NCBI GenBank assembly: GCA_024679065.1
Contig: JAGIQG010000043.1
Location: 2,294,001 to 2,358,000 of the forward strand
DNA length: 64,000 nt
Direction of reading: 5' to 3'
Origin: Sphyrna mokarran
Taxonomy: Eukaryota
Shown: piece after piece, positions 1 through 64,000 of the stretch
How positions within the stretch are numbered: position 1 is the first letter of the stretch
Layout: every line of letters begins with the position of its first letter
Program-made: the position numbers and the translations under genes
Notes under the pieces: model-generated
The model's database searches: none
Seen by the model: the letters and a program-made list of their open reading frames with translations, nothing else
What the model was told of the DNA's origin: nothing

Positions 1-2374
1 CTACATTCTATGTTCTATGTCCTATATTCTATTACTGATTAATCTGTGCACTTGGGCACAGTACATTTAGGCACCAACTCCTAATAATCTACCATTGATT
101 CCTTGAACGATAAAGTTGCCCTGTGATGAGAGACTGAAAAAATATGTTAAATTCTCCGTAGAACAGGAAAATGAGACTTCAACGCATTGAAACACAATAT
201 TTTGAAGGATGGGTGACATGCCAGATCCGAAAGACTTTGATTCCCCCTTGGCTGGAAAATATGTCACATAACCTCAGGGTAAAGAAATTGCCATTTCAGA
301 ATGAGAGAAGAATTTTCTGCGCCTAGAGGATAATGGATCTTTGGGATCCACCCAAGTGACCTGTCGATATTCATTCACTCATAACCCGATCCCTGGTGCT
401 GTGAGACAGCGGCGCTATCCACTATGTCACCGTGCCGCCCAGGAACGTAGTCAATGGAGTAAAAGTCAACGGTGACTGGCACAAGTAGAATCAATGAATG
501 TAATGCTATTACTGGAAAATAGGGGCACAAGCTATGGATCAAACATCTAGGCTCAAAATTCAAATGTGTAAAAAGTATTTTGAGTCGGAGCTATTCGCTC
601 TGTTGTGAAACAAGAAACGAGTTAGTATTTTAAAGTCACGAATATTAGAGGAACATTTATTCAAATGTTCCAATTAGACATCCCAGTAGAATCAGCCGCT
701 TTAGTGAAACAAAGCCCTAATTAGGATACAGTTTGGAACACGGTTTTCCGTGATACTTACAGAAAAGCTTCAACATCACCGCCCCAACAGACCGAACACA
801 CTTATAAACTGCCAGTGGATAAAATCTTTCATTTTTGGGAGTTCGTCAGTTGATCCAGTGAGAATATTAAAACAGTAAATTCAATGTTCTAGTTTCCTTA
901 CGAGAATCTATAGCAATTATTCCAACAGGGAACGTTCAAAAGAACGAGAAGGAACAGACCTGGTAGACCAGACCTAGGTCCATATATCTTAATGTGAAGG
1001 CCCTGGTAGAACGAATTAGTGCCACAACAGGTTGGGAGGTGAACAGAGAAGATGCTCCTTCCGGAATCGATGAAGTGCTCTGCAAAAAGAGCTATGACCT
1101 TTAAAGTCAAGGAAAATAGTCGTGAGATTTTCAGCAGAGAGCGGGGCTTGGCAGCAGATAGAGAAAGACAGAGAGGCGTTGGCTGTGGCCACGCTTGCAT
1201 GGTGTGACCTTAAGAGAGACGCCTCGCTCACAGTCCTTTCGGGGACTGTGCAAAAGCAGCAATCGCTGGTCGAGATTCTGACCACGTTGACACAGAAAGT
1301 TGTCCGAGACAGCAGCTCAATGTGGTTTTTCTTTTGTTTACAGTTGAGATGCTACACCTACCCAACTGCCTCCAGAGATCAGAAGCTGAGACACAATGTA
1401 AAACTGCAGGCATTTGGGCATTCGAGGTAGGTTTAGCTGCACAGAGAACCTGCTGGTTTACAACTAAGCCATACTAAAAGAGTATTTGTCACAATTTGGA
1501 AGCATTGCTAATGTTGATTACAATTTGCAGAAACCCCCTCTGATTCACAACAGACGCACTCATTTCATCTGCAGGCCAGAGGAACTGCACTTTGTACATT
1601 CTACACTCAAGCAGCAAATCACTGAGATTTCCGACACAATTTCAATCAAATTACATATAATTCATAGAATATTTTCACTTCTCTTTCTTCAGCTTGCATC
1701 AGGAATCATGTGCAATCTCTTTACAGAATGAATCAGATTGAACACAATTACATTACAACCTACTGGCACAGCTTTTAGCAGTGCTGCCTCACAGCCCCTG
1801 GGACCTGGCTTCGATTCCTGCCTTGGGTCACTGTCTGCCTGGAGTCTGAATGTTCTCCTTATGTCTGCGTAGGTTTCCTCCACGTGCTCGGTTTTCCACT
1901 CACAGTCTAAAAATGTGCAGTCCGGGGGATTGGTCTTGCTAAATTGCCTCTTCGTGTCTAAAGATGCATCGTTTAGCCTGATTAGTCATGTAAATTTTCC
2001 CTTAGCGTTCAAACATGTGCAGGACAGGTGGATTGATCATACCCAACTGCCCTTTAGTGCTTTGCGATGTGCCTTTCAGAAAGATTGGTAATGTTAAATT
2101 CATAGGATTGGATCATAGAACACGTGTGATGTAGATTTCCCCCTTAGTGTCCCGAGGTGCGTAGGCCAAGTGGATGTTCCGCAGCTTCTAAGGGCACTTT
2201 ATTATTCCTGTATTCCAGTTAATCTGTCTCTGTCGTCTGGAGGTAGAACTCTCAGTGTTTGTATATGAACTGGCAGGAATACTGAATATGGTCAGAGACT
2301 GCCTACAGTGCAGAAGGAAGCACTCATTTACCCAAATTCACATCATCCACCTTATCCCCATGACAACGCACAAT

Positions 2375-2778
2375 AAACACGGCTAATCCACCTAACCTAT
2401 ACATCGTTGGCACTAAGGGACAATTTAGCACAGCCAATCTACTTAACCTACACATCTTTGGTCACAAAGGGGCAATTTAACATTGCCAATCCGCCTAACC
2501 CACACGTCTTTAGACATTAAGGGGCAATTTACTACGGCCAATCCACCTAACCTATGCATGTTTGTACAGTAAGGGACAATTTAATATGGCAAATCCAGCT
2601 AACCTGCACATCTTTGGACACTAATGTGCAATTTAGCATGGCCAATCCACCTAACTTGCACATCTTTAGGCAGTAAGGGAAAAATTAGCACGGCCAATCC
2701 ACCTAATCTACACACATTAAGACACTAAGGGGCAATTTAGCACGGCCAATCCAACGAACCTACACATCTTTGGACATC
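2375..2778 (+). repeat. ~52-bp tandem array (SINE body segment)
   Basis: Unit ggacactaaggggcaatttagcatggccaatccacctaacctgcacatcttt repeated about 8 times. Confidence 0.85.
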
Positions 2779-2992
2779 ATCATTTTCGAAAGAACAATGC
2801 ACTTCACCCTTGCTAAGGAATTCACATCCTGCGAATGAGTTGAAATTTAGCCGGAATAGAAAACATATCACCGCAGAATTACTGTACTGTAACACTTCGT
2901 GAAACGTGCTGCCTGTTCATCGCTATGACGCACAGTTGATGACCACACGGCGTCAAGTGAATGTGGAATTCACCAGCACACCGCACCAAACT

Positions 2993-3203
2993 TGTGTCAG
3001 ACTTTCCATTGCACAGCCCGTCATAATTTCCACTGTGTCTGAAAGGGACAAAACTCTCTGGGTTTGACCTCAGGTCAATCTGCGGCCACTAACCCTACAG
3101 AAACAAACAGGTCGACAAAACATGGAGAAATGGCACGTAAAGATATCAAAAGAATTATTATATACAAGATTCATTTTCTTGCTGTTGCAGGTTTATGGTG
3201 AGT
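2993..3203 (+). pseudogene. Orphan A-type promoter plus leader exon (3122-3197, MEKWHVKISKELLYTRFIFLLLQVY) with no downstream V exon found
   Basis: Colinear similarity to the reverse complement of 19844-20060. Ends GTTTATG|GTGAGT versus gene A GTTCATG|GTGAGT; phase-1 donor. Confidence 0.65.
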
Positions 3204-6200
3204 AAAAGCGGGTAAGAACTAACAGATAGAAGAAGTGTTCACACAGTAAAAACTGTGACCCCATGTTCAGATGAAAGGAACTACCCTGTTCATGCGAGTT
3301 TGCTTTGTTTTTCTCGCATAAATGTTCAGTAAAGGTTTACTAATGCCCTTTAGGGAAGGAAATTTCCCTTCCTTATCTGGTTTGCCCGATATGTGAATCC
3401 CGAGCCACAGTAATGTGGTTGATTTTTAACTGTCCTCCAAAAGCAACTAGGGATGGGCAATAAATGGTGGCCCAGCCAGCAACATCCGTGTCCTCAAAAT
3501 GAACACACAGAAAAAAAACTTGTGATGGTTTCATTTTACTTCTACATAATAAAATGTGTCTTAAATTGAACCCTACATGTCAAAGCCATTGGTTCACTGC
3601 ACTTTGTTTTCGAAGGCGTCATATTTTTGAACAGCCAGTTTTTTTCTAAATCCTTTGCTCCTTTTCTTAATTTTCATCCATAACTTCCCTTTATTTCAGA
3701 AGGTATTCGATAGTAAACTACGTGGCTGTGGGAATAGAGACACATGCCAGCCAGACCAAGTGAGAACGATAGATTTCCTTCCCGAAACCAGTTGGATTTT
3801 AGGACAATTCACAGTGGTTTAATGGTCATCATTAGACTTTTAAACCCGGATTTGTATTGAACCCAAGATCCCGGTTGAGGCCGTCCTCATGCATGGGGAA
3901 CTTGGCTATGATTTTGTGTTTGGCGAGTATGCGTTTTCTTGTATCTCGAACACCGTCTTGGAGAACGCTTACCGGTCACTATACCTCTCTCCACACGCAT
4001 TGTCTGTACCTGTAAAGACTTGATTACCTGTAAAGACTCGCATTCCAACCATTATCTTGCAATTGTCTCTGTCTATATAGGCCGTGCTTGTGAACTCATC
4101 GTCTCGTTCACCTGAGAGAGGAGCAGTGTTTCAAAAGCTCGTGATTCCAAATAAACCTGCTGGACTTTAACCTGGTGTTGTGAGATTTCTTACTGTCCCC
4201 CCCATGCAATAATGAAGATTCATTTCCATGGCAACGTTGTTATCATTACGTAATGCAACTACTAGAATGATAGGATGCAATCTTAATGGAGTTTTGCAAT
4301 TTTTTCTGTTTTATAATTCAGATATCCAAAAATGTATGGGTTTGGTTGATTGATCATGCTAAAAAATTGCTCTTTAGTATCCAGGGATGCGTAGGTTAGA
4401 GGATTAGTGGGTATGATATGTAGGGATGTGGGAGTAGGGCCTGGGTGGGATTGTATTCGTTGCAGACTCGATGGGCCGAAGGGCCTCTTTCTGCACTGTA
4501 GGGTTCTATGGTTCTATGTTACTAATTCTCAGTTTGCGAAGTTTTGCAAGAAAGTTTCCAGTTAGCGATAATGGGTTTCTCTGCACCTGGTTACACTGCA
4601 TAGGACTCACATCTATCTAATTGTTTAGCCTTCAATCAAGAGAAGCAATCAAATTTGGTTCAAATACAACATGTGTAGTTTCAGCTATTATGTAAGTTCC
4701 ATCTCCTAGACAAAATGTGTTGCCAATTTAATGGGTCTCCTATTTGATTGTCCATTCTTGTTAATATGAACTTTGATTATTTTATAAATATAAATGCTGG
4801 ATAAACTCAGCGGCTTTGGCAGATACATGGAGACAGAAACGCGGTTTCGCAGACATTCTCTCCCTCCACCGTGACGCTCAGGGTACACCAATAATTGGCC
4901 AAAGATCCTTCGACAGCACCTTCCGAACTCACGACCACTGCCTTGCAGAAGGACAAGAGCAGCTTATGTATGAGAACACCACCATCTGCATGCTCCCCTT
5001 CGAGCCACTCACTATCTTGACTTGGAAATATATTGGCCATCATTAGGCCAAGATCCTGGAATTCTCTCCCTAACGGCTTTTCTGACAATCCATAGTCGGT
5101 GGACTGAAGTCTTTCAAGAAGTCAACTCGCTTCATTCGGTAACTAAGGATGAAGAATGAATTCTGACCAGCCAGCGACCCCCATATCCCGGGAATGAATA
5201 AACAAAAATGTGAATATATCGGGTTCATAAAACTCCTGCAGAATTTGAACTGCTGTGTTGGGTTCTCTGAAACACGTCTCAGTTTAGCATGAAGATACTG
5301 TGGTTAAAAAGGGATACATTGCGAGAGCACGTTACACAGAGTAATCTTATTCCTTCCAGCGGATAACATTATGAGATGGTCTAATCGCCATGTTTAAGTT
5401 TGAAAAATAATTTGATGGGTTAGTGGAGGGAATCTGTTTCCTCTGACCGAGGCGGAGTAGGGGGTGGGTCCATAACATGGGGTCAAAGCTTTTAAATTAT
5501 TGCCAGACTGTTTAGGGGTGATGTTAGAGTGCACTTTCCCAGTGCGCACTGGTAAACTGGATCACTGTCCCCCAGGAAGATCTGGTTGCAGAGATAAATG
5601 TCATTTTGTTGGATTATGTCACAGGGCCCCGTGTTCAATTCCCACTTCGATACAAGGCAAAAGATAAATACAACACACAACATTTGGAAATGAATTCTAA
5701 CATATAATTAAAAGTCGTTGTTGTGAAAAAGCCCGTGTGAAAAATGACTTGGCAAGTCACTCAGTTAGTTCAATGGTAAATAAGGACGGCCAATACATGC
5801 TAGCGAACCGGTGACGCCCCCGTTCCATGAATGAAATAATTGAAGAAATAGTGAAGTTTATCCCTTGGAAAGAAAACGGCCTCAAGCTTCTAATGTTTGC
5901 AATACCGAAATTGTAATTGAAATACATCATCACCTCAATGAAACGTCCTTTGAATTTCACTTTCACAATGAACTACTTAATTTATTCAGAATGCCAGTGT
6001 CATTCACATCCTCTGATGGATCCATTGATGTATCGATTCATCAACTGACATTGTCTATGGTTCTCGCTACCTTCGAAATTGCCGAGCTTATCCAAGGACC
6101 CCACTTACCCCGGACAAACTCTCTTGCACCTACTTCCGTCAGTAAAAAAAAATACAGAAGTCTGAGGTCATGTACCAATCAAATTAATAACAGCTTCTTC

Positions 6201-7994
6201 CCTGCTGCCAACAGACATTTGAATAAACATATTATTTATTAAGCTGCTCTTTCTCTACACCTATAACTGTAACAACGCATTCTGCACCCTCGCCTTTCCT
6301 TCTCTCCTATGTACTCTCTGAAATGTATGTTTTGCCCGCAAGAAGCAATATTTTTCAGTGTATCCGAATCCATGCAACAATAATAAATCAATTCAAGACA
6401 GACAGAGAGTGAGAGAGATGGTGAGAGAGAGTTTTCAATCCTACCAGTCATTGAACTCTAACGTTTTCCCTCATTCCAATGTGATTCAATGGTTGGAGGG
6501 AGGCCAATCGTCAGCATTCCCTCACTGCACACATGTATTGCAGCAGTATCCAAGTTGTACGGTGAGGCCTTTGCCCCTTGTCTTCCCTAATTGTACCATC
6601 CCTTCCTGTCCCCATCATTCCTGCCTTCACAGCATCTATAGAATCCTTCTGGATTTGTGGAATGCGGCAAAAGCCACAATAGTCCTTCAGTCAGAGGTGT
6701 GAACCTCCGGGGAAGTTGGGCTGCAGTGAGTGAGTGACACTGGCATTGTTTAGAATCTGAACTTCCCCAGCATGCTCTTTGCTAAGTTCGAGCAAATTTC
6801 CTGGGGCGTTAATGTCATCCAGTGAAATCTGGATATGAAAGGAAAGAACAGCTGGCTTGAAGGGATAGCCAGCATCGTTCTTTTTGCAGCTTCCCCTGTG
6901 TCTCAGGACGGCAGCAGGTTTTAATATGGATTACTTGGAAACATTTCTTCCAGCTGCTGCTGGGAACCTGACTGTTGCATGAACTCACCCTTCCCATTCC
7001 TCCCCCTGATCTGGTGCGGGACTGTGAATGAAGGGAGTTCCAGGAGGTGTTCCAACATCCAATACGCAGTTAGAGTTTGAATGGTGTGGCTTTAGTTTTC
7101 CTTTAAGAAAAGTTTTTTTTTATTATTGTTGTTGTTTGTATTTAAATCATGACCTCTGCATCACTTACAGTTAGTTTTTCTCAGCTCATAGCCTTGGGTG
7201 ATGTCATTTGTAGGAGGAGCAAAGATAGTGTGCCAATGAGGTGACAAGGGTTGATTTTATATTATTTTGGCTGGTGTGTTATAAGCATAGCGAAATGAAG
7301 TCTCTCTGTCTTTTGTTTTATTTTATTTATTGATCAATAGAAACATTTGATGCAGCGTTATAATCGAGAAAAATTGATTTTATTTACATAAAGGAATTTT
7401 CAAACAATTAACAATCGCATCAGTAACTGGAGTTACAGAATATGCCATTGAACAAAGAACAAAGAAGAACAAAGAACAAAACAGCACGGGAAACAGGCCC
7501 TTCGGCCCAACGAGCCCGCGCCACCACCCCGATATTCCCACCTCTACCCGTGATCCCTGTCTATGTTTATAGATCTATGGATTAAAAAACAAATTTGAGA
7601 CAATTTAGGGAGAATTTGTTTTGCCAATTAGCCTAAGAGCACATCTTTGGGATGTGGGAGGAAACCGGAGCACCCGGAGAAAACCCACGCAAGCACGGGG
7701 AGAATGCGCAAACTCCCACAGACACAGGCCCAAATCCATGTATCTGCACAGCACAGCGATAGTCACTGAGCTGTCGTGTTGCCCATCAAATGGTCCAGGT
7801 CAAGCGTACACTAACGACGTGAAGCACTAGGATACTCTCGAAAAAGATCCAAGAGCAGCCCTCTCATGACCCATCGCGTGTATGCCCCTTGTTAGACAAC
7901 AAGGTGGACCAAAACACCTGTAGGATAAAAACAAGTACATCAATATCATCATCTATTTACACACTTCCCAGGGACTCCCAAGGCTCATGATCCT

Positions 7995-8975
7995 TATTTT
8001 AAATCAGTTTTCTATACCCCTCCATTCCCATTCTGTTCATGTGCCCATCTAAGTATCTCTTAAATAACTCCAGAGTACCTGCCTCCACCACTTTACTTGG
8101 CAGCGCATTCCATACCCCCACCACCCTCTGTGTGAAAAAACTCCCTCTAGCATCCAAATTATACCTTACCCTCCTCACCCTAAGCCCGTGATCCCTCGTG
8201 CTATTTGAGTCCATCCTAGGAAAAAGCTTAACCCTGTTTACTCTATCAATCCCCTTCAAAATCTTGTACACTTCTATCAGATCTCCTCTCAGTCTGCGTC
8301 TTTCTAAGGAAAACAGTCCCAATTTGCCTAATCTCTCCTCATAACTCAAACCTTCCATACCAGGCAGCATTCTGGTAAACCTCCTCTGCACTCTCTCCAG
8401 AGTCTCCACGTCCTTCCCGTAGTAAAGCGACCAGAACTGGACACAGTATTCCAAATGAGGTCTAACCAGCGTTTTATACAACTGCAACATTAAAGGCCAG
8501 CTCTTGTACTATATACCCCTTCTTATAAAGGCTAACATACTATATGCTTTCTTCACAACCTTCTCCACTTGCTCTGCCACCTTCAGAGACTTGTTCACCT
8601 GCACCCCCAGGTCCTTCTGCGTTTCTATACTCTTAATAGGTCTACCCTTTATCATATACTTCCCCCTTACATTCTTTCTCCCGAAATGCATCACCTCACA
8701 TTTTTCAGGATTGAATTCCATCTGCCATCTGTCTGCCCAAGCTATCAGCCTATCTATGTCCTGTTGTATCGCCTGACAATGCTCCTCAGTATCCGCAAAT
8801 CCAGCCATCTTTGCATCGTCTGCAAACTAGCTGATCACTCCACTTACTCCCTCTTCCAAGTCATTTATATATATGTATATTACAAATAGAAGAGGTCCCA
8901 TTACCAAGCCCTGCGGCACACCACTAGTGACCTTTCTCAGCTAGAGCAACACCCTTCCACTATTACTCTCTGTCT
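7995..8975 (-). mobile_element. CR1 LINE 3' fragment (RT C-terminus)
   Basis: ORFs 7999-8490 and 8509-8808 carry [18 protein letters not shown] and WQMEFNPEKC; stop and frameshift present. Confidence 0.9.
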
Positions 8976-9236
8976 AAGAAAAAACAAGGAATTACTTAGT
9001 GTGTTACTTCACACTTGTATGGCCTTAATACTGTAAAATATCTTTCACAAAGCTGATGAAACTCGTTATACATTTGACAAAATGAGCCAGTCTTTCTAAT
9101 ATGTGGATAGTATGCGAGGAACAATCAGCAGTTTGACGGGGATGTACTTGCTCCCATGTTGATTTCCACAGGGCAGAACATACATTGGTAATTCCAGTCT
9201 CCTGTATAATACGTCACAGACAAAACACACAGATTC

Positions 9237-9314
9237 TCATTTCCGGATCTTCTTTTTTGACCTTTTTTCTAGTGCAGCTAAGTCCAGGGTGGCGTAGAGA
9301 GGTCCACCCTGAGA
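9237..9314 (-). CDS. Gene A terminal exon ([25 protein letters not shown]), ITIM-like LYATL
   Basis: Acceptor tttctcag (an in-frame alternative lies 6 nt downstream), phase-0 entry, YxxL motif, TGA at 9239-9237. Confidence 0.78.
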   Translation of the reverse strand, partial: SQGGPLYATLDLAALEKRSKKKIRK

Positions 9315-12300
9315 CTGAGAAATATATTCAATGGATATGATTAAAATAAAGGACTGTTTCCAAAAATTCATTTCAATATATTTTATTATAAGGGGTTCAA
9401 TGCACTCACCTGTATTTTATGCTGCGTTTTCAAGTTCGCCTCTGTTTGACTGTGATCCCCTGTGTGTCAAGAGTTAAACTATGAATTGAAATGTCACACA
9501 AGCTATAGAATCTATAAGGACATGGAAATATCGGGCACCAATGACTACTCGTATGTCAACAGTTTGAGTGGTGCTTAATAGAGTCACAAGTAGGCTTACA
9601 TTAACTCTGCAAGGAAGTTACTGTAAAAATTCCATCCTTGCCACATCCGGTACTTGCTTTATTGCACTGATGGAAGATTTAGCATCGCCAACTCACCTGT
9701 GTAGCGCCTCGTTTGGACTGTGGGCGGAGCACGTGGAAGAAACACACGCACACACAGGGAGAACATGCAGACTCGGCATAGACAGATACCCAAGCCAGGA
9801 ATCGAACAAAGGTCCCTGATGTTGCGGGAGTGCAGTGCGAACCACTGTGCCACCGTGCCGCTGCTTTCGGCTGTAGGGCTACAATCATTAACAGCCCACC
9901 TAAATTTCGTCAACACGACAGATATTCCACAATTCTTCAGAGGAAGTTAGATATGACATTGTAGGTGAAGTCGATAGGATTGCATTCACTGGAGTTTGGA
10001 AGTGTGAGAGGTGACTTCAAGGAATCTTATAAAATTCTGACAGGGTTCGGTAGGGTAGATTGAGAAACAATGTTCCCGATGGTTAAGGAGTCCAGAACGA
10101 GGGATAATAGTTTGAGGTTACTGGAGAATCCTTTTAGAACTAAGGTGAGGGGAAATGTCTTCACCGAGAGGGTGGAGAATACATGGATTCACTACCACAG
10201 AATATAGTTTAGGCCAAAACATTATGTGATTTCAGGAAGAAATTAGATATACCTCTTGGGACTAAAGGAATCAAATGGTATGAGGGGATGGAGGATCAGG
10301 ATGTAGAGTTTGATTATCTTGTGTGGTCATAATGAGCAGCAGAGCAGGTTCGAAGGGCCGAATGGCATACTCCTTCTTCTAGTTTCTATGTTAATAAATG
10401 TAGACAGACAACTGGCAATTATCAGTTAATTGTAGCATCCTCCATAAAAGAGGCTGCAACGAATCAGTCTTTTTGCTAAACAGGTAAATAGTCTTCTCAG
10501 GAAGAATGCGTAATTGGTTCCATCGTATATGTTATTCTTATGTTGTTTTGTGCCAATGAATACAAGGCCAAAAGCCTCGATGATATGTTTTTGTTTGACA
10601 AAGCTCAAGTACTCCATTTATTGAAATTTTCTTTCAATCATGTCTCTACAGTTAACTGTCAGTACCAATCAACTGGTGCATGCATCATAGAAACACTTCC
10701 ACCGATCAATTTCCACTTCATTCTTTTTTAATTCTGACATTTAATCGCTGCCAACATTCTAATGAAACTTACCCATTTGTCGCTCCTTATATCCCTCTCG
10801 CTGCCTTCTCTGGCTCAAGCTAAAATTGGATATGGGAGAAGAACACCAAACAAATGTTATATCTGGCCTTTCATATCTCAGATGCTGCACATTATTGAAA
10901 GTAGAATTGTCCAGAGATCTTATATAAAATCAGAGAGAACAGAGGAACACATCGTGGAATCAGTTTTCGGATTGAAATAAGTCTGACAAAATATAAGATA
11001 GAGAAAGAGGGGACAATGAACAATGTTAAACTTTGCACACTGTTCTCTTACTCACGTGTCATTCCGGGATCCTATTTCTCTGTCTTCTAAAATAGAAGAA
11101 CGTACGATTAGCTAATTAAAAACTGCAAAGAGGAAATCATATTGAGGAAAACAAAGAAATTAAAGTGTCTCAGATAACCATTAATTTTCACCTGATCTGC
11201 AGTGTTTACAAATCCAAATGGAAATAAGGACCGATAGCAGAATCAATGTGACCAGGACAGTGATTTGAACAGGAACCGTCTCTCCGCACCATTCTATAGA
11301 GATAAAAGAACACTTAGAAACTGCCACCGGTCAAATCATTCTTCTCCGGGGTTCTCTGACCAAATTAAAAATGAAGAGTCACCAAAATAACGGGTGAATG
11401 TGGAAAATGAAACATTGCTGGTGGGATGGAGAGTGGAATTGATGAGACAATATTTGCTTGTGGAGATCAATTAAATGACAGCACTGTCAGAGTTGTCCTA
11501 AATTCACAGTCTATCAGATTGTATTAGACCATAAGATCAGGAGACACAGGAGCAGAAATAGGTCACTCTGCCCATGAGCCTGCACCTCCATTCCATCATG
11601 GCTGATATATTTCTCACACTCATCATTCTCTTGCCAATTCCCCATAACCCTGATCCCCTTATTAATCAAAAAACTTTCTATCTTTGTCTTAAAGATACTC
11701 AATGACCTGGTTTCTTCAGCCTTCTGCGGCAAAGAGCTCCACTGATTCGCCACTCTCTGCTGGTTCCTCCTCAAATCTGTTTTAGAGGATCCCAATACAT
11801 GAGACAATAATAAATCAAATCAAGTCATAGCGTCATAAAATCATTGAGTTTACAGAATGGAAACAGGCCCTTCGGCCCATTTTTTTCCCTGCAATCCTTT
11901 AAATTAAATCCCTAAGCTAGTCCCAGTTGCCCACATGTGGCCCATCTCCCTCTATATTCTTCGTATGCATGTAACTATCTAAATGTTTTTTTCAAGATAA
12001 AATTGTACCCCGCTTCTAATACTATCTCTAGCAGCTTGTTCCAGACAATCACCACCCTCTGTTTGAAAAAAAATGTCCCCCTGGATGCTTTTGTATCTCT
12101 GCCCTGTCATCTAAAACCTATGCCCTCAATTTTTTGACTCCCCTATCTTTGGGAAATTTATTGACTATCTAGCTGACCAGTGCCCCTCATTATTTAATAG
12201 ACCTCTATGAGGTGACCACTCAGCCCCCTACACTCCAGTAAAAAGAGTCCCAGTCTATCCAGCCTCTCCTTATAACTCAATCCATCAAGTCCCAGTAACA

Positions 12301-15300
12301 TCCTAGTAAATCTTTTCTGCACTCTTTTTAGTTTAGTCTATGTACTCTAAGAAAGATGTGCTTGACATTTATTGCGTGCAGGAAACAATAATTTTCACAA
12401 TATCCCAATGCATGTGACAACAATAAATCAAATCAAATCTATATACTCTATGGACAATATTCTTTATCTTTCAAATGCGCAAGAAACAACACTTTCTACA
12501 TTACCCCAATACATTTGACAATAATAAACCAAATCAAGTCAAATCAAGTTGATGGGGACTGATATATATCTGTCTTTCATGCCGTCATTGTTACTTTTTC
12601 CAATCTATATAAATTGATGCCCTCCTGGTTCTCGGCCCTTTCCGCCTTTGTGAATCGATTCATCTTCGTTGCTTTGTCCAGACAATTCAGGATTTTCACC
12701 ACATTTCTCATATCTCCTCTTAACTTTCAGCTATTTCAGGAAATCAACTCTCGCTTTTCCACGCTATCCAGTTGACTGAAATGCCTCATCTTTATGACCA
12801 TTTGGTAAATGGATTTTTTTTCTGCACTCTGTTCATATTTCTCATCAATTGCGTTGCCGGTGACTGACCACAGTTAAGACCCATTCAGCATTCTGTAAAA
12901 TGTTGCTGTTGATTTGATGCGTTACTGTTGTCATCTCTATGGATGTGTAGTGAAACCTATTGTTTCTTGCACGCTGAACATACAACACATATATTTCACA
13001 GCATACATAGATTTGATTTGATGTGGTTTGATTTATTCTTGTCACACTTATTGTGATGCAGTGAAAAAAAACATTCTCTTTTGTACGCTACACAGACAAG
13101 ACACACCGTTCATAGACCACAGAGGGGAGAAAGAAATGTGAAGATGCAGAATATATTGTCCCCTTCACAGCTGTGGTGTAGAGAAAAATCAGCTTGATAT
13201 AAAGTAAAAGCAAAATACTGCGGATGCTGGATTATGGAAGGAAAACAGAAATTATTGGAAAATTTCAGCAGCTCTGACAGCGTTTGAGGGGACAGAACAG
13301 ATCCAAAGTTTCGAGTCTAGATAACTTTTCGTCGGAGCTTGGAAGAAAGGTCGTCTAGACTCAAAATGTCTGCTTAAGTTTCTACCCACAGGTGCTGTCA
13401 GAACTTCTGAGATTTTCCAGCATTTTCTGGTTTTGTATAAGGTCTGACGGCAGCAAGGGAGAAGGGCTCTTAAATCTGTTGGTACATGATCTCAAAGTTT
13501 GGAATCTTTTCCCCAATGATAGAAGGTGGAAGCGACAATGTCCGGGTTGAGTGGGGCCCCTGATTATGCTGACAGTTTTTCTAAGACAGCAACAAGTCTA
13601 CACTTGATTCACTCCTTTTCAATTCTGTGATTCGATTTCGAATCTCTGGATCTTCTATGCTTTCCTAACAGTCTATCATCTCCAATGATTTACAGGTGGC
13701 AGCATAGTGGTACAGTGGTTCACAGTGCTGTCTCACAGGGCCAGGGAACCACGTTCGATTCCCGCCTTGGGCCCTTGTCTGTGTGGAGTTAACACATTTC
13801 CCCCTCTCTCTATATGTCTTTTTTTCAGGTACTCTCCTTTCCTCCCACAGTCCAAAGATAGGCAGAGTAATTGGATGGGCCAGACTAATTTGCCCCTTAG
13901 TGTCCATCCATGTATAATTTTGTTAGATTGCTCAAGCTAAATTGCCCCTTAGTGTGCAGCAATTTGCGGTTTAGGTGGATTTGTCATGCTAAGTTGCCCC
14001 TTAATTGTCCATAATGCGCATGTTAGGCAGATTTGTCATGTGAAACCACCCCTTTCTGTCCCAAGATATGGAGGTTAGGAATTTCACGGGTAAGTAAGTG
14101 GGGCTACGAGGATAGGCCGTGAGTAAGATGAGAATCGGGGAAGACCTCATGAGCTAAATGTCCTCCTGCTGCACTGTATTCTTGTATGATTTGTATAGAC
14201 TCAAGGCCAGGTATTATTTACCGTGCGGTGGAAGAGTTGCAATCGTTCCCAACAATCCAAGTTCAATATTTGCTCTTAATTCATATCCAAGAGAAGTAAT
14301 CCATTCAGCCCATCGATCCCACTTCCATACAATCATGGGTGATTAATAATGATTTTTAGAATTACTGACATCATGTTGCAAACATTAATGCACTTGTATT
14401 GAGAAGGCATCCTGAAGCAAAGTGAGATAAATTAATTCACCTCTCTTCTGGGCAAAGTTGTCAATTTCATCTCTTGTCTATGGTCTTTTTTTGAGATGCC
14501 TGCAGGATAGAACTGATCTCACCTTCATTCCTAGATTCACTACCCGAAAAGGATGGCGGGAGTAAATAATAATCTTCAAAAGGGAAATCACTTCTAGACA
14601 TGAAGGAGAAAAGCTGAAAGAAGTATGGGGGCAATGGGCATCGCTGTTTTGAAGAGTGAGTCTCAGCATGGGCTGAATGAGATCTTTCTGGGTGCATTGC
14701 TCAAAGATTCTTACCTATTTTCAGGAACATAAAGCGAAACGGGTAATGGCGTTTTAAACACGAACCTATCCTGGACAGGTGCAACCCAATGCAGTCTGAT
14801 ATATTTTAACAATTGGGCGCATATAAACGCTCAGATATATATCGACAAACACTCAGATACTTATGTATAGAGAAACGCAGACAGACTCAGATATTTCTCT
14901 ATACGCATACATTTGCACACACATGTTTAGATATTTTCCATACATGCATATAGACACACATGCTCAGATATATCTCGATACACACAAATAGACACACATA
15001 CGCTCAGATATTTATTTATGCTCACACCTTGACATGCACTCGACTCAGGTATTTACTTAGACAAGACATAGACACACACATCAGATATTAATCTATAAGC
15101 ACGTGCAAGCTCAGATATATATCTATATATACACACTCATTGGAAACTCACACTCAGATATTTATCTATATACACATATTTAGATATATAACTACATGCA
15201 CAGACGTTCAGTTATACACACACGTTTTGAAGTCTGAGATCACCTACCAAGAGACTCAAGAGCAACTTCTTCCCTGCTGCCATTAGGTTTTTGAATCGAC

Positions 15301-18300
15301 CTACCTTATAACAAGCTAATCTTTCTCTAAACACTATCTGTGACTGTAACACTACGTACTGCACACCTTCCTTTCATTCTCCCCTATGGACTCGATGAAA
15401 TTCACGTTTTGTCTATAATATTTATGTTATATAAATATAATATATATTTATATAATATAAATATTGATATAATATTTGACTATATTGGGCGGCCTATAGT
15501 GTATTCTATAGGCCGCCCAATAGTGACAGGGAAGTTGAGGTGCAGATAGGGAAACAGATACTGGAGAGATGTAGAAATAACAGAGTTGTTGTGATGGGAG
15601 ACTTCAATTTCCCAAACATCGACTGGAATATCCCAAGGGTAAGGGGTTTGGATGGGGAAGAGTTTGTTAGGTGTGTTCAGGAGGGTTTCCTGACACAGCA
15701 CGTGGACAAGCCTACGAGAGGAGAGGCTGTACTGGACCTGGTACTAGCTAATGAACCATGACAGGTGATGGATCTCTCGGTAGGAGAGCATCTTGGGGAT
15801 GGAGATCATAATTCTATCTCCTTCACCCTTGCATTGGAAAAGGATAGGATCAGGCAGGCTAGGAAGGTGTTTGTCTGGAATAAGGGGAAATATGAAGACA
15901 TCAGGCAGATGTTGGGGCAAATAAACTGGAAGGAGGTGTTCTTGGGGAAAAGCACAGAAGGAAGGTGGCAGATATTCAAGGAATGCTTGTCTGGAGCTCT
16001 GCACGACAACGTTCCGGTGAGACAAGGAGGTTTTGGTAGGTCGAGGGAACCGTGGTGCACGAAGGCTGTGGTGAACATAGTCAGGAAGAAAAGAAAGGTG
16101 TATAAAAGGTTCAAAGAGCTAGGAGATGTTGGGGATCTAGAGAAGTATAAGGCTTATAGAAGAGAGCTTAAAAAGGAAATTAGGGGAGCCAGAAGGGGTC
16201 ATGAGAAGGCCTTGGCTGGTAGGATTAAGGAGAATGCCAAGGCCTTCTACAAATATGTGAAAAGTAAAAGGATGAGAAGAGAAGGGATAGGACCTATAAA
16301 AGGTGAAGGGGGAAAAGTCTGTATGGAACCGGAAGAAATGGCAGAGGTGCTTAATGAGTACTTTGCCTCAGTATTCACGGTGGAAAGTGATCTGGGAGGA
16401 TGCACTACAAGTTTGCGGCAGACTGAAAAGATTGAGTATGTAGATATTAAGGAAGCGGATGTGTTAGAACTTTTAAATGCTATCAAGATAGACAAGTCTC
16501 CGGGACCAGATGGGATGTACCCCAGGTTATTGTGGGAGGTGAGGGATGTCGTTGCAGAGCCCCTGGCGATGATCTTTGCGTCGTCGATGGAGACGGGAGA
16601 GGTTCCAGAGGATTGGAGGATTGCGGATGTGGTCCCTATTTTCAAGAAAGGGAACAGGGATAGTCCTGGAAATTACCGACCGGTGAGTCTGACCTCAGTG
16701 GTTGGTAAGCTGATGGAGAGGCTTCTGAGGGACAAGATTTACGAGCATTTGGAGAAGCTTAGGTTGATTAGAAATAGTCAACATGGTTTTGTAAAAGGCA
16801 GGTCGTGCCTTACGAGCTTAATTGAGTTCTTCGAAAATGTGACTGAACACATTGACGAAGGATGAGCAGTGGACGTGGAGTACATGGACTTCAGAAAGGC
16901 ACTTGACAAGGTCTCCTATGCGAGACTTCTTGAGAAGGTGAGAGGGCATGGGATCCAAGGGGCTTTGGCCTTGTGGATCCAGAACTGGCTTGCCTGCAGA
17001 AGGCAGAGGGTGGTTGTGGATGGCTCTTTTTCTGCATGGAGGTCGGTCACCAGTGGAGTGCCCCAGGGATCTGTTCTAGGACCCTTGCTGTTTGTCATTT
17101 TCATAAATGACCTGGATGAGGAAGTGGAGGGATGGGTGAGTAAGTTCGCCGATGACACGAAGGTCGGTGGTGTTGTGGATGGTCTGGAGGGATGTCAGAA
17201 GTTGCAGCATGACATCGACAGGATGCAAGACTGGGCGGAGAAGTGGCAGATGGACTTCAACGCGGATAAATGTGTTGTGGTCCATTTTGGCAGATCCAAC
17301 GGGATGAATGAGTACACTATCAAAGGTAGGAGTCTTAGCTGTGTGGAAGAGCAGAGGGATCTTGGGGTCCGGGTCCATAAGACTCTCAAATCGGCCTCCC
17401 AGGTGGAGGATGTGGTTAAGAAAGCTTACGGTGTACTGGCCTTCATTCATCGAGGGATTGAGTTCAGGAGTCAGGAGGTAATGCTGCAGCTTTATAGGAC
17501 CCTTGTCAGACCACACTTGGAGTACTGTGCGCAGTTCTGGTCGCCTCACTATAGGAAGGACGTGGAAGCTATTGAAAGGGTGCAGAGGAGATTTACAAGG
17601 ATGTTGCCTGGATTGGGAGGCATGCCTTATGAAGACAGGTTGAGGGAGCTGGGACTGTTCTCCCTGGAGAGACGAAGGTTGAGAGGCGACCTGATAGAGG
17701 TTTACAAGACGTTGAGAGGAATAGATAGGGTGGACTCTCAGAGACTATTTCCCAGGGCTGAAATGGTCGCGACGAAAGGGCACAGATTTAAGGTGCAGGG
17801 AAGCAAGTACAGAGGGGATGCTCGGGGTAAGTTTTTCACTCAGAGGGTGGTGAGTGAATGGAATCGGCTGCCGTCTGTGGTGGTCGAGGCGAACTCGCTG
17901 GGGTCTTTTAAAAGACTTCTGGATGAGTATATGGGATCCAATTGTATTGGGGGTTATAGATAGTCTATGGCTGGGTAGGTTTTGATGTGTTCGGCACAAC
18001 TTGTGGGCCGAAGGGCCTGTTTGTGCTGTAGTGTTCTATGTTCTGTGTTCTATGTCTGTAGAGTACTCAAGAAAATGTACTTTTCATTGAAATTTGATAC
18101 ATGTTCAATAATTAATCAAATGAAATGAAACACACATACGCTCAGAGATGCACTTGCGCGCACACAGATGCACACAAACACGCACACACACAAGCACACG
18201 CACACACGCAGATGCTCACACACACACACACGGACACACACACACATACAATCATACACACATACACACACGCACACACATACACAATGCACTTACACTC

Positions 18301-19904
18301 ACATATACATTTACACACACACGCACATTCACACAAACACACAAATCACACACACGCACACACACACAAACACACTCAAATATATATTTACACACACAAA
18401 CATATATATCCCCATATGGCTGAGATCTAATGAATTAATCCAATTGTCTCAAAATTAGAATAGAATCCTTCAATGCACAGACTAACATCTCACCTTTCCG
18501 TTTTTCAGTTGTTTTGAGCTTCCACACACTCTTCGTCCAGTATTTTACTGGAGTCCCCACTTGAACAATGCAAGTACAGACAGCGCCGCTTCTCCAAGTT
18601 ACCCCCGACACCATGACATGACTTCTGATGCTGTAGGTCCCGTTCCCATCCATTGTCCCAGGATCACTCGATCCTTCAGTGACCAGACCGGAAACATTCC
18701 AGAAAATAGCAATTTGGTTGGAAGAAACTCCACTGACCAAACACACTAAGGGCATGGCATCATTCACATTCAGCTCAGTTGGCGGGACAAATACCAGCAC
18801 TGCCGTCTTGTTGGTAGAACTGACTGGACATAAATTGGGACAAAGTTAACAATTAATTTACATCAATTGGTATTGCTGTGCACAGTCTGGATTAATTTCA
18901 CTTGCTCTCTTACCTCCAACCTGTAACCTGGGTCCATTCTGGAGCGGTGCAGAGCTAGGGGCATAGCTAGGTGCATAGCTACAGTAGTAGGAACCCGAGT
19001 CATTCGCCCGGGCATTGCGAATTTCCAGAATCAATTCACGATTGTCGTGGCCTATTTTAGAAATAAATTTACAATCGGCCTCCTGACAGGGTGGGATACT
19101 GATTACTTTCGGGATTTCACCAACATTTTGTTTGTACCACAAATAGTTTCCCACGAATACCACCTCGAATGCCAGTTGACAGGTTAAATCCACCGTGTGA
19201 CCGACTTCGGCTGTCACTGTGAAGAGCCTTTGAGATAGAGAGGACTCAGAATCTGTAACTAGAGAGATTACTCAAACATTACCACATATTTCAACATTGG
19301 ATGCTGCCATTTGAAAAAAAAAACGGTGTAAATTAAGAACAATGTCATTATTATCTTCCATTATACTTCTGGAGATTATTTCCCAAGTTGTGTTTTCTTC
19401 GCTTGAAAGGAGAAAGCAGAAAATCCTCTGTACCGATCACTAAGTCATATTTGCAGTGCTGTAGCTGGGCGGCATGGTGTTTGGCACCTTTGGTTCACAG
19501 CGCTGTGGACCCGGGTTCAATTCCTCGCTTGGGTCACGTCTGTGCACGTTCTCCCCGTGCCTGCATAGGCGTTTCCACCCACTCATCGAAACCTGTGCTG
19601 GTTCGGTGCATTGGCCGTGCTAAATTCTGCCTCTGTGTACCCGCACTGGCGCAAGAGTGTGCCGACTAGGGTCTTTTCATTGTAACTTCATTGCAGTGTC
19701 GATGGAAAAATAAAGATTACTAGTCACAAATAAGGCTCACATTAACACTGGAACGTGAAATTCCCCTGGAAGCCGCCTTGTGACACTAACGCTTAAAAAA
19801 ACTAACTTAGCTGCTGCCATTTTAAATATCTCACCTGGCAAATACTCACCATGAACCCAAAACGCATGCAGAATGAGTATCAGGGATAAAGATTGCTGGG
19901 GCAT
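9237..19904 (-). CDS. Gene A: non-rearranging antigen-receptor-like IgSF receptor (leader-V-C1-TM-cytoplasmic ITIM-like), 8 coding exons, predicted 343 aa
   Basis: Exons 19904-19850, 19252-18914, 18823-18494, 11293-11192, 11086-11056, 10819-10773, 9459-9410 and 9314-9237 all have GT-AG borders. Phases chain consistently (1,1,1,1,2,1,0) to give 1032 nt with no internal stop. Confidence 0.85.
9410..9459 (-). CDS. Gene A exon 7, cytoplasmic ([17 protein letters not shown])
   Basis: Acceptor acacag, donor CAG|GTGAGT; open only with phase-1 entry; phase-0 exit. Confidence 0.72.
9975..10392 (+). mobile_element. Old CR1-type 3' end fragment
   Basis: Degenerate RT C-terminus (FFTQRV/WNSLP-like) and a gggccgaatggc..ttctatg tail. 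Confidence 0.6.
10773..10819 (-). CDS. Gene A exon 6, cytoplasmic ([16 protein letters not shown])
   Basis: Acceptor aattttag, donor G|GTAAGT; phase 2 to 1, exactly bridging the flanking exons. Confidence 0.72.
11056..11086 (-). CDS. Gene A exon 5, cytoplasmic ([10 protein letters not shown])
   Basis: Branch-like ctaat, acceptor ttcttctattttag, donor GTGAGT; phase 1 to 2. Confidence 0.7.
11192..11293 (-). CDS. Gene A exon 4, stalk Cys + transmembrane ([34 protein letters not shown])
   Basis: Pyrimidine-rich acceptor ttttatctctatag, ~22-residue hydrophobic stretch followed by basic residues, phase 1-1, donor G|GTGAA. Confidence 0.85.
11535..12335 (-). mobile_element. Two adjacent old CR1-type 3' fragments
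   Basis: ORF 11514-11807 ([14 protein letters not shown]) and typical reverse tails (acaggcccttcggccc). Confidence 0.6.
13242..13435. repeat. Palindromic (hairpin) element, ~95-nt arms centred on AGCT at 13336-13339
   Basis: aaaacagaaattattggaaaatttcagcagctctgacagc..tttcgagtctaga pairs with tctagactcaaaa..gctgtcagaacttctgagattttccagcattttctggtttt. Confidence 0.75.
13700..14190 (+). mobile_element. tRNA-derived shark-type SINE with an internally repeated body
   Basis: A/B-box-like head (gtggtacagtggtt...ttcgattccc), 52-bp body units and a CR1-like 3' tail. Confidence 0.7.
15499..18055 (+). mobile_element. 5'-truncated CR1 LINE (endonuclease C-terminus + RT) in the C-TM intron of gene A
   Basis: Three co-framed ORFs separated by two TGA codons (15759, 16863). 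Motifs [22 protein letters not shown] and FADD; (TTCTATG)n-like tail. Confidence 0.95.
18130..18410. repeat. Imperfect (CA)n microsatellite region
   Basis: Direct inspection; source of the His/Thr-rich spurious ORFs. Confidence 0.9.
18494..18823 (-). CDS. Gene A exon 3, Ig C1-set-like domain
   Basis: VLVFVPP...PLVCLVSG...IFWNVSG...[11 protein letters not shown]...[12 protein letters not shown]. Acceptor gtccag|TC, donor G|GTGAG. Confidence 0.92.
18914..19252 (-). CDS. Gene A exon 2, Ig V-set domain with degenerate J-like G strand
   Basis: Acceptor ttacag|AT. Motifs [26 protein letters not shown]; ends [10 protein letters not shown] at donor G|GTAAG; 339 nt. Confidence 0.93.
19850..19904 (-). 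CDS. Gene A exon 1, signal peptide [18 protein letters not shown]
   Basis: ATG in aaaATG context, hydrophobic core, phase-1 donor G|GTGAGT typical of Ig leader exons. Confidence 0.85.
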
Positions 19905-20060
19905 TTTGCACAGATGAGCAATATCTCCCTGTTTCCACTCACACCAGTTTGTTTTTGCTACTAGGTCCGAGGACTGACCTGGTCTCAGACCCAGTTAATT
20001 GTTGCACTTTATGATTGGGTGGAAACTGTGACAAGAGACAATGGAAAGTGTGACATAGTA
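19905..20060 (-). promoter_or_regulatory. Proximal promoter/5' region of gene A
   Basis: Immediately upstream of the ATG. Blocks TGTCAnACTTTCCATTG, TTTCCAC, CTGGGTnTGA..CAGGTCA and AAACAAAC are conserved with paralogous copies at ~2993-3121 and ~48956-49035. Confidence 0.6.
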
Positions 20061-20709
20061 CTGATGATGTTGCGCTGCTGAATGCATTTGACGCACTGTG
20101 ATCGCCGCCTACGTGTCACAGGATCAAGTGATAGAACATTCATACAGAGCTTGACTGGTTTGACAACAGAGGGGACCACAAGCTAATCATTGTGCGGATA
20201 TGTGCAGAATTAAAGTTACAGTTTCATTTATTCTCAGGGTATGCAATACGGCGGCTTAGTTGAGAAGAAAAAGGGCGGTGATCTCACTGAAAATTAGAGT
20301 GGACATGGAGAGGATCTTCAGCATAGAATAGAATTAAATCACTGCAGCTCAGAAGGAGGCCATTTTAGCCCTTAGAGGTTGCACTGACAACGACCGCAGC
20401 CAGGCGATATATCCGTAACGTATCTTACACTCTGAGCTCCCCTCCCCACTCCATCTCTACCCCCCCCCCACGAAACTAAGGGACAATTTAGCATGGCCAA
20501 TCCAATAAACTCATGCATCTTTGGGTTGTGGGAGGAAGCTGGAGCACCGACAGGAATCCCATGCAGACACTGGGAAAATGAGCAAAATCAACACAGTCAC
20601 CCAAGGCCGGAAATGATCCCGAGTCCATACGTGCTGTGAAATAGCAGTGCTAACCACGGTGCCACCGTCCATTAGTTGGAGAGACGCGACTTCGAGTGCA
20701 CAGACTCAG

Positions 20710-22270
20710 ACTAATGGGTTGACCCTTTCGCACGAGAAGAGAAGGGATTCCTTCAGCCACAGAGACGTTAATATGTGGAATTCATTGCCACAAAAGGCGG
20801 TGATTGCCAAGTCATTGAGCGTATTTAAAACAGAGATAGGTAGGCTCCTGATTGGCAAGTGATTCAAAGGTTTAGAGGAAAAGGCAGCAGAATGGGGTTG
20901 AGAAACACATCAGCCATGATCGAATGGCAGAGCAGACTCGACGGGCAGAATGGCGTAATTATGGTCTTTTATCCTATGGGCGTATTGCTCGGCAACATGT
21001 ATGATTGATTGATGGCATTGAGTTGTCATTGTAGAATGTATTGTCTATATTATAGAAATGTACAACACACCGATGTTGTGCTGAACATGACGGACGTTAA
21101 ACTAATACCTTCTGCCTGACTTTGATCCTTTTCCCTATGTTTCTTGCATATTCATGTCCTTATCTAAAAACCCCTTAAACGCCCCTATCAGGCCTGCCTC
21201 CAAAACCACCTGAGATTGCGCGTTCCAGACAACTACCACTCTATGTAAACAATTTGCTCCTCACATTTCCTTTGAACTTTCCCCTCCGATTTAAGAGCAT
21301 GCCCCTTAGCATTTGTCATTTCAAATCTGGCGAAAAATATTTTGAATGCAAACTCTTATAAATTTTACAGACTTCTGTCAGGTCTCCCCTAGCCTGCAAC
21401 GCTCCAATGAAAACAACTTCTGCAACTTTCCTCTGGCTGTCCATGTGCTATATCAATAATGCTAAATAAGGATCGAGGGCCGTTTTGACCATGCAACAGT
21501 GAAGGAACGACAATAGGTTTCCAACATATTGCCTCTGATTGAGAGGGGAGTTACTGGCGATGGTGTACCCAGGAGTCCACCCTCTTTGTCCTTCAGGACC
21601 AATAAGGCGTGGATTTGAGAAGAGAATGATAGGAATATAGATTGAATATAGTAGTATACATTATGATCCATTCTGAAAAAAAAGGCTTTATTGTTACAAT
21701 AATTGTATAGAAACATCAGCAATATAAGCAAGAGGAGGCCATTTAGCACTTTGAAAAAAGTGCTCTGCCATTCATTTTGGTCAAGACTGATCATCAAATT
21801 CAATGCCCTGAATTCCCCCTTTCCCCCACGTTCCTCTTTTGACCTAAAAGCTATTTCTTCTAATTCCTCGAACTCCATCTTGAAATCACAAAACTTTTTG
21901 GAGTCAACAACAGTCTGTGGTAGTGAATTTCACACATTGGCCACTCCCTAGGTGAAGACTTCTCTCTCCATCACAGTTCTAAAAGATTTTCCCCTTATTC
22001 TCAAACAATCACCACTCGTTTTGGACATCCTCACACTCAGCAACATCGTTTTTTTACCTACCCTCTCTAAACCTGATGGAATTTTACACGTTTCAACGGG
22101 ATTCCCCCTCACTCTCCTAAACTCTGAAGAATTTCATCCAAACAAATTTAGTCTCTCCTCACTTGACAGACCTGTCAACTCAGGAATCATTCTGGTGCAC
22201 CTTCGCTGTCCTTCCTGTAAAGCAAAGACATGCTTCCCTCAGATAAGGGCTACTAAAATTGTACACAACA
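20710..22270. mobile_element. Cluster of old CR1/L2-type 3' fragments in both orientations
   Basis: RRDSFSHRDVNMWNSLPQKAV (20647 ORF) on +, and reverse 3' ends at ~21040-21420 and ~21700-22270. Confidence 0.55.
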
Positions 22271-25200
22271 CTCCAGATTTTTTTTTGAAATCACATAATG
22301 ATTTTGGCCTCAACTACATTGTGAATTAATCTGCGTATCTTTGACTTGTCTTCCAAATTGGGCATTGAATAAACACACAGACATGATGTCACATTCACGA
22401 GGATAGCATACATAAGATCATTCAAGCAATAGGCTAGTTTTTGTTCATTGTATCAAAGCTGGGAACAGGCAGTCTGCTGTTTGCGGTTTCAAGCTGAGGG
22501 GTAAGGTATGTCCTCCCTAGGCAGCTCTGTGTGTGCAGTACCTCAACTGTGAAAAAAAGCAAAACACTGAGAGCTTCTGGCCTGAAAATATTTCCATCAG
22601 TGATGTAAAGTGGATAGAATCTTGGCTCGCGACTTGCACCCCTCGATATCCTCCGCACCCCTCAGAACATGCGGGCCGTCCTTGTAAGGGTAGAAGCTAG
22701 GAGCCGTGGACAGAGACAATGCGCCTCTTTGCTGTCACACCAAACCCTCTGTTACAGGGTCGACTGACTCGCTTCATTTTCATTCTTGGTCATGCACTTA
22801 TGCAGAACAGCTCAGGCAGTCAGTTCCCAGCAGTCAGAAACCAATCTACAAATTCATTCTACAAACCTCTTCATATTGAAGGGGAAGCGATGGCTGAGTG
22901 GCATTATCGCTGGACTGTTAATCCAAACACTCAACTGCTGTTCTGGTGACCCTGCTTCTAATCCCGCCACGATAGCTGGAGGAATATGATTTCAATAGAA
23001 GATATCTGGAATTCAAAGTCTACTGATGACCATACCCCAATTTTCTATTATCAGGGAAAACCCCCCAAACTTCCTTAATACCCTTTAACGAAGGGAATCT
23101 GCTCCCCTTATCTCTTCTGGCCTACATGTGACTGCGGATGCACAGCAATGTTGTTGACTCTTAGCTGTCCTCGGGCAACTAGAGATAGGCAAAAATTGCT
23201 GGACAGCCAGCGATGCCCCAGTCCGATGAATACGTGATACTTTTGAGGCAACGTGCGTTCGACATCATTGTACTGAAGATTATGTGACATGGGTTCCTGA
23301 GGGGTTTTGGGAGAATTTACACGTTTCACTGAATTCACTGCAGAACTAGGTCATGTTTCCAATGAGAGAATCCAATAAACGTCAAATTTGCCCCATTAAC
23401 AGTTCCAAATGTTTTGTCTGTTAGAATGATGCATATTGACCCTTTGCAATAACTGCCACGTTGATCGGGATTCAACTCTTTATTTTCATTGGGATTTGAA
23501 GTCTTAAGATGGCTAATAAGGTGAGAGCTGATGATTAGCAGGCACATTTTAAAATTAATGCTTTGTTTTAATTTGTATTGGCTTGAAATACCACTTATAA
23601 TTCGTTTGCTTCTCCCCTCCCCCCACCGGAAATCTGAGTGAACAGATCCGTCAAGGAAAAGTGAGCGAATGATCCATTTCATAATGTTGACCAGTAACTT
23701 CGTCACTCCTTTGGTCGAGAACTTCAACTTTCTTGTGTTCGGATCACCAGCAATCTGTCCTGGTCCCTTCATGCCGAAGATATGGTTAGGGAAGCTCACT
23801 AACCGCTCTACGTTCTTAGATGGCTAAGGAAATTCGGCATTTTTGCTAGGCCTCTCACCAACTATTACAGATACATCACAGAAAACACCCTTTCCGAATG
23901 TCACATAGGTTGGTACGGCTCCTGCGCTGACCAACACTGCAAAAAACTACAAATGGTTGTGAATGAGTCCATCTGCATTTTATTTGTTATCAGATAATTT
24001 AATCAAATCTGATGAACTCATTTATCTGCCATATTGGCACTCCCTGGAATAGACTGGGGTCCATCATCCACTGGAAACTTCTAATTGAAGTTTGTTACAA
24101 CAGATTCATCCTTGCATTTTTCACTGATGTGCTGGGTTCCCCGTCATTGAGCCCCGTCATTGTTTGGAGATTCCTAACCTGTTAACTATCATACTTAATA
24201 CCTCAATTCCCGGCAGGATTGCTGTTGACAATGATCTGCTCATTGTGGGGCCATTTAACTCTGCCTATCGCATGCTGTGTTTCTGTTTGTTTCGCAAGTA
24301 TACTCATGTTGTACCTTAACGACATTACATTTTATTTTTAAGGTCCTCCCCCAGTCAGTGCATCCTTCAAGTGAATTTCACGATGGAGGAATATTGATGC
24401 ATGAGCTGAGGTGGACAATATGTAGCAAATAGCAGAACGTTTCCTTGCCCATGGATGTGCTGTTGGCAAGTAATGTCTTGTGCTCCGGAGAAGATGTTGG
24501 GAACTCAATGCAAAAATCTGCGATTCTCTCTCCGTTCAGCCTTTGCAGTACAATAGCGCCGCCTCAGGGATGGTGTTGGTAATGTCTAGGACTTCCTCTG
24601 CCGGATGTGATTTCCTGAGTATGACGGTTCACAGACTTTTGTTTTCCTATCGAGTTAGGGGTCGGCGGGTTTTGTTGGGAGGGGGGCGGGCAGGAAATGG
24701 GGCGAGTTCGGGAGGGGTATGGGTAGAGAATGCATTTCGTCTAAACTTGGGAAAGGCCCCTCAGATGTTATTAAGATCTACTTTGAAGAGTCAACAGCGT
24801 TGACTTCGCATGTTATTTCTGCTCTTGTTTTTGGCGTTTTCATCAATGTTGGGCATTCTTCTTGATCTAGTCTTATTGCAATGTTTTTATACCATGGGAT
24901 CACATAACAGCTATCTCAGAGGTCCGGAATTTTAAGTGGACAAATTCAGAGTGAGCGCAGATTGAATATTTAATTCTCAAAATGAGAGGAAAATATGCAA
25001 TGTTTCTTTATGACGATCGTTGACCGTTTCAGGGTCCCTATAACCAGGACGTATTTTTGAATGATTATTCCAATTACTTCCGCTATTAACTGAATTTTAA
25101 TTCCACATTTTGTCCAATCTTATTGTGTATCCCAAACGGATCTGTCTGAAAATGTCGAAGGATATGACCACCGGCGCATCGTGTCCCAGTTTTACAATTC

Positions 25201-27119
25201 AAGTGGTCTACTTCTCTTCGATGTCATTTTGATTTAACAATTATTAGCATGGCTTTTCATTTGAAATATTTCATGATCAATATTGATCCTAATTTGCCTA
25301 TGACTCACCTACCAGTTTCATGTTCTATGCACAACAAATGATTTCCAAACGGATCCGCTGCAGTCAGGGACAGGAACTAAACGGTCAATCTAAATATCGA
25401 AAAAATCTCAACAAACAACGAAGCAATGTTAAGATAAAGAGTTTCTATTAGTAATAGTGATAATAATAATTTTGAGAAAGACATGATTGACTTCAATGTG
25501 TTTGGAACTTTCCACAGACGAGTAAGTTTGAGAAACCCTGGGATATTACTTCCCCACATAAACACTGGATAGCTTGTGGTAATATTACTGGATTTATTTT
25601 ATAGATGAAGTTGCTATTGGGACTGTACTCTAAAGGAATGTTTATTTATGAATCTAACCAGGTAAGAACCTTTGCTGGAAAATGTTCTGTAAAATAATAT
25701 TAATAGTGTAAAGTAATCTCTGTGTAATTTTTGTTTCATTTTTAATAAATACATAACTTTAATATTTTGAAGCATTAAAGGTGTTGTGGAATTTCTGGCA
25801 CCTGATCTCGTACACTCACCTTCTTGTAGAAAGGGAGAAGTAAAAGACGGATGGAATGATGTGATTTTTCGTTGTCACATGTATTGGGAAACAGTGAAAT
25901 GTATTCTTTCTTGCGCCCCGTATCGACAAACATGCTATTCAAGAGTACGTAGAAATAAGGAAGAGAGAGAGTGCACAATATAATGCTGCAGTTACCGATT
26001 TTGAGTGGACAAAGTTCAGCTGAATATGTGATAGAACCATTCTACAGTCCGATAGCAGCAAGGAAGAAGCTGTTCTCGAGTCTGTTGGTACGTGTTTGCA
26101 GATTTTTATGTCATATTCCGGATAGAAGTTGGTGAAGGAGAGTATGTCCAAGGTGTATTGGGTCCTTGGTTGTGCTAGTTGCTTTTCAGATGCAGCGGAA
26201 AGTGTAGACAGAATCACTGGATAGGAGGCTGATTTGCGTGACGGACTGAGCGACGTTCACGACTCGTGATAATTTCCTGTGGACTTGGAGCAGGATACAT
26301 ACGAAGCTGTGTTACATAGAAAATGGATGCTTTCCATGTGTCCTCTGTAAACTTTGGTGAGTTCCACAGTAGACGTAACGAATTTCTAGAGACTCATGAG
26401 CCGTTGGTTGCCTTTCTCAACTATTGCATGAGCGTGGAAGGGTCAGGACATGTTGCTGGTGATGTGAACACCTAGAAATTTGAATCTCCCGACCATCCCT
26501 TCTTCATCGTCGTTGATGTAGACAGGGGCACGTCATCTATTATGCTTTCTGAAGTTGGTGACTATCTTCTTCCTTTTGCTGACGTTGATAGACAAATTGC
26601 CATGCTAACTAATGTGCCAAGATGGGAGGAAATATATTTTCCTGAGTAGACATTCAGGGCCATTTTGAGAAACGCCTCATTGCCAGAATTTTCAAGCGAG
26701 ATTGCCTAGTGGTGAGAAAAGCAACACTCCCCCTCTCCCCACCCTTCCCACTCCTCCCCGTCAGATCTTTCCAATGTACCTGCAGTCTCGCTCGAACAAC
26801 GTGTTGCCTTTGAAGTGACAGTGCTGGGGAAAAACCCAATGTCCATTTTTTTTTGCAAAGAACGTTCTTAGAAAGAGGTTTTTTTTTGCTCAGGTTCATC
26901 CTGTGACACGGCACTCTGGCTCTCGGGGGTGTTCCCAGGAATGCAAATCAAAACAAAAATCAACTATTTCTCGCAGATTGCGAGACTTTACAGATAATCA
27001 AGTATCAAAGGTGCAGACAATGTGAGTGGAGAGAGGTTTAAGCGCAGGTTGAAGAGGTGTATATCGTCTCCAGCCGCCAGGACAGTTGGTGAGATTTTGC
27101 AAGCCCAGGCAAGTCGTGG

Positions 27120-27398
27120 GAGTTACAGATGGTGTATGCTCAATCTCACATGAAACTCTTCCCACTAACAGGTCCACTGGAACAACAACTGTTGTTGTGT
27201 CCGTTGTTCTCCCGCAATCGAGCATAAAAAGTGCTACCCAGTCTCCTAAACATGCCACCAGTCACTTTGTCATACAATCATTGAAGTCTTGATCTGTACG
27301 TTCCACCAGCCTTTGGTTGAAAAGTGATCAGGTGTTGCTAATACGTGTTGGTAATCATTGGAGAGCATGCATTGGTAGAAATCAGCGCTAGTAAAATA
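27120..27398 (-). mobile_element. Highly decayed Gypsy-type LTR retrotransposon integrase fragment
   Basis: Conceptual translation across a frameshift gives FTSADFYQCMLSNDYQHVLATPDHFSTKG/LVERTDQDF...RTTDTTTVVVPVDLLVGR. This resembles the rve motifs FTS.EF..F...GI.H...PYHP.SNG.AER...YRTTPH.TTG..PAELL.GR. Confidence 0.5.
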
Positions 27399-28889
27399 CT
27401 AGCCGTTTGTGGGAAACCCCCATCCTGGTATTCCATATACACTGGCACCTTGACATGACATAATATCTAGATCAATGCCTGAGAAGTAGTGTAGCCCTTT
27501 CGGTGCACCTGCAACCCCTTTAAATAGAAGTGCACCATAATTAAACCCAAGGAAATCATTAAAGCCCACAGGCACTGATGCCCCTTCCAGCGCACTCCCA
27601 GATGTGTAGGAAAACAAAGGGAGGGTGTATTTGATTTTCCTGGCACCGATCACAGTACCTCACCAACTGTGATAACAACATCAGGAAGATATCTCGGACG
27701 ATGCTTCAAACCAGCGCATTATTTCAAATAATCTCGGGGGAAACCCTTATTTCAGTGCGTCAATTTGGAGGCCATGCTGGGGGCGGAAAAATAATCGGAT
27801 AGCCGAGGAGGGACCCCGTCCTCAGCACGAAGTAAGCTTCCTTAATGAGGTAGGGTTTCATGTCTTCTGAGGGTGGTCCTTCGGATCCGCCTTGCAGGAT
27901 CACTGACTAATTTTATATAAGATAGAATCACTAGAGGCGTTAATTTGTACTCGTACCACTGGAAAGAGCCCCAAAATATTTAGAGTATTCTTTATCCCCT
28001 TCTAATGCTGGTAAATGAGCCAGATTTGTGGCAACCAGAGATGTTGCAATGCATCAGCATTAACTATTTCGATTCCAGATCGCTGGTCCTGAAGATATTT
28101 GTAGGCTGACAATACAGTAGAGCTATATCGGGACAGAGACTTTGGGGAGAAAGGGAGGTGGGACTGGTGGTAGGTGGAGAAGGATTGTGGAATTGCCTTA
28201 TCCACTTGTAGAGGCCTAATAGGTGTTGCAAAGAACAAAGAACAATACCACATGGGAAACAGGCCTTTCAGTCCAACGAGCCCGTGCCGCCATTTTAACA
28301 TTGTGAGGACCCTCATCTACCTTAACCTTTGTCTACGCCTATTGGTGAAGATTGGGGGAAGACTAATTTAGGGACAATTTGATCACACCAATAGTGTTTA
28401 TGTTTGGTAGCTAATTAAATAAATCATCTGAAACTGTTGATGGAAGATGTGGACACCAAGTACAGCCCCAGCTCTGACAAAGGGTTATCCAGAACTGTCA
28501 GCTCAGAAACGTTGCTCCTATTCTCTCTCCACTGATGCTGTCAGTCCTACTGAGATTTTCCAGAATTTCCTGCTTTTATTTCAGATTCCAGTACTAAATT
28601 GCTTTCAGCCAATTTATCAGAAGTGACTTTCCAACTCTCCTCGGCTCCCGGAATCTATAGGGTTGGCTTATTTTCCCATCACCTTTTCAGAATTCATCCT
28701 GTTGGCTATTTATAGCTGAAATCGCAACCGTAGCCATTTGCTCAACTGTAGAATTACTAATTTTCTCAGTCTGCTGAGATGCAGACCTGGGGGGTCATGG
28801 TCACAATGGCCTATCATTGCAGATGTCGCCATTGTCGATTCTAGATCAGCCTTCTCGAAGGTGAACCTACCGAAAGCGATGAACTGGGA

Positions 28890-29830
28890 TGGGGTACCAG
28901 GATGAGCACTCAGATCCTATGCAGATCAGCTGGAGGGAATATTAACAGACATCGTCAGTCTTTCTTTCCAACAGCCTGAGGTCCCTGCCTGCTTCAAGAA
29001 GAGAATCACCAACCCACTACCAAAATAAAGCCTTAATAAAGCGTGAGGTCCCTATCTACTTCTAGAAGACAATCACCAACCCACTACCAAAGCGTGCCTT
29101 AATAGCTATCGTCAGGTGGCTCTGACATCCATCACTACGAAAATCTTTGAAAGGCTAGTCATGACATAATCAATTCCAGCCTCCCAGACTGCCGGGATCG
29201 AGGACCGTTTGCCTATCACTGCAATCGCTCCACAGCAGACATTATCTCTCTTCCCCTGTACTTAATCCTGGAACACGGAGGTAACAAAGGCACCTATGCC
29301 AGGCTCCTTTTTATTGATTACCGCTCAGCCGTCAACATCATTCCTACCGAGCACTTCTCCAATCTCAATGGCTTGAGCCACGCCCCCTTCCTCTGCCCCT
29401 GGATCCTGAACTTACTAATCCACAGACGGCAATCAGTAAGAATAGGCAACGACGCTTGCTCTGATGATCCTCAATACAGGTGCCCCACAAGGCTGTTTTC
29501 TCAGCCCCCGACTGTACTCCCTATACGAAGAACAAAGAACAAAACAGCACGGGAAACAGGTCCTTCGGCCCAACGAGCCCTATGACTGTGGCCAAATTCC
29601 CCTCCAACTCCATTTTTCGAGTTTGTTGATGACATCACGGTCGTGAGTTGGATCTCACACAGTGACGAGACAGAGTTACAGGAATGACATAGAAACTGGT
29701 GAACTGATGCGGCAATAATTATCTTTCCCTCACTGTCAACAAAACGAAGAAGATTGTCATTGACTTCAGGAAGTGTAGCAGTGAACATTCCCCAGTCTAT
29801 ATCGCTGGGGACGAACTTAAACGAGTCACG
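28890..29830 (+). mobile_element. Rex1/Babar-type LINE RT fragment, interrupted by a short LINE/SINE tail at ~29529-29580
   Basis: VPACFKK, YRQVALTS..K.FERLV and ILNTGAPQGCFLSPRLYSLY motifs. Confidence 0.7.
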
Positions 29831-31464
29831 ACCATTCCTGACATAGCTTTTCTGCTACCATCAGACTTTGAATGGACCAACCTTGTATTCAGTTGATCTT
29901 TCTCTGCACCCTAGCTCTGACTGTAATGCTTCAATCTCATCCCCTCCTTTCTTTCTCCAATGCTTTTTCTGTAGAGCGCATATGAAACAATATCTTTCAC
30001 TGTATACTCATACATGTGACAATAATAAATCCAATGAACACATAGACCCGCAAACAGCCAGAATCTCTCTGCCTCTCTCACTCATACGCACACACAGCCG
30101 AAATCCCCCTGCCTTCCTCACAGCACACGCACAGACGCATACATACACAAACAGAATTTCTGTCGCACACGGACAGAACCAGGGTCTTTCTCGCTCTCTC
30201 GCTCACACGCACACACGTGTAAACACGCAAACACACACACCTTTACCAATGTACCCTCTGTAGGATACTGTCAGAATAACACAACCAAGTATACACGGGA
30301 GCGCGCACACACACACACACACACACACAGCCATAATCTTTATTGTTCTCTCTCCCCATCACGCAAACATACTTTTATCAATCTACCCTTTGCTTGATAA
30401 TGCTAGAATCACACATTTCCACAGACACAGAGACAGCCACAATTTATCTGTCTGTTTGTCTGTCTTTCTCTTTCACAGACACAAGTACGCACAAAGAAAA
30501 ACACATGCCTTTACCAATCTACCCTCTTCTGGATAATGTCAGTATAACACCCACACACCCATACCCACACGCCCATTCCCCCCCCCCCCCCCCCCCCCCC
30601 CCGCCACACACACACACATTTAATACTCTTCCCACTACTGGATGATGTCAGGAACGGACATTTACAAATCCACAATCTCTGCTGGGACGGTCAGAATTTC
30701 ATTGGACGCGATTTTACGGGAAACAACTTTACTTAAGATTATTTTGTTGTGTGTTGAGTGTATCACATGCGTTTCACATCACATTGAAAGTAAGATTTCA
30801 GTCTCCACTCGCAGTGGTTCCATTCGTATTGAATCTATTTGTGATTCGCCTCTCTTTGATTAGCAGCGTTTTCAATACAGCAACACCCACCTCTTAGTAA
30901 AGAGTCCGGTGCTGCAACCTCCCCTAAACCTGTAAAAAAGTTCATATTAGGGAAATATATAAATATAGAAATTAGATTCGTATGTCATTAAGATGTTAGG
31001 ACGGCGGCGCGGGCTCGTTGGGCCGAAGGGCCTGTTTCCAGTGCTGTGTTTTTCTTTGTTCTTTGTTCTTTGTTTTATCAGTTTATTCATTGGGCATCAA
31101 ACACATATCTGCTTTCACTGGGGATGAGGATTAATAAGAAAATAATTAAAATTGGATTAAATAAGATTACTTTTCAAATTAAAATATCCAGTTAGAAAAC
31201 GGGACTGTTTGATTGTTAGAGTGGACCAATCAATCCAAGTAGACAGTTCTTCTGTATATCCATCAGTCTCTGCTGTCCCATGTTGAAAGGGAAATGTTCC
31301 AAATTCCTCACAGATCATTGCTTCAAAAAAAAAATGGAAACCGGTTTTCTGGCTCCCTACTGGTGTGAGAATTTGCTCCGTATGGGAGCTTACTGGAAAA
31401 AAAAACTTCTTGCGGTTTAGGAGGGTCAAGCTAACCTCTTGTTTTGAATAACAGCGTCTCCTAA

Positions 31465-31949
31465 TGACGCACACAAACACACATACAAATTCACACACTG
31501 ACACATGCTCTCTCTCTCTCTCAGTGACACACACACACACACCTACACATTCTCTCTCTCTCATACACACAGACACCCACAGACACTCACAAACACTTGC
31601 ACATACACATATACATTCACACACACGAATTNNNNNNNNNNNNNNNNNNNNNNNNNNNNNNNNNNNNNNNNNNNNNNNNNNNNNNNNNNNNNNNNNNNNN
31701 NNNNNNNNNNNNNNNNNNNNNNNNNNNNNNNNNNNNNNNNNNNNNNNNNNNNNNNNNNNNNNNNNNNNNNNNNNNNNNNNNNNNNNNNNNNNNNNNNNNN
31801 NNNNNNNNNAAAATGTTAGATTAGAGAGGCATCAGTGTCGGCACAGACTTGGTGGGCCGAAGGGTTTGTTTCTGTACTGTAATATTTGTTCTTTGTTCAC
31901 ACTTATGCACACAAATACACTGATACACACATGTTCACATACGCACACA

Positions 31950-31983
<34 letters not shown>

Positions 31984-32285
31984 CCGTTAAACATATATAA
32001 ACGCATACATATACATTCATGCACTTAAACACTCTCAAACGCACTCGCATTCTGAAACACACTCATACATTTGTACACTCTCATGCCCACACTTATACAC
32101 ACTCAGACAAAAAACAGACATACACTCGCACATATACACACGGATAAATTCATACACTTTAACACACACGCACTCACACACACTTACATATTAAGCTGAT
32201 TCACTGACACACACGCTTACTCACACTTTCTCACATATAAACACACTCTCTCATACACTGACACACACTCGAACACTTACACTTA
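31465..32285. repeat. (CA)n/(CT)n-rich low-complexity region surrounding the assembly gap
   Basis: Direct inspection. Confidence 0.85.
31632..31809. other. Assembly gap (178 N)
   Basis: Run of N. Confidence 1.
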
Positions 32286-33617
32286 ATGTCTGTGAAATGT
32301 CACATAGAATCCCTCAGTTTATTAATTGAGGCTTTTAGTCTTAAATCATTCAAGTTTGGATAAGCACATATGAAACATTACTTGCATATATTTCCCACAT
32401 ACTCTTCAGTTCCAAACACCAAACTTCTGGAATGATATTAGCATTTTCGGAAAATTTCTGAACATATTAGAGGAGAGCAATGCCAGTCAAGGTAGAACGT
32501 TTGGGGAAGTCGATATTGAGTTGACAATGCTCTCCTGAGAATAGAGAAACTTGAGTGGAGATATGGAAGAGATGTGAAACACCATGGAAGTGGTGTCTGA
32601 TGGAGGGGATACTTAATCGTAAAATCGCCAGCACAAGGATATCGAGCAGCTAATATTTCAATATAAGTTTTAAGGATGAAATGGGCATTTAAATAATATA
32701 ATAATGATAGTTTCAAAATGAATGGCTAATAAGCCTGCCAGTAATAAATTGCATAACTCAAGGACTGATTGTGTCAGTGAGTTAGTTAAAACAAATTTAC
32801 CCAGAATGATAGGCAGTGGGGTAGCTTGATCTTGAGTTTGGACACAGCTCGGCACAACATCGAAGGGCCGAAGGGCCTGTACTATGCTGTACTGTTCTAT
32901 ATTCTATGCAAGTTAAACTTGGGATGATGATGAAATCGGGCATTGATTGAAGAGACAAATAATAGAATTATGTATTGGATACAGAGACTCCAACCTGGGC
33001 ATCCTGCCGGATGATCGAGCCTTCCTGCAGCAGATTAACTAGTTTTGACATCCCACAAAACGCGGAACAGATTGAAATTATTGTTATGTATTGCGAAGCA
33101 AGAAGGAAGCCATTTTGTTTAAAGAGTGAACCCACTTAGCCGTGTTATCAGATGGGAATATGGATTTCAGATAATGTTCATTCAGGATGAACTACCAATG
33201 TCCAATTGAATGTCCAATACTAGGGTATATCTAGTTAAGGGTTGAGACACATTTAATCTCGCAGATTTCATATTCATGTAGTCGCAAACCAGTTGTCCGC
33301 ATACCTGTTCAGCACTTAGCCCCATCTCCAACGCAAACAAACTCACCCTAAAAATGTCTCTGTGAATTAGCTGAAGAGCCGCTGGAAACATATTTGTTCT
33401 AAATTCTTATAGAAACCGGAATGACGCAGCTTACATTTGGTATTCAAAACCTTTTTTCAATATTTAGGTAACTTGGACACAGATTCATTTTTAATTATTC
33501 CTTCCACAATTACAGTAGAAAATACAGAATAGAAGCAATGAAGTATTAGAAGCATTGAGAGGTGAATTTGCACTGCAGGCGATATTCCATCTGGGAATGG
33601 TGGACATTAAGAGAAAG

Positions 33618-33623
33618 TTTATT
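33618..33623 (-). promoter_or_regulatory. Candidate polyadenylation signal of gene B
   Basis: tttatt on + (AATAAA on -) downstream of the predicted stop codon. Confidence 0.45.
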
Positions 33624-33777
33624 TCTGTTTTGGTCGCCATCATAACGTTGAGCCCCCAATCCACCCGAATTTGCACTGGCTGCACTTTCGGGACTCTCCT
33701 TGCGAAAAGAAGAATGTTTCTGCAACTTTGTAAATCCAGGGAACACACATCTCTCTCTCTCTCTCATTTCCCTCGAA

Positions 33778-33822
33778 TTAAAGTTTTGGATCCTCGTTAA
33801 AGGCCAAGCGAGCGTAAAGCGT
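33778..33822 (-). CDS. Gene B probable terminal exon (TLYARLAFNEDPKL*)
   Basis: Branch-like gctaac plus acttttcatccacag acceptor, phase-0 entry. LYA-x-L parallels gene A LYATL, and an AATAAA follows ~155 nt after the stop. Confidence 0.7.
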   Translation of the reverse strand, partial: TLYARLAFNEDPKL

Positions 33823-36800
33823 CTGTGGATGAAAAGTGGTCTGTTAGCGTGATACGCACCTTTATTATAGTGAGAGGTGAGACCATTGAATCCCCCCAGT
33901 CTTCCGCCTACCCTCACTTTATTCAATCGGTTCACGGCTGTAAGATTACTCAACTCACAGTCACCTATCAATATTGAATAATATTAATTGAATTAATCCA
34001 CTCCCTAATATAAATCTATCTGTCGCGCCTTCGGGAGTTCCAATTGCCCAATATTCTATATAGATTTTTCGTGACCAGAATTCCTGCACCGCGTTCTGTG
34101 CAGAAGTGTTTCGAGTTGATTTATTACTGTCACATATTAGTATGCATTGAAATGTAATGATTCTTGCCGAGTACACAGATAAAGTGTACCGCGTATGGAG
34201 AATGAAAGGAGAAGGTGCATATTGTAGTGTTACGGTGATAGGTAGGCTATAGAGAATGTTCAACTTAATATGAAGTAGGTCAATTCTAATGTCTGATGGC
34301 AGCAGGGAAGAAGCTGTCCTTGCGTGACCTCAGAATTATATATCTTTTTTCCCGAAGGAAGAAGGTGGAAAAAAAAACATATCCAAGGTGCGTGGGGTCC
34401 TTGATAATGGTGGCTGTTTTTATAGAAACATAGAAGATACTAGCAGGGAGAGGTCATTTGCCCCTTTGAGTCTGCTCCAGCATTCATTATAATCATGACT
34501 GATCGTCCAGCCCAATCGTCTAATCCTAATTTTTCCCCATAACCTTCGCTCCCAATTGCTATATCCAGCTGCACGTTGAATACATTCAATATTTTGGCAT
34601 CAGCTACTTCCCGTGGTAATGAATTCCACAGGCTCACCGAATGAAGAAATATTTCCTAACCTCCGTCCTAAATGGTCTATCCCAAAACCTCAAACAGTGA
34701 CCCCTGATTCTGGGCTCCCTCCACTATCGGGAACTTCCTTCCTGTATCTACCCTGTTTAGCCCTGTTAGAATTTTAATAGTCTGTGAAATCCCCCCTCAT
34801 TCGTCTGAACTGCAGTGAAAACAATTTTAACCTAATCAATCTCTCCTCATACACCAGTCCCGCGATCCCTGGAGTGAGCCTGGTAAACCTTCGTTGCACT
34901 CCCTCCAGAGCTAGAATATCCTTCCATAGTGAATGCATTTGGTATGTCTCCTGCTCTGTCAAAGACTACAAGAACTGGTCTAGTCCCGTTATTCAAACCA
35001 GCCTCCCCTCCATTGACTCTGTCCTCACGTCCTGTTGCCTCGGGAAAAAGGAGCCAACAGAATCAAGGACTCCCCTCCCCCACGCACTCCAGACATTCTG
35101 TCTTCCACCTTCTTCCGTCGGGAAAAAGATACAAAAGTCTGAGGTCAGGTACCAACCGACTCAAGAACAGGTTCTTCCGTGCTGCTGTCAGACTTCTGAA
35201 TGGACCTAACTTGCACTAAGTTGATCTTTCTCTATACCCTAGGTATGACTGTAGCACTATATTCTCCACTGTCTCCTTTCCTTCTCAATGAACGGTATGC
35301 TTTCTCTGTATAGTGCGCAAGATACAATACTTTTCACTGTATCTCAATACATGTGGCAATAATAAACCTAATCTATGTACTCAATGAATGGTGTACTTTG
35401 CCTGTGTAGCGTACAAGGAATAATATTTTCACTGTATCCCAATACATGGGACAATAGTAAATCCAATCTATCTACTCTGTGAACGATATGCTTTGTCTGT
35501 ATAGTGTACAAAAAACAATACTTTTCACTGTATCCCAACACATGTGACAATCATTAATCAAATGTACTGTACTCTACGAATAGTGTGCTTTGTCTATGTA
35601 GCGCGAAAGAAACAATACTTTTCACTGTACCCCAATACATGTGACAACAATAAATCAAATCTATGTAGAACATAGAACATAGAACATAGAACACTACAGC
35701 ACAGAACAGGCCCTTCGGCCTTCGATGTTGCGCCGACCAATATAAAAAGCAATGCCCCTCCAAACTAAAACATTCCCTTCTCTTCCATATACTTATCAAC
35801 TAACCTCTTAAACGCCACCAAACTTGGCGCATCTACAACTGCTGCAGGCAGGGCATTCCACTCCCGAACCACCCTTTGGGTAAAGAACCTACCTCTGATA
35901 TCCGTCCTATAACTATCACCCCTTAATTTAAAGCTGTATCCCCTCGTGCTAGCTTTCTCCATCCTAGGAAAAAGGCTATCACTGTCCACCCTATCTAAAC
36001 CTCTAATCATCTTATATGTTTCGATATGGTCCCCTCTTAGCCGCCTCCTTTCTAACGAAAACAACCTCAAATCCCTCAGCCTCTCTTCATAAGACCTGCC
36101 CTCCATACCAGGCAACATCCTGGTAAACGTCCTCTGTACCCTCTCCAATGCCTCCACATCTTTCTTATAATGTGGGGACCAGAACTGCACACAATACTCC
36201 AAGTGCGGCCGCACTAGAGTTTTGTACAGTTGCAACATGACGTTGCGGCTCCGAAATTCAATCCCCCTACCAATAAAAGCTAAGACTCCATATGCCTTCT
36301 TAACAACCTTCTCGACTTGACTGCCTACTTTCAGGGATCTATGCACATACACACCAAGATCCCTCTGTTCATCAAGACTACTAAGAATCCTACCATTAGC
36401 CCTATACTCTACACATTTATTATTCCTGCCATAGTGCATTACCTCACACTTTTCCACATTAAACTCCATTTGCCACCTCTCGGCCCAGCTCTGCAACTTG
36501 TCCAAGTCCCTCTGCAAACTATAACACCCCTCTTCACTATCTACCACTCCACCGACTTTAGTGTCATCTGCAAATTTACTAATCCATCCTTCAATACCCT
36601 CATGCAGATCATTTATAAAAATTACAAACAGCAGGGGCCCCAAAACAGACCCCTGAGGTACACCACTTGTCACCGAACTCCACGATGAATATCTCCCATC
36701 AACCAGCACCCTCTGTCTTCTATCTGCTAACCAATTCCTAACCCAATTAGCTAAATCACCCTCTATCCCATACATCTGCATTTTCTGCAGAAGTCTTCCA

Positions 36801-39800
36801 TGGGCCACCTTATCAAACGCCTTACTAAAGTCCATATATACCACATCAACCGCCTTACCCCCATCCACCTCTTTGGTCACTTTTTCAAAAAACTCAATGA
36901 GGTTAGTAAGGCACGACCTACCCTTCACAAAACCATGCTGACTATCCCCAATCAATTCATTTCTCTCTAAATAACTATAAATCCTATCCCTAATAATTCT
37001 CTGCAATACTTTGCCCACAACAGAAGTAAGACTCACTGGCCTATAATTCCCTGGAAGGTCTCTCTTCCCCTTCTTGAACAACGGGACCACATTCGCTATC
37101 CTCCAGTCCTCCGGAACCACACCCGTAACCAACGACGACCTGAAGATCAGAGCCAGAGGCTCTGCAATCTCCTCTCTTGCCTCGCAGAGAATCCTAGGGT
37201 AAATCCCGTCCGGCCCAGGGGACTTATCCAACTTCAAACCCTCGAGAATACCTAGCACATCTTCCTATCTACTTCAATACTTTCCAGTTTGCTACCCTGT
37301 ACCTCAGTGTTCTCCATAACTACATTTACATCACCCTGCGTAAATACCGAAGAGAAATATTTATTCAGTACCTCTCCAATCTCTTCGGGCTCCACGCACA
37401 ACTTCCCACTGCTGTCTATGACTGGCCCTAGTCTTGTCCTAACCAATCTTCTATTCTTAACATATCTAAAGAAAGCTTTAGGATTCTCCTTAATCCTATC
37501 AGCCAAAGTCTTCTCGTGTCCTCTCTTAGCTCTCCTCAATTAACTCTTTAGCTCCCTCCTGGCTAATCTATAGCTATCCATTGCACTAACCGAGCCGTCA
37601 AGCCTCATCCTGACATAAGCCTCCTTTTCCCTTTTAACCAGCAAAGGATGTATTCATGTACTCCATGAATTGTGTGCTTTGTATTTTGCGCAAGAAACAA
37701 TACTTTTCACTGTATCCCAATACACATGACAATAATAAATCAAATCAAATCAAATCAAATGTTCCACGAATGAATTAAACAAAAAAGCTAACTTGAAAGA
37801 AATTATTCGGCCTCGAAGCTGTCCCTGTCCACGGAAACCACCAGGTTTGTTGAGGTTTTCTAGAATTTTCCGTGTTAGTAATGAATTCTAAACCGCGGAT
37901 TAATAATTAATGAAAAGTATCAGGGTGGTACATTAAAAAAAATCCATTCATTCACCTCTTTATTCTGTTTGTGTTCTCTGGATTCTGTCAGTTCCTCATC
38001 GCTGTTCGCGGTTCCTGTTAGAAAGAGGGATTTAAACTGAAATTTAAAATGGATTAATTTCACACTGAACCCGCTCAGAAGTGTCAATATCTCGGAAATA
38101 GATGTTTGGATTGAGAGCGCCGCGGATAACAGATTCCCTCAACAATCACTACCTCTCTGCCGGTTCCTGCAGATCCTTCTTCCGGCCGCAAGGATCAATC
38201 CCAGAAGGAGAAGTGCCGCAGCCGACAAACCCCCGGAAAACAATAAATGACAGGTTGGCGAGAACGGAGAATCTGCAAAAAAGCATTGAACTTTCGCTCA
38301 ACAGCAATCAAATGTGGAAATAATTAAACAAACAAGGATCTTGTTCAATCTAACTGTCCAATTCGACCGGAAAATGGTAAAACATTTGTGCACTTTCCCT
38401 ATCATGGAATAGAGTCGCACATTTACAATAGAACGCAAGGCCAGGCAAAGAGTGATACTGACAGAGAGACTGAGGACTTTTATATAGGGCATACAGAGAG
38501 ATGGAGGGAGAGAGTGAAAGATTCAGGCAGAGAATAATCATGTAATCCCATAGTGCAGAAGAAGACCATTCGGGCAATCGAGTCTGCACCACCCTATCCC
38601 CGTCACCTCGCGTATTTACTCTGCTAATCCTTCTGACTCTCAGCTCAATTTAGCATGGCCAATCCACTTATCCCGCACACTTTGGGCACTAAGGGGCAAT
38701 TTAGCATGGCCAATCCATTTAACCCGCACATCTTTGGACACTAAAGGACAATTTGTCATAGCTAATCTAAATAACCTACATATCTTCGATACTAAGGAGC
38801 AATTTACCATGGTTTATCCACCTAACTTTCACATCCTTTGACATTAAAGGCAATTTACCATGGTTGATCCACCCAGCCTTCACATCCTTTGACACTAAGG
38901 AGCAATTTACCACAGCTGGTCCGCTTAACCTACACACCCGTTGACATTAAGGGGCATGTATTATGGCTGATTCACCTAACCGACACATCCTTTGGCACTA
39001 AGGGACAATTTAGCATGTCCAATCCACCTAACCCGATATCTTTGGACAAAAGGTGTAATTTAGCAATGGCCATTCCACTTATCCCCCACATCTTTGGTCA
39101 CTAAGGGACAAATTAGCATGGCCAATCCACCTAACCTGCACATCTTTGGAATTTGTGGGAAAACAGGAGCCCCCGCGGGAAGGCCGATGTAATTGAATGG
39201 GATTGAAGCACTGGGAGGTGAAGGGATGAATTGCTGTGCTGAGATAGAGTGCAATACTGGGGATATAATCACACATTTCAATTTTACACACTGACAGATT
39301 GGTCCCTGATCTTCAGATGCATCATGTTGTCCATGCCAGATACAAGAAGTGGAAGAGGAGAAGAGGCCATTCGGCCTATCACGTCTATTCTGCCATCCAA
39401 CATCACCATGCCTCACCATGTTTACACACTTCACTTCTCCGCTCTTTCTCTTACTCATTAATCTATCCGCTCTCACAAATGTGTTTCAGTGATTGAACAT
39501 AAAGGTTCATAACGGTAGTGAAGTAGAGGCAAAATATCAGAAAATGAAACTGGGAGGATTATGATGGGACAGTGCTGATTTAGATATTCATGGATGCCCG
39601 CAGAGACATTTGTAATTTACAAAATTAGGCTGCTTTTAGTAAAGTGTCCCGTTATTATTAAATGGATTGAAAAATAGCCATTGGGAATAGGTACCTTTCT
39701 GAGATGAGAAAGTGTCACTGAGAATACTTTCATTGTAGTTGACCCGAACGGTGCAGGTACAGCGAGCACCGCTTCTCCAAGTTTCCGCCGAGACGCTAAT

Positions 39801-41457
39801 GTAACTCCTGACGGTGTAGGTCCCGTCTGGCTCCACTGTCCCCGAATCGGTCTGTCCCTCGGTATCCCGCCCTGAAACACTCCAGCAGATGGGAAAGGAA
39901 TCGGGAGGCACGCCTCTGACCAGGCACATCAACAGGACTCTTTCCATGGCGGGAATCTCATCCAGCGGCGGGGTGAGGAGGAATATGGAGGGAGAACCCG
40001 CTAAATCCGGCAAATGAAACGGAGAACACTCATTAACTGGTGGAACAGGACACCTTACTTGCTCTGAGATACCCACTGCAATGGAATATTTATGGGGTTT
40101 ACCTGTAATCACTAATTTCGAGCCATTTCCGAATATTTGGGTCATGTTCTGATAAATGTGCTTTGCACAGTAATACATCCCAGAGTCATTTATTCGGGAA
40201 TCCGTAATGATTAGTGAATAAAGACGCCCTTTTTCAGAAATCTGGCTGGAAAATCTCCCCTGAGCTTGGCTGTGCTGGGACGCTCTGTAAATGAAATCCA
40301 TACCGTTTCTCCCCCTCTGTCTGTACCAGAAGACAGGACCAGCAGCTTGACGCTGGATGCGGCAGTTGAGATTAACAAGACTCCCCGCAGGGAGCGTCTG
40401 AACCGGCGGAAACTGGGACACGCTGACCTGAGACATTGTACCTGGGAAAGAGAAAGAGAGAGAACAGCAGTCACCTCAGATTATGGAGCATTGGCTGAAT
40501 CCCTACAGTGCAGAAAGAGGCCATTTGGTCCATCGAGTCTGCACTGATCACAATCCTACTCCCGCAATATTTACACTTCTAATCCCCTGTTAGGAAGGAG
40601 CAGTGTAGCGTGGCTATTCAAACTAACCCACGCACCTTTAGAATTTGGGAGAAAGAGGAGCAGCAGGAGGAAACCCACGCAGACATGAGGAGAACGTACA
40701 AACCCTGCACGGCCATCCAATCCTGGCGGTGTAATGTGATAGTGTTAACCACTGTGCCGCTGAGATGTTCCAGCACTTTCTATTTTTGCCTCCGTTGTTT
40801 TCCTCCGTTGACTTTGGGCGCCAAAGTCTGTTCGAGAATTTATAACTGAGTCTGAAGTTTTACTTGTAAAATTTTCTCTTCCACGTGGCCAATATTGTTA
40901 AGGGAGCCTATTCACACTGCATACCTCAGGAGAAATGGCAAATCCGATTATTTCCATTCTAATCATTGTTATGAACCGACGTTGCATTTTCTCAGTAACA
41001 TTTGATTCATTGTTAAGTTAAACTTGCACGCTAAATCACAACTTAGAGAACCGCTGAAGCCCGGGATGGGGGACCGTTCAGCCCTTCCAATTTGAGTTAA
41101 ATCTGTGAAAGATTTCGCTCACACTATTGAATTTCCCCCTTCAAATTTGTATCCAATCCCCCATTTTGATAGTTCCATTTCCCCCGTTTGAAAGTTCCTA
41201 TAGGATCTACTTCCTCCAGCCTTTGAGGCAAAGACTTCCAGATCACAGCAGCTCAGATGCGTTAAAAAAATCCCCTAATTTCCATCTCTGTTACTATTAC
41301 CAAACTCATATTCCCTTGGTTCCAGTAATTCCTGCCCATGCAAACAGTTTCTGCCTCTTCGCTCTATCCGCAACCTTCTCCCCATTCTATCTGAATATAA
41401 TGAGGATATCTCACCCTGGAAGAGATGGAACAATGCACAGATACCGACGAAACCCAT
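33778..41457 (-). CDS. Gene B: non-rearranging antigen-receptor-like IgSF receptor (leader-VJ-C1-TM-cytoplasmic ITIM/ITSM-like), 6 coding exons, predicted 303 aa
   Basis: Exons 41457-41415, 40441-40103, 40000-39695, 38272-38153, 38014-37956 and 33822-33778. Phases 1,1,1,1,0; 912 nt with no internal stop. Confidence 0.83.
34430..35370. mobile_element. Old CR1 3' fragment (- strand, ~34430-34925) abutting a Rex1-type 3' end (+ strand)
   Basis: ALEGVQRRFTRLTPG on -; LLPSGKRYKSLRSGTNRLKNRFF on +. Confidence 0.65.
35285..35665 (+). repeat. ~96-bp tandem array of a LINE 3'UTR unit (4 copies; a fifth at ~37655-37760 beyond the CR1)
   Basis: cttttcactgtatcccaatacatgtgacaataataaatc recurs at ~95-96-nt spacing. 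Confidence 0.75.
35666..37645 (-). mobile_element. 5'-truncated young CR1 LINE in the last intron of gene B
   Basis: 497-aa RT ORF (35765-37258) plus a frameshifted upstream part; (GAACATA)n tail on +. Interrupts a ~96-bp tandem array. Confidence 0.95.
37956..38014 (-). CDS. Gene B exon 5, cytoplasmic (GTANSDEELTESREHKQNKE)
   Basis: Acceptor ctctttctaacag, donor GAG|GTGAAT; phase 1 to 0. Confidence 0.78.
38153..38272 (-). CDS. Gene B exon 4, stalk Cys + transmembrane (DSPFSPTCHLLFSGGLSAAALLLLGLILAAGRRICRNRQR)
   Basis: Acceptor ttttttgcag, hydrophobic stretch followed by an Arg-rich stop-transfer segment, phase 1-1. Confidence 0.87.
38640..39150 (+). repeat. ~52-bp tandem array in the C-TM intron of gene B
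   Basis: Same unit, about 10 diverged copies. Confidence 0.85.
39695..40000 (-). CDS. Gene B exon 3, Ig C1-set-like domain
   Basis: SPSIFLLTPP...LMCLVRG...CWSVSG...PDGTYTVRSYI...TWRSGARCTCTV. Acceptor atttag, weak donor G|GTACCT. Confidence 0.9.
40103..40441 (-). CDS. Gene B exon 2, single-exon VJ domain
   Basis: QVSVSQFP...VNLNC...VFWYRQ...GRFS...YSLII...NDSGMYYC-AKHIYQNMTQI-FGNGSKLVIT. Strong acceptor ctctttcccag, donor G|GTAAA. Confidence 0.95.
41415..41457 (-). CDS. Gene B exon 1, signal peptide MGFVGICALFHLFQ
   Basis: Strong gcaATGG context and phase-1 donor G|GTGAGA. Splices to GTMS-QVSVSQ, a typical Ig signal cleavage context. Confidence 0.82.
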
Positions 41458-42162
41458 TGCCCTTGAGCGAGACCATGAGCGTCTGAGCCCTTGATATAAA
41501 TTTCACTGAGAACTCGCTCTTGTTCTCTCTGTGTGGGGGAGGTGTGAAAGACGCACGCCTTGTACGTGAATGAAAACACGACAGGGGTTTGAAAATAGAA
41601 CCGAGGTAGAGAGCTCTCCGCGGTTTTCCTGTTTATTACAGGCCCAGTGCTGGCGAGCATTCGGCATGTTCTCCAAAATGCCTCAAATATCTCACTCACA
41701 TCAACTACACCAGACATGGAGGGCAGAGCGCGGTTCTTCTGAATCTGGTAAGGGTTCCCAGGTTGTGGAAAAGGTGCAGTTAACTTTTCACAACGAATGA
41801 TACCAGAAATGAGAGCGTGCAACTGTCAGTGAGCCTTGAGGAGGTTGGTGTTCTGTATCTCTGAAGGAAAAATTGAAAATTGAGGGCTGATCTACTGAAA
41901 TATTTGCAATTATGAAATGGTTCAACAAGGCAGAAGTAGGATTCCAAAATATTGCAGGATGAGTTTGTCACTAAGCAGGAATTCAGGACAAAAATGTAAC
42001 TTGGAGGAATGGGGAGATATGGAAGTCGGTTGCGTAGAGAATACTTCTGATTGGATTAGAATTGATTTGGTTTCTAACTGTCACATGTATTTTAATAGAG
42101 TGAAAAGTATTGTTTCTTGCGCGCCATGCACTCAAAGCCTACTGTTCAGAGAGTACATACAA

Positions 42163-43120
42163 CTGTTTGTAATTTTTATAAATGATCTGGGTGAGGGTAT
42201 TGAAGGATGGATTAGTAAATTTGCAGATGACACTAAAGTCGGTGGAGTGGTAGATAGTGAAGAGGGGTGTTATAGTTTGCAGAGGGACTTGGACAAGTTG
42301 CAGAGCTGGGCCGAGAGGTGGCAAATGGAGTTTAATGTGGAAAAGTGTGAGGTAATGCACTATGGCAGAAATAATAAATGTGTAGAGTATAGGGCAAATG
42401 GTAGGATTCTTAGTAGTCTAGATGAACAGAGGGATCTTGGTGTGTATGTGCATAGATCCCTGAAAGTAGGCAGTCAGGTCGAGAAGGTTGTTAGGAAGGC
42501 ATATGGAGTCTTGGCTTTTATTGGTAGAGGGATTGAATTTCGGAGCCGCAACGTCATGTTGCAACTGTACAAAACTCTAGTGCGGCCGCACTTGGAGTAT
42601 TGTGTGCAGTTCTGGTCCCCACATTATAAGAAAGATGTGGAGGCATTGGAGAGGGTACAGAGGAGGTTTACCAGGATGTTGCCTGGTATGGAGGGCAGGT
42701 CTTATGAAGAGAGGCTGAGGGATTTGAGGTTGTTTTCGTTAGAAAGGAGGCGGCTAAGAGGGGACCTAATCGAAACATATAAGATGATTAGAGGTTTAGA
42801 TAGGGTGGACAGTGATAGCCTTTTTCCTAGGATGGAGAAAGCTAGCACGAGGGGACACAGCTTTAAATTAAGGGGTGATAGTTATAGGACGGATATCAGA
42901 GGTAGGTTCTTTACCCAAAGGGTGGTTCGGGAGTGGAATGCCCTGCCTGCAGCAGTTGTAGATGCGCCAAGTTTGGTGGCGTTTAAGAGGTTAGTTGATA
43001 AGTATATGGAAGAGAAGGGAATGGTTTAGTTTGGAGGGGCATTGCTTTTTATATTGGTCGGCGCAACATCGAAGGCCGAAGGGCCTGTTCTGTGCTGTAA
43101 TGTTCTATGTTCTATGTTCT
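42163..43120 (+). mobile_element. CR1 3' fragment ~0.7 kb upstream of the gene B ATG
   Basis: RT C-terminus in ORF 41917-43029 (from LFVIFINDL onward); (TTCTATG)n tail. Confidence 0.95.
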
Positions 43121-44099
43121 AACCGATTTATTATTGTTACATGTACTGGAATAGAGTGAAAAGTATTGTTCCTTGAGCGCTAAACAGACAACACATGCCG
43201 TTCATAGAATATATAGATTTGATTTATTAATGTCGCATGTATTACAATACATTGGAAAGTATTATTTTTTACAGACAGAACATACTGTTCATCGAGAAGG
43301 AAAAGAGAATGTAGCGTCACAATCGTAACCAGACTGAACAGAAAGTTCAACATAATGCAAGGTGGGCGCATTTTTCGTTTATAATAATACGTGACAATAA
43401 TAAATCAAACCAAATCAAATTAAAACGCGCCCTTTAAAAAAATCGCACTATTAAAATCGTTCTGATTATGGCGTTAGTTGCCCCATTTTCCTCCTCATGT
43501 CCGCTTGAGATGAATGACAGAGATATATTTTAACTGGGTAGCTGGATAGACAGAAAGGAGAGAAAGGAGTAGAAGGATATGTTGATGGGGTGGTAGAAAG
43601 AAGGAATGGGGTACTTCTGGAACATTGACAGCAGCTGATAGGTCGAATGGTCCAAAACTGTTCTGTGCTTTATATACAATTCTGTTCGAAAAACATGAAA
43701 TCAAAGCCATCCTTTGGTACCCTGATATGTGAACAATTAGTGCTGCCTCCATGCTTTACATGCGTTGCAACAGGGCATTGTCCACATTATTTCAGAGACT
43801 TTACAATTGTCTAGTTTAATGTTGAGCTTGGCCCAAATATAGGATGTCCCCAGGTTCTTGGTAGCCGGTGATATGTCGTTTGCAAATGCACTTAATTTGA
43901 TATGTAAGAGATTCAGTCAGGTTCGTGCAAAACGGGATGCTCAAAACTGACAATTGGTAAAGTTTGGATAAGTTAACTTATAGAAGCATCAAACTCCTAT
44001 AGCGCAGAAGGAACGCCATTCAGCCCATTGAGCCTGCACTGCCAGCAAACACACCCAGGCGCTATCACCGTGATCCCACATACTTCACCTGCAAATTCC

Positions 44100-44370
44100 C
44101 CTGACACTAAGAGACAATTTAGCATGTCCAATCCACCAAACATGCACATCTTTATCCACAAAGGCACAATTTAGCATGGACAATCCGGTGTCCTGCACAT
44201 TTTTGGATAGTTGTGGACAATTTAACTTGACCAATTCACGTAACCTGCACATCTTTGGACACTAAAGGACAAGTTTCTCATGGCCAATCAGACAACCATC
44301 ACATATTTGGCCACTCAGGGACAATTTTGCACGACCAATCCAGAATACCTGCACATCTTTAGATACTAAG
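44100..44370 (+). repeat. ~52-bp tandem array
   Basis: Same unit, about 5 copies. Confidence 0.75.
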
Positions 44371-47300
44371 CCTAATAGAGGTGTATAAAATTATAAAGGG
44401 CACAGGTAGGGTGAAATTTTCTCCAGGTCGGACGTGACGAGAACAGGGGGTCTTAGATTCAAGGCTGAGGGGGGAGGGGGCAAGGTTCAACGCAAATGTC
44501 AGGGGAACGTATTTTACACAGAGGGTGGTGGGGGCCTGGAATGCCCTGCAAGTATGGTGGTTAAGGTGGACACGCTGGGAATGTTTAAGACTTATCTATA
44601 TAGCCACGTGACTAGACTGGGAATAGAAGGAAGCAAACGAATGATCTAATTGGTCACATGAGCGGCACAGGCTTGCAGGGCCAAAGGGCCATCTTCTGCG
44701 CTGTACTGTTCTTTGTTCGAAGGGCAATTAAGCATGGTCTATTCACCTAATTGCACATTGTTGGGCATTGACATTTAAACTTACAGTGTGCTAATTTACA
44801 GATCCTGTCCCAGACACCTCATTCGCCATTTTGATTAATTCCTGTTGCTTCTTTTGACAAATTTTCTTAAATCAATGCCATGCAACTCTCGATATTTTGC
44901 CCTTTTCACAAATATGGTGTTCGTTCTTTTTTACAGAAATGACAAAACGTGATAGAACACAGAAACAGACAAGGTTCTAAACACAAAACCAAATAAAAGT
45001 AACGCGATTTGTTCTATTGAAGCTAAGCTTCGTCCTTTATCTTAATATAGGTTATCTTAATATCGGGAGAGTAATATTGTTTATTTATCATTGCGCTTCT
45101 AGAAAGCCAGCACACCCTTTACTGTGTAAAAAAACTTCCTTTATATGACAAACAAGCCTACTTAAATAGCAGGTGCCTTGTTACTTGTTCTCTACCATCC
45201 AAGACCATCTCTACACAGTTTAGTGGTGGCACTTGCTGTCGACAGTATGATGTTCAGTTGACATTCCTGATTAACAAGTAACCAAGGGGTGGTAGTTATA
45301 GGGCGGATTTCAGAGGTTGGTTCTCTACTCACAGGGTAGTAAGGGCGTGGAATGCCCTGCCTGCAGCAGTTGTGGACTCGCCAACTTTCAGGGCGTTCAA
45401 ATGGTCAGTGCATAGGCATATGAATAACATTGGAATAGTTTAGGTTCGAGGGTCATTAGATTGGTTCCACTGGTCGGTGCAACATCGTGGGCCGAAGGGT
45501 CTCTGTAATGTTCTACATGCTATGTTTTATGTTCCATGTCCTACATTCTATTACTGATTAATCTGTGTACTTGGGCACAGTACATTTGGTCCCCAACTCC
45601 TAATAATCTATCATTGATCGCTTGAAAGATAAAGTTGGCCTGTGATGAGATACTGGGAAAATTATGCTAAATTCTCCGTAGAACAGGAAAATGAGACTTC
45701 AACGCATTGAAACAAAATATTTTGAAGGATGGTGACATGCCAGATCCAAAATAATTCGATTCCCCCTTGGCTGGAAAATATGTCACATAATCTCAGGGTA
45801 AAGAAATTGCTATTTCAGAATGAGAGGAGAAGAATTTTCTGCGCTAGAAGATATTGGATCTTTGGGATCCACCCAAGTGACCTGTCGATGTTCAGTCACT
45901 CATAACCCGATCCCTGGTGCAGTGAGACAGCGGTGCTATCCACTGTGTCACCGTGCCGCCCAGGAACTTAGACAATGGAGTAAAAATCAACAGTGACTGG
46001 CACAAGCGGGATCAATGAATTTCATGTTTTTGCTGGAAAATAGGAGCTCAAACTATGGATCAAACACCTAGGCTCAAAATTCAAATGTTAAAGATCAAAA
46101 CACATTGTGTAAAATGTATTTTGAGTGGGAGCTACTCGTTCTATTATGAAACAAGAAACTAGTTAATATCTTTAAGACGCGAATATTAGAGGAACATGAA
46201 TACAGATGTCTCAGTTTGACATCCCATTAAGATCAGCCGCTTTAGTGAAACAAAACCCGAATTAGGATACGGTTTAGAACACGGTTTTCCGTGATACTTA
46301 CTGCAAAGCGTCAACATGCACCAACCTAACAGAACGAAAACGCTTAGAAACTGCTGGTGGATCAAATCTTTCATGTTTGTGAGACTCTCATTCGATAGTT
46401 GAACCAATGAGAATATTGAAACAGCAAAATCAATGTTTTACTCTCTCTACAAGGCCCTGTAGCAGTTATTCCACCTGGGAGCGTTCAAAAGAATAAGGAA
46501 CAAAGCTGGTAGACCAGAGCTAGATCCATACATCTTAAACTGAAGGCCCTGGTAGAACGAATTAGTGCCACAACAGGTTGGGAGGTGAACAGAGAGGGTG
46601 CTCCTTCCGGAATGGTTGAAATGCTCTGCAAAAAAAGCTATGACCTTTCAAGTCAAGGAAAATACTCATGAGATTTTGCAGCAGAGAGCGGGGCTTGGCA
46701 GCAGATAGAGAAAGACAGAGAGGCGTTGGCTGTGGCCACGCTCGCATGGTATGACCTTAAGAAAGACGCCTCACTCACAGCCATTTCAGGGAGTGTGCAA
46801 AGCACAGCAAAGCAGAAATCGCTGGTCGAGATTCTGACAAGGTTGAGACAGAAAGTTGTCCGAGACAGCAGCTCAATGTGGTTTTTCGTTTGTTTACAGT
46901 TGAGGTGCTCCACCTACTCAACTGCCTCCAGACATCAGAAGCTGAGACACAATGTAAAACCGCAGACAGTTGAGCATTCGAGATAGATTTAGCAGCACAA
47001 AGAACCTGCTGGTTTACAGTTAATCCAGGAAACTATTCAAAAGAAAATTGGTCACTATTTGTAAGCATTCCTAGCGTTGAGTACAATTAGCAGAAACCCC
47101 CTCTGATTCACAGCAGACACAATCATTTCATCTGCAGGTCAGAGGAACTGCAGTTTGTACATTCTACACTCAAGCAGCAAATCACTGAGAGTCCCAACAC
47201 AATTTCAATCAAGTCACATATAATTCATAGAATATTTTCAGTACTGTTTACGAGTCAGCCTGCATCAGGAATCGTGTGCAATCTCTTTACAGAATGAATT

Positions 47301-47779
47301 AGATTGAACAGAATTACATTATGGCAAGCTGGCACAGCTTTTAGCAGCGCTGCTTCACAGCGCCTGGACCCTGGCTTCGATTCCTACCTTGGGTGGCTGC
47401 GTGGAGTTTATACACTCTCCTCATGTCTGCGCAGGTTTCCTCAGGTGCACCGTTTCCTTCCACAATCTGAAAATGTGGATTGGCCCTGCTAAATTGCCCC
47501 TTCTTGCCCAAAGATGCATCGTTTCGCCTGATTAGCCATGCTAAATTATCCCTTAGTGTTCAAACATGTGCAGTGTAGGAGGATTGATCATGCCCAACTA
47601 CCCTTTAGTGCCTTACGATGTGCCAGATAGATGGATTGGTAATGCTAAATTCATAGGATAGGATCATAGAACCCCTGCAATGTAGAGTTGCCCCTTAGGG
47701 TCCCATGGTGCGTAGGGCAAGATGATTTACCATGCTAAATTGATATGGAGATGCAGGCTTTGGACTGAATCGACCGTTA

Positions 47780-48462
47780 ATGTCCAAAGATGTGCAGGTT
47801 AGGTTGATTGGCTGTGCTAAACTGTCCCTTAGTATCCAAAAATGTGCAAGTTTGTTGGGGGTGGGTGGGGGGGGGGATGGCCATGCTAAATTGCCCCTTA
47901 GTGTCCAAAGATGTGCAGGTTAGAGTGGATTGGCCATGCTAAATTGCCCCTATGTATCCAAAGATGTGCAAGTTAGGTGGATTGGCCATGCTAAATTGCC
48001 CCTTAGTGTCCAAAGATTTGCAAGGTAGATGCATTGGCCATGCTAAATTGCCTCTTAGTGTCCAAAGATGTGTAATTAGGTGGATTGGCCAAGCTTAGTT
48101 GTCCCTTAGTGTCCAAAAATGCGCGGATTCGGTGGATTGGCTGCGCTAAATTGGCCTTTAGTGTCCAAAGGTGTGCAGGTTAGGAGGATTGGTCGTATTA
48201 AATTGTCCCTTGGTGTCCAAAGATGAGCAGGTTACGTGGATTGGCTGTGCAAAATTGTCCCTTAGTGTTCAAAGATGTGTAGGTTAGGTGGATTGGCCAT
48301 GTTAAATTGCCTCTTAGTGTCCAAAGATGTGCGGATTAGATGGATTGGCTATGCTAAATTGCTCCTTAGTGTCCAAAGATGTGCAGGTTAGGGTGGATTG
48401 GCCATGCTAATTTGCCCCTTAGTGTCCAAAGATATGTAGCTTAGATGGATTGGCCATGGTAA
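47780..48462 (-). repeat. ~52-bp tandem array, reverse orientation
   Basis: tgtccaaagatgtgcaggttaggtggattggccatgctaaattgccccttag repeated about 13 times. Confidence 0.88.
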
Positions 48463-48955
48463 ATCTGCGCTGTTATGGAGGTAAGGTGGAATGATGTGGA
48501 TCTGGGTACATTGGTTCTTCCTCCTGCACAGTCGGCAATCTATGATTATATTCTGAATTCCTGCCAATTCACATATGAACACAGAGAGTTCTATCCCCAG
48601 ATGACAGGGTCAGATTAACTGGCATTCTAAGATGAGAAAGTACCCCTCGAAGCTGCGAGACATTCTGATTTGGAAGCAAACCACCAACTATTCCATCACT
48701 ATCCCGGTTACAAATCTGGCAACTAATCCCTAAAATGAACGGTGAGCGAACACAGGGGTTAAAAAGGGCGGGTCATCATGGAGTCATCAAATGATACAGT
48801 GCAGAAGGGTGTCATTCGGCCTATCGAGTCAGCACCGGTCACAATTCCACGCAGGCCCTATCTCCATCACCAACATATTTACCATAGCTAGTCCCTCTGA
48901 TACTAAGGGGCAATTTAGCATGGCCAGTTCACCTAACCTGCGCATCTTTGGACAG

Positions 48956-49210
48956 CTCAAACCCAGAGAGTTTTGTCTCTTTCAGATACAGTGCAAATTA
49001 TGACGGGCTGCGCAATGGAAAGTATGACACAAGATTGTTGCGGTGTGCCGGTGAATTCCACATTCACTTCTCACAGTGTGCGTCACAGCGATGAACAGAC
49101 AGCATGTCTTCAGGGAGTGTTACAGTACGTTAATTCTGTGTTGATATATTTTCATTTTAGCAAAATTTCAATTCATTTGCGGGATGTGAATTCCTTAGCA
49201 AGGACAAAGT
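48956..49210 (-). promoter_or_regulatory. Truncated paralogous A-type promoter copy (leader missing)
   Basis: Reverse complement of ~2808-3068. Similarity stops at a SINE fragment (~48795-48953). Confidence 0.55.
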
Positions 49211-49212
49211 GT

Positions 49213-50172
49213 ACATAGAACATAGAACATAGAACAATACAGCACAGAACAGGCCCTTCGGCCTTCGATGTTGTGCCGACCAAAATAAAAAGCAATGCCC
49301 CTCCTAACTAAACCATTCCCTTCTCTTCCATATACTTATCAACTAACCTCTTAAACGCCACCAAACTTGGCGCATCTACAACAGCTGCAGGCAGGGCATT
49401 CACTCCCTAATCACTCTTTGAGTAAAGAACCTACCTCTGATATCCGTCCTATAACTCATACCCCTTAATTTAAAGTTGTGTCCCCTCGTGCTAGCTTTCT
49501 CCATCCTAGGAAAAAGGCTATCACTGTCCACCCTATCTAAACCTCTAATCATCTTATATGCTTCAATAAGATCCCCTCTTAGCCGCCTCCTTCTAACGAA
49601 AACAACCTCAAATCCTTCAACCTCTCTTCATAGGACCTGCCCTCCATACCAGGCAACATCCTGGTAAACCTCCTCTGTACCCTCTCCAATGCCTCCACAT
49701 CTTTCTTATAATGTGGCGACCAGAACTGCACACAATACTCCAAGTGCGGCCGCACTAGAGTTTTGTACAGCTGCAACATGATGCTGCGGCTCCTAAATTC
49801 AATCCCCCTACCAATAAAAGCTAAGACTCCATAAGCCTTCTTAACAACTTTATCCACTTGACTGCCTACTTTCAGGGATCTATTGACACATACACCAAGA
49901 TCCTTCTGTTCCTCAACACTATTAAGAGCCCTACCATTAGCCCTATACTCTACACATTTATTGTTCCTGCCAAAGTGCATTACCTCACACTTTTCCACAT
50001 TAAACTCCATTTGCCACCTCTCGGCCCAGCTCTGCAACTTGTCCAAGTCACTCTGTAAACTAAAACACCCCTCTTCACTATCTACCACACCACCAACTTT
50101 AGTATCATCTGCAAATTTACTGATCCATCCCTCAATACCCTCATCCAGATCATTTATAAAAATTACAAACAG
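49213..50172 (-). mobile_element. CR1 3' fragment
   Basis: ORF 49579-50223 RT C-terminus; (GAACATA)n tail at 49213. Confidence 0.93.
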
Positions 50173-50215
50173 CATTTTACAGCAAATTACAACAGTAGTA
50201 AGGCATTCGGTAATG

Positions 50216-62687: not shown

Positions 62688-64000
62688 GAACATAGAAACA
62701 TAGAAACATAGAACATTACAGCACAGAACAGGCCCTTCAGCCTTCGATGATGCGCCGACCAATATAAAAAGCAATGACCCTCCAAACTAAACCATTCCCT
62801 TCTCTCCCATATACATATCAACTAACCTCTTAAACGCCACCAAACTTGGCGCATCTACAACCGCTGCAGGCAGGGCATTCCACTCCCGAACCACCCTCTG
62901 GGTAAAGAACCTACCTCTGATATCCGTCCTATAACTATCACCCCTTAATTTAAAGCTGTGTTCCCTCGTGCTAGCTTTCTCCATCCTAGGAAAAAGGCTA
63001 TCACTGTCCACCCTATCTAAACCTCTAATCATCTTATATGTTACGATTAGGTCCCCTCTTAGCCGCCTCCTTTCTAACGAAAACAACCTCAAATCCCTCA
63101 GCCTATCCTCATAAGACCTGCCCTCCATACCAGGCAACATCCTGGTAAACCTCCTCTGTACCCTCTCCAATGCCTCCACATCTTTCTTATAATGTGGGAA
63201 CCAGAACTGCACACAATACTCCAAGTGCGGCCGCACTAGAGTTTTGTACAGTTGCAACATGACGTTGCGGCTCTGAAATTCAATCCCCCTACCAATAAAA
63301 GCTAAGACTCCATATGCCTGCTTAACAACCTTATCGACTTGACTGCCTACTTTCAGGGATCTATGCACAAATACACCAAGATCCCTCTGTTCATCAACAG
63401 TATTAAGAATCCTACCATTAGCCCTATACTCTACACATTTATTATTCCTGCCAAAGTGCTATTACCTCACACTTTTCCACATTAAACTCCATTTGCCACC
63501 TCTCGGCCCAGCTCTGCAACTTGTCCAAGTCTCTCTGCAAACTATAACACCCCTCTTCACTTTCCACCACTCCATCGACTTAATGGCATCTGCAAATTTA
63601 CTAATCCATCCTTCAATACCCTCATCCCAGATCATTTATAAAAATTACAGCAGCAGGGGCCCCAAAACAGACCCCTGAGGTACACCACTTGTCACCAAAC
63701 TCCACGATGAATATCTCCCATCAACCAGCACCCTCTGTCTTCTATCTGCTAGCCAATTCTTAATCCAATTAGCTAAATCACCCTCTATCCCATACATCTG
63801 CATTTTCTGCAGAAGTCTTCCATGGGCCACCTTATCAAACGCCCTACTAAAGTCCATATATACCACGTCAACCGCCTCACCCCCATCCAGCTCTTTGGTC
63901 ACTTTTTCAAAAAACTCAATGAGGTTAGTAAGGCACGACCTACCCTTCACAAAACCATGCTGACTATCCCCAATCAATTCATTTCTCTCTAAATAACTAT
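62688..64000 (-). mobile_element. CR1 LINE running off the window end
   Basis: RT ORFs 62787-63368 and 63645-63977; tail at 62688. Confidence 0.93.

Follow-up and report, generated by a model that had tools for sequence, protein, structure and literature searches.

A 64,000-nucleotide stretch of the Sphyrna mokarran genome (G000; C1027:2294001-2358000, hereafter the window) contains an intact gene, termed gene A, in which the V and J portions of an immunoglobulin-type variable domain lie in one exon. We consider it probable that this exon encodes the putative ligand-binding domain of a non-rearranging V–C1 receptor, that the gene likely represents the shark branch of the PRARP/VJ-C1 kind, and that its product is a predicted disulfide-linked inhibitory receptor. 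The evidence comes from the gene structure, scans for recombination signals, the genomic cluster in which the gene sits, its relatives in other vertebrates and the features of the encoded chains.

Gene A and its neighbours in the window

Pfam searches of the open reading frames in the window identified a V-set domain (E 2e-12) and a C1-set domain in gene A (Table 1), and the exons beyond these two were found using shark homologues as a guide. The six exons, all with canonical splice sites, encode in order a leader, the VJ domain, the C1 domain, a stalk Cys with an uncharged transmembrane (TM) segment and two tail portions with a TxYxxL motif, and together form an intact 303-residue open reading frame with 0 internal stops. 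Across 303 residues the product shares 79% identity with a RefSeq model from Mustelus asterias. An AG acceptor precedes the VJ exon of 339 nt and a GT donor in phase 1 follows it; within the exon a single reading frame runs through YYC, a loop of 11 residues and FGNG, in line with the germline VJ exon with an FGxG J motif that the first-pass annotation had described from the sequence. The other structural features claimed there, namely a phase-1 donor, a C exon 102 nt away (the C1 exon starts at 40000), a TM segment and a tail with a tyrosine motif, were all located in gene A. If the intron at 40001-40102 (minus strand) were retained, a V–linker–C1 variant would result; long open frames across the VJ–C1 intron also occur in several other A copies.

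A second intact gene, of type B, lies 21 kb downstream of gene A and encodes 345 residues in 8 exons with no internal stop. Its CDR3-like loop has reached 12 residues through a short tandem duplication, most B copies having 8, and is a case of germline length change without RAG. Upstream of gene A lies an A-type pseudogene with stops and frameshifts. With its VJ and C1 exons it has the layout that the first-pass annotation gave it, though a frameshift separates the J motif from the frame of the Cys. LINE-type reverse-transcriptase copies crowd the introns and spacers (window positions 15480-17960, 35768-37540, 41899-43026 and others) and could have driven the unequal crossovers behind the cluster described below.

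Table 1. Coordinates of gene A, gene B and the A-type pseudogene within the window.
Feature	Position	Strand	Evidence
Gene A exon 1, split leader, phase 1	41415..41457	-	Exon mapping
Gene A exon 2, single VJ exon, FGNG J motif	40103..40441	-	Pfam V-set; RSS scan: none
Gene A VJ–C1 intron, 102 nt, in frame, stop-free	40001..40102	-	
Gene A exon 3, C1-set domain	39695..40000	-	Pfam C1-set, E 7e-9
Gene A exon 4, stalk Cys and uncharged TM helix	38153..38272	-	Exon mapping
Gene A exon 5, cytoplasmic	37956..38014	-	Exon mapping
Gene A exon 6, TxYxxL (ITIM/ITSM-like) and stop	33778..33822	-	Exon mapping
Gene B exon 1, leader	19850..19904	-	Exon mapping
Gene B exon 2, VJ exon, variant J motif LQNG, extra Cys pair in the C'-C'' region	18914..19258	-	Pfam V-set
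Gene B exon 3, C1-set domain	18494..18823	-	Pfam
Gene B exon 4, stalk Cys and uncharged TM	11192..11293	-	
Gene B exons 5-8, cytoplasmic tail with YxxL	9237..11086 (11086-11056, 10819-10773, 9459-9410, 9314-9237)	-	
A-type pseudogene, VJ exon	61116-60785	-	
A-type pseudogene, C1 exon	60692-60391	-	

Recombination signals are absent from the VJ exons

RSS-flanked V and J segments, the trait of rearranging Ig and TCR genes, were not found in the A/B family. We counted mismatches to the heptamer–spacer–nonamer consensus up to 30 nt past the second Cys in 47 cluster V exons. The best site in this span of the gene A VJ exon had 7 mismatches and none of the 47 exons had a site with 6 or fewer, whereas the split-type V segments of this genome taken as controls (15 TCR, 1 kappa and 2 sigma) had a site with 3 or fewer in 16 of 18 cases, the two sigma segments having no site within the 30-nt span. 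This bears out the earlier statement that no RSS lies near the exon. The labels of all control loci (TCR alpha/delta, beta, IgL kappa/lambda/sigma, IgH, IgNAR, NKp30 and UrIg-like) were assigned by us from characteristic sequence motifs.

Over the whole of gene A, from the leader to the TM exon and on both strands, the best site had 4 mismatches, which is the chance level against 200 shuffles, and RSS scores in 79 V-centred cluster loci (231 kb, duplicates included) were distributed like those of shuffles; the same scan of TCR loci returned sites with 3 or fewer mismatches in 16 of 17. A lone RSS-like site with 2 mismatches, in one of the 79 cluster loci, was discarded: it is formed by a CA microsatellite that lies off the junction, in a pseudogene's CDR2 region, and shuffled cluster loci yielded 2 comparable 2-mismatch sites in 395.

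Gene A belongs to a large cluster of two alternating types

The first-pass annotation did not notice that gene A has many neighbours of its kind: with them it makes up a series of at least 71 V-exon copies, some of them broken, of two alternating types. Genome searches with V and C1 domains located at least 38 A-type and at least 33 B-type V exons on C1027, from 0.61 Mb to the contig end at 2.86 Mb (a span of 2.2 Mb). These counts are lower bounds that include pseudogenes, and identical copies as well as small-contig duplicates of C1027 (C1404, C782, C868, C891 and C851-853) were dropped beforehand. Of 70 neighbouring pairs, 51 differ in type, where shuffles give 35.3 (p ~1e-4); this alternation is explained by a duplicating A+B unit and is no proof of heterodimer pairing. 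Beside the cluster, at about 520 kb of C1027, lies an intronless rhodopsin-family GPCR gene (L090:183-1175, plus strand).

Outside the main cluster, a divergent head-to-head A/B pair was found on C894 at 2.365-2.386 Mb (L124, L077), and in the trees its A gene falls with a conserved subtype that catshark, skate and devil ray also have. Pfam searches of the surroundings of this pair (the 147 longest of 675 non-repetitive open reading frames) together with 3 of 237 open reading frames from the C1027 flanks returned just a GPCR and a retroelement fragment. Another contig, C1016, starts with a broken A copy and also carries SSR2, INTS3, VPS72 and DAP3 (4 of 4 markers), which belong to human 1q21-22; C1027 likely adjoins it. 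PEX19 and nicastrin (2 of 2 markers), of human 1q23, lie on a separate contig, C446.

Several other V-type loci of the genome were noted during these searches. An IgNAR-like V exon on C994 (L152:7115-7534, minus strand) has its V portion, a 13-residue loop and FGGG in one frame and appears germline-joined. At least five NKp30-like single VJ exons occupy 96.70-96.87 Mb of C1548 (L110, L111), a contig that carries kappa-type IgL clusters too. The UrIg-like gene L142 (C446:25.49 Mb), beside PEX19 and nicastrin, combines a VJ exon that has two Cys in the G strand with several C1 exons.

Relatives and phylogeny

Profile searches recovered full-length V–C1–Cys–TM relatives, mostly with YxxL/V in the tail, both from fishes (sharks, rays, sturgeon, bowfin, eel, salmonids, lungfish and coelacanth) and from tetrapods (caecilian, newt, turtles, lizards, alligator, ostrich and goose). 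No mammal occurs among 30 named representative matches, and the sole mammalian match in the family profile search was a weak one to SIRP (E 6e-10). The database names of the relatives are automatic ('immunoglobulin kappa light chain-like', 'Ig heavy chain Mem5-like', 'uncharacterized'), and no record among the database matches to the family bears the name PRARP.

In a C1 tree of 59 rows, which took in no TCR C, 39 family rows were split from 20 IgH, IgL, UrIg-like and SIRP rows with support of 98/97. A V tree of 62 rows, from which CDR3 and J had been removed, placed the family on one side of a weak branch (37/80). For a combined V+C1 tree of 51 rows, TCR beta C, the one TCR constant region found in 200 kb of sequence, was added and 11 rows were omitted. 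Here shark A was sister to the A sequences of sturgeon, lungfish and tetrapods (98/80), and 17 of 18 Ig, TCR, NKp30, SIRP and UrIg rows lay beyond a 95/89 branch from the family. The coelacanth row fell outside the family and joined one TCR V row weakly (85/74), and shark B, lungfish plus goose, and the ray-finned rows formed separate branches whose relationships are not settled; lungfish carries an A-like gene as well as a B-like one. All trees are unrooted.

Approximately unbiased (AU) tests rejected a grouping of shark A with all four of the IgL C domains (p 0.0008), of A+B with IgL C (p 0.0005) and of shark A with joined lambda (p 5e-6); a clade of shark A with 7 TCR alpha/delta V rows was not rejected (p-AU 0.11). 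The CDR3-like loop is 11 residues long in 30 of 30 A exons, as against 5, 9 and 11 in 8 joined lambda-type exons, and B loops vary among 7, 8, 10 and 12. Because of the AU rejections, the fixed A loop length and the wide taxonomic sharing, recent germline joining is excluded, and the sequences compared place the joined VJ state before the shark/bony-fish split, so that the label 'germline-joined' is misleading for this exon. Joining in a stem jawed vertebrate would still be compatible with the trees. The first-pass annotation had named, as the outcome that would speak for secondary joining, a V domain nested inside a shark IgL or TCR V family with split orthologues in related species; the V domain nested in neither, and no split V/J copy of the A/B family was found in the loci scanned.

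Chain features and selection

All 24 family proteins in the alignment have the stalk Cys. Genes A and B both encode an uncharged TM and tails of 38-68 residues with one tyrosine motif per chain, unlike the charged TM and very short tail of TCR chains. The first Gly of the FGxG bulge is absent from 17 of 21 B exons, which may alter V–V pairing. A model of the Mustelus homologue had a pLDDT of 74 overall and mostly 80-95 in the Ig domains, and its top Foldseek matches were Fab chains with 22-27% identity, a result that speaks to the V–C1 fold only.

Selection was assessed by simple pairwise counting of dN/dS over all pairs, with approximate CDR limits and with V exons containing stops dropped (leaving 25 of 30 A exons and 18 of 21 B exons). 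The values for C1 (0.41 in A, 0.43 in B) and for the framework (0.44 and 0.53) indicate purifying selection. The CDR-like loops gave 0.83 in A (0.56-1.18) and 0.91 in B (0.53-1.46), and since both intervals span 1, positive selection is not significant.

In 30 loci examined, 24 A-type TM exons were parsed, and 3 of them encode an arginine in the TM; in two of these copies the V exon ahead is frameshifted, and for the third no V–C1 partner was located. Since the TM-Arg copies of Sphyrna mokarran are thus broken or orphan, the repertoire looks mostly inhibitory. The orphan TM-Arg exon L241 (C1027:622516-622628, minus strand) has a B-type C1 exon 8.5 kb upstream; neither a V nor a C1 exon of type A was found close to it, and it is possibly part of a chimeric activating B gene. 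Among other sharks, Heterodontus P0008 combines a TM Arg with a short, tyrosine-free tail, and Heterodontus P0076 and Mustelus P0018 are models with a TM Arg and no tail motif.

Comparison with known receptor systems

Fu et al. are said to have described PRARP1 and PRARP2 in 2019, and Ohta et al., in the same year, amphibian VJ-C1 genes. PRARP are a pair of non-rearranging VJ genes, of V–C1 structure outside birds, with an ITIM/ITSM-like tail motif and Cys-linked dimers, and range from fish to birds. PRARP/VJ-C1 products form disulfide-linked homo- or heterodimers at the cell surface, are expressed in lymphocytes, are encoded at an MHC-paralogous location and occur as two linked paralogue types across vertebrates. 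The shark family resembles them in its single VJ exon without RSS, its V–C1 ectodomain and its ITIM/ITSM-like tail (TxYxxL in gene A, YxxL in gene B), and judged by these features and by a cited title, not by PRARP sequence, it is probably of this kind. The scale differs: chicken has two PRARP copies, and the shark has at least 71, with variable CDR-like loops and rare TM-Arg variants.

NKp30 (NCR3) shares with the A/B family a single VJ exon with a J-like motif and is multi-copy in sharks, but it has no C1 domain and an activating TM, and the NKp30-like genes of this genome form a separate clade in the V tree and lie on C1548. SIRP, too, has a V domain with a J-like motif, C1 domains and inhibitory/activating pairs; its arrangement is V–C1–C1 with several ITIMs, whereas the family has one C1, and the one SIRP sequence tested grouped apart. 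The germline-joined IgL lambda genes of sharks resemble the family in their joined VJ exon and cluster organisation, and differ in that they have no TM or tail and a variable junction length; neither an IgL-clade C domain nor a secreted two-domain chain was found in the A/B family, which has TM and tail. Germline joining of shark IgL lambda is also described in PMC12227049.

According to PMC12227049, UrIg and UrIg2 are shark genes with a split leader, a single-exon VJ and C1 domains that do not rearrange, as in the A/B family; UrIg is a secreted protein with 3 C1 domains, UrIg2 has at least 9 of them, and each is a single gene located in the MHC or in the Ig/TCR complex. The A/B family differs from them in having one C1 domain rather than three or more, a tyrosine tail and tens of copies, and the UrIg-like locus L142 groups apart from it in the C1 and V+C1 trees. 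The text available from PMC10751288 mentions PRARP a single time, calling it a VJ gene, and states that tetrapods have several known VJ-C1 genes; PRARP is not mentioned in the available text of PMC12227049, and one supplement of PMC10751288 has no match to PRARP or VJC1. A description of the shark A/B cluster was not found in the literature searched, which was available in part; subscription papers or other supplements may hold one, and Ohta 2019 may refer to shark members.

Alternative explanations

A shark-specific minicluster of germline-rejoined IgL or TCR genes would fit a V–C1 fold like that of an antibody light chain, as in the Fab matches of the Foldseek search, and would fit the kappa light chain-like names in databases. 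The first-pass annotation had raised this possibility and held the TM and the tyrosine tail against an IgL cluster, and the further data agree with that judgement: IgL grouping is rejected by the AU tests for both IgL C and joined lambda, the A loop is constant where joined lambda-type exons vary, the genes have exons for a TM and a tail, and tetrapods share the joined exon. With the joined exon also present in lungfish, sturgeon, amphibian, reptile and bird, a rejoined shark IgL cluster is ruled out, and we regard the minicluster explanation in general as extremely improbable. A rejoining of much greater age is a different matter, though still an unlikely one: in a stem jawed vertebrate, RAG could have joined a TCR alpha/delta-like V and J in the germline, and the product could have become a fixed receptor, making the family younger than RAG. 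The best single-domain PDB sequence matches are mostly TCR alpha chains, the clade with TCR alpha/delta V rows survives the AU test, the family branch of the V-only tree is weak, and germline joining is present in the same genome in IgL lambda-type and IgNAR-type genes. On the other side, the C1 domain lies far from all Ig C domains tested in the C1 tree, TCR beta C, the only TCR C domain in the V+C1 tree, stays outside the family there, TCR chains have a charged TM where that of the family is uncharged, and the linked markers are those of 1q21-22, not of the contigs with TCR (C994, C949) or IgL (C772, C838, C1548).

The family might also be an independent innate V–C1 family of the SIRP/NKp30 sort, neither a PRARP orthologue nor specially linked to antigen receptors, which we judge to be improbable. 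A comparison of language-model features gives clusters of SIRP and TAPBPL scores of 0.94-0.96, the profile search gave its weak match to mammalian SIRP, the NKp30-like genes of the same genome have single VJ exons too, and the affinity to PRARP was set by description, not by sequence comparison with PRARP. Against this, the 95/89 branch of the V+C1 tree puts the SIRP and NKp30 rows with Ig and TCR, apart from the family, and the two types, the stalk Cys, the single tail motif and the fish-to-bird range without mammals correspond to the description of PRARP. We favour a shark PRARP/VJ-C1 branch as the probable reading.

The first-pass annotation further presented the exon as the type proposed as precursor of antigen receptors before RAG insertion. 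A single-exon VJ is indeed the proposed target of RAG insertion in PMC12227049 and PMC10751288, so this holds for the exon type; special precursor status for this family does not follow. Such a claim is unsupported, given the unrooted trees, the weak V branch (37/80) and the TCR alpha/delta clade at p-AU 0.11, and because NKp30, SIRP and UrIg also have a single-exon VJ, no special precursor claim can be made for the A/B family.

Proposed mechanism

On the reading of the family as PRARP/VJ-C1-type inhibitory receptors, we propose that two chains, likely an A and a B but perhaps two alike, would pair through V, C1 and the stalk Cys in the manner of a TCR or Fab. Ligand binding could then lead to phosphorylation of the single tyrosine motif on each chain, and the two phosphotyrosine motifs together may recruit a tandem-SH2 phosphatase (SHP-1/2), which would damp the leukocyte. 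Specificity would be fixed per gene, with diversity arising from gene duplication and loop divergence and not from RAG. The minority of copies with a TM Arg and no tyrosine tail may be activating counterparts that signal through an ITAM adaptor. By analogy with the pattern seen in paired receptors, the candidate ligand would most likely be a cell-surface self protein that is mimicked or exploited by pathogens.

Implications

A bolder interpretation, which we think doubtful, is that the A/B cluster is a surviving two-chain antigen-receptor system from before RAG and a sister lineage of all Ig and TCR. If this were true, A and B chains would form TCR/Fab-like heterodimers in varying combinations; with no fewer than 25 x 18 intact, distinct V exons, sharks would have hundreds of germline-encoded binding sites, and as a model of the heterodimeric ancestor the family would surpass the homodimeric UrIg genes.

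The size of the cluster, the alternation of its two types and the variability of its loops are the notable part of the finding. Papers on the origin of antigen receptors centre, in the text available, on UrIg, UrIg2 and NKp30 (PMC12227049, PMC10751288). The multi-megabase shark cluster shows that the family dates to cartilaginous fish and grew there in the style of an NK-receptor complex, and databases currently mislabel it as Ig chains. The cluster would provide dozens of natural variants with which the existence and the ligand of a non-rearranging V–C1 heterodimer could be tested, and it is a candidate source of inhibitory leukocyte receptors, a class poorly known in sharks.
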